NCBI GenBank assembly: GCA_038247415.1
Contig: JBBRUX010000009.1
Span: forward strand, 35,498-99,497
DNA length: 64,000 bases
Source: Chitinivibrionales bacterium
GTDB lineage: Bacteria > Fibrobacterota > Chitinivibrionia > Chitinivibrionales > WJKA01
Direction: 5' to 3'
A model generated the notes under the pieces. It worked only from the letters and a program-made list of their open reading frames with translations. It was not told the origin of the DNA and made no database searches. Below, one piece after another: positions 1 to 64,000 of the stretch. A program made the translations under genes and the position numbers. Every line of letters starts with the position of its first letter. Position 1 is the stretch's first letter.

Positions 1-179
1 AGGATATCATCGCATAAAGATTGGGTAAGCTCTGGCACCGTAGTGAGCCTTCTGTCTTGACACGAGCGAGAAAATGCGACAAGAATGCTTAGGGCATGTT
101 CTTTATATAGTGGAGGAAGAATCATGAATTGTGCAGATGCGGCATATTCATCGATCCAGGTTTCGAAGTTGCTCAGCAT
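1..179 (-). CDS. Hypothetical protein, 5' part only (runs off window)
   Basis: Manual translation from ATG at 179: MLSNFETWIDEYAASAQFMILPPLYKEHALSILVAFSRSCQDRR... open to position 1. Confidence 0.55.
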   Translation of the reverse strand, partial: MLSNFETWIDEYAASAQFMILPPLYKEHALSILVAFSRSCQDRRLTTVPELTQSLCDDI

Positions 180-264
180 GGTTTGCCTTAGAAAAGGGTG
201 CGAGAGGAGGCCTCTGTGGTAAAAATATATTCAGTATGGGCCAGGAGGGGGTTTTGGATGGTTC

Positions 265-1812
265 TTAAAAGTCAATTATAAGAAGGGTAATGTCATCTTC
301 TGGTGCAGTATGTGCACCACAGAATGTTTTGTGGCGCAAAAAGATTGTTTCCATAGCTTCTTTGGGAGAATGAGTGAGTCCTTCAATAACAGCGTCTTCG
401 AGCCTAGGGAGATCAAACATCTCCTCGGCGGCATTATGACTTTCGGTAATACCGTCTGTAAAGAGAACGAGCCGATCGCACCCGGGGATGTACTCCGAAA
501 TAATTTCATGCAGCATCATATCGGGAAAAATTCCAAGGAAAAGCCCATCGGCGCTAATATGCTCACAGGTTTTTGTGGCTTTGTTCGCGCGTAATATTGG
601 GCAATGGCCAGCAGATGAATGGGTAATTGTTTTGTTTCGGGTATCGACAATGGCATAAAAAACAGTAACGAAATTGTCGGTTTTAATCTCATTCATGAAT
701 GTTGTGTTAATGCGCTCAAGTGTTTTTTGGGGGGATGATTCATTGTGAGCATTGGATTTTAACACAACTTTTACCATAGACATAATAAGCGCTGATGCAA
801 TGCCATGTCCCGAAACATCGGCTACAATAATTCCATAGCGATCTTCCCCAAGCGGAAAAACATCGTAATAATCGCCGCCCACAGCAATAGCGGGAATATA
901 CCGCGCAGCGATTGTAAACGGTTTTATGTTCTGCAATTCGGAGGGCAATAACCCTTCCTGGATGCTTTTCGCTTGCTTAAGGTCGTTATTTATTTTGGTT
1001 TGCGCGATTTGAAGATCTCTGTTGACAATTCGTAATTGGTCGTTTGCAGAGGTGAGCGAGGTGTTTGCTTTTTCGAGTTCGTTTAAAATTCTAAAGTTCT
1101 CGATAATGATGCCAGCAAAATTAAGTATTGTTGACAATGTTGAAATATCATCGCTTGTGATTGTGGTATCCGAATTGTTGCGATCTATCCAGAGCACGCC
1201 TTCGGCTTTAAAACATTGACATGCAATACATTTGGATCTCCGTTCGTTTTCGGAGAGTGCGCCCAAAAGCTCTCCCGAGCCGGGTATCGACCAGCAATAA
1301 GGGTTGAATGAACCATATGCCGGACATGTCTGTCGATTGCACGATTTATACTCCCAGCATTTTCGGCTGGCTTTAGAAATGAGGGGCATTACAATATAAC
1401 GGTTGCTTGCCAAAAGCTTGCAGAATACATCATTATCAGGATCTGGCTGATCAACAATGAGATGCCTGTTGAGAAAAATTGCATCGGTTATGTCGCCACC
1501 TTCAAATCCAAGCGGTATCGAAAGGGAGGTGCGGTCGATATTTTCTATGCCCACCCACGAGTCGGGAATCAATTGAAAGTTTGGGGCATCGATTCTAAAA
1601 AGAATAACACGGTTGAACTGCAAAATTTCAACAATGCCCAAAAGCATTGTTTTGGTGATTCCAGGAAGATCGGTAGAAGAATTCATGACCTTAACGAGCT
1701 CATTAATAAGCGAATTGGTCATGAGCTGTAATTTAAGCTGGTCATTTTCTGCTTTGATCGATTCGATAAATAGATCGGGCTCTTGGTCTGAAGATTCTTC
1801 GGGAGGGTACAT
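265..1812 (-). CDS. SpoIIE/RsbU-like PP2C Ser/Thr phosphatase with GAF domain and Cys-rich insert
   Basis: VGGDYYD, ADVSGHG, LFTDGITE, DDITL motifs; coiled coil; N-terminal GAF interrupted by CWE..C..CPAY..CW..C..C.C. Confidence 0.92.
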   Translation of the reverse strand: MYPPEESSDQEPDLFIESIKAENDQLKLQLMTNSLINELVKVMNSSTDLPGITKTMLLGIVEILQFNRVILFRIDAPNFQLIPDSWVGIENIDRTSLSIPLGFEGGDITDAIFLNRHLIVDQPDPDNDVFCKLLASNRYIVMPLISKASRKCWEYKSCNRQTCPAYGSFNPYCWSIPGSGELLGALSENERRSKCIACQCFKAEGVLWIDRNNSDTTITSDDISTLSTILNFAGIIIENFRILNELEKANTSLTSANDQLRIVNRDLQIAQTKINNDLKQAKSIQEGLLPSELQNIKPFTIAARYIPAIAVGGDYYDVFPLGEDRYGIIVADVSGHGIASALIMSMVKVVLKSNAHNESSPQKTLERINTTFMNEIKTDNFVTVFYAIVDTRNKTITHSSAGHCPILRANKATKTCEHISADGLFLGIFPDMMLHEIISEYIPGCDRLVLFTDGITESHNAAEEMFDLPRLEDAVIEGLTHSPKEAMETIFLRHKTFCGAHTAPEDDITLLIIDF

Positions 1813-1971
1813 AAGGTGGTTCTTTATACTAAAAACAAGGTTGTATTCGCATTAATGATGCCCTTTTTTTATATTCTATCTATTTGGTTGCAGGTTTGGT
1901 AGCGAAATCCCTATTGATATTTTTGTGCAGTGTATCAAATAATTCCGTATGACACCATTTAAGGAGGTAGT

Positions 1972-2655
1972 GTGAATATTCAGTACAGCAAGAAAAAGGA
2001 AGAAATGCGCAAAGACCCAGTTATGGATCTGATGGTCAAGGCAAAGGATTTTGCTCAAAATCAATCGCAGATTCTCCTGATTGTAGTTGGAGTAGTTCTT
2101 GTTAGTTTGGTTGGCTACTGGGCGTATAATGGAATGCAAAAAGATAAGCTTTCCAAGGCACAAGATGTTTTTGGAAAAGCTATGATTGCCTATGAGAAAA
2201 ACGATTTTTCTGCTGCAACAAGCGCTTTTAAAGAAGTAATCGAATCGTATCCGCAAAGTCCACATGCAGCAATGAGCGCTTTTTTGCTGGGCGATATCGG
2301 TGCAAAAATGAACAATTTCGATGATGCAATCTCATGGTATGAGAAAGCAAGTCGTAAAGCATCAAAAACTTCATTTATAGAAGGTGCAGCTCTGGAAGGA
2401 CTTGCAACCAATTACGAGTCAAAAGGTGATATTCCTAAGGCGATCGAATGCTTCGAAAAAGCAGCAGCCGATCCTTCTATTGCGTATCGTACCTCGTCGA
2501 TCCGCTGGAAATTGGCATTGCTTAACGAAGAAATCAAACAATACGATAAAGCGCTATCCTATTGCAGTCAAATTGTTTCCGATACTTCTGCACAGATGTT
2601 TCGTCAGAAAGCAGAAAATTTAAAAATCGAGATTGAAAATAAAAAAGCCCTGTAA
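1972..2655 (+). CDS. Membrane-anchored TPR protein (YfgM-like)
   Basis: AAGGAGG RBS, GTG start, single TM (ILLIVVGVVLVSLVGYWAY), TPR helices. Confidence 0.85.
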   Translation: MNIQYSKKKEEMRKDPVMDLMVKAKDFAQNQSQILLIVVGVVLVSLVGYWAYNGMQKDKLSKAQDVFGKAMIAYEKNDFSAATSAFKEVIESYPQSPHAAMSAFLLGDIGAKMNNFDDAISWYEKASRKASKTSFIEGAALEGLATNYESKGDIPKAIECFEKAAADPSIAYRTSSIRWKLALLNEEIKQYDKALSYCSQIVSDTSAQMFRQKAENLKIEIENKKAL

Positions 2656-2681
2656 AGGGTTCTTTTTGTGAGGTGTAATTC

Positions 2682-2719
2682 AAAAGCCCATATGGTAAAA
2701 AGCCATATGGGCTTTTTTT
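2682..2719 (+). terminator. Intrinsic terminator
   Basis: AAAAGCCCATATGG-N7-CCATATGGGCTTTT perfect stem ending in T7. Confidence 0.85.
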
Positions 2720-2786
2720 GTCCTCTATGATATGATGTTTTAATGCACGAGCTCGAAGCGATGCCAATGTACCCTGGAGAAAACGC

Positions 2787-3926
2787 ATGTCAGACATGAC
2801 AGAACCGATGCTTGCACAGGATAATTCCGATTGGGTTCTAGCTTTTCTCGAGTCGGTTGACTGCACAACACCGCTGCATCAAATATACTCGTACCTTCTT
2901 GAAAAAATCTGCGTTCAAGCTCAATGTGCACAGGCTTTTTTGGCGCTTTCAGATGCTTCCAAGTGGTGGGAGGTGTTTGCGTACACCCTCGAAAACTCCG
3001 TAGGGGAGTGGGTTGATATTCAGAAAACTAACAGGTACACGAAACGCACATTTTCTGGTCAGTATGATCACAGTTCTCCCCTTGAAATCGCTGATATCTT
3101 TCCAACCGCTACCTATACCAGTATTCCTTTCAAAGCCGAATTTGCTCAGTCGGCATGGCTTATTCTGCCCGTGTCGCATGCGGCAAAGAGTATTCCGCTA
3201 TTGGGAAGGCTCTGTTCGCATCTTTTAACTCAAAAATCTATATATTACTATGGACTTGCTACCGAATGTAAAGCGCGAGGCGCTAAGACTTTATCGACCA
3301 TGATCCATGATATTCGTAATCCACTCTCGGGAGTTACTGGTTTTGCGCAACTGCTTAAGAGAAAATTGACTGATGCAAAACAAATTGAATATTCTGAAAT
3401 TATTCTAACAACTCTTCGCCGTATCGAACAAACCGCATCTGAACCCGTACGCTTTGTTCGGGGGGATAGCGCGGAGGTTGAGATGGTTGCATGCAATGTT
3501 GATGAGATCCTTGCAACGACGCTTGATGGTATGAGCCAGAGCTCAACGATGCAGCATGTTCGGGTATTCTCTCGTTTGGAAAGTGGAGCTTCAATTCAAT
3601 TTGTTCCAGAGTGGCTTAAGCGGATAATTTCTGCTCTCATGGAAAATGCTACGGTATCGATTGCCGAAAAAGGCGAGATTAGCGTCTCCTCGCACCGCTT
3701 TGAGACACGCGTGGAAATTGTCATCCAAGACAGCGGCAAGGGAATACCGATTATGGTTCGTAATCATGTGGTTAAACCGTTGTTTGCATTCGATAAAGAA
3801 AAATCAGCAGGTCTAGGCTTGGCAATGGTAAGTTATATGGCCAAAGTAGGCGGTGGTACGGTGCAGGTTTCATCGGTTCCCTGCTATGGAACGCGCTGTG
3901 TTCTTTCATTTCCCCTCGGCTTGTAG
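2787..3926 (+). CDS. Cytoplasmic sensor histidine kinase
   Basis: H-box IHDIRNPL, N-box LMENA, G1 DSGKGIP, G2 GLGLAMV. Confidence 0.9.
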   Translation: MSDMTEPMLAQDNSDWVLAFLESVDCTTPLHQIYSYLLEKICVQAQCAQAFLALSDASKWWEVFAYTLENSVGEWVDIQKTNRYTKRTFSGQYDHSSPLEIADIFPTATYTSIPFKAEFAQSAWLILPVSHAAKSIPLLGRLCSHLLTQKSIYYYGLATECKARGAKTLSTMIHDIRNPLSGVTGFAQLLKRKLTDAKQIEYSEIILTTLRRIEQTASEPVRFVRGDSAEVEMVACNVDEILATTLDGMSQSSTMQHVRVFSRLESGASIQFVPEWLKRIISALMENATVSIAEKGEISVSSHRFETRVEIVIQDSGKGIPIMVRNHVVKPLFAFDKEKSAGLGLAMVSYMAKVGGGTVQVSSVPCYGTRCVLSFPLGL

Positions 3927-4009
3927 TGGTATTTCTCCCTTCTGCATAAAGCGCAATCCGCTTCCGATATTTATATTCATTCATATATAATTATCTTTCA
4001 GGAGGGTTT

Positions 4010-4363
4010 ATGAATTTTTTGGTATTAGACGATTTGAAAAAACGTAGGTCAGTTTTAGCCGATGCATTGCAGAAAAAACGACATTCAGCAGTTACCTGTG
4101 TTATCAGCCAAGATTTTATCAACGCGGTTGATGGTCCTTTGCCAGATAAGATTTTAATCGAAATGAAGACCTGGCTGCAAGGAAAATCAGTCTATAATTA
4201 TTTCAATATTTTGCCTAAACTTGAAAATATCCCCATAGTGTTGTACAATACTACTGATACTCATGCATCAATAGTTGGTCGCACACCTAACGAAAAAGAT
4301 CGCATTCTGCCAGAAGGCATTAAGCTTGATGAAATTATAAGCATTGCCGAGCAGGATGTATGA
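4010..4363 (+). CDS. Single-domain atypical (pseudo-)receiver protein
   Basis: FLVLDD start, PDKILIE (Glu at phospho-Asp position), IPIVLY; GGAGG RBS. Confidence 0.7.
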   Translation: MNFLVLDDLKKRRSVLADALQKKRHSAVTCVISQDFINAVDGPLPDKILIEMKTWLQGKSVYNYFNILPKLENIPIVLYNTTDTHASIVGRTPNEKDRILPEGIKLDEIISIAEQDV

Positions 4364-4376
4364 TAAGGATTGACGT

Positions 4377-6212
4377 ATGGCCAGTCGGGCATCACAAGTG
4401 TTTGTCTTTGCAGATACCGACAATGGCGGGGTCATTCATGTTGCAAATATTAAAGGCGGTGTAGGTAAGTCCACTGTTGCGACCAACCTTGCGGCCGCGC
4501 TTGGTAAAAAAGGACCAACCCTGCTCATCGATCTCGATGCGCAGGGGAGTGCCACCTTTGCATATGGTAGAGATCCAGCCGAATTCTCCTTTTCTTCATG
4601 GGATCTGTTTCGACATCGATACTCTCCCGAAAGCTCCTCAGATAAAAAGAAAACATTTCGATTAACCTTGCCAAGGCTTGAGGCAATGGTTTTTTCACCT
4701 ATTCTGGGAGTAGGGAATATTGCCAAGCTTTGTGTGCGCATAGAACAAGGCCTGGATCTTATTCCAGCAAATGGCTCGCTTTTTAATACCGTGCGATCGT
4801 ACCATCTCGAGAATTTTCTTTTTAATCTGGAAATCCTTCGTGAATTTTATAAATACATTATCCTCGATACTCCCTCTGTCTGGAATCGACTTACGCGCAT
4901 GTTGTATTGTAAGAGCGATTTGAATCTTATTCCCGTTACGCTTAATGCTCTAAGTACCCGCAGTTTGAGAGAATACCTTATCAATGTTAAAAAACTCTCT
5001 AATCGTAATACTCGGGTCAGGGTGCGAATTGTCAAGAATGAAGTGTATGGTCGTCAGGATTCTGCAATAAAAGGCAAAACGCGCACCATGTTCGAAAATC
5101 GCAAATTTCTTGAGTCATTGTGCGAGCAGATAGTGGTTAAAAATGAAACCGGCGTATCGGTGATTCCTCAAACAATGATGTTTGACCTTGAGATTCCCGA
5201 ATCAGCAACAGTGCGAGATGCGCAGGATGAAGGTCTTGCAGTTGCTCATTTTAAGCAATATTCCACAGCTTCAAAAGCGTTTTTCGATCTTGCTCAAAAA
5301 GTGCAGTATGTTTTAAATACGAAATCTGCGCCACCAACCCGAAATATATGGGATCGTCGTGACGAAATTGTTCGTCCCTTTGTTCACGCTGCGGGCATTG
5401 CAGGGTTTGCGTTTTTATGGTCGCTTAACCCTAAAGCAGATAATCAAATTCCTCCACGCCCTATAGCACCAGTTCAGCTCGTTGTGCCGCCAACGGGGAG
5501 CGTAGCCTATACAACGGGAGATGGAGAGCCCCTTTTTAGAATTGCAAAATATTCTATTTGTCATTTTAAAGCGATCGTCCCCGATAATGAAGATATCTAT
5601 CGATACCTTTTAGAAACTCTCGATATTTACAATAGAACTCGTTTCGAGTCTGAACAGAAAATTGCTTCCGCGGAAACGGTGCCCAGTGGTATTACGCTCC
5701 ATTTTTATCCGCCAAGTACTCTTTCTAACCCTCGTGAAAAACAGATTCTCCCTGCGTACGAATTTTTCATGTCTCTGGTTCAAGATAAATATCCGTATAT
5801 AACCGGAGATTGGTGTGAACGCGGCACAGGAGGTGGAACTCCTCATTATGGGATAGATATCGCGGGCACTCGGGGATCTGAAATTATTTGTCCCATCGAT
5901 GGAACTGCTTATTTGCTCGATAATCCGAGCGTTGGAAAATGTATTGGTGTAGTTCGTGATGGTACCGTGCTCTTTTTTGCCCATATGGATCAGCGCTACT
6001 TTAATTCGGGTGAACATATTAAAAAAGGAATGCCTCTTGGTAAATTAGGGCTTACAGGACACACGAGTGGACCCCATGTACATGTGGGATATGGACTAAA
6101 GTCTCCTGCAGCCGATGGCCTTCCTTTTGGCAATTCCTACTACAAAGTAACCGACCCCAAATTATTTTTCTACCGACAGGCATTTATTGCAAGTATCACT
6201 CCTAACGAGTAA
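4377..6212 (+). CDS. ParA/Soj-family ATPase fused to M23 metallo-endopeptidase
   Basis: Deviant Walker A KGGVGKST, LIDLDAQG, IILDTP; hydrophobic segment; HYGID, FAHM and GPHVH M23 motifs. Confidence 0.9.
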   Translation: MASRASQVFVFADTDNGGVIHVANIKGGVGKSTVATNLAAALGKKGPTLLIDLDAQGSATFAYGRDPAEFSFSSWDLFRHRYSPESSSDKKKTFRLTLPRLEAMVFSPILGVGNIAKLCVRIEQGLDLIPANGSLFNTVRSYHLENFLFNLEILREFYKYIILDTPSVWNRLTRMLYCKSDLNLIPVTLNALSTRSLREYLINVKKLSNRNTRVRVRIVKNEVYGRQDSAIKGKTRTMFENRKFLESLCEQIVVKNETGVSVIPQTMMFDLEIPESATVRDAQDEGLAVAHFKQYSTASKAFFDLAQKVQYVLNTKSAPPTRNIWDRRDEIVRPFVHAAGIAGFAFLWSLNPKADNQIPPRPIAPVQLVVPPTGSVAYTTGDGEPLFRIAKYSICHFKAIVPDNEDIYRYLLETLDIYNRTRFESEQKIASAETVPSGITLHFYPPSTLSNPREKQILPAYEFFMSLVQDKYPYITGDWCERGTGGGTPHYGIDIAGTRGSEIICPIDGTAYLLDNPSVGKCIGVVRDGTVLFFAHMDQRYFNSGEHIKKGMPLGKLGLTGHTSGPHVHVGYGLKSPAADGLPFGNSYYKVTDPKLFFYRQAFIASITPNE

Positions 6213-6272
6213 ATAGATTTTTTTCTAAATGCTTCAGTCCTGGGCACCCTGTATGCTATCGAAAAGGTTTTC

Positions 6273-6935
6273 GTGGTAAATACTTCATATAAACGCATCG
6301 CATTAATTCTTTCGATGGTTCTTCCACTGTCTCTGTCATCATGCTTTGTTGCAACAAATGTGCATGGCGGAAAACTATTGCCAGAGGGGAGCGTAGAACT
6401 AATTCCCTCGGTTTCTTGTGCTTATCGAAACCCCCTCGAACCGAAACGGCCTATGGATGCTATTATGCTTTTGGGGGGGCATTTTGGTTTTGGTCTGTCG
6501 CAGTTTGTAAATATACGAGGGGGGTACCAATATCTGACTCTCGCCCCAGGCATTGTTGATGGGGGAAATAGGTTTGTTGGCAAAAAAGGAAATGTTTACG
6601 AAGTTGAGCCCGTGTTTGCTCTTAAAAAAAATCGTAGCTCTATTTCGTGCGCTTTTGCTCTTTCAAGTGCAGATAGTCTTTATCAAATTGTGCCGGGATA
6701 TTTTTATACTCATACAGTTAACAAATACATCGATATACATTTGTCACAAAAAGCATGTGGTGGGTTTTTTCTTAATAGAGGATTATCGATTGCGCTTAAT
6801 TCTAACGTGGGGATTCAAATTAAACCGACAAAAACCTCGCCTCTTTCGTTGCTTGTGTTTGCTGGGTGTTTGTATAGTTACGCACTTTTTCAGGCCACTG
6901 CAAGCGTAAGTATGCCCATTGTGGTTGTTCAATAG
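6273..6935 (+). CDS. Hypothetical lipoprotein / small outer-membrane protein
   Basis: Signal with lipobox-like LSSC; amphipathic beta-strand pattern. Confidence 0.6.
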   Translation: MVNTSYKRIALILSMVLPLSLSSCFVATNVHGGKLLPEGSVELIPSVSCAYRNPLEPKRPMDAIMLLGGHFGFGLSQFVNIRGGYQYLTLAPGIVDGGNRFVGKKGNVYEVEPVFALKKNRSSISCAFALSSADSLYQIVPGYFYTHTVNKYIDIHLSQKACGGFFLNRGLSIALNSNVGIQIKPTKTSPLSLLVFAGCLYSYALFQATASVSMPIVVVQ

Positions 6936-6977
6936 CAAGACCTGTATTCGAACAAGTCTTGCTCTTTGTAATTATAC

Positions 6978-7511
6978 TTATTGAACCGTCTTTTTTTGTT
7001 TGCAGCCCGTACTATCCGCGTTCATGGGGCACATTTTGCCATCCATTTGGCAATGCTTTCCTCCCTGATCTTCTCCCCATTTATTGCATTGGGCACCAGA
7101 TTGGTTGGCAAGATGGCAAGAAGCCATTTTTTGGAATTGTTCATCGGTAAGTACTGATTTAAGCTGCAAAAGATAGTCAAAGCGTGCTTTAGTTGCTTCG
7201 GTTGCGAGTTGCCCACTCTGAACGCTATACGTTTCCAATAGCATTGTATCGGGAGTTTTCTTAAGAAACTCATCTTTAATTTTTAATCGCAGAGTGGCAG
7301 ACTTTTCCTGTTGGGCAGTTCGCGCTACCTTCCCTTGTTCGTGAAGAGCCTTGAGCTTGGTTTTTTGATCTGGGGTAAGGTTGAGCTCCGCAAATTGATT
7401 ATGCCGTTCCCCAGTTCCTTTTTTTTGACATTGCGTTGCAGGGTCGGCCGCAAGAGCGAATGTTCCCCAAACGAGAATAGTTGACATGATGCATAAAGTT
7501 TTGATACGCAT
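6978..7511 (-). CDS. Spy/CpxP-family periplasmic protein
   Basis: Signal peptide from MRIKTL (7511); two LTxxQ motifs (LNLTPDQ, VLTDEQ). Confidence 0.85.
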   Translation of the reverse strand: MRIKTLCIMSTILVWGTFALAADPATQCQKKGTGERHNQFAELNLTPDQKTKLKALHEQGKVARTAQQEKSATLRLKIKDEFLKKTPDTMLLETYSVQSGQLATEATKARFDYLLQLKSVLTDEQFQKMASCHLANQSGAQCNKWGEDQGGKHCQMDGKMCPMNADSTGCKQKKTVQ

Positions 7512-7536
7512 GTTTTTTCCTTTGAAAAAATGAATA

Positions 7537-7845
7537 TTATTCGGATGCATTATCGGCTAAAACAATAGTCGATAGCTCAGGTTCAGACAGAGTACCATTT
7601 AAGAATTCATTTGCCTCATGGAGATCCTCCTCGATTTCCGCTGAGAGAGCAGTTTGATGTGAAGGTGTATGGAAAACACTAAAAGCAATAAACGATGTTA
7701 CGGTTAACGCTGTCATGCATGAAAGCAAAAGTGCTCTCCGAGCATGACGCCGTATTTTTGAACGCCTATAAATGGTTTCAAACAGGTGCAATGGAACATC
7801 GGGTATCGACTGTTCCAAAGCTTGGTCGCGATGTCGTAGGTTCAT
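7537..7845 (-). CDS. Putative anti-sigma factor
   Basis: Small single-TM protein directly after ECF sigma gene; GGAGG RBS. Confidence 0.7.
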   Translation of the reverse strand: MNLRHRDQALEQSIPDVPLHLFETIYRRSKIRRHARRALLLSCMTALTVTSFIAFSVFHTPSHQTALSAEIEEDLHEANEFLNGTLSEPELSTIVLADNASE

Positions 7846-8365
7846 ATGAGCCCTCCCTTGATAATTTTTCTTTAATACGGCATAGGGCTACACGCAACGC
7901 ACCAGCAGATCGGTGAGTAATTTCTGAGAGTTCCTCAAAGGAAATCCCCGATATTTCATGTGCCATTAGTAGAAATCTATCGTTTGGACTGAGCATTTTT
8001 AAGGTATCAGAAAGAATGATTTTATCAACACTTGATATTTCTTGAGCGATGATGGTTTCGGGAGTAATAGTAGGGCTTCTTTTTTGCGCATGTCGTTTTT
8101 CTTTGAGTGCTATCCCGATTGATGTGTTGTAGCTTATGCGAAATAACCATGTTGAAAAGGCCGATTTGTTATTAAATTTATGCAAGTTGCAAAAAATGCG
8201 AATAAAGGTTTCTTGCAACATGTCTTCGCAGAGTTCCTTGTTACCATTGGCAGTTCGGTATATGACGCGCCACAGGAACGGAGCATAGTGTTCGTAGAGT
8301 GCTTTGCACGCGCTTTTGTCGGATGCTTGAGCTTGAGCAATAATTGTAGAATGCAGCTCTTTCAT
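7778..8365 (-). CDS. ECF RNA polymerase sigma factor
   Basis: EDMLQETFIR, FSTWLFRISYN region 2; GISFEELSEI region 4. Confidence 0.92.
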   Translation of the reverse strand: MKELHSTIIAQAQASDKSACKALYEHYAPFLWRVIYRTANGNKELCEDMLQETFIRIFCNLHKFNNKSAFSTWLFRISYNTSIGIALKEKRHAQKRSPTITPETIIAQEISSVDKIILSDTLKMLSPNDRFLLMAHEISGISFEELSEITHRSAGALRVALCRIKEKLSREGSYEPTTSRPSFGTVDTRCSIAPV

Positions 8366-8544
8366 AGTATTCTATTAGAAAACAATTTCTCCCCAATGTT
8401 ACATTCTGGTATGGTAAAAACAAACAAATTATTTCATGTGAAATCCTTTTGGTAATGTGCCTACCCGAACATATTTTTGAAATTATTAAACAGGTACTCC
8501 ATAAGGGGCTGTTTTTCACTGTTTTATGAAGGAAAATGTAAAGA

Positions 8545-9981
8545 ATGTATAAAAATGCACGTGCGATCGACCAGTTGTTTCATGCTTCATGCATTATAAT
8601 GGGTCTTTTTACGACATCCCTTGTTGCTGATATCGTAATAACGGAGGAAGCGCGCAAAGATCTCGCTATTACTATATATAAAGATTTTGGTGTGGTTCGA
8701 GATACAAGGACAGCAGACCTTCCTAAAGGGATAAATCGTATCCGTTTCGAAACGGTTGCCGCTCAATTGGATCCTGCGTCTGCGATTCTCGATGCAACAC
8801 GAGCCGAAGCTAAAATTGATGTGTGGGAGCAATCGTACGAGTTTGACTTGGTAAGCCCCGAAAAACTACTCGAGAAATTTATCGGAAAGCAATTACAGAT
8901 TATTCCAAGCAAAACTATTTGGCCAGATTCGGGCATTCAAAACGCCGAACTTATTAGCGTTCATGGAAGGGAACCGGTTTTTCGGATCGGTCCTAACATC
9001 ACATCAGGTCAAATCGGGCAGATTCTATTTCCGTATATGCCGGATAATTTGTTCACAAAGCCTACGCTCATCTGGCAGATTTCATCTCCAAAAAAACAGC
9101 GCATCGATTTGGGTGTAACATATGTTACCAATAATATTGCATGGCACTCAGATTATGTGCTTACCCTCGATAAAACAGGCAAGAGCGCTTCTCTGGTTGG
9201 ATGGCTTACTATCGAAAATAATAGCGGAATGGACTACGACAAGGCGAATTTTATTTGCGTTGCAGGTGATGTTAATCATGGGATAATGCCTCGCGATCAA
9301 ATTCAAAGACCTCTCATGAAAAGTATTTTGTCCGAAGATATCGCTCAAGGATCAAATCCCGAAAAGGCTTTTGAATTTTATACCTTTTCCGTAAAATCTC
9401 CTGTAAGCGTACGCAATAATCAAACGAAACAGGTGTTGTGGCTTCCAGAAACAAAGGTTGCAACAAATCCGTCCTATGTGGTGGATTTTTCGTCCGCCCC
9501 AGTCTTTATACGGGATGGGGCACCCCAGATTCGACAAAATGCGTCGTCTGTATTGACATTTGGAAATACTACGGCGGCAGGGCTTGGTCTTTCTATGCCG
9601 CGTGGTGTTGTGAGGGTTTTTGCCCGGGATGCAACCGGATACGCTTCTTTTGCAGGAGAGCAATGGCTTGATGATGTTGCAATTGATCGGACTGTTACCG
9701 TTGCGGCGGCCAACGCGTTTGATATTGTGGCAGAGCGAAAAGACCTTGAAGTTAGACGCAAGCAAGATGGCAACTTTGAAGTTAATCGACAAATTACGAT
9801 TACCAATTCCAAAGACAAAGATGTTATACTTAAAATACTAGAAAACGTTGGTGTTGGTGGCAAAGTGGTAAAATCTAATTTTGAAGCCAAAAAAATGTCA
9901 GCAGCAATTGTTGAATGGACGGTTTCTGTTCCTGCACATGGAGTGTATGTGCTTGATGCGCTTATTAGCAGCAGAGATTGA
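8545..9981 (+). CDS. DUF4139-domain secreted protein
   Basis: LAITIY..GVVRDTR, EQSYEFDL, GWLTIENNSG, NNQTKQV, MPRGVVRVF. Confidence 0.85.
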   Translation: MYKNARAIDQLFHASCIIMGLFTTSLVADIVITEEARKDLAITIYKDFGVVRDTRTADLPKGINRIRFETVAAQLDPASAILDATRAEAKIDVWEQSYEFDLVSPEKLLEKFIGKQLQIIPSKTIWPDSGIQNAELISVHGREPVFRIGPNITSGQIGQILFPYMPDNLFTKPTLIWQISSPKKQRIDLGVTYVTNNIAWHSDYVLTLDKTGKSASLVGWLTIENNSGMDYDKANFICVAGDVNHGIMPRDQIQRPLMKSILSEDIAQGSNPEKAFEFYTFSVKSPVSVRNNQTKQVLWLPETKVATNPSYVVDFSSAPVFIRDGAPQIRQNASSVLTFGNTTAAGLGLSMPRGVVRVFARDATGYASFAGEQWLDDVAIDRTVTVAAANAFDIVAERKDLEVRRKQDGNFEVNRQITITNSKDKDVILKILENVGVGGKVVKSNFEAKKMSAAIVEWTVSVPAHGVYVLDALISSRD

Positions 9982-10027
9982 GTGCACTAAAGGAGCTCAT
10001 TTTTAACTAGACGAGTAGATCGAGACT

Positions 10028-12103
10028 ATGGTGCAAGAAACCAGAAAAAATATTCTGGGAAAAACTAAGGCGATTTTCATTGAGGAAGTCAAGACCGAAC
10101 GCTGGACTTCGTGGATACGCCTTGGATTAGGGCTTTTGGGAGCACTGGTTTTTACAATAGAGTATCGCTTGGGGCTTTTGCCTTTATCGATCTTTTGTAT
10201 TCAGTTCGGCTGCATGGCTGTACTTTCTGGATACAGTGCATTTTTTATCTTGTATTTTAGCCGACCAGAAATTCAGCGCCGCTCCGGATTCCTTCTTGTC
10301 TTTTTCGACGTTACCATTGTCACCTATTTAATTTGGTCGTTTTTTCTTAATGGGGCTAGCGCCCCCTCAATTCATTCGTCATTATTTTGCGCATATTTTA
10401 TAGCAATCGCCTTTACGGCACTTAACCATCGTGCACGTTATGCTTTGTTTGGTGGGGCACTGGCGGTTATAGAATATTCCTTTGTGTATTTCTATTTTAT
10501 CGAGCCACGTTCTGCAGATCAGGCAGATTCTCCCTACGGATTTATCCTCAGAATATTTTCATTGATGCTAGTCGCATATCTTGGCGGTTTTATATCCCGT
10601 AAAAATTATCGCACGATTCATAAAATGGTACGTTCCGAAATGCGCTACCAGAAGCTCGTGCACCGTTTGCCAGAAATGCTCTTTACTATCGACCAACTTG
10701 GGGTGTTTACTTGGGCTAATACAACATGTCATACCATTTTAGGAATACCTGCCAAATCAATTATTGGTAGGAACCTCCGCGAATTTATTGTTTCACCCAA
10801 AGAACTGAGGCTTCGCGCAGAAGGCATTCGGGAAACTTTGGAGATAAAAGATTTCGAAGGTGCCATTAAATTTGTAGAATGCACAATACGGCCAGCCGAT
10901 CCCGAGGATAAAAAAGCAGCGTGGGAAGGGATTCTTTCAGATATCACCGACCGCGAAACTGCAATTTCGCAACGTGAGATTATGTCCAACCGCTTGTTCC
11001 AGTATCAAAAAATGGAATCGCTTGGTACCTTGGCAAGCGGGATGGCACACGATTTTAATAATATTTTGCAGACAGTCAATGATATGGTTTCTATGGTTAA
11101 GCAAGAAACCAATGAGCAGGAAACTAATAAACGCATGGATCTTATGGCCGAGTCTCTTGCCGAAGCAAAGTTTCTTGTTTCTGAATTGTTTGCGCTCGGT
11201 CGCAAAAAACCTCTTGATTACAAACCAATTAGCATTCGACACTACTTCGAGCACATATTGCCTTTATTCCGAAACCAACTTGGGCCCCAATTCGAGATCG
11301 TTGTACGCGCAGCAAAAGATCCACTGTATATTCAAGGTGATCCCGAATATCTTAAGCGCGTGTTTCAAAATCTTATTGGGAACTCGCGGGATGCAATGCC
11401 CAGTGGTGGAAAAATTACCATCGAATGTTTTGCCGAAGGTAAAGAAAATTCAATGCGGAGTATTGTCATACGGTTTATTGATACGGGTACCGGTATGCCA
11501 TCCGAACTTACAGAATCGGTGTTCGATCCATTCTTTACAACAAAAAAACCTGGCAAGGGAACCGGATTAGGTCTGGCTCTTGTGCGGCGCATTGTTAATC
11601 TGCATAAAGGTCATGTTTTTATTGAGCGTACCAGTTCTGCGGGAACGGTCTTTCGCATCGAATTCCCGGAGTCTGAAAGGGGCGCCACCGATACCGATAC
11701 AACATTTATTATGCTCAATCGGCTCAATTCCCGAATTCTGTTGCTTGACGATGATGCAAAAATCAGGGATATTCTTAAAGTGTTCGTGAAGTCTTTTGGT
11801 CATACCGTTTGTGAATCGGGTACCGCCGAAGAAGCAGAGACTGAACTGCGCAAATATGTCTCGGAAGTGAGTATCGTTATGATGGATTGGCGCATTGGTG
11901 CCGATGATCCCCATCAGGCTATTGCCGCCCTGCGCTCTATAAAGCCAGAGCTTGTTATTATGGTTGTATCTGGATACCCACCTCAACCTAAAAGCATAGA
12001 AGCACTCAAAATTGATAAGTGGTTTACAAAGCCATACGACAAAAATGTTCTTGACCTCGAAATTCAGAGAGCGCTCTTTCGGATTCAGAAAACAAAATCC
12101 TAA
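10028..12103 (+). CDS. Membrane hybrid histidine kinase (multi-TM, PAS, HisKA/HATPase, receiver)
   Basis: QKMESLGTLASGMAHDFNN, DTGTGM, FDPFFTTK, GTGLGL; receiver LLLDDD, MMDW, KP. Confidence 0.93.
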   Translation: MVQETRKNILGKTKAIFIEEVKTERWTSWIRLGLGLLGALVFTIEYRLGLLPLSIFCIQFGCMAVLSGYSAFFILYFSRPEIQRRSGFLLVFFDVTIVTYLIWSFFLNGASAPSIHSSLFCAYFIAIAFTALNHRARYALFGGALAVIEYSFVYFYFIEPRSADQADSPYGFILRIFSLMLVAYLGGFISRKNYRTIHKMVRSEMRYQKLVHRLPEMLFTIDQLGVFTWANTTCHTILGIPAKSIIGRNLREFIVSPKELRLRAEGIRETLEIKDFEGAIKFVECTIRPADPEDKKAAWEGILSDITDRETAISQREIMSNRLFQYQKMESLGTLASGMAHDFNNILQTVNDMVSMVKQETNEQETNKRMDLMAESLAEAKFLVSELFALGRKKPLDYKPISIRHYFEHILPLFRNQLGPQFEIVVRAAKDPLYIQGDPEYLKRVFQNLIGNSRDAMPSGGKITIECFAEGKENSMRSIVIRFIDTGTGMPSELTESVFDPFFTTKKPGKGTGLGLALVRRIVNLHKGHVFIERTSSAGTVFRIEFPESERGATDTDTTFIMLNRLNSRILLLDDDAKIRDILKVFVKSFGHTVCESGTAEEAETELRKYVSEVSIVMMDWRIGADDPHQAIAALRSIKPELVIMVVSGYPPQPKSIEALKIDKWFTKPYDKNVLDLEIQRALFRIQKTKS

Positions 12104-12108
12104 AAAGT

Positions 12109-12597
12109 TTAGGCGATGTGATGTTGCTTTCTGTAAATCTCTGGGGTTGTCTTGCAGTATTCTTTGAAGGTTTTTCGCATTTCTTGAATGCTTTTAAATC
12201 CACATGACGAAGCTATAAATTCCTCATTAGTACGTGTTGAACGCAGGCGTTCTTTGATGAGTTCAACCCTCATTGATTGGACATAATCGCGTATTTGTTC
12301 TCCGCTAAAAGCAACAACCGCTTTTTTAAGTGCGCGTGGTGAAATAGCGAGTTCGAGCGCCATCATTGAAACGGTAATGGTTGGATTGATACATCGGGAA
12401 TCGAGATGCTTTTTGATCCGATTAAACTCTGCCAAAATAGCAGGAGTTATTTTGGTTGGAAATGTTTTTTTTATAAATCGAACAATCCCATAGGTCACAA
12501 GCGTTGCGCCCACAAATGAGCCAGCCCCGTAAACAAGTGCCGATTTGATCCATGGGGTTGATTCCGAATAAGCTTGGAATGCTTGCGCATTCTGCAA
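12109..12597 (-). CDS. Membrane-anchored AraC-family regulator (true start may be ATA at 12627)
   Basis: TM segment then AraC HTH (IASSCGFKS..FKEYCKTTPEIYRK). Confidence 0.75.
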   Translation of the reverse strand: MQNAQAFQAYSESTPWIKSALVYGAGSFVGATLVTYGIVRFIKKTFPTKITPAILAEFNRIKKHLDSRCINPTITVSMMALELAISPRALKKAVVAFSGEQIRDYVQSMRVELIKERLRSTRTNEEFIASSCGFKSIQEMRKTFKEYCKTTPEIYRKQHHIA

Positions 12598-12659
12598 AAA
12601 AGTTAAAATAAAAAGTCCAATTTTTATGGGGTAGAAAGCTCGCTTGGCGCATCAAAAAA

Positions 12660-12733
12660 TGGGCGCAGAAGGATTCGAACCTTCGATCTCCGCGATGTGA
12701 ACGCGGCGCTCTAACCAGCTGAGCCATGCGCCC
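12660..12733 (-). tRNA. tRNA-Val (anticodon CAC)
   Basis: GGGCGCA acceptor stem, GCTCAGCTGGTTAGAGC D arm, CCGCG-TTCACAT-CGCGG anticodon arm, GGTTCGAATCC T arm; CCA not encoded. Confidence 0.97.
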
Positions 12734-12881
12734 AAAATAAGTCGTTGAAAAAGCGAAATAAAAATACAATATGTGGGAGCTTAACACGAAATTTTTTTAG
12801 GTTTCTTTTAATATTATTGTTTAAATTGTTATTGGCTAATCTCATTAAAATGATGTTTGGTATCAAGGAGAATTTTCATAC

Positions 12882-13904
12882 ATGCGTATGCTTTCGAGAA
12901 TATTTTGTATGGCGGTCGCCGTGGGGGCCATGCTCGTGCATGGACAAGATACGTATTACTCTTCGGAAACGAAGGAGCTTTTTTTTCTTGCCGATCAAGC
13001 TGCAATAGCTAACTCCGACTTGTGTTTTACCTCAGACGCAATGCCTACATCCAACCCTGCTCGAATTGGACAAAATCTAAATGGCAGAATGACCAATCGG
13101 CTTTCCCTTGGGTATGCCGGATTTTTTGAGAATTCATTTGGGACTTCTGTGTTGCCCTATTCCATATCGCTCGACGACAGAAGCGGTTGTGGTGTAGTTC
13201 TTGGCTACCTGTATGTTCCGGGGATTATTGATAATACGGGTTCAACGGTTGGCCTGGATAGCACTATCCAGCTTAAAGAGGAAATCGGGTTTGCTTCTAT
13301 CACGCATTTTCGGGCAGGGTATTCTTATACGATTTTTTCAAGCAAACGTTTAAATGTGTCAACCGGAGCCGTTGTTAATGCTCGTCGAACTAATTTGCTG
13401 GGGGAAACGGGGTATGGTATAGGAGTTGATGCTGGTCTTGCTCTCTTATCTCCTCGCACAGGATTGGCAGCATCAGTTGTTGTGAATAACCTCTTTGGGC
13501 ATGCCATGAGGTGGAGTGCTGATTATTCAGATTTCGCCTACCCTCAGCTTCGAGTAGGGCTTGGATATTCAAAAGAAATACCTTATCTTTACGGTTCGAT
13601 TACCATAACAGTTGCCTCGTTAGACCTTTTTGGAAATGAGGGTGTTAACGATAATGGTTCCGATCCTCGGTGGTTGCATGCATCCAAAATGTCTGATATT
13701 GGTGCCATTATTGGGAATAGTTCGCTTGGAATTGCCTATGAAATTGCTGATCGTGTTACGCTTCGGGTCGGGCACTCCGATTTGCATCCCTGGACGATTG
13801 GAGCAGGAATTGGCCTTTTCAATAAACGTTTGATTATCGATTGTGCTTATCTTGATCAGGAAATTGCCGGAACGTATCAGCTGAGTCTTACCAGCCAGTG
13901 GTAG
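12882..13904 (+). CDS. PorV/PorQ-like (FadL-type) outer-membrane beta-barrel
   Basis: Signal peptide, SNPA hatch motif, GIGVDAG, LRVGLGY, terminal aromatic (SLTSQW). Confidence 0.7.
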   Translation: MRMLSRIFCMAVAVGAMLVHGQDTYYSSETKELFFLADQAAIANSDLCFTSDAMPTSNPARIGQNLNGRMTNRLSLGYAGFFENSFGTSVLPYSISLDDRSGCGVVLGYLYVPGIIDNTGSTVGLDSTIQLKEEIGFASITHFRAGYSYTIFSSKRLNVSTGAVVNARRTNLLGETGYGIGVDAGLALLSPRTGLAASVVVNNLFGHAMRWSADYSDFAYPQLRVGLGYSKEIPYLYGSITITVASLDLFGNEGVNDNGSDPRWLHASKMSDIGAIIGNSSLGIAYEIADRVTLRVGHSDLHPWTIGAGIGLFNKRLIIDCAYLDQEIAGTYQLSLTSQW

Positions 13905-14029
13905 CTGCACGCGATTTCACAGGCCTTGCTCCGCATCACGTGATGTCGTAACGTATTTTATTCAGAGTAAGCCGCATAATCAAGGGTTTAGCCCGCACAT
14001 TTTAACGATAGTTTACTGTACAGTACCGC

Positions 14030-16000
14030 ATGAATACTATTGCTGAATATCCAATCTTGGTTGCCGATGATGACGAGGCTCTCTGCCGGGTTATTGCTGA
14101 ATATCTCACCAGTAAAGGGTATACAACAATACGAGCTCATAATGGCAAAGAGGCTCTCGATTCATACTATCTCAACAAACCTCAATGCATGATTGTCGAT
14201 ATCAAGATGCCGGTTATGGATGGCTTGACTTTTTTAGAAAAAGTTAGAACGAATGGTGCACATGTTCCCGTAATCATGACAACGGGAGATCCAGATGTGC
14301 AAACTGCCATACGAGCAATTCAAAGCGGAGCATTTGATTTTTTAGTTAAGCCTCTGGATCTCGAGGTTCTTGCCGAAAAGGTTTCTGATGCAATCGCTCA
14401 AGTTCAAAATTCTCACGAACAAGCGGTTATATCTGAACTTACATCGCTGCACGAAATTAGCAATAAGTTAACGCATACCCAAGATCTTACCTACTTGCTC
14501 GATGTCACGCTGAAGTGTTGTCTCGAATTAACCGGTGCCGATTCTGGCTCTATAATGCTTGTTAATAAGATGTTTCGAGAGCTTGTGATTGTTCAGCATA
14601 AGGGAGTTTTGCCTCCCATGATGAAATCATCAATCGATTCTTCTCTGGAGTGGCCCATTGCGAAATGGGTTCTTCGCAATAGCGCATCATTGCTTATTAC
14701 CGATGATAAAATTGCTCAGGGTGTAATTCTTCCGCTTGAGCGGCGTGACATAAAATCGTCTATCTGTGTTCCATTGTTTGCAGGCACAGAAACCATCGGT
14801 GTTATAAATCTAAATCGATTGGTTGGCAAGACGAATTTTAATTCGATGCATCAGAAAATTGTTGAGGTACTCTCTTCTCAAGCAGGGATTGCTATAAATA
14901 ATGCCAATTTGTATACGTCAATTAATCAAAAACTCGAAGAACTATCCCTCATAAGTAACTACTCTGAACAACTCATGGGTCTTGTCGATCGCGAAGATGT
15001 TATTGGGTGTCTTTTCCATACAGTAAAACAATATTTTCCTATCGATGTTATAGGGTATCTTGCTACTCAAAAACGAAGGTTTGAATTTATTTATTGGTCT
15101 CGGGGGCCTCTGGGAGACGATGAACTCAATGAGATTCGCGATGAAGTTGTAAATCAATTCAATACAGAAGCTCATGCGAGAGTTTCTATACGACGTGTTG
15201 CTTTGCGCCGTTGGCCAATGCCTAGTGTTTCGGATGTGCCAATCCACTTGCCTTTACTGTTTCGTCATTCTATCCGAATCAATATCGAGGAAAACGAATT
15301 TGGCATGCTTTATTTTGGTGCTGGTGTGGGGCTTGATAATCTCGAAGAGAAAATGTCTTTGTTGTCTAGTTTAATTAACCAAACTAGAATTGCCCTCACG
15401 AATGCAAAGCTCTATGGGGACATGAAAGAAAACTACATCAAGACAATAAAGGCACTGGCAATTGCCGTTGATGCCAAGGATACGTATACCCATGGTCATT
15501 CCGAAAATGTCATGAATATTGCTGCAGAGATTTCGCAGGAAATGGGTTTAGACGAAAAGCAAATTGGTACAATCCGAGATGGCGCACTCTTGCATGATAT
15601 CGGTAAAATCGGGATTCCGGGATATATTCTCAATAAGCCAGGATCGCTTACCTACGAAGAATTTAATGGAATCATGAAAACGCATGCAGCATTAGGTGCA
15701 AATATTGTAAAGGATGTTCCTTTTTTACGCGATTTGTATAAACTGATTTTGTGTCATCACGAAAATTACGATGGTAGCGGGTATCCTGCCGGATTAAAGG
15801 GAGAAGATATTCCCTTTGGTGCGAGAATACTGCATGTTGCAGATGCCTTTGAAGCAATGACGTCTAATCGTCCATATCGAACGAGTTTAGGGCAAGGAGA
15901 AGCTATCAAGCGACTTGCGCTTGAGCGTGGTTCTCAGTTTGATCCCACTATTGTCGACGCATTTTTTTGTGTAGCTAAACGTAAAGGATGGCTTTCTTAA
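14030..16000 (+). CDS. Receiver-GAF-HD-GYP cyclic dinucleotide phosphodiesterase
   Basis: LVADDD, DIKMP receiver; GAF; LLHDIGKIG, HHENYDGSGYP, RPYR. Confidence 0.93.
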   Translation: MNTIAEYPILVADDDEALCRVIAEYLTSKGYTTIRAHNGKEALDSYYLNKPQCMIVDIKMPVMDGLTFLEKVRTNGAHVPVIMTTGDPDVQTAIRAIQSGAFDFLVKPLDLEVLAEKVSDAIAQVQNSHEQAVISELTSLHEISNKLTHTQDLTYLLDVTLKCCLELTGADSGSIMLVNKMFRELVIVQHKGVLPPMMKSSIDSSLEWPIAKWVLRNSASLLITDDKIAQGVILPLERRDIKSSICVPLFAGTETIGVINLNRLVGKTNFNSMHQKIVEVLSSQAGIAINNANLYTSINQKLEELSLISNYSEQLMGLVDREDVIGCLFHTVKQYFPIDVIGYLATQKRRFEFIYWSRGPLGDDELNEIRDEVVNQFNTEAHARVSIRRVALRRWPMPSVSDVPIHLPLLFRHSIRINIEENEFGMLYFGAGVGLDNLEEKMSLLSSLINQTRIALTNAKLYGDMKENYIKTIKALAIAVDAKDTYTHGHSENVMNIAAEISQEMGLDEKQIGTIRDGALLHDIGKIGIPGYILNKPGSLTYEEFNGIMKTHAALGANIVKDVPFLRDLYKLILCHHENYDGSGYPAGLKGEDIPFGARILHVADAFEAMTSNRPYRTSLGQGEAIKRLALERGSQFDPTIVDAFFCVAKRKGWLS

Positions 16001-16026
16001 CCCTTGTAAGGAAAGATGGTGAATTC

Positions 16027-17034
16027 ATGTCTGTAAAGCGTATTGTGGTTGTCATGGTTTTTGTTGCAGCACTTGCAGGATGTTCTAAGCCCAAAGTTGT
16101 TCCCAATGGGGCTATTTCGGTCAATGGCGAGTGGATACTTAAAAATGAGCTTGCTTCGGTTGAGGCTGCAATGCAAAATGACCCTCAAAATTCGCCCTCG
16201 GCGCTTTTTGGTAGTGATGGTAGCATGCTTAAAAAAATGATTGCGCAGCAAGTTGTCGGGCAAAAACTCCTGCTTGCAGAGGCTCATTCTCGGGGCATAA
16301 AGCCAGATACAACAATGGTTGCCAAAAATCTCGAATCGATCGAAAAACGTTTTCCTGATAAGGCAACTTTCGAACGGGAGCTTACCGCTGCAGGTCAAAG
16401 CAGAGAAACTCTCAAAAAGCAGATTATGGAAGGTGTCATGCTCGATTCTCTTATGAAAAGCATTTTAATTTCAAAAGATTCAATTCCAGAAGCAGAAGTT
16501 AAAAGCTACTACGACGAGAATAAAGCTAAATTCGTTTCACCACCCAAGTTTCGGTTAAGCCTCATTATGATAAGTGTTCCGGCAAAGGCAACCGAATCGG
16601 CTAAATCTTTGGCACGTAAAAAAGCCGATGATGCCTATGCTCAGTGCAAAGCGGGAAAAAACTTTGCCGATATTGCTAAAAAGTTTTCGGATGGCCCTGG
16701 TGCCGATGCCGGGGGAGATATCGGCTGGTTTGAAAATGGAAGTATGAATCCAATTTTCGATAAGCCAGCTTCAGGCCTTAAAACAGGCGATATCAGCGAA
16801 GTGGTACAAGCGGAACCGGGGTTCATCATACTAAAAAGAACCGAGGAAAAAGCCGCTGATCCCGCATCCTACGAAAAAGTACGCATGCAGATTACCATGA
16901 GCTTGCAAATGAAGAAGCGTGCCGAACTTGTTTCTGCGCATGTCAATGAAATCTATGCAAAAAGCAAGGTGGTGTATGCAGATACATCGTATAAGCCCAC
17001 TACCGAAATGCTGGCTAAATTGAAAGCGAAATAA
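16027..17034 (+). CDS. SurA/PrsA-like parvulin peptidyl-prolyl isomerase lipoprotein
   Basis: Lipobox LAGC; FADIAKKFSDGP..GGDIGWF, GDISEVV; start at MSVKR preferred over 15988. Confidence 0.9.
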   Translation: MSVKRIVVVMVFVAALAGCSKPKVVPNGAISVNGEWILKNELASVEAAMQNDPQNSPSALFGSDGSMLKKMIAQQVVGQKLLLAEAHSRGIKPDTTMVAKNLESIEKRFPDKATFERELTAAGQSRETLKKQIMEGVMLDSLMKSILISKDSIPEAEVKSYYDENKAKFVSPPKFRLSLIMISVPAKATESAKSLARKKADDAYAQCKAGKNFADIAKKFSDGPGADAGGDIGWFENGSMNPIFDKPASGLKTGDISEVVQAEPGFIILKRTEEKAADPASYEKVRMQITMSLQMKKRAELVSAHVNEIYAKSKVVYADTSYKPTTEMLAKLKAK

Positions 17035-17036
17035 CT

Positions 17037-17498
17037 ATGGGTACTTCTTACCACAAACGCTTACCACGAGCGTGCATGGCAGCTCTGGTGCTTATTGTGG
17101 GGTGTCAAGTACTCTGTGGTCAGGTTGGAATAATCGCGTGTAGCGCCAGTGGCTTTAGAAATACCACTGGTGTTGCGCGTTTCGAGTTATATGCTTCAAG
17201 TAAAGATTTCCTCAATCATAAAAAAGCTACTTTTAGTACTACGGTAGCCCTGGGTCCAGAACCGGTCAAGGCACAATTTCAGTCGGTTCCTTTTGGTGAG
17301 TATGCAGTGGCAGTTTTTCACGATGAAAATAAAAACGGAATCCTTGACAAAAATTTTATTGGTATGCCCCTAGAGGGTTGTGGGTTTACTACACCAACAA
17401 AGCCTAAGGGTCCTGTTGCGTTTAATGATGCACGATTTGTACTCAACCAGGCAACGCGTTTGTGTGCGGTTCAGATTTCTTATATTTTCAAAAAGTAA
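17037..17498 (+). CDS. DUF2141-domain protein
   Basis: GEYAVAVFHDENKNGILDKNFIGMPLEGCGF. Confidence 0.9.
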   Translation: MGTSYHKRLPRACMAALVLIVGCQVLCGQVGIIACSASGFRNTTGVARFELYASSKDFLNHKKATFSTTVALGPEPVKAQFQSVPFGEYAVAVFHDENKNGILDKNFIGMPLEGCGFTTPTKPKGPVAFNDARFVLNQATRLCAVQISYIFKK

Positions 17499-17509
17499 AG
17501 ACTCTGACA

Positions 17510-18892
17510 ATGAAACCTGGTCAGCCCTTGAAATCCTCTCCTAAAATCCTCCTTGTTAGCACTAATCGTTATGCAGAACCTGCCCACGTTTATCCGCTTG
17601 GGTTAGCATGTATTGCATCTGCGAGTGAGTCGGCTGGATTTACTGTGCGCGTTTTTGATTGCGCTTTTGATACCGATATTGGCGCATGTATCTCCTCCTT
17701 TAATCCCGATTATATTGGTGTTTCATTACGCAATATCGATGATTGCTATATCGAGAATACACGATTTCTTTTGAACGAAGCATTAGAAATCGTTAGTCAG
17801 GTACAACAATTGTCTAAGGTGCCAATAATTTTAGGGGGTAGCGGATTTTCTATTTTCCCCGAGCACATACTAGCGGCTACTCATGCAACGTGTGGCGTTC
17901 TTGGCGAAGGCGAAGAAACTTTAGTTGAACTTATCAAGTGTTTAAGTCAATCTGGTGAAATCAGCAGTATCCCCGGAATTGTGTATTGGAAAGGCGAGAA
18001 AATTGTACAAACTCAAATCCGCCCTCCTTGTCAAACAGTATCGGTTTCTCGATCGTTTACCCCTCTGCTAAAACAGTATATCGATGCAGCTGGCATGCTC
18101 AATGTACAAACGCAACGAGGTTGTGGTTATCATTGTTGCTATTGTTCATACCCAATTATCGAGGGTAAGCAATGTCGATTTTTTGATCCCGCTCTCATTG
18201 CATTAGAATTTAAGCGTATCCAGGATGCGGGCGGGAAGTTTGTATTTATTACCGATTCGGTATTTAATACTTCGGTAGAGCACGTTGTCAAGGTATGCGA
18301 GGAACTTATTCGCCATGATAATTGCATACAATTTGGTTGCTTTTTGCGACCATCTCGTTTGACACCTGATGTATGCGCACTTTTAAAACGGGCCGGATTA
18401 ACCCATATTGAATTTGGTTCGGATAGTTTATGCGACGAAGTTTTACAGGAATATCAGAAGGGTTTTACGTTTGATGATATTGCGCACGCATCGGAATGCG
18501 CATATCGTGCTGGAATTCATTATGCTCATTTTCTTATATCCGGTGGCCCAGGCGAGACACTGCAAACCTTGCAAACTTCTTTCATTAATGCACAAAAACT
18601 AAAAAAAACAGTTTTTTTTCCTTTTATTGGTATGCGCATTTTTCCACAGACATCACTTTACAAGAGAGCTCTTCTGGAAAAAGTGATTTCGGTGGATACC
18701 AATCTGCTCGCACCACAATTTTATCTCTCTCCTCATATAACCCTCGATGCAGTAAAATCGGTTCTTTCCGAATACGCACGCAGTTCCTTTAATTGGATTG
18801 TGGGGGAGCCGTCTCCTGCTATGAAATCCCTTATGCAAGGGTTGCGAGCCAAAGGTGTTGTGGGGCCGTTGTGGGAATTTCTGACGCGGTAA
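17510..18892 (+). CDS. B12-binding radical SAM enzyme (lipid-biosynthesis-associated type)
   Basis: YPLGLA, IGVSLRNIDD, GEGE; QRGCGYHCCYCSY CxxxCxxC. Confidence 0.9.
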   Translation: MKPGQPLKSSPKILLVSTNRYAEPAHVYPLGLACIASASESAGFTVRVFDCAFDTDIGACISSFNPDYIGVSLRNIDDCYIENTRFLLNEALEIVSQVQQLSKVPIILGGSGFSIFPEHILAATHATCGVLGEGEETLVELIKCLSQSGEISSIPGIVYWKGEKIVQTQIRPPCQTVSVSRSFTPLLKQYIDAAGMLNVQTQRGCGYHCCYCSYPIIEGKQCRFFDPALIALEFKRIQDAGGKFVFITDSVFNTSVEHVVKVCEELIRHDNCIQFGCFLRPSRLTPDVCALLKRAGLTHIEFGSDSLCDEVLQEYQKGFTFDDIAHASECAYRAGIHYAHFLISGGPGETLQTLQTSFINAQKLKKTVFFPFIGMRIFPQTSLYKRALLEKVISVDTNLLAPQFYLSPHITLDAVKSVLSEYARSSFNWIVGEPSPAMKSLMQGLRAKGVVGPLWEFLTR

Positions 18893-18907
18893 AGAAGGGT
18901 AGCTTGC

Positions 18908-21196
18908 CTATTCCGGCGCAACCGAAATATGAGTCTGTATAATTTTAGATGTTTGGGCAATGGTTGCACAGTGCAATAAAGCTTGAGTTTCCTTTTGTGC
19001 TTCGGAGCTTGACATAGAGGAGAATGCTGCGCGCACTGCGGGGAAATATTGAGGATCAATACAAAACTCTCGTACACCACAGCCTAGGAAAAATGGTAGA
19101 TATTCGATTTGGTGTGCCATATCTCCACAAATAGACAAACTACAATTGTTACGAATTGCCGCTTCCGCTACGCGTTTAATTGCCCGTAGAACTGCCGGAT
19201 GATGCGCGCAATAGTATTGCGCAACTTTCTCGTTGGTACGGTCTACCGCAAGCATGTACTGTATAAAATCGTTTGTCCCCAGCGAGAAAAAATCTACATA
19301 GCCTGCAAGCTCATCGAGAATGTCGAGCACTGAGGGAATTTCAATCATGGTGCCAATCTGCGGGGAGCGGTTAAAATCTAGATTCGATTTTTCTAGCTCA
19401 TGTTGACATTCGGAAAGCATGTCAAGAGCGGCGAGGAGTTCGTCGACAGACGAAACCATGGGGAACATGACCTTAATGTGCTTACCTGCACCCGCTCTCA
19501 GAATTGCGCGAATTTGCTGCTTAAAAACATCGGGATGCGAAAGACAAAAGCGTAGAGACCTCATGCCAAGAAATGGATTGCGTTCTGAGTAAGTATTAAA
19601 ATACGCAAGAATTTTATCTCCGCCAATATCCAGCGTTCTAAAGGTAACCGGGCACGAAGGCATTCCATCGACTACTTTGCGATACACGACATATTGTTCT
19701 TCTTCGGAAGGAAAACTTGAGCGAATTATAAAGGGAAATTCAGTCCTGTAAAGCCCAATGCCATCGGCTCCCACTGCTACAGAATCAGCGACATCGGAAA
19801 TTAAGTTGACCGTTGCAGAAAGGGTAATTATGATATTGTCTAAAGTATGCGTTGTTCCAGGAACACAGCCTTTAATCGACGACTTAAGTGCCGCTGCCCT
19901 TTGAGCACGAATACGAAACGGTGATAGAATTTCTGGTGTTGGATTTAAGTAGATGTTTCCGCTATCGGCATCTATAATTGCCGTTGTTTCTGCAGGCAAC
20001 GACAATAATTGCGGTACATCTGCATATACGAGAGGAACCTTAAGAGACCGGGCCAATATGGCTGTGTGCGAAGTTACTCCTCCGTTGACAAGAAGTATAC
20101 CGCTCACGCCTTGGCTTACCAAAACAAGAATGTCCGACGGGAGTAGTTCGCGTGCAACTACAATGCGACCTTTTGTAGAAAAAGAATCTGCTGCAGATTG
20201 CGGGGCAAGGCAGGCAAGAATGCGTAGCGCAATATCGCGGATATCATCACTTTTTTGACGAAGATACGGGTCTTGTTGAGCATCAAAGAGCACTACATAC
20301 TCTTTAGCAATGGTGGCTACGGCATCGGCCGGATGCGAACCAAGAGCAATTTTTTCTCTCATTTTGCCGGTGAAGGCTACATCGTTAAGTAAGAGCAGGT
20401 GTGCAGCAAAAACAAGCGATGCAGCATCGGCAAGTTGTTCCTCTACCCGGGCTTGATATTTTGTAAGCTGAAAAATTGTTTTTTCGAGTGCATCTTCAAA
20501 ATCCTGCAGCGACCCCGGCTTTGCTAATGCCATTGCGAGCATTAACTCGATGGATCGGTGTTTCTCATCCATGATAACGGGCGCAAATGTAAATCCTTTT
20601 GAACCCGATTTGCCTTTAATAAAAAGTGGGCATGGAATGGAGGCTTCGCTCACAGCAGGATGCGTGTCTCCTTGAGTTTGCGGGGAAGCGGCACTTTTCA
20701 TGAGAAGTCGCGTGTATTCGATCATTGCTGCAAGCTGATTGCCAACTGCCCGTAGTGCGATTTCATCTTCAGGTGAGAATGGGTGTTCGTTTTTGCGTTG
20801 CACAACAAGAACCCCAATGCGTTCTTTGCCCCGCTGAATGGGAACTGCAAGAAATGCTTCGTAGTTTTCTTCGAGAAGTCCTGGAAAAAAACGATAGTTG
20901 GGATGTAAACTACAGTTAGTCAAGTTTACAGGCTTGAGATCCTGCATCACCATGCCACTGAGACCCTCACCAAGTTTTAGTGCGACCGTATCGACAAGGT
21001 CTTGATTGAGTCCGATTGTGGCCTTAAGGGTAAGTGTTTCTGCAGGCGAATCGTAGATGTAAATTGAACAGACAGATGCCCCTAAATGTCGAGAGACAAT
21101 TCCTGCACAGCTTTTGAGAAATTCTCCTAACGATGCAACGTTATGCAGAACTGCATTCAATTCACCGATACTGAGTATTAAGCCGACTGTATCCAT
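18908..21196 (-). CDS. ptsP: GAF-containing PEP-protein phosphotransferase (Enzyme I-Ntr type)
   Basis: N-terminal GAF; TSHTAILAR phospho-His; GIGLYRTEF, RTLDIGGDK, GTNDFIQY, ICGDMA. Confidence 0.93.
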   Translation of the reverse strand: MDTVGLILSIGELNAVLHNVASLGEFLKSCAGIVSRHLGASVCSIYIYDSPAETLTLKATIGLNQDLVDTVALKLGEGLSGMVMQDLKPVNLTNCSLHPNYRFFPGLLEENYEAFLAVPIQRGKERIGVLVVQRKNEHPFSPEDEIALRAVGNQLAAMIEYTRLLMKSAASPQTQGDTHPAVSEASIPCPLFIKGKSGSKGFTFAPVIMDEKHRSIELMLAMALAKPGSLQDFEDALEKTIFQLTKYQARVEEQLADAASLVFAAHLLLLNDVAFTGKMREKIALGSHPADAVATIAKEYVVLFDAQQDPYLRQKSDDIRDIALRILACLAPQSAADSFSTKGRIVVARELLPSDILVLVSQGVSGILLVNGGVTSHTAILARSLKVPLVYADVPQLLSLPAETTAIIDADSGNIYLNPTPEILSPFRIRAQRAAALKSSIKGCVPGTTHTLDNIIITLSATVNLISDVADSVAVGADGIGLYRTEFPFIIRSSFPSEEEQYVVYRKVVDGMPSCPVTFRTLDIGGDKILAYFNTYSERNPFLGMRSLRFCLSHPDVFKQQIRAILRAGAGKHIKVMFPMVSSVDELLAALDMLSECQHELEKSNLDFNRSPQIGTMIEIPSVLDILDELAGYVDFFSLGTNDFIQYMLAVDRTNEKVAQYYCAHHPAVLRAIKRVAEAAIRNNCSLSICGDMAHQIEYLPFFLGCGVREFCIDPQYFPAVRAAFSSMSSSEAQKETQALLHCATIAQTSKIIQTHISVAPE

Positions 21197-21236
21197 AGCG
21201 ATGTCAAAAAAGTTATATACGTAGTTAAATTTTTGT

Positions 21237-21260
21237 GAAGGAGCAAACGTGTGCTCCTTC
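21237..21260. terminator. Hairpin between 21291 gene and ptsP
   Basis: GAAGGAGCA-N6-TGCTCCTTC perfect 9-bp stem; weak U tract. Confidence 0.5.
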
Positions 21261-21290
21261 TATTAAATTAGTGTCTGCAATCCCATTTTG

Positions 21291-24200
21291 CTATCTGCCC
21301 GACATCATACCATGTTGCTGGGTAAGTCCATCGGGTTGATCGATGGGGCCAGTTCCTTCGAAGTCAAAACTCGCAGAGAAAAGAAAACGATCTCCACCAA
21401 GCGGCGCAGGGCGGTCTAACCCTCGATCCCATTTTATTTGGAATGAGAGCGGAATGCGTCCGAAGGTTTGAGTTTCAAGACGTATCTCTGCCCCCGCGGA
21501 GAGGAGCCACTTGTCGCGGATTGCAGAAACATCGGATAGCGTAGCGAATCCTGCTCCTGCATTTACATTAAAAGCGCCATACAGGTGGTTAAAGTAGATA
21601 ACACCAAGAGACCTGTTGATTGCCCCTGGCCATAAGGGAAAGCGATAGGAAGCGCTTAAATGTGCAACCGCGTTCCCTGCTACGAGCCCCTTCAAATAGG
21701 GAACAAGCTTTTTAGCTGCGGTATCGTTGAGGGTATCACGTTCGTAATAAGCATATCCTGGCTGCAAAAGCATCTCTGGTTGGTAATAATAAGGAAATGT
21801 AGTTTTATCGGAGTCCCAGATTTTAAGTGGCCTAACTGCAGCTGCCCCTGCACCAACAAAGAGAGTATGTTTTGCATACCACGGTGTTTCTAACCCGAAA
21901 TTGAGCAGCGAGCTGAATCGGTGAAACGGGAAATTATTATAGCGCTCTTGCCCATTGTTTCCAAATGATTGTTCATCGCTAATAAGCTTTTGGTCTTGAA
22001 GTTCATATTGAATTCTTGCTGCAAATCCCCGAGGATCAATGAGATCTGTGGCGGAAGGGTTGGATGCTGACGCTGCTGCAAAAACACCTAATCGATATCC
22101 ATTTTGTATGTTGTACTTAAAGGTCAGCTTAGATCCAACAATTGCATCTTCTATGAGTGTTACATCAGTTTTATTATAGGCAGCAAAAATTCGCACGGCA
22201 GCAGCATCTCTGCTTGACGGATCGTTCTTTTCGCCAATTACAGCAATTTGCAAAGATGCAGCATAGGGCGTTACATTGTAGGGAAGTATTTGAATTGCTT
22301 GTGCAGCTTCGTTATAAAACTGATCTGCCCCCGTAATTCCCCGCTGCATGTAGCTCAACATAATCGGCGTATAAAAGAGGTTAGACTTTATAAAGCACCC
22401 GAGATCGTAATCAACCAGGGGGCTAATGAGGCCACGGTCACTAAAAAATTGCAGAATTTTTAAAGGGTCAAGCAAGAAATAACCATTGATTTCGTTTCCC
22501 GTTGCGCCAGTGAGCGCAAAAGGATCAAACCAGTTTACAATTACGCCACCCTTTATAGAAGTTTTTCCGGCAAAAATGTTGTTATCTTGGGTAACTGCTT
22601 GTTCGCCATACAGCATTGGTACAAATGCAACTTTCCGAGGTGCAAGGGAGTAACTGCGGTGTTTTGATAGCGTGGCAGTGCGTTGATACGGGACAAAGCT
22701 TTCGCGAGGTGCAAGCGTGCTTGAATCGGGAGCAAACTTCTTAACGACAACAATCGAATCGAGCAGGTAAATGCTGTAGCCATTTTCATCGTAGCCTGAG
22801 TAAACGAGCTTTTTGCCATCGTTTGAAACGTCGGGATAAAATGCACCGCCTGAAACATTGGTAACCTGTTCTAGCGAAGAATTTACAAGATTATAACGAT
22901 ATATATTAAAAATACCGCTGCGATCTGAGGAAAAATAAAGCCACTGTCCATCCTTAGAAAATCGTACGTCCCGTTCGTCGCCTTTTGTATCGCATAGAAC
23001 AGAAACTGATTTTTTGAGCGTATCGTAAAGGGCGATTTTTCTGTTGTGACGATCTATATAGCTAAATGCAATCTGTGAACCAGAAGGAGCCCATGAAAGA
23101 TTATACACGGTTGCAATAGATTGATCTGGATTTGTTGAATCGGGGTAAATGCGGCGGATATTTTTTCCAGAAGTATCGGTTAACAAAAGATATCCACGAT
23201 CTCGATCGGTTACGGCAGCAGCTATTCGCGTACCGTCATTAGAAATGGCAGCGTAGGTTGTATTGAGCTTTTCTGTAATTTGCTTTGGTTTCTTGTTAGT
23301 AAAAAGAGAAGCAAGAGATGTGGGTTTTGTATCGGGGGGTAAGGTGTCGATAAAAATATCTTTAACTCGGCCACTGCCTTTTTCTGGCGATAGCTCCGAT
23401 GTGCGTGATTTTGCGCTTGTGTAAACGATGTGTTTGCTAACCGGGCTAATAGAGAAAAAATCACGCGCAGCAGATGCCTCGGCCTTGATTTTCTTATCTG
23501 CTGGAACGGTATCTATCAGAGAATACGAATACAGCTTTCGGGCAATAGTATAATCGGCTTTGTCGTTAGAAATAAAATAGACTTTTTTATCATCGGGAGA
23601 GAACGTAGGCCACACATTATGAAAACCATCTTTATTTATTTTCTTGCCATACACCTGCAGACCTAATGAACTCAGCTGGGCAGTATATCGCTTTTCTAGC
23701 CATCGTTGCCAATTACTATAGAGCGTTTGCGAAGAAATTCCCAATACGGCTTTAATTGAGCGTTCAAAATTGATTCGGTTTATTTTTGTAGATTCTTTGC
23801 AAAGTGCAACAACGGTTTGGAATCCATACGTTTCTGCAATGTATCGTACCATCGAAAATCCATGATCGTAGGTTTTTTCGAAGTCATCCCCTTTTCCGGC
23901 AAAATTAGACATGCGGTAGTAAGGAAGAAGCTTTTTAGAAAGCGTAAGGGTTCTTAGAATCATGTCACGATGGGTATCCCAATCATCGCCATTATTGCGG
24001 CTGCTTTCGTATTGTGCTATTCCTTCATAAAACCACGGCGGAAGAACTTCAATAGGCATCATGTGCACTATTTCTGCACGATAATTTCGGTTGGGATGGG
24101 CAAAGTATCCAAATTGAATTGCAGGGATATTTGAAGGCAATTTATGTGCTGCCGTGATAGACAAAATGTGTGCGTATTCGTGTGCGCATACGTCAAGCAT

Positions 24201-24581
24201 CCAGTCGTGAGTGCCGCGCAGGTTAAAATCGAATGCGCTTTCGGATAAAACTATTGTGTTAAAATTATCGTATGCTCCACCATTTCCTTCTTGGTCATTG
24301 ATAAGTACTATTTCGGTTTTGGCGGGGAGTGTAAGGTGGTATGTTTCGCGGTAGGTGGTGTAGAGATTCTCAAATATCGAAGCAATATCTTTTGCAGTAG
24401 ACTCTATACCTTGGTGGTAATTAATACGAAAGTGGTCGGTTTCGAAGGTATAAAAGGCCATTCCAACGGGGTTTAATTGAGCAAAAAGTGTGCTTGGCAG
24501 CACGATACATAAGCAAAGCAACCCTGTTTTTAAAAAGTTTCGAATTCGCACTGCCGCGGTCTCCCTTATATTATTTAACAA
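21291..24581 (-). CDS. Zinc peptidase (MA clan) + TolB/PD40 propeller + Omp85-like barrel protein
   Basis: HEYAH and PWFYEGIA gluzincin motifs; PTFSPD, WAPSG, FSKDG, SDRSGIFNIY repeats; beta-rich C-terminus. Start may lie downstream of 24581. Confidence 0.8.
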   Translation of the reverse strand: MLNNIRETAAVRIRNFLKTGLLCLCIVLPSTLFAQLNPVGMAFYTFETDHFRINYHQGIESTAKDIASIFENLYTTYRETYHLTLPAKTEIVLINDQEGNGGAYDNFNTIVLSESAFDFNLRGTHDWMLDVCAHEYAHILSITAAHKLPSNIPAIQFGYFAHPNRNYRAEIVHMMPIEVLPPWFYEGIAQYESSRNNGDDWDTHRDMILRTLTLSKKLLPYYRMSNFAGKGDDFEKTYDHGFSMVRYIAETYGFQTVVALCKESTKINRINFERSIKAVLGISSQTLYSNWQRWLEKRYTAQLSSLGLQVYGKKINKDGFHNVWPTFSPDDKKVYFISNDKADYTIARKLYSYSLIDTVPADKKIKAEASAARDFFSISPVSKHIVYTSAKSRTSELSPEKGSGRVKDIFIDTLPPDTKPTSLASLFTNKKPKQITEKLNTTYAAISNDGTRIAAAVTDRDRGYLLLTDTSGKNIRRIYPDSTNPDQSIATVYNLSWAPSGSQIAFSYIDRHNRKIALYDTLKKSVSVLCDTKGDERDVRFSKDGQWLYFSSDRSGIFNIYRYNLVNSSLEQVTNVSGGAFYPDVSNDGKKLVYSGYDENGYSIYLLDSIVVVKKFAPDSSTLAPRESFVPYQRTATLSKHRSYSLAPRKVAFVPMLYGEQAVTQDNNIFAGKTSIKGGVIVNWFDPFALTGATGNEINGYFLLDPLKILQFFSDRGLISPLVDYDLGCFIKSNLFYTPIMLSYMQRGITGADQFYNEAAQAIQILPYNVTPYAASLQIAVIGEKNDPSSRDAAAVRIFAAYNKTDVTLIEDAIVGSKLTFKYNIQNGYRLGVFAAASASNPSATDLIDPRGFAARIQYELQDQKLISDEQSFGNNGQERYNNFPFHRFSSLLNFGLETPWYAKHTLFVGAGAAAVRPLKIWDSDKTTFPYYYQPEMLLQPGYAYYERDTLNDTAAKKLVPYLKGLVAGNAVAHLSASYRFPLWPGAINRSLGVIYFNHLYGAFNVNAGAGFATLSDVSAIRDKWLLSAGAEIRLETQTFGRIPLSFQIKWDRGLDRPAPLGGDRFLFSASFDFEGTGPIDQPDGLTQQHGMMSGR

Positions 24582-27500
24582 CTGCCATTTTCCAAAACTC
24601 AGTTACTTTCGATCCGTTGACTTTTGCTTCCATACGGCACCGATACACTCCTCGTCCAATATTCTTAAGGCTGATATTGTGTGGAAGCTCGTTCCAGCTT
24701 GTCCAATTCGCTTTAAAAGTTTTGGGATCGGCAATCCATGAGTAAATATGAAAACCGGTCATGGTAAAAATATCGAGACGAATATCGGTTGCAGGGCCAC
24801 TCAATTTGAATCTCACCTGAACTTCCGAAACATCCTGTGCTGGATTTGGGTAGCTATAAAATTGTAGCGCTTTTCCAGATGCTTGTGCTGTGGCAACACC
24901 GGGTGGTGCTGCTGTAAAGGTTCTTTCTGCCGTGGCACCTTGCGATGCCCAGGGAACAGATCCGATATGGGAAATTCCCCAGGCATGGATAAATCCGTCT
25001 GCAGAGGCAACCGCCACTAATCCGCTGCTGTCAAAGGAATTATAGCTGATGACAGGTGGCGAAAGAGCGCTCGATCCAATCGATTGTGGCCAAAATGATT
25101 GACGTTCTGCACCTGTTGGGCCAGGGGTAGCTACAAAGACCGGCCGTTTACCAGAAGCGTCAATAGCATCAAGATAGCCTCCCGGTACAATATAGTCGGC
25201 CACTAAAGAATCATTGAGTCGAAGGATCGTGTCGATGGTTGCTTTTGACCCGCTCAAAGAATCGATGGTTTTATTAGGTCTTGTAAAGTAAACGCGTGTT
25301 TTCGCGCTATTTGTACTATCTACTTTAAAAAAGGCAAAAGTAGCTTTTTCTCCTGTTGGCGAAGAAAACAGCATGCGGGGCGCGCCCGACGGCAGCTTTA
25401 TAATGGTTGGTGTTGTGTGTACCGATCCGCGCCAATACCAAAATTTTCTGTCGAGGTATGATGGCCAGCCGTATAAAAGAACCGCTTTGTAATTGTATGC
25501 ATAAATGCCATTTGTTCCACCAACAATAATGTCAAGAAATCCATCGCCATCTATATCTGCTAAAGATGGGGTCCCAAAGTTTACAGGGTATTGGCTACGG
25601 TCGTTTTTGTTGGTACTTTCGGAAGTATTGTAAAGCGAGGCCCAATCGAGCGGGGATTCGTTCCATCCAAAGGCCGGGGTAAGCGATTGATTCAGGCACC
25701 AGGTACCCTGTCGGCTGTCAACAACGATAATTTCCAGGGAAGTGTCATTGTTGATATCCCCGGTAACAAGTTTGTATGGGGGAATTCCTTTTTTTAGAGC
25801 ACCCGAGGCTAGTATCGCATGGGTTGAGGCATTGAGTATGTAAATTGACCCATTTTCAAGAATTGCAACAATACTGCGAGGACTTTTTTCCAGAGCTGCT
25901 ACTGCGTTGACTGCTACATTTCCCGGCAAACGAAGCGAATCGAATGCAGTAAGTGAAGTGTTCCCAAAAATTACAAGCCCATGACGTGTTCCAAGAGCCC
26001 AATTTGGATTTTCATAACCGCACAAGGGTGTTGAAATAGTATCGGGCAATGCAAGAACTCGGAATGCAAGTGTTGCAGTGGTATCATGCAGCGCACTAGA
26101 ATCGGAGTTGCTTATGCTGTCAAGTGCAATAATAGAATTACCTGCAGGAATAAAAAGCCCGTTATTAAGTACTGTGGGGATTTCGGTGGGTTGAGCTGGT
26201 AATGTTAACGAATACAGCGTATCTTGGGTGCGTAAAGAATCTAGTCGAGTAGAATCTGAAAAAATTGTTCCCGACGTTGCAACAAACCCAGTGCGAGTGC
26301 CATATGTTTTGGAAGAAGCTGATGCTGGCCAGAGATAGATTTTTGAGCTGTGAGTAGTAACAATTATTTCTGCGGCAGAATCCGATTTGTCGAGATTGCA
26401 AAAAACCGGATCGAAGGCGGTATCTGCGGGGGCAATGCGATGAGGCCAGCCCCCAATGCGAACGGGGACAGCATCGGTGTTTGTGGGGGAAGATGCTGGG
26501 AGCGGCTGCCCCCAAGAAATTCCTACTGTAAAGATAGAGTCGGCAAAATCTTCTACGTAGTAATCTCGAATTGCCATAGTCTCGCTCAGAGGTGTTGAAA
26601 CCGAGCGAATGGTTAGGGAAAGCCCCGAATGTGAACCATCGTTGAGTCGAGTTGCAGGACGTGAATAGGGACCCATTGAATCGATAGTGGTTGCTGTTTC
26701 GATGCCTTTTTTGGTCTTTTTAACACGATGGGGGAATACGTCCTCCGAGCCACCCCAATCGTATGCAGCTTGAAATAGTGCATCGGAAAAAGAGATCCCA
26801 AGATCAGATACCCCATCGGCTTCAACAAGACTTACACCCCGAAAAAGTGAATCTGCGTTAATGAGGTTATATTTCAATCGTTCTCGGATTATTCTATCGT
26901 CAATGTGCCATACGCATACCCCGGATGCTGGTAATCCGATATCATAATTTTTAACGCGGGAAATGCAGTTGCTTTGTGCCGTGGTGTTGAGTGCAGCATC
27001 TGATAAATTGACATTATAAGGATACGAAGAAATGAATATTTTTTTTGCATCGTCAAAAGAAGTGTCGTGATTAAAAACACTTTCGCTTGCGGACAGATTT
27101 CGTTGACGATTTTCGAGTAGATAATATTCATGATCGGAGAGGGGGATCATGATCATGGTGGTGTCTTGGACAGATGAATCGGATTGCATAAGAGCTTTGA
27201 GCCGAAGAGACGTAGAATAGCCAGGCTTAACAAGTAAAGGTCTATCCCATCCCATAAACATGCGTACCCATGCAGAGGGCCACGGAGGAATAAAACCATT
27301 GCCGGCCGAGTAGCCTGCAAAATCCATTAAGCAAAAAGCTCCAATCGCAGGAAGTCCGCTGGGTGAATACAGATCCGGGATCCCTATAGCTCGAGCAATT
27401 TGATTAGCGAGAATCCCATGGATTCCCCAATTAAGGGAATCCTGGTTTGAGGTTTCGCTTACAATCATTACTTCGTCCAAAAGCAATTGAGATCCATTGT

Positions 27501-28386
27501 GGTTAACTGAAACACCCGCAGTGTCAAGTTTAAGGGTGTCTTTAAATGCCTTGAAAAAATCGCGCGAAATAAAATTATCAATCATATCTGATTGTGAATT
27601 GCGGGCGAGCGAACCTCCGGTTCCACCATCAGTAAGGTATGATGATCCTGCATGAAATATCATGAGGAGGGCTTTGTGTCCAGTTTGCTTATCAGTAAAT
27701 ATTCCGGTTTTAGGATCTTGCACTAAACGAGAAAGCCAAGCAGTATCCTTTTGTGAAGAAATAGCCCGTAGCGCATCTACCACAAAATCCATGAGGCCAA
27801 TTGTTTTACGATAATAAAAGTCGTTTTCTGTTTCTTTGGCTTTTTTTTCGGCAGGAGAGTAGTGCATCATTTGATTGGGAACAGAATCGGCAGTGGTGCG
27901 GCCCGAAGGAAATACTTCTGATTGTAGGATCAAACGCCCTTTGGAGACTTTTTTAAAGTAGTCCGCTACAAATGCAAGCTGATGTGCGCAATACAGAGAG
28001 TCGTGAGGAAGATTGTCGTATTTGTACGCTGGTTTAGTTCCCGAATACCACTTGAGTTCGCGAGCGTCGTCGGCTAGGCCAAAAATTCCAGTACCTGTTG
28101 TTAACGTACTCGAATCTTTCTTGAATTGTACTCGAAAAGCAAAAATCTGAAGGGTTTCGGGCTCAACTGCACTCGATTCGAAGAGCCGGGGTGCAGAATA
28201 GATTGTTGGAAGCATCCCCTTGGTAGACATGCCCTTAAAAAGTGTGGCCGGCGCGCTAGCAATTGTTGCAGGAATAATAAAGAGCAACAGCATAAACCAT
28301 CTATACGAGATGGTACAAAAAGAAACCTTACGAATAGTGCGATAAATATGCATTCGATTGTGCCAGTCCAAATTGAGGTGGTTCAT
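24571..28386 (-). CDS. M6/immune inhibitor A-like protein with degenerate active site, FG-GAP repeats and T9SS-like C-terminal domain
   Basis: IFHAG, NQIARAIGIPDLY, CLMD, PSAW.R..MGW, EYYLLENRQ, WHID; GDINND, ADIDGDG; YSYPNPA..GVY. Confidence 0.82.
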   Translation of the reverse strand: MNHLNLDWHNRMHIYRTIRKVSFCTISYRWFMLLLFIIPATIASAPATLFKGMSTKGMLPTIYSAPRLFESSAVEPETLQIFAFRVQFKKDSSTLTTGTGIFGLADDARELKWYSGTKPAYKYDNLPHDSLYCAHQLAFVADYFKKVSKGRLILQSEVFPSGRTTADSVPNQMMHYSPAEKKAKETENDFYYRKTIGLMDFVVDALRAISSQKDTAWLSRLVQDPKTGIFTDKQTGHKALLMIFHAGSSYLTDGGTGGSLARNSQSDMIDNFISRDFFKAFKDTLKLDTAGVSVNHNGSQLLLDEVMIVSETSNQDSLNWGIHGILANQIARAIGIPDLYSPSGLPAIGAFCLMDFAGYSAGNGFIPPWPSAWVRMFMGWDRPLLVKPGYSTSLRLKALMQSDSSVQDTTMIMIPLSDHEYYLLENRQRNLSASESVFNHDTSFDDAKKIFISSYPYNVNLSDAALNTTAQSNCISRVKNYDIGLPASGVCVWHIDDRIIRERLKYNLINADSLFRGVSLVEADGVSDLGISFSDALFQAAYDWGGSEDVFPHRVKKTKKGIETATTIDSMGPYSRPATRLNDGSHSGLSLTIRSVSTPLSETMAIRDYYVEDFADSIFTVGISWGQPLPASSPTNTDAVPVRIGGWPHRIAPADTAFDPVFCNLDKSDSAAEIIVTTHSSKIYLWPASASSKTYGTRTGFVATSGTIFSDSTRLDSLRTQDTLYSLTLPAQPTEIPTVLNNGLFIPAGNSIIALDSISNSDSSALHDTTATLAFRVLALPDTISTPLCGYENPNWALGTRHGLVIFGNTSLTAFDSLRLPGNVAVNAVAALEKSPRSIVAILENGSIYILNASTHAILASGALKKGIPPYKLVTGDINNDTSLEIIVVDSRQGTWCLNQSLTPAFGWNESPLDWASLYNTSESTNKNDRSQYPVNFGTPSLADIDGDGFLDIIVGGTNGIYAYNYKAVLLYGWPSYLDRKFWYWRGSVHTTPTIIKLPSGAPRMLFSSPTGEKATFAFFKVDSTNSAKTRVYFTRPNKTIDSLSGSKATIDTILRLNDSLVADYIVPGGYLDAIDASGKRPVFVATPGPTGAERQSFWPQSIGSSALSPPVISYNSFDSSGLVAVASADGFIHAWGISHIGSVPWASQGATAERTFTAAPPGVATAQASGKALQFYSYPNPAQDVSEVQVRFKLSGPATDIRLDIFTMTGFHIYSWIADPKTFKANWTSWNELPHNISLKNIGRGVYRCRMEAKVNGSKVTEFWKMAVVK

Positions 28387-28440
28387 GACTGATTTTAAAC
28401 AGCAGCAAACTATGGCTCTGCTACTGTTTGCAAACTGGTG

Positions 28441-30870
28441 CTAAAACTTAACAATAAGGGATACACGAGGCTGGCCGTCACGCACGCCATGACTACCCTC
28501 GTAATGGGAATCTGTTTTGTCTACAAATGGTCTGAGTGCCCCGGCAAAAAAGCCTTCGGGAGAGTGAATATACGAAAAGTCAAGTGCAAGAGGGCCATAT
28601 TTAAAGCCTACACCAAGAGTCCATTCGTAGCGTTCTCCAATATAATCGAATAAAAAACCAGTTCGCAGAGCAACAAAGCCAGCATACCAATATTCGAAAC
28701 CCGTGTTTATGTTAACTTCTTTAAGTTCCGATCTAAATTTATCGCTGTTGGTTTGCGAAGCAGAATCTTTCTTGAATAAATCGGTACCGATAGCGCGCCA
28801 AAAGGGATCGGGGTGTTTGCCTGCTTCCATATAATTTTTTGCAATTTCGCGATTAAGATCGAAGACAAATTTTAGGTCGTTGATAGGAGTTTCAGCTATG
28901 TGGTATGCCAAGCCAACCTTAATAGTAAAGGGAATTGGATTTTGTTCTTCTTTGTTAATGTAATAGATTGCCGGACCCATATTTTGAAAGTTGACACCTA
29001 TATCAAGGCCTTTTAAAACGTTACGGCGCAAAAGGCCTGCATCAATTGCAAATGTTTGACCTGTACCTGCCCCAGGGTTTGTTGGGTCGTAGCCCGGGGC
29101 AAGGGCGCTTACTACCCATTTCATATTGAGCCCAAAGGAAGAATTTGGTTTGTAAAGGAGTCCATACGAAATACCAAAGACCCCTTCCCATGATCGAAAA
29201 TTGTCAATAATTTTACCTTCGGCATCGGTAAGTACATTTTCGCCAAAGGTTATAAAATTGATGTTTAAGCCAAAGGTTCCCCAATCGTCGGTGGGCAAAA
29301 CAAAAGAGACGTAGGCATGGTAAAGGTCAGGAATTTTAAGGTTAGGAAGCAGGTTTTCCCAGAAGAAGAGCAATTGACGGTCTGCAACAGCGTATTGATT
29401 GATTGCTTTTTCTGAGGCTATAAAGATATTTTTTCCCGATATGGCCAGCGCTGTTATAGAATTTCCCTGGAGTGCATTTTTCGAATGAAATACTTTCCAG
29501 TCGGGGGGAAGTTGCACTTTTTTGCCCCGTTCATCGGTTATGGTTTCGCCTGCTTTAAAGCTTATAGCTCCTTGACTCGTTCCAATCCAGACGCGCTTAT
29601 CGGGGGTTTCTGCAAGTGAAGATACTTTGCTATTAGGGAAAACGAACCGTTGCCACGAGGTTTCGTTAAATATGGAAATGCCTCTGATTGATCCAACAAA
29701 AAGCCTATCCTGTGAATCATACAACAGTGCGGTTACATGGTTTTCCAAAAGACCGTTTGCGCTATCGAAGGTTACCCATGCATTGTTTTTTCTCTGAAAT
29801 AAACCATAGCGGGTTCCTACATACATATCTTGTGAGGTTTTGCCAAAAGCAAGCGCGGTTACCGAATTACCACGGATGTTGGTTGAATCGAACTCATATG
29901 TTTTCCATTTGCCTTTAGAGAATACTGCAAGACCCATATCCGTGCCAATTCCAACGTCGTTATTGGGGGATATGACAATTGTGGTTATAAAGAGGCTGGG
30001 CAAACCATCAACAAGTGATAATCTCGACCAGATTGAACCATCAAATTTCCAGAGTCCGTTTGTGGTGCCTACCCAAAGCTTATCTGCATCATCGTACGCG
30101 AGTGCAGTAATAGAATCGGCGAATGCGATAGTATAGGGGATCTTGACTTCAACAAGTTTTGAAAACTCAAAATCTGGGATAGTCAAGGCAGCAGCTATTG
30201 TGGCGGCTGCAACAGAAACTTTGCTCGAATCGATATTCATAGTGGAAAGTAGTTTACCAATTTCGGTGCTATCGCGGTCCAGAGATGATAATTCGAGAAT
30301 TTTTTCGCATAAGGCTTCGATTTTGATTGAGTCGGGCAATTTTCCTGCTAAAAGGGTATCGGAAAGAATTTTAGAAACGGCCTTAAATCGGTTCATCTCG
30401 ATTTTATTCTGCTGACGAATAAGTATCGCAGCGCGCAGTGTTGCAGATTCATCGGGGTTTTCTAAGCGTTTTCGGGCGATAGATAAAAGATCGTCGCCTT
30501 CTTCGATGACATAGGTTTCTGCGGTTTCCCAATTTTTCCCGTTGTATTTGATTATCCCATTTCGTGAAGCTCCCCAGATTTTTTCTTCGAAGGTGAGTTC
30601 CTTAGATTGTTTGCTTGCTAAAGCATAGTAGGGTCCATTTGGAAGAGCGTATGATTTCCAGGTGTTTGCAAGGGGAGATTGTCCAAATCCTGCGGGATTA
30701 AAAAAGGACGCACTTGCATCGTCTGCTATAGCCACAAAGGCTTCTGCAACGCCTGTGGCGCGTGCACCGGGAGGAAAACTGAGTGTGATGACAGAGGTTT
30801 CGAAGGCAGCGAATGCACTACCCGAAATAAGAAGAGTGATTCCAAGAAGCTTACGAAGATGTTGATGCAT
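28441..30870 (-). CDS. porV: PorV-family outer-membrane barrel with inserted LysM-like and beta-propeller domains
   Basis: PGARATGVAEAFVAIADDASASFFNPAG N-terminus; FAIDAGLL, NMGP, GFEYWY, LRTGF, DFSY, terminal Phe; insert with LWVGT.NGL repeats. Confidence 0.8.
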   Translation of the reverse strand: MHQHLRKLLGITLLISGSAFAAFETSVITLSFPPGARATGVAEAFVAIADDASASFFNPAGFGQSPLANTWKSYALPNGPYYALASKQSKELTFEEKIWGASRNGIIKYNGKNWETAETYVIEEGDDLLSIARKRLENPDESATLRAAILIRQQNKIEMNRFKAVSKILSDTLLAGKLPDSIKIEALCEKILELSSLDRDSTEIGKLLSTMNIDSSKVSVAAATIAAALTIPDFEFSKLVEVKIPYTIAFADSITALAYDDADKLWVGTTNGLWKFDGSIWSRLSLVDGLPSLFITTIVISPNNDVGIGTDMGLAVFSKGKWKTYEFDSTNIRGNSVTALAFGKTSQDMYVGTRYGLFQRKNNAWVTFDSANGLLENHVTALLYDSQDRLFVGSIRGISIFNETSWQRFVFPNSKVSSLAETPDKRVWIGTSQGAISFKAGETITDERGKKVQLPPDWKVFHSKNALQGNSITALAISGKNIFIASEKAINQYAVADRQLLFFWENLLPNLKIPDLYHAYVSFVLPTDDWGTFGLNINFITFGENVLTDAEGKIIDNFRSWEGVFGISYGLLYKPNSSFGLNMKWVVSALAPGYDPTNPGAGTGQTFAIDAGLLRRNVLKGLDIGVNFQNMGPAIYYINKEEQNPIPFTIKVGLAYHIAETPINDLKFVFDLNREIAKNYMEAGKHPDPFWRAIGTDLFKKDSASQTNSDKFRSELKEVNINTGFEYWYAGFVALRTGFLFDYIGERYEWTLGVGFKYGPLALDFSYIHSPEGFFAGALRPFVDKTDSHYEGSHGVRDGQPRVSLIVKF

Positions 30871-30888
30871 AAAGTGCAGGCTTTCTAT

Positions 30889-31464
30889 TTATCGGCTCCA
30901 GAGTGTCCAATCGGGCAAGTGCGGTACAACGCCACCTTTAATAAGTGGAACCATTCCCATGACTGTCGTTTGACGCAAGTTTTCCGATCCATGATAACGC
31001 TTAAGTGCGCATGCACAACCTAAGTGAAAAGGTGGAATCAGTTTAGGATATTTAAATATTTGAGCACGCGAAATAAACTGATTCTTCAAATGATACGGAT
31101 CGCACATTGGATCGTCGCCGGTAAAATGATACGAATAAAATTCTACCCCTTCTTTATCTCCCGATTCAATCTCGACAATGCTGTTTTCTAGCGAAGCCAA
31201 GAATTGATCTGCTGCTATATTCACGTCTTCGTCGGTAATAGTTACGTTTTGAGTCCTTAAATATTTAATAATTTCATCTCTAGACGGCTTGACTTCGCCA
31301 ATCGTTTCTCGTGGAGATTTACGAACGATAGAATAAATCCCGCTATTATGAATAAGAGGGGGTTCTGCTTCGGTTGCGGTGGAGCCTTCCTTGCGTGAAC
31401 CAACGCGAATGGCTATAAGAGCAAAAACAAGAAATATGATTATGCCTGCAACGGCGAGAATCAT
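30889..31464 (-). CDS. Membrane-anchored hypothetical protein with PPFHLGCAC motif
   Basis: AAGGAG RBS, N-terminal TM, DPMCD...PPFHLGCACAL. Confidence 0.75.
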   Translation of the reverse strand: MILAVAGIIIFLVFALIAIRVGSRKEGSTATEAEPPLIHNSGIYSIVRKSPRETIGEVKPSRDEIIKYLRTQNVTITDEDVNIAADQFLASLENSIVEIESGDKEGVEFYSYHFTGDDPMCDPYHLKNQFISRAQIFKYPKLIPPFHLGCACALKRYHGSENLRQTTVMGMVPLIKGGVVPHLPDWTLWSR

Positions 31465-31516
31465 AGGTTAACTCCTTAAATTTCAGTATCTTAGAATAGT
31501 AAGATGCTGATTCAAG

Positions 31517-32722
31517 TTACATGTTGTTTACAATAGCCTTACCAAATCCAGAACACGAAACTTCTACGGCGTTTTCGGTGAGTCGAGCAAAATCGTAGGT
31601 TACGGTTTTGGCCTTTATCGCATTTTGAACACCATGGAGGATAAGATCGGCAGCTTCTAACCACCCCATATGTCGCAGCATCATTTCTCCCGAGAGAATT
31701 ACTGATGATGGATTGACCTTGTCGAGGTTTGCATATTTTGGAGCAGTACCATGTGTTGCTTCAAAAACGGCATGTCCTGTGATGCAATTAATATTGGCTC
31801 CAGGTGCTATGCCAATGCCACCAACTTGTGCTGCAAGAGCATCGGAAATATAATCACCATTGAGATTCATAGTGGCAATGACATCAAATTCATCGGCGCG
31901 AATGAGGATCTGTTGAAGAAAATTATCCGCGATTGCATCTTTGATAAGAATTTTGCCTGCTGGTGGATTGCCGTTGCATTGTTCCCAGGAAATAACCTTG
32001 TCCGAAAATTCTTCGTGGGCAAGTTCGTATCCCCATTTACAAAAAGCGCCTTCGGTAAACTTCTGGATATTGCCTTTATGCACAAGGGTAATGCTCTTGC
32101 GATTGTTCTCGATGGCATACTTAAGAGCTGCGCGAATGAGCCGCTTGGACCCAGCTTCGGAAATTGGCTTAATACCAATACCCGTGTCTGGCTGCAAATC
32201 CCAGTTGTAGGTTAGTTTGAGAAATTCGATGAGCTTGAGGGCTCCGGGTGTTTTTGCTTCAAGTTCTTTTCCTGCGTAGACGTCTTCTGTGTTCTCCCGA
32301 AAAATAACCATATCGACAAGTTCTGGCTTCTTGACAGGAGATGGTACTCCGGTGAAATATTTTACCGGTCGCAGGCATACGTATAAATCAAGTAGTTGAC
32401 GTAATGCAACATTGAGCGATCGAATGCCGCCACCAACAGGGGTTGTTAGGGGGCCTTTAATTCCAACGAGGTATTCTCTAAACGCTGCAACTGTTTCGTT
32501 GGGGAGCCAATTTCCGGTGGCTTTAAAAGCTTTTTCGCCAGCCAGCACTTCTTTCCAGATAATTTTACGCTTGCCGTCATATGCTTTTGCAACCGCTGCA
32601 TCAAAAACAAATTGGGATGCACGCCAAATATCGGGGCCTGTTCCATCGCCTTCGATAAAAGGGATAATGGGCTCATGAGGAACGGTTAGAACTGACTGCT
32701 GCATAGTAATACTATTTGACAT
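31517..32722 (-). CDS. icd: NADP-dependent isocitrate dehydrogenase
   Basis: [53 protein letters not shown]. Confidence 0.97.
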
Positions 32723-32880
32723 ACAATTTCCTTATCGATTGGTTCTGAGTAAGAGAGCAATGGAATCAAACAGCATAAAAATCATGATTGTTTGAAATCC
32801 AAAAATACGAAACGGGGTGGGGTTTCACAAGCAGTACTATTGACTGTAGCCTGGCAGATAATTAATTTAATATCGAAAAT

Positions 32881-32952
32881 GCGGGAGTAACTCAATGGTA
32901 GAGTGTCACCTTCCCAAGGTGAAGGTCGTGGGTTCGAATCCCATTTCCCGCT
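32881..32952 (+). tRNA. tRNA-Gly (anticodon CCC)
   Basis: GCGGGAG/TTCCCGC acceptor, TCACC-TTCCCAA-GGTGA anticodon arm, GGTTCGAATCC; CCA not encoded. Confidence 0.97.
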
Positions 32953-32973
32953 TTTTTTTCTTCCCAAGTATGT

Positions 32974-34323
32974 TTAAAAGGTGATCCCAGCTGTAGCTTG
33001 AACCGATAATCCCTGGTTCATGAAGGTATATTCGGTATTTTTTGGCCCAACATTTCCTGCAACGGTTAAGCTCGCAGAGAGATTATGCATGGTAGCATAC
33101 GATAAGCTTGTCGCTAGTATCGCGCATTTTTGAGAGATATTCGCCATGCTTTGAACTGTAAGTGTTAAATCGGGAATGATAAATTTTGTTACATTTGCCA
33201 TCGCTGCTGCGTACCAAGGGGAATAGCTGTTTGCCTCATATCTGCCTGAGGCAAGCAAGAGCATGAGCGCTTGACCCGCTGGCAGTGTATCGCTTGATGG
33301 TCCCTGCGACAGCACAACTGGCTTTTGAAAGCGGTAGAATGTTTTATCCTCAAAGAAGTTTTTTGTATATCCATTACTCACATAATATCCTTCTAGAGCC
33401 ACGGTGAGCCTGTCCTTGATCTGCAGGACTTCGAATGACCGTGACAGAGACACGCATGCCCGACCATTCCAGAGAGTGTCATTTTTAGTGAGATCGATGG
33501 TGTCGTTGCGAATCTTTAGATGAGAAAAATTTTCGCCTTTGGAAATGCTAACTTCACCAGATAGAGAAAGGGTTGCAACTTTGCTCGAAAAGTCGACCCC
33601 AATCACAGGCTTGTAAGAATTTTTATCCCACAGTGAAACAGCAACTTCAGTTCCACCAAGCAATACTTCTGCTTTAAGGGCAACAGCAATGCTGTCGAAG
33701 GATTTTGCATCCTTCGCATCGATAAACCCATAGAAATTTGCGCGCGTTCCAAAGGGAATGTGGGTACGAAGTCCATAGGCCCCTTCGCGGTATCCAATTT
33801 TTTGAATAAAGAGCTTTTTTTCTACATTGATTAAATCGGTAGGATTCCAGAAATTGCAGCGCCCCCATTGAAGAACTTGCTTTCCTGCGCGTAAATAAAC
33901 GTTTTTATTGATGTTTACATCAATAAAAATTTCCCGGAGCGACATGAGAATTTCTGAGTTTGTTGCAGAGTATTGCATTTCGAGATTGGCAAATGATTTT
34001 ATATCCATGGGTAGCCGGATATCGAGCATGAGGTTGCCGATCATGGATGCCCCAAATGTTGCGTTGCTCGTATCTTCTCCACCAAAGCGATCTCTTCCTA
34101 CACCTCCCACAAAGGCACTTGTAATGCCACCCGAAAATCCGACAGTTGTTTTTTCGGGATCGTTCTGGGTCCCCGTAAGCGAATGCCGTTTTGAAGTGTC
34201 AAGAGCAATAACCGTGGTGGTATCGGAAAAAAGTGCCGATTCATCAAACGCATCTTGAGCATAAATAATAGTCGGAATAAGCATTATTGAAAAAAGTACG
34301 AATACCCGAATGTGGTGTAACAA
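32974..34323 (-). CDS. Outer-membrane beta-barrel protein, last gene of Lol-like ABC operon
   Basis: Signal peptide; LREIFID, GKQVLQWG..WNPTDLIN; terminal Phe. Confidence 0.75.
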   Translation of the reverse strand: MLHHIRVFVLFSIMLIPTIIYAQDAFDESALFSDTTTVIALDTSKRHSLTGTQNDPEKTTVGFSGGITSAFVGGVGRDRFGGEDTSNATFGASMIGNLMLDIRLPMDIKSFANLEMQYSATNSEILMSLREIFIDVNINKNVYLRAGKQVLQWGRCNFWNPTDLINVEKKLFIQKIGYREGAYGLRTHIPFGTRANFYGFIDAKDAKSFDSIAVALKAEVLLGGTEVAVSLWDKNSYKPVIGVDFSSKVATLSLSGEVSISKGENFSHLKIRNDTIDLTKNDTLWNGRACVSLSRSFEVLQIKDRLTVALEGYYVSNGYTKNFFEDKTFYRFQKPVVLSQGPSSDTLPAGQALMLLLASGRYEANSYSPWYAAAMANVTKFIIPDLTLTVQSMANISQKCAILATSLSYATMHNLSASLTVAGNVGPKNTEYTFMNQGLSVQATAGITF

Positions 34324-34343
34324 GAGAATCTCCTTGACATATG

Positions 34344-35129
34344 TTATTTCGATAAGCTCTCAAGATAGGCTTTGGTAAAAATCTGGTCGTCGACTTTGGC
34401 GGTTTTAATGTCGGCAATTTCCATTATAGTTTTATTGCCTTTTTCAAACTCGTCAACATACATGCTCTTTACAGCAACATAATTGCCATCGATAATCGAA
34501 TAGTTAATGTAATAAGCCGACTGCATGAGTGTTCCAGAAGAAGAATATGCTTCTTCCTTAAGGGGCAAAAAGTTGTCGGTACGCACCCAGTAGATTTTTT
34601 TGGGATAATCGACATCCTTGACTATTGCACGAACTTCAAATTTGTAAACAGGGATTTTCCCGAGCATTTCCTCGGTGACAGGGTTTTTACCGCTCGTATC
34701 CTTTGGCGGGGCATACAGTTCGGTGAGTTTCCGATTTTCGAAATCATCGCCGCGCGCATCGGAGCCACCAATGTTTTCGTCGCGGTTGATATGCTGGAAT
34801 GTGCGCGTATTTTTACGATACATCCAAAAGTTTTCTCCTACTCGGAGATAGCCGTTTCCTTTTTCAGATTCTGGTGCTGTTAAGATAATAAGGAATGCAT
34901 TATCTTTATCGCGTCGATAATACATTGCTTCTGTTTTTTTAACGCCCTGAGAAGGCTTTTGCTGGGTAAGGGACACCTGAGCAAAAACATCTGATTTTTG
35001 GGTTTGAATCACTTCGATTTTTTTAAGAATTTCGGGGACCGTTGGACCCGCACAGCTACTAGCTGCTAAAAGTAGACCGATAATTGCTGCTCGAACAAAC
35101 ATACACATTCTCCTTTGTTTATTATTCAT
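34344..35129 (-). CDS. Outer-membrane lipoprotein-sorting (LolA-like) protein
   Basis: APESEKGNGYL, FWMY, GSDARGDD, FTKAYLE; start may be an internal Met. Confidence 0.85.
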   Translation of the reverse strand: MNNKQRRMCMFVRAAIIGLLLAASSCAGPTVPEILKKIEVIQTQKSDVFAQVSLTQQKPSQGVKKTEAMYYRRDKDNAFLIILTAPESEKGNGYLRVGENFWMYRKNTRTFQHINRDENIGGSDARGDDFENRKLTELYAPPKDTSGKNPVTEEMLGKIPVYKFEVRAIVKDVDYPKKIYWVRTDNFLPLKEEAYSSSGTLMQSAYYINYSIIDGNYVAVKSMYVDEFEKGNKTIMEIADIKTAKVDDQIFTKAYLESLSK

Positions 35130-36888
35130 AATGACGAAGAGCTTCTGCCGCAGACATTTTGGCCGCAGCTCTGGCTGGAAAAAAGGCTGTTACTACTGCA
35201 ATAATTTGGATCATTAGTACATACCCCACAGATGCGAGAAGTGAAGGTGTAAAGTGAAGATGACCGCTCACTAAGAGCATAGAGAGTTGATTGTCTTCTC
35301 CTCCAAGATGCCATAAAGAAAGTAGCGCCATTGCACCATATGCTCCAAATCCGCCTATGACGGAAGAGAAAAAAGCTAAGAAAAATGTTTCGAGAAGAAA
35401 TGAGGTGCGCACATCGCTTGCTTGCATGCCAATTGCGCGCACGGTACCAATTTCGCGCGTTCGTTCTCTAATTGTCATGCGAAGGGTGTTAATAACACCA
35501 ATGAGAATAATACAGAAAAGAATAAGAACCGCAACAAGAGTGACCAGGGTAAGTACCGATTCCATTTGCAGCACAATCGAGGCCGTTTCGTACATCGATT
35601 GTACGCTAACGGTTATGCCCTTATAGCGAGCTTTGCCTGCTTCCTTGAGGGCTTTGGTGTACTCATCGGTTGTTTTACATCGTTTAATGAGAAGGTATTC
35701 TGGAGCAATGCCGGCAAATACGGGGGAAGCTGAATCGGGCAAAAGCTTTGCTTGAGTGGTGTCGGTGGCGGCCCAGGGTTCATAAAAGTTTTTATAGAAT
35801 TCTTTTTCGTTAAGCAGTAGTGTCTGAGTGGGAAGTTTGTTACCAAAAGCTGCTATTCCATTTATTGTTACGCGAAACGAACCGCTGTCGGGAGCATATT
35901 TGCCTGCATAGGAAACGCGGATAGTATCTCCAATCGCAATTCCCAGAGCTTGTGCAGATTCTTGGGAAATAATTGCACCTGTCCGACTCAATGCAGTGCT
36001 CGTGTCTCCTGCAGAAAGGGTAATATGGGTAGCGAATATCTTATGAGATGCAGTGTCATTGCGCATACCTAAAACAATAAGTGATGCAGTAGATTGAGCA
36101 GATCGAGCTGTTCCGTAAATGGCTCCCATACCCGACTTGAGGCTTGCATGAATGCGATTTGCAAGGTCGATAGAGGCTTTTTTAGGATTGGCAATATTTA
36201 TTTGGTAATTAGCAACATCATGAGGTCCATAGCCTGTAATCTTTTTGACATCTGGCATATTCAAAAATATGGGTGAAGACATAAAAACATTTGCAGGCTT
36301 AAATATCGCGGCAACGGTCAACCGTGCGCTTTGACTTTGTCCATCTACATTGGTAAATTTAACTTTAAGTACGTCGCCTCGTTTTAATCCTAGGTAGGTT
36401 GCTTTTTGGGTTGCGATAGCGACAGGATTTTCCAGTGTGGAATCTTTCAGATTTTCAAAGGATCCATCAATCATTTTGAAGTTTGCCAAATATTCTTCGG
36501 CATCTTTTTTGGAGATAGTTGCCCCCAAATCAATGCCCACCATAATGACATTATCTGCGCGGGTATTGCCAATTGCGCGAGCCATCATGCCGATTGCTTC
36601 AGATTTCATTTCGGCATTGGGAGCTTCTTTTTCAATGATATGTTTGATGCGATCGCCATCCCGAAAAATCTGGTTCATGAGGTTGCCATTTTGAGAATAT
36701 CCCAGCGCAACATGCCCATTGGTATACTTTACAATGCGATTAAGAATGACATCGGTAAGGCCAGAAGAAAATGCATTCGCAAGAATGAGAATGAGGGTTC
36801 CAAATGCAATGGCAACACCCAAAAGAATATTTCGGCGCTTTTGGCGCAATAAATTTCGTAAACTTATCATTACAAGAATATTTTTCAT
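35122..36888 (-). CDS. FtsX/LolE-like ABC permease with two periplasmic modules
   Basis: RNLLRQKRRN, ERTREIGTVRAIG, PARAAAKMSAAEALR. Confidence 0.92.
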   Translation of the reverse strand: MKNILVMISLRNLLRQKRRNILLGVAIAFGTLILILANAFSSGLTDVILNRIVKYTNGHVALGYSQNGNLMNQIFRDGDRIKHIIEKEAPNAEMKSEAIGMMARAIGNTRADNVIMVGIDLGATISKKDAEEYLANFKMIDGSFENLKDSTLENPVAIATQKATYLGLKRGDVLKVKFTNVDGQSQSARLTVAAIFKPANVFMSSPIFLNMPDVKKITGYGPHDVANYQINIANPKKASIDLANRIHASLKSGMGAIYGTARSAQSTASLIVLGMRNDTASHKIFATHITLSAGDTSTALSRTGAIISQESAQALGIAIGDTIRVSYAGKYAPDSGSFRVTINGIAAFGNKLPTQTLLLNEKEFYKNFYEPWAATDTTQAKLLPDSASPVFAGIAPEYLLIKRCKTTDEYTKALKEAGKARYKGITVSVQSMYETASIVLQMESVLTLVTLVAVLILFCIILIGVINTLRMTIRERTREIGTVRAIGMQASDVRTSFLLETFFLAFFSSVIGGFGAYGAMALLSLWHLGGEDNQLSMLLVSGHLHFTPSLLASVGYVLMIQIIAVVTAFFPARAAAKMSAAEALRHYE

Positions 36889-36911
36889 AATTTTTCCTTT
36901 ATGTTAATACA

Positions 36912-38414
36912 TCAATCTCGTGAAATGGCATCGAGTGGTGTAATACGACGTGCAACAGAAAGCGGATACAGTACAGCTATGAGGGTAACCAGAGCAAGCT
37001 GGAGAATGGTGATACCAATATCTCCAAGCGAAAGAAATGGCCTAAACGTATCGCCACCATACAAAAGCTGAAGCATATCGTTGTCGGTTGTCCAGTGCAA
37101 GAGGGAAACTATCTGGATAGCAATAAAACCAGAAACTATGCCTATGCCACCAAAAACAAAAGAGAGCATGCCTGTTTCTGCAAAGAACATTCTCCCAATA
37201 AAACTTTTTTTTGCACCCACGGCGCGCATCATGCCTATTTCGGATGTGCGTTCGAGTGCAGCCATAGAAAGGGTGTTAACAATAATTATGATCGCAACAA
37301 AAAAGAGAAACATTACAAACAAGAAAAGGGCGGCTTTAATGACAACCGCGATAGATCCGACGAGCCCTGTGGCTTTTTTCCAGCTAACTGCACGCACCCC
37401 AATCTTTTTCCCGCTCTCGGTGATCTTTTTAACCGATGCATCGAGATTTTGTCCGGGAATAAGCTTGACTAGAACTAAGTTGTAAACTCCTGTGTTAATA
37501 TCAACAGGTTTAACGGGAGACGCTATCGCTAACGTTTTAGCAACAGGCGCATCGCTTGAAGCTTTAGGCGGTTCTGCTCCAAAGAGCGCTGTTGGATCAT
37601 CGAGTGCTAGCAGGTGCTTTTCAGCTTCCGAAAGAACTACCGAGGCATCGTCGGCACGTAGATATCCCAGACACGAACGGTACGATTCGATATCCAGTAT
37701 AGGAAAGTTCCCAAATATCGTATTGAGGGCCTGGTATTTAACAACGCCAGCAACTTCAGTACGAACATCGGTCGTGGAATTATCGGAATTCATCCCCATG
37801 TAAACAACCGAGTGTTTGATTGCGATGTCGTCGAGGGTTGTTTTTGAATCGGGAGGTAGAAGTGCCGTGTCAAGTGAGCAGGTTGGGCAGGTAAACCAGA
37901 TATTAGAAAAGTTAAAAAACTGCTTTCGCCACCCAGTAGGAACGAGAACGGCGGGACCATTGCTCATAGGGAATGTACCTTCGATCACTTTAAGGTTTTC
38001 CCCAAAAAATGCTTTATACTTGGCAAAATCTACGCCAAGAACAAATACGAAATCTGGCATGCCTCCATCTTCATTCAACACCATCGCGGTGTTTTTTCCA
38101 ATGGGGAGCCACGACTTAACAATTAAAATTGTTTTAAGCATCGAATCGATAGAAGGGTAATTGTAAATGGGGTCGATAGCTTTTCCCATAAATTCCAGAA
38201 AAACATTATCGCTTTCTTGAGTTGTGGCAGCAATAATCAGATCGCCGGTAAATCCCTCAACAATATTTTTTTGAAGACCGCGATCCATTCCCGATATCAC
38301 GCCATTTCCAATGGTCATTACAAAAGCACCTAAAAAGAGGATGACCCCAATTATAATGCTTTTGCCCCGATGTCGCAGAATATTTCGCCATGCAATTTTT
38401 ATAATAAGATTCAT
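36912..38414 (-). CDS. FtsX/LolC-like ABC permease
   Basis: IAWRNILRH, ERTSEIGMMRAVGA, ARRITPLDAI. Confidence 0.92.
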   Translation of the reverse strand: MNLIIKIAWRNILRHRGKSIIIGVILFLGAFVMTIGNGVISGMDRGLQKNIVEGFTGDLIIAATTQESDNVFLEFMGKAIDPIYNYPSIDSMLKTILIVKSWLPIGKNTAMVLNEDGGMPDFVFVLGVDFAKYKAFFGENLKVIEGTFPMSNGPAVLVPTGWRKQFFNFSNIWFTCPTCSLDTALLPPDSKTTLDDIAIKHSVVYMGMNSDNSTTDVRTEVAGVVKYQALNTIFGNFPILDIESYRSCLGYLRADDASVVLSEAEKHLLALDDPTALFGAEPPKASSDAPVAKTLAIASPVKPVDINTGVYNLVLVKLIPGQNLDASVKKITESGKKIGVRAVSWKKATGLVGSIAVVIKAALFLFVMFLFFVAIIIIVNTLSMAALERTSEIGMMRAVGAKKSFIGRMFFAETGMLSFVFGGIGIVSGFIAIQIVSLLHWTTDNDMLQLLYGGDTFRPFLSLGDIGITILQLALVTLIAVLYPLSVARRITPLDAISRD

Positions 38415-38450
38415 GATTTTTCCTGTGTGAAGAAGACTAGAAATACCTAT

Positions 38451-39128
38451 TTAGTTTGCTACAAGTAAACCGTCGCGAATTTTTACGACATCTTTGGCAT
38501 ATTTTAAGACATTCGCATCATGTGTAGAAAAGATAAATGTTGTGGTTTCCCGTTTGTTCATCTCAACCATCAGATCGAGAATTTGTGCGCCGGTAACCGA
38601 GTCGAGGTTGGCGGTTGGTTCGTCGGCAAGAACAATATCTGGGTTTGTTACCAGGGCTCGTGCAATTGCGACACGTTGGCGTTGTCCCCCCGAAAGCTCT
38701 GCGGGACGATGATGCATATGTTCCTTGAGGCCAACTTCCTCAATAAGCTTGGTTGCGCGGCGTGTTACTTCGGTTTTGCTATATTGCTTCATGAGAAGGA
38801 GGGGAAACTCGACATTTTCAATCGTGTTAAGAACGGGGATAAGGTTAAATGTTTGAAAAATGAATCCTATTTTATGAAGGCGAAGGTCGGTTATTTGACG
38901 GTCTTTCATACTAGTGATTTCCTGATCGCTAACTTTGACCGAGCCCGTTGTTGCTGTATCGATACATCCAATAACATTAAGCAATGTAGTTTTACCGCTT
39001 CCCGATGGTCCGATAATACTCATGAAATTGCCTCGTGCGATTGTGAGATCGATACCTCTGAGCGCATGAACTGTAGTAGTTCCTAGGGGATAATCTTTCG
39101 TAAGCCCTTTGATATCTATGATATTCAA
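38451..39128 (-). CDS. LolD/MacB-type ABC ATP-binding protein
   Basis: GPSGSGKT, LSGGQRQR, LADEPT, STHD; AGGAGG RBS with TTG start. Confidence 0.95.
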   Translation of the reverse strand: MNIIDIKGLTKDYPLGTTTVHALRGIDLTIARGNFMSIIGPSGSGKTTLLNVIGCIDTATTGSVKVSDQEITSMKDRQITDLRLHKIGFIFQTFNLIPVLNTIENVEFPLLLMKQYSKTEVTRRATKLIEEVGLKEHMHHRPAELSGGQRQRVAIARALVTNPDIVLADEPTANLDSVTGAQILDLMVEMNKRETTTFIFSTHDANVLKYAKDVVKIRDGLLVAN

Positions 39129-39250
39129 CTGTCGCCTCCTGAAAATGGGTTTGAAAGCATATGCTGTGCTTTAAGACGCATGAATGCTGCGAATTATTGC
39201 ACTAATGTTTGAATGATTATAAAGTCCATACTATTTGTCATTAGAATAGT

Positions 39251-39266
39251 AGCACATTTTATGCCA
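39251..39266 (-). promoter_or_regulatory. Sigma-54-type -24/-12 promoter of the ABC operon
   Basis: Minus strand TGGCATAAAATGTGCT = GG-N10-GC, about 120 bp upstream of the start codon. Confidence 0.65.
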
Positions 39267-39292
39267 AACCGAAATTGATACTAATTACTATA

Positions 39293-39426
39293 GAGGCAAT
39301 TGCAAAATTCTTCCAAGTCACCCTTCGACTCCGCTCAGGGTACGATTTTGGCGCCGTTTGTTGAGCTGAGCGGGGCATTGAGCATCGTCGAAATGTGGAA
39401 ATGAACGGGAGTTTTGCAACTGCCTT
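39293..39426. mobile_element. 134-bp MITE-like element containing REP-like palindromes
   Basis: Ends GAGGCAATTGCAAAATTC and GAGTTTTGCAACTGCCTT are inverted repeats, TATA on both sides; internal CCCTTCGACTCCGCTCAGGG and CATTGAGCATCGTCGAAATG. Confidence 0.75.
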
Positions 39427-39522
39427 TATAATTCTTTATCAAGATGGATATGAAAAAATTCAACATTGATATCAAAAATATATATCAAGCTAACATGAGC
39501 CTATTGACATGATTTAAATCTT

Positions 39523-40731
39523 TTAAACCCCATGCAGCTGGAATTCTCCACCTGCATAGATAACTTTTTTAGAACCATCCTTAAGAGTTGCCGTTATAAC
39601 CCTGTCGCTCGTGCTAATGATATCGGTGTGTTCGACCGACTCATTAAATCCTAGCTTTTTATATTCGGCAGATGTTGTTGTTTTAGGATTGAGTGTACAG
39701 GTGTCATGGTATGATTTTCCAATTGCTATGTGTGTATTGCCGAACTCGCCGCCAAAATTCTCATCAAAGAGAGTGTTTGCCATAAACTTAGAAATTCGTG
39801 AGAATCGTTTGTCGGTAAGTGAAAATTCGCCTACCTTATCTGCATTTTTCTGTTTGATCATGGCATGCAAGAGCGCTTCGTTTTTCTTTGCATGTGCCTT
39901 AATAATGCATCCATTTTTAAATTCGAGCGAGATATCCTTAATAATATTGCCATATTGATAAAGCGGTAGGTCGAAAAATATGGTGCCATTGGTACCGCGC
40001 CAATCTGGCGATGTAAATATTTCGAAACTTGGAATGTTGCGACCACTTCCTCCGAGCCATTGACGTTTTTCGCCCAAAGTGATGTTCAAATCGGTGTTTT
40101 TCGATTTTACATGAAGCAGATTTATGGGCATTGCAGAGAGTGTTTGTTCAATCTCATGAACCTGAGCAAATACTTTTTTCCAGGTTGCTACGGGGTCTTT
40201 TTTATCGAGGTAGCAAGCTTTAATAATTTCATCCCAGTATTCTTTCTCCGATAAACCTGCTTCGTGCGCCATGCCAGAGGTTCCATACAAACATAACGTC
40301 CAGGTAAATTTACCATTATCTTCTTTGGTGTCAAGCCATTCTCTGAAAGGTTTATTGGCCTTGTTGGACGCGACTATTTTTGATGCCTCAATTGATTTAA
40401 GGTACATTGGATCATCGTCTGCCAAAAGGCGAACCCAGTGATCGATCGATGAGGCAATGCCATCGTAATATTTTTTTGGGAAAAAAGCCAGTTGTGCTTC
40501 AGAGGCATTTTCTAAAAAAGTTGACTTAAGTGAATCATCAAGAATGTTAGTTATAACATGTCCACCCGCTTTGAGCACGGCTGAATAAACTTCTTTGGCC
40601 AAGGGTATTGCTGGCGTTTGGGTAACAAGGTAAACGGTATCGTTTTTTTTAATTCCTGTGCCTGAATTGAGAGCAAAAGTTACAAGAACTTCTGCATACT
40701 TCTTGAGTATTGTTGGAGATGGGGTATACAT
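39523..40731 (-). CDS. M29 aminopeptidase (AmpS/AmpT family)
   Basis: KYAEVLV, NIPSFEIFTSP, GEFSL, NTLFDEN, HIAIGKSY, SVEHTDII. Confidence 0.93.
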   Translation of the reverse strand: MYTPSPTILKKYAEVLVTFALNSGTGIKKNDTVYLVTQTPAIPLAKEVYSAVLKAGGHVITNILDDSLKSTFLENASEAQLAFFPKKYYDGIASSIDHWVRLLADDDPMYLKSIEASKIVASNKANKPFREWLDTKEDNGKFTWTLCLYGTSGMAHEAGLSEKEYWDEIIKACYLDKKDPVATWKKVFAQVHEIEQTLSAMPINLLHVKSKNTDLNITLGEKRQWLGGSGRNIPSFEIFTSPDWRGTNGTIFFDLPLYQYGNIIKDISLEFKNGCIIKAHAKKNEALLHAMIKQKNADKVGEFSLTDKRFSRISKFMANTLFDENFGGEFGNTHIAIGKSYHDTCTLNPKTTTSAEYKKLGFNESVEHTDIISTSDRVITATLKDGSKKVIYAGGEFQLHGV

Positions 40732-40746
40732 AGTGGTGCCTTTCTT

Positions 40747-41565
40747 TTATTCTTTACTATCGATTTGATAGGGTTTCTGAATGCATTTGTTTACTAATCT
40801 AAATGATTGGCTTGTATCTGCCTGTGCAAGAAGCTCATCGATAGTTACAAACCGGTAGCCTTTGTCCTTAAAGGCAGCAATAATAAAGGGCAGTGCAACA
40901 ATTGTATTCTCCTGCATAGGATCCTGATGCATATTGAGGCCATCGTGCAGAAGAACAATTTCACAAGCATGCATTTTAGAGCTAATTCGTTTGGTAATGA
41001 TACGGGGCGACGGGTGTTTCCAATCGTTAGGATCGATGGTCCAGTTGACAATAGTATATCCAAGATGCACAATACACTTCACCATACGCCGGCTTTCCCA
41101 ACCATGGGGCGGTCTAAAAACATGTGTTTTGATCGAAGTGAGAGAATCTACGATGCTTTCGGTTTTTAGAAGCTGGAGTTTGATTTCTTTATGAGATGCA
41201 AAAGGGAGAAGCGTTGGATGTGACCAGGTATGGTTTCCTATCTGGTGCCCCTGAGATACAATTCGTTTGAGGATTTCTGGACGCTTCTGTACATTTTTTC
41301 CAATAACAAAAAAAGTTGCTTTAATGGAATCTTTCGCAAGGATATCGAGTATTTGGGGGGTATACCGAATAGATGGTCCGTCGTCAAAAGTGAGCGCAAC
41401 TAACCTCGCTGATATTTTTGCAGGAGGATCTGCTGCAGGAAGCTCTTGTCCAGGGCTGCCCGAAATGGCACAAAAAATTGCTAACGATCCGAGCGCGCAT
41501 AGTTTCAGGATTGATCGAGAAACAATCTGATTAAACTGCGGAAGATCGTTTTCCATGAGGTGCAT
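40747..41565 (-). CDS. CE4 polysaccharide deacetylase, secreted
   Basis: LTFDDGP, HTWSHP, FRPPHG, DPNDW, LLHDG. Confidence 0.95.
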   Translation of the reverse strand: MHLMENDLPQFNQIVSRSILKLCALGSLAIFCAISGSPGQELPAADPPAKISARLVALTFDDGPSIRYTPQILDILAKDSIKATFFVIGKNVQKRPEILKRIVSQGHQIGNHTWSHPTLLPFASHKEIKLQLLKTESIVDSLTSIKTHVFRPPHGWESRRMVKCIVHLGYTIVNWTIDPNDWKHPSPRIITKRISSKMHACEIVLLHDGLNMHQDPMQENTIVALPFIIAAFKDKGYRFVTIDELLAQADTSQSFRLVNKCIQKPYQIDSKE

Positions 41566-41634
41566 AATCCTTAAATAAAACTAAATTTCTAGCGGTTTAA
41601 ATTTTACCAACAACGGAATGAGCTGTCTAACAAT

Positions 41635-42195
41635 TTATCCCTGGAATTTAGAATTGACCAGAGTTCCCCCTAATTTTCCAAGTATGGTAGCACAAACCGC
41701 AGCTGCAAGCAGTAAAACAGTAGCAATCAAATGAATCGGAAGCGTTTGGATGGGTAAGATACTATTAATAATAAAAAGAAGAAGCGAAATCACAAAAAAT
41801 CCAATTCCCCAGGCAATCTTTTGTTTAAGCATTGGGGTGGTAACTTTGCGAAACCGGGTTTTCCCATCGATAATGCCTGTTACAAAACCACCAATAACAA
41901 CAAAAGGAAGCGAAAAAAGAAGCACCATGGTTGTAGACCAAAGGTGTTGGGAAATGCTTTGGGGAGCAATAAAGAGTGCCAAAATCAAAAAGAGGCCTGC
42001 AAACGCAAATGCTTGAGGAAAATGCACAATAATTCCATGGATGTGACTATCAATAAGTGTGCGTCGTTTTTCAGATAATTTATCGGTGTCGGGCACAAAC
42101 ATTGTTTTTTTAACGCCGCATGCGGGGCACAAGTCGGGGAGTGCGCCATCTTCCATCACAAATCCGCATGCTTTGCATCGAACATATGTTTTCAT
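41635..42195 (-). CDS. Rubredoxin-like domain fused to DUF2231-like 4-TM domain
   Basis: CKACG..CPACG; HGIIVHFP; four hydrophobic helices. Confidence 0.82.
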   Translation of the reverse strand: MKTYVRCKACGFVMEDGALPDLCPACGVKKTMFVPDTDKLSEKRRTLIDSHIHGIIVHFPQAFAFAGLFLILALFIAPQSISQHLWSTTMVLLFSLPFVVIGGFVTGIIDGKTRFRKVTTPMLKQKIAWGIGFFVISLLLFIINSILPIQTLPIHLIATVLLLAAAVCATILGKLGGTLVNSKFQG

Positions 42196-42325
42196 CGGAT
42201 AGTACCTTTCTCGCTAACGAGAGACATAAAATGTTTTTGTTTAAATTCGAAAGTCTATAAAAATAATGCATGCTGATATCGGTAGTAAGAAACAGATAAG
42301 TCTGACTACTTTTTTGGATGTTTTT

Positions 42326-43108
42326 TTAAGAGGGGGAATTTGGAATAGTTGTTATATAAAGATGTCCTAAAGCTCCTTTATGAGATTGGTTTGGGCGTTG
42401 CAAAAGAGACATTGTTAGATAGTTTTTTAGCTCTTTTAGTGTAAATCCTTTTGATATCGAAACCCTGCCATCGTAAAATGTAAATGAATTTCTAAAAAAA
42501 ATGGAGCTTAATACGGTAAATCCAAAATACCAGATACTATTTCGTTCTAAATCGGAAAAGAGGATTCCTTGTCGCGCTTTAGCAGCGGTGGCAGTCAAAA
42601 GTTGGCGTATTTCGCTATCTGTTAAGTGATGAAGAAGGTGGTTTGAGAAAATGTAGTCGGCGGCTGGTATGGCGTCGGGATTTGCAATCATATCGGCTTG
42701 GATGATTGTGATTTCGGGAATGTGTGCACATGCCGTTCGTGCAAATTCGATAACGCGGGAATCGTAGTCGATGCAGGTAACCTTTGGTGTGAATCCTTGC
42801 TTTTTGCATTCTTGGACAAACCAAAGTGACGTATCGCAAGCACCGGATCCTAGATCGACAAATGAGATCGTCGAAAGATTATGTTGCTTTGCATGCGCAA
42901 AAATATGTGATCGAATAAGCGCGCGTGTTTTGCTGAGATAGATGTTGATATATCTAAATTGTTTGAGCGTTGTGTGGAGGTGAGCCGGGTTTGTGGCTGG
43001 GTCGTCCATAAGCTCGGGGGTTGTGGAGCGCGTGCTGAGATCGGGAAAGAGGAAGGGGAGATTTTTTGTGAGAAATTTCATAGTGAATGTGCTAGAAAAA
43101 TAATTCAA
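42326..43108 (-). CDS. Class I SAM-dependent methyltransferase
   Basis: RS..PELMDDP, VDLGSGACD, NHLLHHL, DGRVSI; start may be internal Met. Confidence 0.88.
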   Translation of the reverse strand: MNYFSSTFTMKFLTKNLPFLFPDLSTRSTTPELMDDPATNPAHLHTTLKQFRYINIYLSKTRALIRSHIFAHAKQHNLSTISFVDLGSGACDTSLWFVQECKKQGFTPKVTCIDYDSRVIEFARTACAHIPEITIIQADMIANPDAIPAADYIFSNHLLHHLTDSEIRQLLTATAAKARQGILFSDLERNSIWYFGFTVLSSIFFRNSFTFYDGRVSISKGFTLKELKNYLTMSLLQRPNQSHKGALGHLYITTIPNSPS

Positions 43109-43658
43109 TTCCGAGTCGCAAGCGAATTAGAGGAATCATAAGTTTGCAGCGCCTCGGGCACGTGTTTGATATCGGCAAGCGTTAATGCCTTAGAACAGGC
43201 CGATCGGGATAAATCCTGGTACCCATTTGCGATAAGAATGCATGTGTAGCCGAGTGTTTGAGCAACTTCATAATCATGCGCTGTGTCGCCAACGAGGGTA
43301 ATAGTACTCGGATTTATTTTATTAGTGTTGACATAATTGAGCGCATTGCTAACGTTACTTGAGGCATAAATATCAGAAAGCCCAATAATATCTTCGAAAT
43401 AATCTCTGAGTCTAAACGCTTCCATTTGTCTGCCAAGCTGATCCTGCGCCATTGCAGATAAAACAGATTGCCTAAAACCCAGCTCATTCAAACGCACTAT
43501 CGCCGACAGCGTATCATCGAAAAGCCGAAATGTCTCCGGTACGAAGGCTTGTCTATCGCGGGCATATCCCTTTTGATAAGGATCTTGTTTATTGCATGAA
43601 CGCATGAGTCAACATCGTTGAGCAGCGTGCCGCTCCAGTCCCAGAGAAGGAGGGTCAT
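43105..43658 (-). pseudogene. HAD-family phosphatase, frameshifted by an internal deletion
   Basis: MTLLLWDWSGTLLNDV from ATG 43658 stops at RCRR*; second frame carries RLFDD..QSVLSA..LVGDTAHDYEVA. Confidence 0.8.
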
Positions 43659-43997
43659 TGTGGTTTTTCTAAGGTTGATTCAGGGCTGACAAAAGGGTCG
43701 CTTGAGTTGCGCATGTAAAAAAGAGGCTTTCTAGGTAAGTTGAATTAAAATTGGGTGAATTAATCTCTTGATACCTATACATTTGAACAAAATATATTAT
43801 CCGGTATTCCTAACTCCTAGAACTTTTTTGAATTTTAATTAGGGCTAGAATGCAGAAATCAAAATAATGGTTCTTGTGCTTGCAAAATATACAAGTTACA
43901 AGAAGACGTTGATTGTACGTTTTATTATAAATTAGTTTTAAACGATCCTTGTTGTTCATGGGAAACGGCAACATCAAACCTACTTAAGAGGTGAACT

Positions 43998-45113
43998 ATG
44001 AAGACATTATTGTATGCATTGCAGATTGGTTTTTTTTCTCTGGTTCTTCCTTTCTCACTTCTTGCAGGACCTGATCAAGATCTTGGAGATTTCAAGGTTT
44101 TCCCCGATAATAATGTTTGGAAATGGGATGTTTCAGCGTATAAAGTGCATCCTAATTCTGTTAACTACATTGCATCAATTGGAACGGCAACTACTTTACA
44201 TCCCGATTTTGGCACCGTGTGGGCTGGCGCACCTATGGGAATTCCTTATGTGATTGTTACAGCATCTCAACTAATGATTCCTATTGTGTATACAGCCTAC
44301 GGTGATGAGAGCGATCCCGGTCCATATCCTATACCACTTTCGGCACCCGTTGAAGGCGGGCCATCAGGAGATGGTGATCGACATGTGATTGCTGTTGACA
44401 AGGATAGAAAAGCTCTTTATGAGCTCTTTAGTTCCTATCCACAACCTGCTACCTGGAAAGCCCAGTCTGGAGCAAAATTCGACTTGACAATTAACGAAGA
44501 TCATCCTCTTGGATGGACCTCGGCTGACGCTGCTGGCTTGCCTATTTTCCCTGGACTTGTTCGGTACGAAGAAGTTTATATCAAGCGCGAAATTAACCAT
44601 GCAATTCGTATGACTGTGAAAAATTCTCAGAAGGCCTATATTTATCCAGCTCGCCACTTTGCCAGCAGTAGCACCGATAAAAATCTTGCTCCTATGGGTT
44701 TGCGATTGCGTATGAAAGCTAATTATGATATTTCAAAAATGACTCAGCCAATTCAGGTAATTTGCAAAGCTATGAAAAAACACGGTCTCATGGTAGCTGA
44801 TAATGGTTCTAACTGGTATTTATCGGGAGCTCCCGATCCCCGGTGGAGCGATGACACATTAGGCGGACTAAAAAGCATTCCTGGTAGCGCGTTTGAAGTT
44901 ATTCAGAGTGTGGATAGCCTAGGAATGCCGATTGTGCCTGTATCTAGTATTGTAAACCATGAGGGGTCACGATTGCAAAAGCAGACACAACCTGTATCCT
45001 CTTTGATAAGCCTAAAAAAAGAAAGCGGTTTAACAATACGAGCGCAAGAAAATCAATCGTTACAAGTAAATGTGCAAGGTCGAAAGGTACGTGGTCAAAC
45101 CCCTAGAGATTGA
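43998..45113 (+). CDS. Secreted protein of unknown function with short C-terminal secretion-like tail
   Basis: GAGGTG RBS, signal peptide, ESDPGPYPIP..EGG..GDRHV, SADAAGLP; tail VNVQGRKV. Confidence 0.85.
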   Translation: MKTLLYALQIGFFSLVLPFSLLAGPDQDLGDFKVFPDNNVWKWDVSAYKVHPNSVNYIASIGTATTLHPDFGTVWAGAPMGIPYVIVTASQLMIPIVYTAYGDESDPGPYPIPLSAPVEGGPSGDGDRHVIAVDKDRKALYELFSSYPQPATWKAQSGAKFDLTINEDHPLGWTSADAAGLPIFPGLVRYEEVYIKREINHAIRMTVKNSQKAYIYPARHFASSSTDKNLAPMGLRLRMKANYDISKMTQPIQVICKAMKKHGLMVADNGSNWYLSGAPDPRWSDDTLGGLKSIPGSAFEVIQSVDSLGMPIVPVSSIVNHEGSRLQKQTQPVSSLISLKKESGLTIRAQENQSLQVNVQGRKVRGQTPRD

Positions 45114-45127
45114 TATTTATCGCAATG

Positions 45128-45808
45128 TCAGGTCACAAGCGAATTTGGGGTGAGAAATAGGTCTTCTACGTTGCACCAGCGCACGCTGGCATCCGAAGAA
45201 AATTTTTGAATTGTAGATTCGAAATCCACCCACATTGGCTCCGATATCATTTCGTACGAATGCCCCCAAAAGTAAAAGACGCCGGTTATTTTTGCTTCCT
45301 CAAAAAATTTCCAAAAGTTTACATCTTGAAAATGGCATGATGGATGCAATTCAAAGGGGTTTTTTGGTGGAAATACGGTATTTGTTGTTCCAATGGTTCG
45401 TGCATAACTATGTCCAGCTTGTTCTACTGCTTTCATCGCACTGGAATTATACGTCCCAAATGGATACGCAAACCCGAGTATGGTCTGGTCAAAGATGTCT
45501 TGCAGGCGTTTTCGCCCAATAGATACATCCTGTGCCGCTTCCTCAAAAGGTAATTTGTCAAGATACGGATGCATGAGCCCATGATTGGCAATCACAAAAC
45601 CCTCGTACACGTCACGCAATTCGTGCAGCCCAAGGTGATCTACGGTTGTACCTTTGTGCATCCACCCAAATTGACGATTGGCAGTATGAAGCCCTGCGTT
45701 GAGGTTAAATGTTGCGGATGCATTGTGTTTGCGAAGGATTTCTGTAAGTCGAATATCTGCGGTTATGCCATCGTCCCAGCATTGGACTATTTTCAGGGGA
45801 GCGTTCAT
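45128..45808 (-). CDS. CE4 polysaccharide deacetylase, cytoplasmic type
   Basis: QCWDDG, NHGLMHP, FAYPFG, FWGHSYE. Confidence 0.9.
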   Translation of the reverse strand: MNAPLKIVQCWDDGITADIRLTEILRKHNASATFNLNAGLHTANRQFGWMHKGTTVDHLGLHELRDVYEGFVIANHGLMHPYLDKLPFEEAAQDVSIGRKRLQDIFDQTILGFAYPFGTYNSSAMKAVEQAGHSYARTIGTTNTVFPPKNPFELHPSCHFQDVNFWKFFEEAKITGVFYFWGHSYEMISEPMWVDFESTIQKFSSDASVRWCNVEDLFLTPNSLVT

Positions 45809-46027
45809 AGGTCTTGCTCGAGGTTAATGGTTGATAACAAATTTTTTATGCAGAGTAGCCACTGTCTGAATGTCTCGTAATAAAATAGATTATGAATTTT
45901 GGGGTGGGAACAAAAGTATGTTTAAAATGGGCTTTAAACTTATTTTGAGTTTGCAGAGCAATTACACGCCTACAAAGTATTTTATTGCAGACTAAGGAAA
46001 AGCTACATTTTTTTTCGTTAGGATACT

Positions 46028-46762
46028 ATGGCATCACAAAACGATTCACATATCGACTGGGTAGGCAGTGAGCTTGATACACCTCTTGCTAAACGCGATT
46101 ATAATCGCAAGCTCTTTGTAGAGGTTTCTTTGACATATGATAAAGCTACCCCGTGGCTTTCTTTTTTTCGCGATAAAGCGTGGAAAAAAAAGCTCGTTTC
46201 GCTTGTTGGAAAAGCAGACCCTCGCGTTGTTGTTGATATTGCCTGCGGCACAGGTGATATAACGCTTTTATTGCATAATCGCTGGCCCATGTGCAAGATA
46301 TGGGGAACCGATTTAACCCGCGAAATGATTACACAGGCTCCCAGCGCACCGGGCGTAACGTATTGTCTTGCTGATATGCAAAAGCTCGGAATTGCCACTG
46401 CTTCCTGCGATATTGTTACGGGCGGATATGCGCTGCGCAATGCTCCAGATTTACAACAGACATTACGTGAAGTATATCGAGTCCTGAAACCTGGGGGGTT
46501 CGGCGCATTTCTTGATTTTTCTCATTCGTCTAACTGGTTTATTGCTTTGGGGCAGTATTTTATTCTTAAAGTGTGGGGTTCAATCTTTGGCCTTGTTTTT
46601 CACCGGAATGCTGCAGTGTACGGCTATCTTGCCGACAGTCACCGTAAATTTCCTGCCACGGTTCATTTGCGTACCTTGTGTGGTCAAGAAAAAATACCGG
46701 TGATTATTGAGAAGCGATGCATGATGGGACTTTTAAGAATCTGGATTCTTTGCAAGCAATAA
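46028..46762 (+). CDS. UbiE/MenG-family methyltransferase
   Basis: VDIACGTGD, GYALRN, EVYRVLKPGG, YGYLADS. Confidence 0.88.
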   Translation: MASQNDSHIDWVGSELDTPLAKRDYNRKLFVEVSLTYDKATPWLSFFRDKAWKKKLVSLVGKADPRVVVDIACGTGDITLLLHNRWPMCKIWGTDLTREMITQAPSAPGVTYCLADMQKLGIATASCDIVTGGYALRNAPDLQQTLREVYRVLKPGGFGAFLDFSHSSNWFIALGQYFILKVWGSIFGLVFHRNAAVYGYLADSHRKFPATVHLRTLCGQEKIPVIIEKRCMMGLLRIWILCKQ

Positions 46763-48508
46763 TTACTCTTTCCCCGTGAGAGTTAGTACAAGGTTTTCTA
46801 ATTGTCGCAGATCGTACTGTGGTGGAAGAAATCGGGCTTTGGCAAGAAATGGTGCCGATTTGAGAGACGATTCTTCTGAGGTGATGATAATAAGTGGTAC
46901 GTGCATGCTCTCATCGGAATCGCTTGCCTTTGCCCCCTTGGCGATGGTTGCGGTAAACGGCATAATTACATCTGATGAAACTTCATCAAAGATCGTAATT
47001 ATTATGCAATCGTAAAGGCTATCGTATTCCGAATGAGATGTAGTATGTGCAAGGGCAGTCGTGTTCATTCCGCAGGTTGCAAGGTATACAAGCGGGGCAT
47101 TGTGTAGCGAAAACCCGCTATTAAATACCCCAATTGCAAGTGCTTCGTCAAGGTTTTGTTTTTGATCTGGTCCGGCGCCTTTATCATCGAGGCGCAGAAG
47201 CTGCTTGAAAAGATTGAGTTCGTGCATTGATGCATCGATAAAATCTTTCCCAAAACCGCTTGTTAGTTTACTTTCCTGAAATTTCCACGGCTCAATACGC
47301 CCCACAACCTGATCGCATTCGCTGCCTAAAGCCATTGTTTTAACCAGCGTATCAGACAAGTGAACGCACAGCGCATAGCGTTTGCCATTGGTATCGAAAT
47401 GATCCTGATACGATTGAATGGTATATTGGTTATAGATGCCTTCTATGAGTGGCGACGGGAGTTTCCACTCTTCAAAGAGCCGTTTGATAATATCGTTGTG
47501 GTGTATTCCAAAAAGACCAATTTCAGCATCTATAAAGCTTATTCCCGTATCGGTAGCTTTTTCTAGAGATGCTTTAAATATGGTTGGAAAAAATTCGTCA
47601 AGGATAATGATGCCAAAATCATGTAGTAAACCAGCAAGATACGCTTCTTCAACCGAAATCGATCCCATTCGTCGGGCAGTGTTTTCTGCAAAAACTCCAG
47701 TAGCAAGCGAATGATACCAAAATGAGGATCGGTCGAATCCCATAGAATTAGTATCTGAAGAGAACAGTTTCATTACCGACATGCCCGTTACAAGGCGCTT
47801 GGTTTCGCGAAATCCAATGCGGATGATTGCGTCTTTTATTGAATTGATCTTTCGATGTGCAGTAGCAAAAAAAACGGTGTTAGATACCTTGAGAATGCTT
47901 GTTGTTATTATGGGATCTGCTTCTATAACTTTAGCCAGATCGGCAGCACTCGATGTTTCACTTTCGGTAAGTTGCATCACTTTCGCAACAGTAAATGGAA
48001 ACGCAAGAAGCTTCGATACGTGCTTGACTATAAGGTCAATTTTCTTTTCGGGGAGCGTTTGCGGATCGGAAATAAGAGCAAGGTCTGCTTCTTTATCACT
48101 CAGAGTTGATTTTGCATCAATGCTTTTGTTATAGGTTTTGGCAATTTTCTGAATGAGCGTTATTATTGCGCTAAATTTAAGAGGCCGTGGAAAATAGTGG
48201 TTTACCCCTTTTTCGCTCATTCCTCTGAGTATCGATTCCGCAATTGTTTCCCCATAACCCATGATGCACGTTTTGCGTGTTGTGCGATGTTTACGAATTA
48301 AACTTGCAAAATGGAGTTCATCCATGCAAACACGAGGTAATTCGATCAGAATGAAATCGGGGCAATATTGGATTGCTTTGAGGTAATTGGCGTAGGTTGG
48401 TGTTGATACGACTAAATTTATGCCGGTATGCTCAAAACCAGCCTTCAGAATTTGGCGTTCACGTTCATTACCAACAATTAACAAGAGATTTATCATACAA
48501 ACTGCCAA
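46763..48508 (-). CDS. HDOD-domain protein flanked by degenerate receiver domains
   Basis: DPIITTSILKVSN, FWYHS, AGLLHDFG, WKLP; N-terminal PDFILIE; start probably MINLLL. Confidence 0.88.
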   Translation of the reverse strand: MAVCMINLLLIVGNERERQILKAGFEHTGINLVVSTPTYANYLKAIQYCPDFILIELPRVCMDELHFASLIRKHRTTRKTCIMGYGETIAESILRGMSEKGVNHYFPRPLKFSAIITLIQKIAKTYNKSIDAKSTLSDKEADLALISDPQTLPEKKIDLIVKHVSKLLAFPFTVAKVMQLTESETSSAADLAKVIEADPIITTSILKVSNTVFFATAHRKINSIKDAIIRIGFRETKRLVTGMSVMKLFSSDTNSMGFDRSSFWYHSLATGVFAENTARRMGSISVEEAYLAGLLHDFGIIILDEFFPTIFKASLEKATDTGISFIDAEIGLFGIHHNDIIKRLFEEWKLPSPLIEGIYNQYTIQSYQDHFDTNGKRYALCVHLSDTLVKTMALGSECDQVVGRIEPWKFQESKLTSGFGKDFIDASMHELNLFKQLLRLDDKGAGPDQKQNLDEALAIGVFNSGFSLHNAPLVYLATCGMNTTALAHTTSHSEYDSLYDCIIITIFDEVSSDVIMPFTATIAKGAKASDSDESMHVPLIIITSEESSLKSAPFLAKARFLPPQYDLRQLENLVLTLTGKE

Positions 48509-48587
48509 ATTTTGTTCTTAGCACGGTCGAGAGGTTACAGTAATTTCTTGCTAATTATAATGTTTAGGAGTGTGTGGTGCAATAGAT

Positions 48588-49379
48588 TTAATCGACCACC
48601 GGCACCGTATCCCAGGCTATAAGAGGTATTATTTCATCAAAAACAATAGAGTTTGCTACAATAACACCGGTTGAATCTAAGGTGAGTTCGTGTCCGTTTC
48701 GCTCTGCGGTTTTACCACCAGCTTCTTCTACAATTAATTTACCAGCCGCATAGTCCCAAGGGGCAAGACGATATTCAAAATAGGCATCAAAACGTCCACA
48801 AGCCACCCATGCAAGATCGAGCGCCGCGCCTCCGGTCCTGCGAAGATCACGGATACCGGTATCGAAAAGGATCCGCGAGGCAGCCAATGTTTTATGAATA
48901 AGTAGTCCTCTGTCGTAATAAAAACCGGTAACAACAAGTGCTTCTTGCAACGGTCGAGATGAGACCTTTATGGGAGAACCGTTTTTAGTAGCGCCCTGCC
49001 CTCGCTTGGCCACGAAGAGCTCGTTGCGCATGGGATCAAAAACTACGCCAGCTTCAATTATCCCTTTGTGAACATAGGCGATGGATGTGCTATAATGGGG
49101 AATGCCATGAGCGTAATTGTTTGTTCCGTCAAGCGGATCTACAACCCATAAATGCTCTGCGTCGATGGTTTGGGTGCTATGGAGTTCCTCTGCAAGAATT
49201 TTGTGAGTGGGAAAAGCTTCTAAAATGATTGAAGCAATGGCTTTTTCTGCCGCTACATCAGCTTCAGTTACCAAGTTGTTGAGTGCTTTATGAGAAATTG
49301 CAGCTTTTTCAAAGAGATTATGCGTAATGCTGCCGGCGGTTTGAGCAGCTTTAAGAGCTACCGAGATAATTTCAGACAT
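48588..49379 (-). CDS. suhB: Inositol monophosphatase
   Basis: VTEAD, WVVDPLDGTNNY, LAWVACGR, PWDYAAG. Confidence 0.93.
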   Translation of the reverse strand: MSEIISVALKAAQTAGSITHNLFEKAAISHKALNNLVTEADVAAEKAIASIILEAFPTHKILAEELHSTQTIDAEHLWVVDPLDGTNNYAHGIPHYSTSIAYVHKGIIEAGVVFDPMRNELFVAKRGQGATKNGSPIKVSSRPLQEALVVTGFYYDRGLLIHKTLAASRILFDTGIRDLRRTGGAALDLAWVACGRFDAYFEYRLAPWDYAAGKLIVEEAGGKTAERNGHELTLDSTGVIVANSIVFDEIIPLIAWDTVPVVD

Positions 49380-49478
49380 GAAGAACTTCCCACTAGGTAT
49401 AAAAAAGATTAAAAATAGCTTCTGGCAAAAGAATCGAGATTGTTAGAGAATCGGCGACCATCGTTTTATATTAGATGT

Positions 49479-50084
49479 ATGGAATCTTTTAGACATATAG
49501 GTCGACCACTCATTTTAGCATCGCAATCACCTCGTCGCCAGCAGATTTTGGAGCAGATGGGTTTTCGATTTTCGGTGATTCCGCCCACAATAGGCGATGA
49601 ATCTGCTTACATAGATTCACGGGATCTGAGCACATCGCTGCGCAGATTGGCGACCGCTAAAGCTAATTCCATTGCCGTTAGGCATGGAGGCGATCTGGTT
49701 CTGGGGTCTGATACTATTGTTGTTCTTGATAACCGGATAATGGGCAAGCCTGTTGACAAAGACGATGCCCAGCACATGCTCGAATCTCTCTGCGGTAAAA
49801 CGCACACGGTACTTTCTGCTGTGGCACTTGTGTGTAGGGAGACTTCTTTTGAATTGGCAGTAACGGTTGCAACCGATGTCACTTTTCGGTTTGCAGCGCC
49901 TGTTGAAATAGATGAATACCTCACGCATGGTGAGTATGCAGATAAAGCTGGGGCTTATGCAATACAAGGTCGCGCAATGACATTTGTAGAGCGAATAGCA
50001 GGTTGTTTTTATAATGTCATGGGACTACCCATGAGCGCAACGATTGATCTTTTTTCTGCCTTTTTAAAGGCCAAGGGGAGCTAG
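49479..50084 (+). CDS. maf: Maf-family nucleoside triphosphate pyrophosphatase
   Basis: LILASQSPRR, GSDTIV, GKP, DKAGAYAIQG, NVMGLP. Confidence 0.95.
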   Translation: MESFRHIGRPLILASQSPRRQQILEQMGFRFSVIPPTIGDESAYIDSRDLSTSLRRLATAKANSIAVRHGGDLVLGSDTIVVLDNRIMGKPVDKDDAQHMLESLCGKTHTVLSAVALVCRETSFELAVTVATDVTFRFAAPVEIDEYLTHGEYADKAGAYAIQGRAMTFVERIAGCFYNVMGLPMSATIDLFSAFLKAKGS

Positions 50085-50087
50085 GGG

Positions 50088-51056
50088 ATGACAGAGACAC
50101 ACGACGCAGACAAGCCTAATGAGGTCATAGAGCAGCCCATTGAATCAGTTGGAGATATCCTTCGTAAAGAAAGAATCACGAGGCGCATTGCCGTTGAAAC
50201 AATTGCAAAAGACCTTCGTCTTAATGTTAAGTATATCAAGTCAATCGAATCGAATCAGTACCACGAATTACCAGCAGATCCATATGTTAGGGTGTACCTG
50301 CGGTCGATAGCAAAATATCTTTTGTTAAGCCCTGAGGAAATACTCAAAAAATATTATGCTCAACAGGGTATTGTGCAGGAAAAAAGCCCACGCGACAATT
50401 TAACGCGCAGCCTTTTGCAGCCCGAAACAACACCTATTTCCGATAAACCACCTCTTTCGTGGCAGCTTATTGTTGCGATTATTGTCGGCATACTTATTCT
50501 GCTTATTGTAGCAGGAAAAATGGGTTGCATTACAACCTCAGCTCCAGACCAAACGGGCTCTGCTGGGCAGGATACCGTTAAAAATGCTTTTGCAGCCGAC
50601 CCAATGGCCGATTCTATTGCGGCAAAAAATGCTGCAGCAGCTGCTGGTGAAGTGCGAGCCGATTCGGTTCGTAAAGATTCTTTGGCAAAAGCCACTGCAG
50701 CAGTTGTACCGGTAGCAAAGCCAGTTCCTCCTCCTGTATCCAGCGGACTTATTACTGCTGGAAACAAACTCTCCCTTGTCATTAAGGTTCCTAAAGATTC
50801 AGTATGGGTGCAAGTCTTTTCGGATGGTGTATCATGGAAGAAAACCTTGCATGGACCCACCAGTAAATATTTTGAGGCCAAAGATAGTCTTAATGTTCAT
50901 GTTGGAAATAATGGGGTTGTAGAATATGTTGTCAATGGGAAAATGTTCAGGGATTATTCCGACAAAGGCATTGCGATTTTCAAACTTGCTCCTAATACGC
51001 CTCCTGTTCGGTGGAATCTTGAAACGTGGAAGAGCGTATTCGCTAATCGAATGTAA
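50088..51056 (+). CDS. rodZ: RodZ-like HTH-TM-DUF4115 protein
   Basis: VGDILRKER..IESN..LP..YVRVYLRSIAKYL; TM; SVWVQVFSDG..VGN. Confidence 0.85.
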   Translation: MTETHDADKPNEVIEQPIESVGDILRKERITRRIAVETIAKDLRLNVKYIKSIESNQYHELPADPYVRVYLRSIAKYLLLSPEEILKKYYAQQGIVQEKSPRDNLTRSLLQPETTPISDKPPLSWQLIVAIIVGILILLIVAGKMGCITTSAPDQTGSAGQDTVKNAFAADPMADSIAAKNAAAAAGEVRADSVRKDSLAKATAAVVPVAKPVPPPVSSGLITAGNKLSLVIKVPKDSVWVQVFSDGVSWKKTLHGPTSKYFEAKDSLNVHVGNNGVVEYVVNGKMFRDYSDKGIAIFKLAPNTPPVRWNLETWKSVFANRM

Positions 51057-51061
51057 ATGCT

Positions 51062-51847
51062 ATGTGGATTGATGTTCATGCACATCTTTCTTCACAGTAT
51101 CAACAAGATCTTGATGCCGTTTGTTCCCGTGCCAGCGCTGCTGGTGTAGCATATATTCTGTCTACTGCTACAGACCTTGCTTCATCGTGTGAAGTAGCCA
51201 TTCAAGCCACTCAAAAAGAGATGCTCTTTGCTGCGGTGGGTATATCTCCCTACGATGCTGCATCAGTTGATGAAAGCATCTACGAAAAAATTCTTACGCT
51301 TGCACAATCCTCCCGGGTAGTTGGCATTGGTGAAATAGGGCTCGATCGGACAAATCCATCATATCCCGATTCAACACTACAGAAGAGGGCGTTTTCTCGG
51401 TTTCTTGAAATCGCACGCATTGTCAATAAACCTGCAATCATTCATTCTCGCGGTTGCGAGGAAGAATGTGTTCAGATGTGCAAGGATGCGGGTGTCCAAA
51501 AAGCGCTTTTCCATTGCTTTACAGGTTCCCTCACGGCACTTGGCATGCTTGCCGATGCGGGCTATCATGTTTCATATTCGGGAATTGCAACATTTAAGTC
51601 GAAACCTTTAGACACACTTATTCTCCAAACGCCTTTAGGCTGCATGCATATCGAGACCGATTCGCCCTATCTTGCTCCTCATCCTTTACGGGGCAGTGTC
51701 AATAGTCCTGCCAATGTTGGAATTATTGGAGATTATAGTGCTACGGTTTTGGGAATGTCGCCTCAAGAATTGCAAGCGCAGTTGCTCAAGAATTTTGTTC
51801 AGCTCTTTGGAGTGAGGGATGATTATGGAAAATTATTCGGCGCTTAA
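51062..51847 (+). CDS. tatD: TatD-family hydrolase
   Basis: IDVHAHL, GEIGLD, IIHSR, FHCF, ETDSPYLAP. Confidence 0.93.
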   Translation: MWIDVHAHLSSQYQQDLDAVCSRASAAGVAYILSTATDLASSCEVAIQATQKEMLFAAVGISPYDAASVDESIYEKILTLAQSSRVVGIGEIGLDRTNPSYPDSTLQKRAFSRFLEIARIVNKPAIIHSRGCEEECVQMCKDAGVQKALFHCFTGSLTALGMLADAGYHVSYSGIATFKSKPLDTLILQTPLGCMHIETDSPYLAPHPLRGSVNSPANVGIIGDYSATVLGMSPQELQAQLLKNFVQLFGVRDDYGKLFGA

Positions 51848-51971
51848 GAGGCGTGGTTGCATATTTTTGCCACAGAAAATTCGATATGCGTATCCCCGAT
51901 GCTATTTTATATGATACAATGTGTATGATGATGTTTACATGTCTATGAACAATATAAATGGGGTAGAGGCA

Positions 51972-52106
51972 ATGCTGATAGTATTCATAGTGTGTGCTGT
52001 TTTTGGAGTCTTAACAATTGCAATACATGTGGTATTGGAGCTTAACAAGCTCTCTGCAATAGTCGATCGCGAAACCGATACAATAAGGAAGCACTATGAA
52101 TCGTGA
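51972..52106 (+). CDS. Small single-TM protein upstream of hisC
   Basis: GAGG RBS then MLIVFIVCAVFGVLTIAIHVVL; overlaps hisC start by 11 nt. Confidence 0.5.
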   Translation: MLIVFIVCAVFGVLTIAIHVVLELNKLSAIVDRETDTIRKHYES

Positions 52107-53172
52107 TGATGCCAAGCGTCAAATCCGGTCTGAGGTAACAGCGCTTAAGGCGTATCACCTCGAACCCGAAGATAGTGTAATAAAACTTAATCAGAACGAG
52201 AATCCTTTTGATTGGCCACTAGAAGTCAAAGAGGAGTTTGGTCGTTTTTGTATAAAACACCCCTGGAATCGGTATCCAACTTTTATTCCCGATACCCTGC
52301 TAGAAGGTTTGGCAAACTACGCCGGTGTTTCTCACGAGCAGGTTTTGGTAGGCAATGGATCAAATGAAATGCTTTTGGTTCTGCTGCTATCGCTTATAGA
52401 AAAAGGCCGTGATGCAATTATTATACAGCCTGCCTTTACTGTCTATGGGCTTTTGGTGAAAGGGCTTGGAGGCAACGTTCACGAAGTTTTGCTTAATGAG
52501 GATCTTTCGTTTAATGCAGATCGGATTGCCGCGGCATGTGCTTCTGTAAAGAACTCTCTTTTGATCTTGACATCGCCTAATAATCCAACGGGATCTGTAT
52601 TGACAGAAGCTGAAATCAGGAAAATTTTAGATGCGCATACGGGTGTTGCCATCCTCGATCAGGCATACATCGAGTTTGGTGGCTATAATGCAATTCCGCT
52701 TTTGGCGGAATATCCAAACCTGATTATTACCCGAACATTTTCAAAAGCAATGGCAGGCGCTGGATTGCGGATTGGGTATATGCTGGGGGATGCATCCATG
52801 ATCGCTCAATTTAAAAAAATCAAGCTGCCCTATAATATCAATAGCTTCTCCGAACACTGTGCTCTGTTAATGCTTACCTATCAAGATCGTATTGCCACAC
52901 AATGTGCCTTGTTATCGAACGAGCGCGATAGCCTTTTTGGTTTTTGTAAAGCATTGCCATTCGATACGTGCTATCAAAGCGGAGCAAATTTTTTTCTTGT
53001 GCGTTTAACGCGCACGTCGGATCTCTTTGAGTTTTTAAAACGTAAAGGAGTTCTTGTTCGTGATGTTTCTACCTATCCAATGCTTGATGGTTGTTTACGG
53101 ATTAGTGTTGGAACGCCCGAAGAAAACGCTGTGTTAAAGAGGGTTCTAGCTGATTTTTTTGCGCAAAAATAA
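52096..53172 (+). CDS. hisC: Histidinol-phosphate aminotransferase
   Basis: KLNQNENP, NRYP, GNGSNE, SPNNPTG, DQAY, RTFSKAMAGAGLRIGY. Confidence 0.95.
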   Translation: MNRDDAKRQIRSEVTALKAYHLEPEDSVIKLNQNENPFDWPLEVKEEFGRFCIKHPWNRYPTFIPDTLLEGLANYAGVSHEQVLVGNGSNEMLLVLLLSLIEKGRDAIIIQPAFTVYGLLVKGLGGNVHEVLLNEDLSFNADRIAAACASVKNSLLILTSPNNPTGSVLTEAEIRKILDAHTGVAILDQAYIEFGGYNAIPLLAEYPNLIITRTFSKAMAGAGLRIGYMLGDASMIAQFKKIKLPYNINSFSEHCALLMLTYQDRIATQCALLSNERDSLFGFCKALPFDTCYQSGANFFLVRLTRTSDLFEFLKRKGVLVRDVSTYPMLDGCLRISVGTPEENAVLKRVLADFFAQK

Positions 53173-53199
53173 CCTATTTAGGCAATTAAAGGACTATCT

Positions 53200-53793
53200 A
53201 TGGAACGAAAAGCATCGGTATCGCGCACAACCAAAGAAACCGATATTACGGTATCGGTTGATCTGGATGGTACTGGACAATCATCTATTCAGACTGGTAA
53301 TGGTTTTTTTGATCACATGATGGTGCTTTTTACCCGGCATGGTCTTTTTGATATTTCTATCGCATGTGCTGGTGATACACATATCGATTTTCATCATAGT
53401 GTAGAAGATATCGGTATTTGCCTTGGTCAAGCATTTGCACAAGCACTGGGCAATGGTGCGGGAATTATCCGGTATGGGACAGCGTATCTGCCGATGGACG
53501 AATCTTTGGCACGAGTGTGCTGTGATATTTGCGGACGATCAAATCTTGTGTATCATGTTGCGTTGACTGATAGAAAAATTAGTGATTTCGACTGCGATCT
53601 AGCAGAAGATTTCCTTAAGGCATTTTCGGATAATGCACGCATAACGCTCCATGTAGATCTTCTTCGCGGTCGCAATAGTCATCATTCGCTCGAGGCTGTA
53701 TTCAAGGGTTTTGCGCGCGCGCTTTCCTGTGCAGTCTCTATTAATCCGCGTGGCGCTACGGCTATACCGAGCACAAAGGGCCTCCTTCTGTGA
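53200..53793 (+). CDS. hisB: Imidazoleglycerol-phosphate dehydratase
   Basis: RTTKETDI, FFDHM, HHSVED, PMDESL, NSHHSLEA, STKG. Confidence 0.97.
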   Translation: MERKASVSRTTKETDITVSVDLDGTGQSSIQTGNGFFDHMMVLFTRHGLFDISIACAGDTHIDFHHSVEDIGICLGQAFAQALGNGAGIIRYGTAYLPMDESLARVCCDICGRSNLVYHVALTDRKISDFDCDLAEDFLKAFSDNARITLHVDLLRGRNSHHSLEAVFKGFARALSCAVSINPRGATAIPSTKGLLL

Positions 53794-54884
53794 TTCGAAT
53801 GGTGTATATCTGTTTCTTAATGTTAGCGTGCCCGCTTGCTGTCACCTATTCGTGGGAATTGCGTAAAGTGAATAGTTCCGACTACGATTATTTGCGCATG
53901 GTCCCAAGCCCCAAAAAATTGCTTGGAATGGCTCATTTTCCGCGCTGCTATACTGCCCAGGTAACCTTGGGAGGCGCAGTTGGCGCAGAAGTGAAGGCAA
54001 GTTTGCTGGCAATGAAGCTTCCGCCTCCCGTGTTTTCGGAAATACTCGATGAAAAGGGTGTTATAAGATTATCAATTGCTAATAAGGAATATCCTCTCGT
54101 AACGCGTGATCTTGTTTCTGGTATTGTAAATCCTGGACAAATGATAGATGTGATCCTGTCCTCGCTTCTGCGGTATCACAGTGCCGATGATATTCGTCAG
54201 TTAGCTTCGGAGACTACGATTAAAAAAAATGTTACGGTTCTTGATAACCGTCCGGTTTTTACTTTGTTCTTATCGCCGGTTGGTACCCGATTTGCCTACC
54301 GGTGGGACGACATGGGGGCCTTTGTTCACGAGAGCTGGCTTACAAGCGCAATGCTTACCATCGATACGAGCACGTATGTTGTCTATGAAATATCGGGGCG
54401 TAAATATAGCAGAACTTTTAGCGTGGATGCTTCGGAAAAACCACCCCTCGACTCGGCAGACGTTCGCTATACAATAACCTACGATACCGCATCAGGGCTC
54501 TTGCCACTTTCTCTGACTGTCAGAGAGAATAAATCCGAAAAATTAAAAATTGTTGTTACCTATCGCCCCGAAAACGGCGCTACGGTTTTTAATTCTCGAA
54601 GCATTATATATGCATTACCAAATGGATCCAAAACCGAACTTTCTCTTTACTATGGTTTATATACAATGTCCCTTTTTGGAAAACCAGATCTGGATAATCC
54701 CATTCAATCGGGCTATATGAAAAAATTGGGCGGTGCAGCAACCCTAGCCCGAAAGGCTACCGATTGTTTGTCCCTAGGTGATATTTCGGCTGCGGCACGG
54801 GTATTTAAGCGACTCTCGCAGGAATATCCTTCTACTCCGCAAGGGATAGAGGCAGCCAGGCTTTTGCAGAATTTGCCCCGGTAG
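53790..54884 (+). CDS. Secreted hypothetical protein with C-terminal TPR-like helices
   Basis: GTGA overlap with hisB; signal peptide; GDISAAARVFKRLSQEYPST. Confidence 0.75.
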   Translation: MIRMVYICFLMLACPLAVTYSWELRKVNSSDYDYLRMVPSPKKLLGMAHFPRCYTAQVTLGGAVGAEVKASLLAMKLPPPVFSEILDEKGVIRLSIANKEYPLVTRDLVSGIVNPGQMIDVILSSLLRYHSADDIRQLASETTIKKNVTVLDNRPVFTLFLSPVGTRFAYRWDDMGAFVHESWLTSAMLTIDTSTYVVYEISGRKYSRTFSVDASEKPPLDSADVRYTITYDTASGLLPLSLTVRENKSEKLKIVVTYRPENGATVFNSRSIIYALPNGSKTELSLYYGLYTMSLFGKPDLDNPIQSGYMKKLGGAATLARKATDCLSLGDISAAARVFKRLSQEYPSTPQGIEAARLLQNLPR

Positions 54885-55020
54885 TTTGTAGTGGAGAATC
54901 TTTTGCATACATCATTTCATTAAAATCATGGTGTTTTTAATGGTCAGATTGTAATTTTTATTAATATGACTCTGTATCGTAACTAGTTTGCTTAACGATT
55001 CTTTTAAAACAGGAGAAGCT

Positions 55021-55929
55021 ATGCTTCGAAACCGTGTGGTTGTATTGACAAGTGTTGCGCTGGCATGTTTCCTTGGTGGTTGTGGAAAAAAAGACCAGCC
55101 TGTTATTAATAAAAAAGTTCCTCAGATCAAGCAAACGGCAGCTTCTCAAAAAGCAAGTGGTCAAAAAGAAGACGATATCTTTAACGAATTTTATGACGAG
55201 GGAAAGCCGGGCGCATCCAAAAAAAATGCACGCGACGATTCTAAAGAAACCTTCTCGACCAAGCCTTTTAAATCAACAAAAAATAGCAGCGCTTCAACGA
55301 CTATGTCGTCTGTTTCGTTTTCGGAAAATGGCACGTATGTTATTCAAATTTCGTGTGTAAAATCTAGGACTTTTGCAAATAATTTGGTTGCCCAGCTCAA
55401 GAAAAAAGGGTATCCAGCATATGTATCCGAAGTTGTTGATCCTACGCCGCAATTACCGGGCACCTATTATCGAGTTCGTATTGGCGGCTTTGAAGGGGAA
55501 TCGATTGCACGTGGCTTTGCTAAAAACGAATTGAGTGGCGCCGAATTTTGGGTTGACAAAAAATCTAACGATGCAGTTGGTTTGCGATCTGCGGACATGA
55601 GTGGGTCTTATAATGCATCGTCCTATAGCGAATATGTACCAGCTCCTTCGCAACCTGCGGCTGCACCCGTTGAACAAAGTACAATGTCAACCCCAGAGCC
55701 TATCCCCGCAGCAGTTGCACCAGCCCCAGCACCCGAACCTGTGGCAACATCCGCTGCAACGCCAGAAACTACTCCTACAATAGCTCCAGCTCCAGCAGTA
55801 GCTGAACCTGTAGCACCTGTACCTGCTCCTGCTGCAACTACAACAAATTCTGCGCCACAATCAAATAGTAGTGGAACGCCTGCCAAGAGTGATTGGGGTA
55901 ACGATGATTGGGGTACACCCGCAAAGTAA
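55021..55929 (+). CDS. SPOR-domain lipoprotein with Pro/Ala-rich tail
   Basis: AGGAG RBS, lipobox LGGC, YVIQISC..LKKKGYPAYV..YYRVRIGGF. Confidence 0.88.
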   Translation: MLRNRVVVLTSVALACFLGGCGKKDQPVINKKVPQIKQTAASQKASGQKEDDIFNEFYDEGKPGASKKNARDDSKETFSTKPFKSTKNSSASTTMSSVSFSENGTYVIQISCVKSRTFANNLVAQLKKKGYPAYVSEVVDPTPQLPGTYYRVRIGGFEGESIARGFAKNELSGAEFWVDKKSNDAVGLRSADMSGSYNASSYSEYVPAPSQPAAAPVEQSTMSTPEPIPAAVAPAPAPEPVATSAATPETTPTIAPAPAVAEPVAPVPAPAATTTNSAPQSNSSGTPAKSDWGNDDWGTPAK

Positions 55930-55960
55930 CAAGGCCATGTTTTCTGATAGACTTACAATT

Positions 55961-56001
55961 GGGTTTTGCTTCGGAAACGATGCAAAACCCCTTTTCTTTT
56001 T
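55961..56001 (+). terminator. Intrinsic terminator after SPOR gene
   Basis: GGGTTTTGC..TCG-GAAA-CGA..GCAAAACCC followed by CTTTTCTTTTT. Confidence 0.75.
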
Positions 56002-56015
56002 ATAAAAGAGGAATA

Positions 56016-57305
56016 GTGACACGCACACTTGCATTATGCAATCTTGGTTGCAGCAAAAATATTGTCGATGGTGAGACAATGCTTCAATGGCTCTCAGATG
56101 CTGGGTTTACGCTTGTAGACGATTATGAAACAGCTTCGGTTATTGTTGTTAACACATGCGCATTTATCAAAGAGGCAACACAAGAGGCTGTTACCACAAT
56201 TCTCGAATTTGCAGAGTGCAAAAAAAAAGGAACCTGTTCAACACTTGTGGTTGCGGGTTGTTTTGCAAAACGATACAAGGAGAGCGCAGAGTTTTCGTTG
56301 CCTGAAGTTGATGTGTGGACCGGAGTCGATACCTGGAGAGAAGAACTGTCTGAGTATTTTAAGGTGAGTGCACAACCTACATTTAAGCGGGTACTTACCG
56401 AACCTCATGCAACGCAATACCTTAAAATTGCAGAAGGCTGTTCTCATGGGTGCACGTTTTGCGCAATTCCGGGAATAAAAGGGGGCTATAAGAGCAGGCC
56501 CCTCGGCGATATTATAACAGAAGCGAAATGGCTGGCCTCGGTTGGCGTACAGGAATGCATTCTTGTTGCGCAAGATACCTCATACTATGGGCGAGATTGT
56601 GGCACAAGCCTTGTCAACCTTTTAAAAGCGTTGCTTAAAGAGACAACCTTCCCTTGGATTCGGATGATGTATTTGCATCCCCGATTTGTTGATGATGAAC
56701 TTCTCGATCTCATAGCAGCAGAGCCTCGAATGTGTCGCTACTTTGATATCCCTTTGCAACATAGTTCCCAGCCAATACTCGATGCAATGAAACGAGGCCA
56801 TGCAAAAGAGACCATTAGCATTCTAGTAAATGCCATTCGATCCAGAATGTCCGATGCGGTTATTCGTACTTCGTTTATAGTTGGTTTCCCCGGAGAAACA
56901 GCCGATCAATTTGATGAACTTCTAGAGTGTATACAAGTATGCCGATTTGATAAAGTTGGGGTATTTCCTTTTTCGCCCGAAGAAGGAACAATTGCAAACT
57001 CATTTAAAAAGCGACCACGTACTCAAACGGTTATGCATAGGTCAGAAACCCTTATGGAGATTCAGCGGGAGATTAGCAGCGATATTCAGACTCTAAAAAT
57101 AGGATCGATTCTCGATGTTATTCTTGACGGTGTTAATGATAACCCAGACTATTCTTACAGTGGCCGTACACGAGGGGATGCGCCCGAAGTCGATGGCAAT
57201 GTGCATATTCTCTCGGGGGATGCGGAAGTAGGCGCAATCGTCTCTGTCCGCATTGTTGCTACCGATGATTATGACCTCTTTGGGGAGATTGTTCCACGGT
57301 CATAG
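56016..57305 (+). CDS. rimO: Ribosomal protein S12 methylthiotransferase
   Basis: LGCSKNIVD, NTCAFI, KIAEGCSHGCTFCAIP, DAPEVDG; GTG start after AGAGGA. Confidence 0.95.
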   Translation: MTRTLALCNLGCSKNIVDGETMLQWLSDAGFTLVDDYETASVIVVNTCAFIKEATQEAVTTILEFAECKKKGTCSTLVVAGCFAKRYKESAEFSLPEVDVWTGVDTWREELSEYFKVSAQPTFKRVLTEPHATQYLKIAEGCSHGCTFCAIPGIKGGYKSRPLGDIITEAKWLASVGVQECILVAQDTSYYGRDCGTSLVNLLKALLKETTFPWIRMMYLHPRFVDDELLDLIAAEPRMCRYFDIPLQHSSQPILDAMKRGHAKETISILVNAIRSRMSDAVIRTSFIVGFPGETADQFDELLECIQVCRFDKVGVFPFSPEEGTIANSFKKRPRTQTVMHRSETLMEIQREISSDIQTLKIGSILDVILDGVNDNPDYSYSGRTRGDAPEVDGNVHILSGDAEVGAIVSVRIVATDDYDLFGEIVPRS

Positions 57306-57374
57306 GTGGTTTTAGACCCTCCATAATGTATTTTCTGATCGATTTTATTACGTGATATATTCTTGGGAGTTTTT

Positions 57375-57677
57375 ATGCCTACGTACGAGTATAAATGCAA
57401 GACCTGTGGCGATGCTTTTGAAGAGTATCAGTCGATCAAAGCAGATCCGCTAACTCAGTGTAAAAAAGAAGGCTGTGCGGGTCCTGTTGAGCGATTGTTT
57501 TCTGCGGGAGCCGGGTTCCTTTTTAAAGGAAGTGGCTTTTATATAACCGATTATCGTTCCGATTCGTATAAAAAAGGTGCTAAAGCAGATTCATCGGGTG
57601 GTGCTGCTCCTGCAGCTTCCACGCCATCTTCTACGCCCGCTGCATCTGCACCATCATCGACTCCTTCTGCATCGTAA
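57375..57677 (+). CDS. FmdB-family zinc-ribbon protein
   Basis: MPTYEYKCKTCG..C...C..FKGSGFYITDY. Confidence 0.92.
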   Translation: MPTYEYKCKTCGDAFEEYQSIKADPLTQCKKEGCAGPVERLFSAGAGFLFKGSGFYITDYRSDSYKKGAKADSSGGAAPAASTPSSTPAASAPSSTPSAS

Positions 57678-57710
57678 TTCATTTTTTCTCTGGATCGGAT
57701 ATGCCTGTAT

Positions 57711-58823
57711 ATGTTTATTGATGAAACGCGAATCGAAGTAATTGCAGGCGCCGGAGGAAATGGATGCTTTGCTTACGAACGGCTTAAGTTTCGACCCTAT
57801 GGACCTCCCGCTGGGGGTAATGGCGGTAAAGGTGGAGACGTTTACTTTTGCGCTGATTTTCATCTGCTTACGCTTCAAGACGCTGCTTACCATAAAAAAT
57901 ATCAGGCAGTACGCGGGGATCATGGATCTGGTTCAAACAAGTTTGGCCGAAAAGCAGGCGATGTTGTAATTCCCGTCCCCATTGGAACGCTTATTTACGA
58001 TGGCGAATCAGGCATATTGCTTCACGACTGTATCCAAGAAAACAAACCGATACTCATTGCTCGTGGAGGCCGGGGTGGCCGGGGAAATGCTGCGATGCGT
58101 ACCCGAAAAAATCCTAACCCCGAGTTTGCAGAAGAAGGAAAGCCTGGCGAGATTAAAAAGCTTCGGCTTGTATTAAAGGTACTTGCAGATGTAGGTCTTG
58201 TGGGTCGTCCCAATGCCGGAAAGTCAACCTTTTTATCCACTATTTCTCGCGCTCATCCAAAAATTGCCGATTACCCATTCACAACAACGGCGCCGCATTT
58301 GGGTATTATCAAGTCGGCAGATGGATATCAAAGTTTTGTGGTTGCCGATATCCCCGGTCTTATCGAAGGTTCACATACCGGGAAAGGCCTGGGCATTCGT
58401 TTTTTGCGCCATATAGAACGTACCAAAATACTTGCTATAATGGTAGAAGCAACCAGCGAAGATCCACAGGCAGATGCCGACGTGTTGCTTGCAGAACTGG
58501 CAGCCTATTCTCCTCTTTTGGCTCAAAAACCATGTTGCTTCATTCTTACCAAAGCAGATATATTCCACGTTGACGAAAAACCTTCCCTCCCGCCCAAATG
58601 GTTTGTCATGTCATCGCTGTCTAAGGTAGGTGTTACCGATGTCTTGAGGGAATTTGAACGCCTTATTATTGCCGAACGAGGCAAGGTTATTGAAAACACG
58701 GCGGTGTTTGATTTTGATTCTATCTCGTTTGTAAAAAATGCAGGGAAAGATGAGGATATAGAAGAAAAAGAAAAAGAAAAAGAAAAAGAACAAGAACAAG
58801 AACAAGAACAAGAAATAGAATAA
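57711..58823 (+). CDS. obgE: GTPase ObgE/CgtA
   Basis: MFIDE, Gly-rich Obg fold, GRPNAGKST, ADYPFTT, DIPGLIEG, TKAD. Confidence 0.97.
   Translation: MFIDETRIEVIAGAGGNGCFAYERLKFRPYGPPAGGNGGKGGDVYFCADFHLLTLQDAAYHKKYQAVRGDHGSGSNKFGRKAGDVVIPVPIGTLIYDGESGILLHDCIQENKPILIARGGRGGRGNAAMRTRKNPNPEFAEEGKPGEIKKLRLVLKVLADVGLVGRPNAGKSTFLSTISRAHPKIADYPFTTTAPHLGIIKSADGYQSFVVADIPGLIEGSHTGKGLGIRFLRHIERTKILAIMVEATSEDPQADADVLLAELAAYSPLLAQKPCCFILTKADIFHVDEKPSLPPKWFVMSSLSKVGVTDVLREFERLIIAERGKVIENTAVFDFDSISFVKNAGKDEDIEEKEKEKEKEQEQEQEQEIE
58764..58823 (+). repeat. Hexamer tandem array forming the 3' end of obgE
   Basis: (GAAAAA)x4 (GAACAA)x4 GAAATA GAATAA encoding (EK)4(EQ)4EIE*. Confidence 0.9.
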
Positions 58824-58828
58824 GATTT

Positions 58829-59043
58829 TGGGCGTTCCAGCTTCGCTGTCCCTCCTCCTCCATGCACTTGCTTCGCAAGCCGGTACAAAAATCCTTGCGG
58901 CGCAAAGCGCCTGAGTCTTTTTGCACTGAGGGGTGTCACTGCCGTTTCCCCCTTCACATTCCGTCCTCCCTAACGTGATTGACAGACCGGCTTGCGAAGC
59001 AAGAGCACGTAAGAAGTGCCGACGGTGGCAACCGTGGCGCCCA
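58829..59043 (-). other. 215-nt GC-rich structured intergenic element (candidate ncRNA or REP/MITE-like unit)
   Basis: TGGGCG/CGCCCA ends; perfect 18-bp inverted repeat 58867-58884 with 58986-59003; internal hairpins. Confidence 0.65.
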
Positions 59044-59204
59044 GATGCAATATCTGAAACATTTAGAAGCCAGGAACCCAAACTTTGACATATACTTAAA
59101 TAAAAAAAACTCCTATCTTCCCCGGTTTTTAGATATACTTATTAGATAAAGGCACTTCTGTTCGCCGACCAAGATAGTACAGCATAATGTGTTAGAAAGT
59201 TTAT

Positions 59205-60650
59205 ATGCACCAGATAAAAAGTATGCAACTAGTTATTGGTAGAATACTTTGCGTAATTCTTATGATTACGAGCGTAAATTTTGCAGCTTCAGTTGTATCT
59301 GTTAAGCAAAATGGTACTGGGTTTGCGCTTATTCGTAATGGACAGCCGTATTACATTAATGGAGCAGGGGATAAATACCGGATGTACGAAATTCCGCTCA
59401 ATGGGGGCAATTCGGTAAGAACATGGGGCACCGATGATAAAATTTTGGATAGCGCTGCTGCACAGGGGCTCAGTCTTACCATGGGGATTTGGGATCCTGC
59501 TACTGCTGTTGCGGCTGTCAACAAGTACAAAAACCATGATGCGCTTTTGATGTGGGGTTTGGGTAATGAAATAGAAACGCGAACGGCTAACACTGTTCAA
59601 ATGTGGAAAGATGTCAATGCCATTGCTGTGCAGATGAAAGCAGCCGATCCTAATCATCCCATCATGACTGCGGTCGCTGAGATAGGTGGATCTAAAATAC
59701 AGCAGATTAAGGATAATTTCCCAGCTCTTGACATATTAGGAGTGAATAGCTATGGGGGGCTTGCGAGCCTGGCATCACGGCTTGCAGCAGCCGGATGGAC
59801 CAAACCCTATATCGTAACCGAATTTGGTCCCAAAGGCCCCTGGGAAGTAACAAAAACATCGTGGGGTGTTCCTTTAGAGCCAACGAGTACGCAAAAAGCC
59901 GATTCGTATATTTCGGGTTATACTGGTTCTATTGCAGGTAAAACTAATTGTCTTGGGTCGTATGCATTCTTATGGGGATTTAAGCAAGAAAAAACACATA
60001 CGTGGATGGGAATGTTTTTGCAGCCAGATATTGGCGGTGGCAGAACCGCGGCTGTTGACGCTATGACATTTCTTTGGACTGGAGCGTGGCCACGTGTTAG
60101 GTGTCCGGTTATTGCAGGGAATGGCATTGCCATCGATACAAATTATAATAAGGGTAATCGTACTAGTACCTTTGCTACTGGGTCGACCATTAAATGCAGA
60201 ATAAAAGCAACCGATCCACAAATGCAGCCGCTTGTTATTACGTGGGATCTGCGTCAAGATGCTTCGCTTAATCCAACTTCCGGCGGGGGTGTCGAACCTG
60301 TAAATCCTCCCCTTGCAGGGGCTGTGATTGCAGCCAGCGGGGATAGCGCACTCATTGCGCTTCCTTTAAAAAATGATACTTTGCGCGTACATGTTTATGT
60401 GCATAATGCAAGTGGCTATGCTGCAACTGCAAATCTACCTATTGTTGTTGATTCCCGGGTGTCTATCTCAAAAAGTTCTTTTAATTCTACCGTTTCAGGC
60501 ATCTTTCCCAATAAAATTTCCGGTGAAAGATTCTCTTTTGTTGGCCGGAGGATTTCTTCGAATAGATCTTTGACACAAGGGGTATTCTTTGAAAGCTTAG
60601 GTGGGAATGCGCTTGAGAAAAAGGTTGTTATTGTTCACAATCAAAAATAA
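59205..60650 (+). CDS. Secreted clan GH-A glycoside hydrolase (GH2 TIM-barrel-like) with C-terminal secretion-like tail
   Basis: NGQPYYINGAG, NSVRTWG, WGLGNE, GVNSYG, VTEFG. Confidence 0.88.
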   Translation: MHQIKSMQLVIGRILCVILMITSVNFAASVVSVKQNGTGFALIRNGQPYYINGAGDKYRMYEIPLNGGNSVRTWGTDDKILDSAAAQGLSLTMGIWDPATAVAAVNKYKNHDALLMWGLGNEIETRTANTVQMWKDVNAIAVQMKAADPNHPIMTAVAEIGGSKIQQIKDNFPALDILGVNSYGGLASLASRLAAAGWTKPYIVTEFGPKGPWEVTKTSWGVPLEPTSTQKADSYISGYTGSIAGKTNCLGSYAFLWGFKQEKTHTWMGMFLQPDIGGGRTAAVDAMTFLWTGAWPRVRCPVIAGNGIAIDTNYNKGNRTSTFATGSTIKCRIKATDPQMQPLVITWDLRQDASLNPTSGGGVEPVNPPLAGAVIAASGDSALIALPLKNDTLRVHVYVHNASGYAATANLPIVVDSRVSISKSSFNSTVSGIFPNKISGERFSFVGRRISSNRSLTQGVFFESLGGNALEKKVVIVHNQK

Positions 60651-60675
60651 TATATAAAACCAAAATTCTAGGAGA

Positions 60676-61702
60676 ATGCCTATGAAGAAGTATTTTCGGC
60701 TTTGCATTGCAGTATGTTTAGGTCTGGCTCTGCTTATTCCCACGTGCGCATGGGGCCGGTCGTTGAATGTTGCCTCTCTTTCTGAATTGCAAACAGCTAG
60801 TAATAGTGCTCATTCTGGGGATACACTACTCTTGGCTAATGGGACTTATCAGAGTACTACCTTAACAGTAAGCAAAAATGGAATTGTGGTGCGTGCTGCA
60901 ACCTTAGACAGTGTTTTCGTAATGGCAATAAAAATGTCGCATATGGTAATTTCTTTTTGAATGGATCTGGCGGAATTCGCGTTAAAGAGGCCAATGATAT
61001 TTATTGCTATAACAATTATTTTGAAAAGTCGGGTGTTGGTGGTTCTATGAATGCAGTCACCTTCATGTATGTAAGTCCTAATCTGAACAATATCAATTTT
61101 TTATATAATACTTTTGTCAATTGAGGAGTTATTGATTTGGGGGGTAGTGGTCCAACTAATGCAATATTCGCTCATACTCTTTTTAAAAAGGATGCAAGAG
61201 ATATTTTCTTTAATCCCAATGGAAAAACAACCTGGCTGGGGAATATGTATCAGGGAACACTGGGTATAAGCATTGCATCGGGGATGATTGCAATAGATCC
61301 CAAATTTGCTCTATCGGCAAGGGTTTTTATCAAATTGGATCGGCTAGCCGTGCAATTAATGCTTCGAGCAAGGAGTATCTAAGTATTCTTGATATAACCC
61401 AGGTCGATGATGATCCTCAGGTATTGCTTGATATTGAAGGACAGTCGCGCCCAGCTGATGTAGCCCAAAAGGATGTTGGTTGTGATGAAGTATCTACTGC
61501 TGCCCAAACTAATCAACCCTTAAAACTCTCTGATGTTGGGCCATTGTATCTCTCTGGTGTAAGGGTTGCTCCTTCAACACAATCTTTATCTGCTACCATG
61601 AGCAGTGCAATGGTGAACGCGCATCGTGAATCATTTACGCTCAATGGCCGTTGTATATCAGAAGCGTCGCAACAATCCAGAAAGACTCCCAGACTATCAT
61701 AG
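60676..61702 (+). pseudogene. Polysaccharide lyase family 6 (chondroitinase B/alginate lyase-like) pseudogene
   Basis: GDTLLLANGTY..VRAAT; frame change near 60917 into RNGNKNVAYGNFF..GGIRV; in-frame TGA at 61122; frame change near 61320; DIEGQSRP..DVGCDE. Confidence 0.8.
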
Positions 61703-61879
61703 GCCGTCTCCGGAGCGGCTTTACATCATTGAGCAAATCTGTCAGTCGCCTTGTTTATATTTTAGGTTTCATATTTTTTTGAACTGATATTGCAGCGTTA
61801 TCATGATTTGGTATGATCAAGGACCGTATTCTGCCTTATTAGAAGTGTACCCACCCTTCAGACTCAATACCATCATTTC

Positions 61880-61908
61880 TTGACATGCAACGCCTTGAAT
61901 ACTACTAT
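61880..61908 (+). promoter_or_regulatory. Sigma-70 promoter
   Basis: TTGACA-N17-TACTAT, 48 bp upstream of the ATG at 61956. Confidence 0.75.
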
Positions 61909-61955
61909 TATAGGAAGTTGGTTAAACCCTCAAGTGTAATGAGGAATTTGTACCT

Positions 61956-63653
61956 ATGCAATTTGATGCTAAACAAAAAACGATTCTTGCAGATATCGCT
62001 AAAGATCCTTCATATCCACGAGCAATTTCCGAGTTAAATGCGCTCTATTGGGGAATCGCCCTTGATGGGTTAAGCGATCGCGTGCGCAATGGTGAAGATA
62101 TCGCCCCTTTTCTGAAACAGGAAAAGTCATTTTTTAACAGTGGCCTAGTACGGGAGCTTCGCGAAGATGCTGCTGACATCGAGCGAAAGTTTTTTGAAAA
62201 ACCCGAATTAAATTCTCCTCTGGAGATTGAACTCTATACAGATTGGATACTTGCCGTTGTAGAGAAAATTAAGGAAAATGATCGTGCTCAAACGATCATG
62301 CTAGAAATAGATGCATCTAAAAGAACGCTCGTGCGTCTGCAACGAGACATTGCAGCTCATCAGGAAGAACGTAAAGATCTTCTTGTCAAAGCACTTGGGG
62401 GTGAGCTAGATTCGAGTACTTTACAATGTGTTGGTTCGCTTGTTGAAACAGACAAACGTGCTCTCGAAAATTTGCGTATTAAAAAGGCAATTTCGCGCGG
62501 AGTCTTTTTCCCCGTGAGCGAACGACGTACATTTGTAGAAAAGGAAAACAACCTCAAAAAAGAGGTTGCTCGATATGCAGCGCTTGTTTCTCACATTAAA
62601 AACGATTCCGAAAAAACCGCGCTCAGAACACTCTGTTTAAATATTTCCGAGCTCTTTGAAACGTGTATTGAGCACGAAGAGAAAATACTTAAATATGAAG
62701 CAGAAATTACAGCACTCAAAGATAAGCAGAATGCACTTTCTCCCTTAGAAATTCAGTCGCGCGTAAGAAGCGAAATAGAGTATCTTCGCGATCTTATCCG
62801 CTTGTGCGCAAAACGTCTGCATGGAGAGAGCTGCTCGGTAGTCAGAAAAGGGGATGTGTTTTTTACGCAAAAAGAATTTGCTCAATGTCTGGATCGGGTT
62901 TTAGAATTTGATCCTCGGATATTTCATAATGACAGAGTTTCGTTTCAGGGAAAACCCACTTTTTTGCTTGTTCCCGGCAATGGCAATGCATTGTTTGATT
63001 GGAAGAACAATCGGTTTATTGTGCCTCTTATTCCTCCCGGGGGTAACTTTTTAGGCTCGATTGCTTCGGCGATTATAGAATACCGTATCGACGTTGACGA
63101 AGAAAAAACACTCGTTACTTCGTATAGTAAACTGCCACATTTAAAAGGCGTTAAATCGATACTTCAAATTCGTGCATCATTGACTAAAGACTACCTTGCC
63201 TGGATACTCTCCGAATCCAAGGGGTTCAAGATTATGACAAAGGAAACACGAGCGTGGTTTGAGCATGAAATAGCGCCGGGTAAACTAGACATTTATTGTC
63301 CATTGCAGTATCAATCGTTCTCTCTTTCGTCGGATGATTACCGTAAGCTTTTAGCCGATGTGGAATCGCGCGTTAAAAACGATGTGAATGCAGCTGATTC
63401 TGCCGATTTGTGGGTCGGTAGCATTCTTAATTATCAACAAGGTAATTTTGAGCGGGCTTTCGAATGCATTAAAACCTATGTCGATAAGAATACTATAAAT
63501 ACCTTTGCTTTTTATAACCTCGGACAAATTGCAATGAAAGTGTCTCGCAAAACGGAAGCAATTGCAGGTTTTGCCGAATTCTGCAAGCTTAATCCTCAAA
63601 GTTGGTGGGCAACAGTCACTCAAGATCATCTGCGACGTTTGCAGGGAGGTTAG
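61956..63653 (+). CDS. Hypothetical coiled-coil protein with C-terminal TPR
   Basis: 565-aa ORF, GAGG RBS, helical core, AFYNLGQIAMK..EAIAGFAEFCKLNP. Confidence 0.85.
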   Translation: MQFDAKQKTILADIAKDPSYPRAISELNALYWGIALDGLSDRVRNGEDIAPFLKQEKSFFNSGLVRELREDAADIERKFFEKPELNSPLEIELYTDWILAVVEKIKENDRAQTIMLEIDASKRTLVRLQRDIAAHQEERKDLLVKALGGELDSSTLQCVGSLVETDKRALENLRIKKAISRGVFFPVSERRTFVEKENNLKKEVARYAALVSHIKNDSEKTALRTLCLNISELFETCIEHEEKILKYEAEITALKDKQNALSPLEIQSRVRSEIEYLRDLIRLCAKRLHGESCSVVRKGDVFFTQKEFAQCLDRVLEFDPRIFHNDRVSFQGKPTFLLVPGNGNALFDWKNNRFIVPLIPPGGNFLGSIASAIIEYRIDVDEEKTLVTSYSKLPHLKGVKSILQIRASLTKDYLAWILSESKGFKIMTKETRAWFEHEIAPGKLDIYCPLQYQSFSLSSDDYRKLLADVESRVKNDVNAADSADLWVGSILNYQQGNFERAFECIKTYVDKNTINTFAFYNLGQIAMKVSRKTEAIAGFAEFCKLNPQSWWATVTQDHLRRLQGG

Positions 63654-64000
63654 CATTATTGCCTTCGCTCGCAAAGAAATGTTCGCACTCGGGTTCCTTT
63701 TTTGGACTAAGAATAATCTAACCCCCGAACACAACGAGTATCCTCAAGCAGACTGCTGAGTTTCCTGTTCAACACTTTATTATCGTGTTGATAATATCTT
63801 ATTTCTGTTTAAGTGTATTTTTTATTTTTCGCTGAGCTATTCTTAAAACAGATCCAGAGGCCCACCGTTTCTGAGTTCTTGTCCGTTTTCCCGTTCCAAT
63901 TAAACTAATTTGTTGCTGACGGTGGAGTTCATGGCGCTTAAAAAAAAAGTGAATGGGGAATAGTCGGGCCGATACAAGGCGAACGAGTATCCGAGGAAAC

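Follow-up and report, generated by a model that had tools for sequence, protein, structure and literature searches.

How bacteria restrain their peptidoglycan hydrolases is a long-standing question. The known controls include the ABC-type FtsEX-EnvC relay, autoinhibitory domains, proteolysis, and cytoskeletal recruitment, as in the case of a bactofilin with LmdC. To our knowledge, all other descriptions of ParA/MinD ATPases concern positioning machines that are soluble or peripheral and whose cargo is a separate entity, and cell-biological data are almost nil for the Fibrobacterota, a fibre- and chitin-degrading phylum. Here, we analyzed a stretch of 64,000 nucleotides from this phylum (the window), in which a single gene encodes both a ParA-type ATPase and an M23 peptidase.

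LmdC of Hyphomonas neptunium and Rhodospirillum rubrum is a bitopic M23 enzyme steered via its cytoplasmic part, according to the portion of the report used here (PMC10945521). It resembles the protein studied here in having a single pass with the N-terminus inside (predicted in our case) and a C-terminal, periplasmic, catalytically intact M23 domain. In contrast, the cytoplasmic tail of LmdC, as described in that portion, consists of about 38 residues that bind a separate bactofilin, and its periplasmic part contains a coiled coil, whereas our protein has a 315-residue ParA-type ATPase in the cytoplasm and a LysM-like domain as the periplasmic spacer. In FtsEX-EnvC, a periplasmic LytM-domain protein is controlled from across the membrane by an ATP-driven mechanism (PMC12505981, in the part drawn on). 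The likeness, shared with FtsEX-PcsB/RipC/CwlO in the same material, is that the state of a cytoplasmic ATPase is relayed to a periplasmic LytM-fold protein governing wall hydrolysis. However, FtsE is an ABC ATPase acting via the four-helix permease FtsX, and the activator EnvC is a protein of its own that has no catalytic activity, whereas in our protein a single chain comprises a ParA ATPase of the SIMIBI class, one helix, and an M23 domain of the active type.

The N-terminal domain shares its fold, the deviant Walker A motif with the signature lysine, and the A' and B motifs with Soj/ParA, MinD, FlhG, McdA, BcsQ, and MipZ, but those proteins are soluble or peripherally membrane-bound and their cargo is separate. 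The words “peptidoglycan” and “fused” are absent from a 2024 review of the ParA/MinD family. An atypical receiver domain also accompanies a ParA/MinD-type ATPase in TadZ/CpaE; in the excerpts of the literature on which this comparison draws, TadZ has its receiver as an N-terminal fusion and serves to position a pilus machine, whereas here the receiver has its own gene upstream and the fusion partner of the ATPase is a wall hydrolase. Active M23 domains packed on accessory N-terminal domains occur in ShyA/MepM/Csd3-type enzymes (Csd3 was the best PDB sequence match, 2.5e-9, and ShyA a Foldseek match, 1.6e-8), but these are soluble or lipid-anchored in the periplasm and lack a cytoplasmic domain.

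Literature searches for a ParA/MinD-M23 fusion found no paper describing such an architecture, in agreement with the preliminary description of this DNA, whose author knew of no characterized example; the order ATPase, helix, LysM-like domain, M23 is uncharacterized in the literature searched. A ParA ATPase welded across the membrane to an active-type M23 domain, above all one with a receiver-type partner, would be a new regulatory solution, and the design suggests a new way to control wall cleavage from the cell interior. It would also offer a first functional handle on Fibrobacterota envelope biology.

A conserved single-chain protein

Translation of the window gives one uninterrupted ORF of 611 aa (Table 1), and both Pfam domains expected from the preliminary description exceed their curated cut-offs: AAA_31 (residues 19-210, 3.6e-22, 79.6 bits against 27) and Peptidase_M23 (PF01551; residues 489-571, 2e-13, 50.8 bits against a gathering cut-off of 28.7). 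The KGGVGKST, HYGID, and HVH motifs reported earlier are at the positions assigned to them, as is the hydrophobic stretch FVHAAGIAGFAFLWSL (residues 335-350, nt 5379-5426), and the reported LIDLDAQG and IILDTP are likewise present. At least 250 full-length homologues with both domains were found, of which the best 120 are all 604-650 aa long and carry both Pfam domains, and relatives are fused rather than split into separate ParA and M23 genes. Contigs from three runs of one study cover 5180-5879, 3900-5484, and 4562-5543 and match the window without a single difference or gap, hence no stop or indel at the junction; these contigs share one study, possibly represent the source sample and are therefore not independent, and add little beyond the assembly. 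The combination of ParA-type ATPase, membrane segment, linker, LysM-like segment, and intact M23 zinc set is a genuine single chain, and the protein is real and conserved, not an assembly artefact.

Table 1. Positions of the protein, its parts, and its upstream neighbours in the window
Feature	Position (nt)	Strand	Residues	Basis or remark
SpoIIE/PP2C phosphatase	265..1812	-		Pfam; divergently transcribed conserved neighbour, 8/14 loci
TPR_21 (YfgM-like) membrane TPR protein	1972..2655	+		Pfam; conserved upstream neighbour, 11/14 loci
Histidine kinase (HisKA + HATPase_c)	2787..3926	+		Upstream of receiver gene; only some lineages (L016, L035), absent in most other loci
Receiver-type (CheY-like) partner gene	4010..4363	+	117 aa	Directly upstream; pseudo-receiver in the source genome, E51 at acceptor position
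Whole ORF (P0001)	4377..6212	+	611 aa	ParA-type ATPase, TM helix, linker, LysM-like domain, M23 peptidase
N-terminal tail, part of conserved FxDxDNGG motif	4401..4418	+	F9-T14	Predicted receiver-partner contact
Soj/ParA-fold ATPase domain, cytoplasmic (predicted)	4431..5321	+	about 19-315	Pfam AAA_31, CbiA, ParA, MipZ; Foldseek
Deviant Walker A, KGGVGKST	4452..4475	+	26-33 (K26 signature lysine, K31 P-loop lysine)	Invariant in 34/34 aligned homologues
Walker A', DLD	4530-4538	+	D52, D54	Alignment; both invariant
Walker B, IILDTP	4857..4874	+	D164	Alignment; invariant
Single hydrophobic helix, putative N-in/C-out anchor	5367..5426	+	about 331-350	Kyte-Doolittle scan; AF2
Linker PRPIAPVQ, periplasmic (predicted)	5454..5477	+	R361, P362, A364, P365 invariant	Family consensus PRPxAPQQ
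LysM-like beta-alpha-alpha-beta domain	5493..5726	+	about 373-450	AF2; VIA-align
M23 (LytM-type) metallopeptidase domain	5754..6176	+	about 460-600	Pfam PF01551; fold
M23 residues, HYGID	5844-5858	+	H490, D494	Alignment
M23 residue	5982-5984	+	H536	Alignment
M23 residues, HVH	6075-6083	+	H567, H569	Alignment

Of the 74 genomes sampled from the same order, 58 have a full-length or large partial orthologue, as do six of six from the same family (in both cases at E <= 1e-129), and such orthologues also occur in other Fibrobacterota classes. The 80 related loci listed comprised 14 full-length relatives and 66 ordinary ParA genes of other phyla, a sample that sets no bound on the range of the family. 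Short proteins comprising the periplasmic half alone were also sought in the protein database, with no sign of a common split form. Eight of the full-length genome matches were flagged with one or two internal stops.

The Walker A, A', and B motifs and a Soj/MinD fold place the N-terminal domain in the ParA/MinD (deviant Walker A, SIMIBI) superfamily. Its top Foldseek matches were the Soj/ParA chains 9a6n, 6iub, 1wcv, and 2bek (TM-score on target 0.72-0.82), followed by FlhG, McdA, BcsQ, and MinD, with E values from 4.9e-15 to 1e-8 across the matches. Conservation was assessed in an alignment of 34 homologues with 50-59% identity (clade A1, which holds the studied gene). Since the ATPase motifs are all invariant in sequences of such low identity, selection appears to act on ATP chemistry. 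In the FxDxDNGG motif, F11 and D13 are nearly invariant and D15 is invariant, and the basic stretch of residues 217-243 is conserved, with R217, K220, K234, and R242 invariant. The PDB sequence alignments to Soj end near residue 235, before the DNA-binding region.

None of the NCBIfam equivalogs was reached. Scores stayed below the cut-offs for the partition ParA equivalog NF041546 (ParA_partition; 57.6 bits against 180), MinD (TIGR01968; 23.8 against 212.9), and BcsQ (TIGR03371; 39.1 against 157.85); moreover, a hydrophobic spanning helix replaces the amphipathic one of MinD, and no bcs genes lie among the neighbours. The MinD, BcsQ, MipZ, and NifH-type names given by Pfam, NCBIfam, and JGI were rejected because they derive solely from the first 40-60 residues; BcsQ is JGI's name for homologues of this protein. 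A BY-kinase (Wzc-type) was also rejected: the TIGR01007 match (25.9 bits, cut-off 108) is confined to the P-loop region, the topology runs the opposite way, and no Tyr cluster was seen.

The membrane segment noted in the preliminary description proved to be a conserved feature of the family. In 33 of 34 members, the aligned position is the top hydropathy peak, with values of 1.3-2.4; in the studied protein, the anchor is weak, as its Kyte-Doolittle 19-residue mean of 1.32 is marginal and only the second-highest peak. The AF2 helix spans residues 324-350. R322, R327, R328, and R333 precede the hydrophobic part, and the family scan found Lys/Arg to be commoner on the N-terminal than on the C-terminal side of the helix. 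The helix is a putative N-in/C-out anchor of a bitopic protein.

The whole-protein AF2 model is of moderate quality (pLDDT 72.6, pTM 0.46), and residues 355-611, modelled separately, form one confident compact unit (pLDDT 94.1, pTM 0.89) in which the LysM-like domain packs on the M23 peptidase. The LysM-like segment mentioned earlier shows a weak resemblance in fold: VIA-align matched residues 373-450, within the model of residues 355-611, to the LysM-type chains 7aeb_M, 4b9h, 7pvc, 4uz2, and 5k2l with Z 3.9-5.2 over 49-60 residues, values too low for a firm assignment. The resemblance does not extend to the profile, as there was no Pfam LysM match at E <= 1. Membership of the M23 family is indicated by the Pfam score, the zinc ligands HxxxD and HxH with the catalytic His, and the beta-sandwich fold. 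H490, D494, H536, H567, and H569, the full zinc set of the preliminary description among them, align to Csd3 and are invariant in the 34 A1-clade sequences and in 31 sequences of the sister clade A3. Structural matches were the LytM domain of DipM (VIA-align Z 16.5, rmsd 2.8, 125 residues aligned), the active M23 enzymes EnpA (16.1) and LytM (15.6), and EnvC (16.0-16.1). The M23 domain presumably cleaves peptidoglycan.

Sister clade A3 keeps the membrane helix, the LysM-like domain, and the M23 catalytic residues, and the P-loop is lost in all 31 of its aligned members. Its N-domain is homologous to that of the ATPase clade (hhalign E 9.4e-83 over residues 36 to 608). When a single Fibrobacter-type protein was compared with the A1 profile, only residues 361-600 aligned, the N-domain homology appearing only in the profile-profile comparison. 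Since the sister clade retains the M23 half without a P-loop, ATP turnover cannot be essential to the core job of the family. Intact and P-loop-less versions in sister clades constitute a built-in natural experiment.

A receiver-type protein encoded upstream

In 61 of the 64 genomes for which both positions are listed (hand tally), a receiver gene immediately precedes that of the enzyme, in the same orientation. Among 15 receiver orthologues, 11 matched PF00072, 10 had the acceptor Asp, and nine had the conserved Lys. The 117-aa protein of the window has E51 and E102 at key positions, lacks the conserved Lys, and had no Pfam match at E <= 0.1. The gene family is receiver-type and the copy in the source genome is a pseudo-receiver. 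Phosphotransfer is thus doubtful in the source genome, because of the Glu at the acceptor position and the absence of the conserved Lys.

Complex modelling of the receiver with the ATPase domain gave an ipSAE of 0.63, against 0.00 for the best control. Among solved complexes, 116 of 157 attain this mark, and among mismatched pairs 2 of 215; since the alignments used were our own, these counts apply only approximately. The runs share at least 70% of contacts, and the pLDDT of the partner is at least 84. The modelled interface involves the active-site face of the receiver (D8, T54, and residues 57-64) and, in the ATPase domain, the conserved residues 9-14 (contacts 9-11 and 13-14) and 155-159. 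The complex model thus supports docking of the receiver on the ATPase domain. Its good score may, however, come from a resemblance to TadZ-type proteins, in which a receiver domain and a MinD/ParA ATPase occur together.

The two genes are separable. The full-length enzyme occurs without a receiver match in six genomes, and the receiver occurs without the enzyme in at least 12, unrelated genes following it in the four inspected. The conserved upstream position of the receiver and its predicted docking point to signal input rather than ParB-style patterning.

Proposed mechanism and alternatives

We propose that the protein is a bitopic inner-membrane peptidoglycan endopeptidase whose activity or placement would be set from the cytoplasm, with the N-terminal 315 residues cytoplasmic, one helix in the membrane, and the C-terminal 250 residues periplasmic. 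ATP binding would produce the ParA sandwich dimer usual for the family; the dimer would bring a pair of membrane helices and their periplasmic modules close to each other, and these would part again upon hydrolysis. The upstream-encoded receiver-type protein may dock on the ATPase domain and tune this switch, which in many lineages would link two-component signalling to wall cleavage. We infer both ATP-dependent dimerization and its coupling to cleavage from the family and the architecture, and we lean towards a bitopic M23 endopeptidase gated or placed by ATP-dependent dimerization and receiver input. Since a single polypeptide contains everything, in vitro experiments can directly address how nucleotide state and wall cleavage are coupled.

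A bolder and more tentative form of this proposal is that the protein is the first ParA/MinD-class ATPase to act as a transmembrane switch, its ATP- and receiver-controlled dimerization being relayed by the single helix to the attached endopeptidase. If so, the place and time of wall cutting would be licensed directly by information from two-component systems or on the state of the nucleoid, the protein would do in one chain, and with an ATPase of an unrelated class, what FtsEX-EnvC does, and the P-loop-less sister clade would represent a natural “locked” variant.

The preliminary description had suggested that dimerization or nucleoid binding is coupled to localized wall cutting, which is plausible. 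In a positioning device, the ATP cycle would serve mainly to bind the ParA domain to a cytoplasmic surface, for instance the nucleoid, a landmark at the pole, or a gradient of a partner, so that the hydrolase is confined to particular membrane zones; the ATPase would then determine the site of the enzyme and not its activation. The N-domain is nearest to chromosomal Soj/ParA in fold and motifs (DLDxQG, KGGVGKS), whose members bind nucleoid DNA when dimeric with ATP (PMC11407121, in the part used), and the basic stretch of residues 217-243 could bind DNA or a partner. LmdC sets a precedent for the successful recruitment of a bitopic M23 enzyme from the cytoplasmic side, at least in the portion of the report cited above (PMC10945521). 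However, a membrane-anchored ParA cannot diffuse over the nucleoid like free ParA, the locus has no ParB or MinE-like stimulator, and the sister clade without a P-loop cannot run an ATP cycle. Such a positioning device is unlikely.

The loss of the P-loop throughout the aligned sister clade favours the idea that the N-domain is chiefly a structural dimerization or partner platform for a housekeeping membrane-anchored endopeptidase, with any retained nucleotide binding structural or vestigial and not regulatory. That clade has kept the M23 residues and the receiver neighbour; in the largest family sampled, which belongs to it, the C-terminal module was found in all 78 genomes and the receiver in 76. 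Nevertheless, all nucleotide-binding and catalytic ATPase motifs are invariant in the clade of the studied gene, at 50-59% identity across 34 sequences, and such a platform is improbable for this protein.

The structural matches raise a further alternative, in which the M23 domain would be a non-catalytic LytM factor that activates amidases like EnvC, NlpD, and DipM, with the ATPase in the role of FtsE. The best VIA-align match is indeed the LytM domain of DipM, EnvC is close behind, and the genome has two Amidase_3 genes. Degenerate LytM factors lack zinc ligands or catalytic histidines, however, and here these are all invariant; the genome also already has its own bona fide FtsE, above the curated cut-off. 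This role is very improbable, and the gated or placed endopeptidase remains our preferred reading. Finally, the chance that two adjacent genes were joined by assembly or sequencing error is negligible: although two of the 14 related loci are split (427 + 172 aa and 512 + 93 aa) and the protein database holds 21 short forms, the breaks do not lie at the ATPase/helix junction, the short forms are mostly on contigs of about 1-2 kb, the contigs of the three runs (possibly from the source sample) are identical across the junction, and the at least 250 full-length homologues are independent.

Gene context

Downstream genes are not syntenic among the related loci compared, and the gene context lends no support to the roles in division, polar machine insertion, or vesiculation that had been put forward for the protein. 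As had been stated, the window contains no parB. Elsewhere in the genome, a canonical parA-parB pair lies in a neighbourhood that also includes M23. ParB_N was matched once on each of two contigs, one of them the contig of this pair.

Architecture and conservation of the fusion protein

The fusion gene is one uninterrupted frame of 611 codons, with uniform base composition along its whole length. The preliminary description had placed KGGVGKST at nt 4452, followed by LIDLDAQG and IILDTP, a hydrophobic segment, FVHAAGIAGFAFLWSL, and the zinc motifs HYGID (from nt 5844) and HVH (nt 6075-6083); all were found as described, with KGGVGKST beginning at K26, the hydrophobic segment at residues 335-350, HYGID beginning at H490 and HVH at H567-H569. 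The Pfam scan it proposed returned AAA_31 (residues 19-210, 3.6e-22) and Peptidase_M23 (residues 489-571, 2e-13), both above gathering cut-offs, and CbiA, ParA and MipZ also matched the N-terminal part. The NCBIfam models ParA_partition, BcsQ, MinD and several M23 endopeptidases gave partial matches below threshold only.

Features of the window around and within the fusion gene
Feature	Position	Strand	Remark
SpoIIE/PP2C phosphatase gene	265-1812	-	divergent neighbour, conserved in 8/14 related loci
Histidine kinase gene	2787-3926		between the TPR_21 and receiver genes in this lineage
Receiver-type gene (117 aa)	4010-4363	+	
Fusion gene	4377-6212	+	ParA-type ATPase, helix, LysM-like domain, M23 peptidase
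Basic stretch, residues 217-268	5025-5180	+	within the ATPase domain
C480	5814-5816	+	in GDWCERG
Gly-rich loop	5823-5843	+	between C480 and H490
220-aa ORF	6273-6935	+	directly 3' of the fusion gene; no Pfam family; N-terminal lipobox-like LSLSSC
LTXXQ (Spy/CpxP-like) periplasmic protein, small anti-sigma-like ORF and ECF sigma factor	6978-8365	-	

An alignment of 34 homologues revealed invariant K26-T33 (deviant Walker A), D52 and D54 (Walker A') and D164 (Walker B), an invariant linker motif C-terminal to the hydrophobic helix (R361, P362, A364, P365), C480, and the complete M23 catalytic set (H490, D494, H536, H567, H569). The catalytic residues line up with those of Helicobacter pylori Csd3 (2.5e-9), ShyA, LytM and lysostaphin. 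The invariant cysteine precedes a low-confidence loop leading to the zinc ligand H490, and is absent from most proteins of the P-loop-less sister clade described below. Within the ATPase domain, a basic stretch with the consensus RIVKNEVFG...KGKTRTM.ENRKFLE is also strongly conserved; its pLDDT in the model is below 50, and it may be a surface for binding DNA or a partner.

At least 250 homologues were recovered from 5.8 billion proteins, and the best 120 of these all carry both PF01551 and PF13614, at 604-650 aa, 50-59% identity and 97-100% query coverage; the fusion is a genuine protein, conserved across genomes. Their source names are only "AAA family ATPase" (Chitinivibrionales, Chitinispirillaceae) or "BcsQ / MepM" (JGI). 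The ATPase-helix-M23 junction showed zero differences in contigs from three runs of one study, which perhaps represent the source sample and are not independent. Short forms of the C-terminal half numbered only 21, mostly on 1-2 kb contigs. The gene is divided into two frames in 2 of 14 related loci (L028, 7980-9841, 427 and 172 aa; L034, 7992-9821, 512 and 93 aa); these breaks lie within the periplasmic half, away from the domain junction, and the copies may be pseudogenes or assembly indels. The family is narrow: when 1.84 billion 50%-cluster representatives were searched exhaustively, only 35 clusters reached E <= 1e-30 (121 at 1e-10). The ESM Atlas holds one 71-member cluster with both domains and one 95-member cluster of ~505-aa proteins that have the M23 domain alone, and Fibrobacterota is the commonest source of both.

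Distribution and the P-loop-less sister clade

Orthologues, defined as full-length or large partial matches at E <= 1e-129, were sought in 201 genomes of the phylum; the unpublished genome G194 among them gave weak matches only, and no claim depends on it. An orthologue was present in all six other genomes of the same family, in 58 of 74 genomes of the same order and, beyond the class, in families f11, f12, f13, f14 and f16; families f15 and f17 of the sample had none. The 16 same-order genomes lacking it (best E ~1e-14 to 1e-17) comprise seven of eight in f3, both in g11, six of seven in g17, and G077.

All 78 genomes of family f10, which is probably Fibrobacteraceae, showed a match limited to positions ~300-606, in frames of 430-552 aa. 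The 31 aligned proteins of this type show no variation in the M23 catalytic residues and have a hydrophobic helix, but the P-loop is missing from every one of them. Profile-profile comparison nevertheless aligned them with the fusion family over residues 36-608 (probability 100%, E 9.4e-83). The sister clade thus has a degenerate ParA domain. The protein of locus L020 is an intermediate, retaining the AAA_31 match and having lost the Walker A motif.

The receiver neighbour and its predicted docking

The conserved upstream order consists of the divergent phosphatase gene, a TPR_21 (YfgM-like) membrane protein gene, the receiver gene and the fusion gene. The phosphatase bears a Cys-rich stretch, CWEYKSCNRQTCPAYGSFNPYCW, N-terminal to its phosphatase domain. 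Downstream genes are not conserved among related loci: the 220-aa ORF is not kept beside the fusion gene in relatives, and the LTXXQ/anti-sigma-like/ECF cluster, which looks like an envelope-stress unit, has no synteny there.

The receiver gene, generally present in one copy per genome across the phylum sample, lies immediately 5' of the fusion gene and in the same orientation in 61 of the 64 genomes with both coordinates (hand tally); the exceptions are G091 and, with a contig end between the genes, G053 and G063. The receiver and the enzyme are a separable pair. Six genomes encode a full-length enzyme but gave no receiver match, and at least 12 have the TPR-receiver genes without the enzyme, with unrelated genes after the receiver in 4 of 4 inspected. 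The TPR_21-receiver pair is retained in such fusion-less lineages at L127-L130 (G049, G025, G009, G006); in G009, the receiver is directly followed by a homologue of the gene 3' of the fusion gene in L035, as if the fusion gene had been cleanly deleted. PF00072 was matched by 11 of 15 receiver orthologues (best E 1.2e-9), with the acceptor-position Asp in 10 and the conserved Lys in 9. The window's copy has E51 and E102 at these positions and no Pfam match; it is a pseudo-receiver, despite the histidine kinase gene immediately upstream.

A complex prediction with ATPase residues 1-320 (also given as 1-322) and the receiver gave an ipSAE of 0.63, against 0.00 for the best control. Among solved complexes, 116 of 157 score this high, as do 2 of 215 mismatched pairs; because our own alignments were used, these counts are only roughly valid here. 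Three runs agreed in at least 70% of contacts, with partner pLDDT of at least 84. The modelled contacts involve the active-site face of the receiver (D8, 32-34, T54, 57-61, 63-64) and the conserved N-terminal tail (9-14), G46/P47 and R155-K159 of the ATPase. The model supports binding of the receiver to the ATPase domain; however, TadZ-type proteins have been described as uniting a receiver domain and an ATPase of the MinD/ParA type, so the passing score could reflect resemblance to solved structures.

Topology and the proposed mechanism

AlphaFold2 gave a model of moderate quality for the full-length chain (pLDDT 72.6, pTM 0.46), with a long helix at 324-350; the best structural matches of this model were Soj/ParA chains (E 4.9e-15, TM-score on target ~0.8), followed by FlhG, McdA, BcsQ and MinD. 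Residues 355-611, modelled from a 62-row alignment, formed one confident unit (pLDDT 94.1, pTM 0.89) of a beta-alpha-alpha-beta domain (376-443), a helix and an M23 sandwich. The M23 part resembled DipM (Z 16.5), EnpA and EnvC (16.1) and LytM (15.6). The small domain reached only Z 3.9-5.2 against five LysM-type chains, so that "LysM-like" is a reasonable but unproven label for it.

In a Kyte-Doolittle scan (19-residue window), 33 of 34 family members have their highest peak (1.3-2.4) at one common position of the alignment; in the window's own protein, the helix peak (1.32) is the second-highest. R322, R327, R328 and R333 lie N-terminal to the helix and one Lys C-terminal to it, and no segment at the N-terminus resembles a signal peptide. 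A nucleotide-dependent ATPase has to be cytoplasmic and an M23 enzyme requires access to the wall; we therefore infer a single-pass, N-in/C-out topology as the sole coherent reading.

Beyond the established architecture, motif conservation in ATPase and peptidase, folds, conserved anchor and conserved receiver neighbour, we propose that wall cleavage is coupled to dimerisation. ParA/MinD ATPases are described as forming ATP-sandwich dimers via a signature lysine (PMC11407121). Such dimerisation would bring together or orient two helices and two LysM-like/M23 units, which could gate or concentrate cross-link cleavage, and the receiver may bias the switch. This is plausible because the state of a cytoplasmic ATPase can govern a periplasmic LytM-fold protein, as reported for FtsEX-EnvC (PMC12505981), and because LmdC is reported to be a bitopic M23 enzyme steerable via its cytoplasmic part (PMC10945521). 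The main caveat to an ATP switch is the sister clade, in which any function of the N-terminal domain is carried out without ATP. Two other readings thus stay live: the domain may be a structural dimerisation or partner platform for an anchored endopeptidase, or it may place the enzyme rather than switch it on.

We found no fusion of a ParA/MinD ATPase to a peptidoglycan hydrolase in the literature, in line with the preliminary description, which knew of no characterised protein of such design; neither "peptidoglycan" nor "fused" occurs in a 2024 review of the ParA/MinD family (PMC11407121). The components and the principle of a membrane-anchored hydrolase under cytoplasmic control are already known, and the domain combination, the ATPase class employed and the receiver partner are new.

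The source genome (3.84 Mb, 96% complete) encodes a bona fide FtsE, two Amidase_3 genes and seven M23 genes, and among the latter the fusion diverges most; no MinD passed the curated cut-off (best 97.9 bits vs 212.9). Its contig C2 carries, on the minus strand (L133, 2002-4537), a canonical parA (260 aa), a parB (304 aa) and a separate M23 peptidase gene (282 aa), head to tail and nearly gapless, with the M23 gene immediately after parA-parB. The fusion is thus one endopeptidase among several and is distinct from the chromosomal ParA. In the C2 cluster, ParA and M23 are associated a second time in this genome, which might offer a clue to the origin of the fusion.
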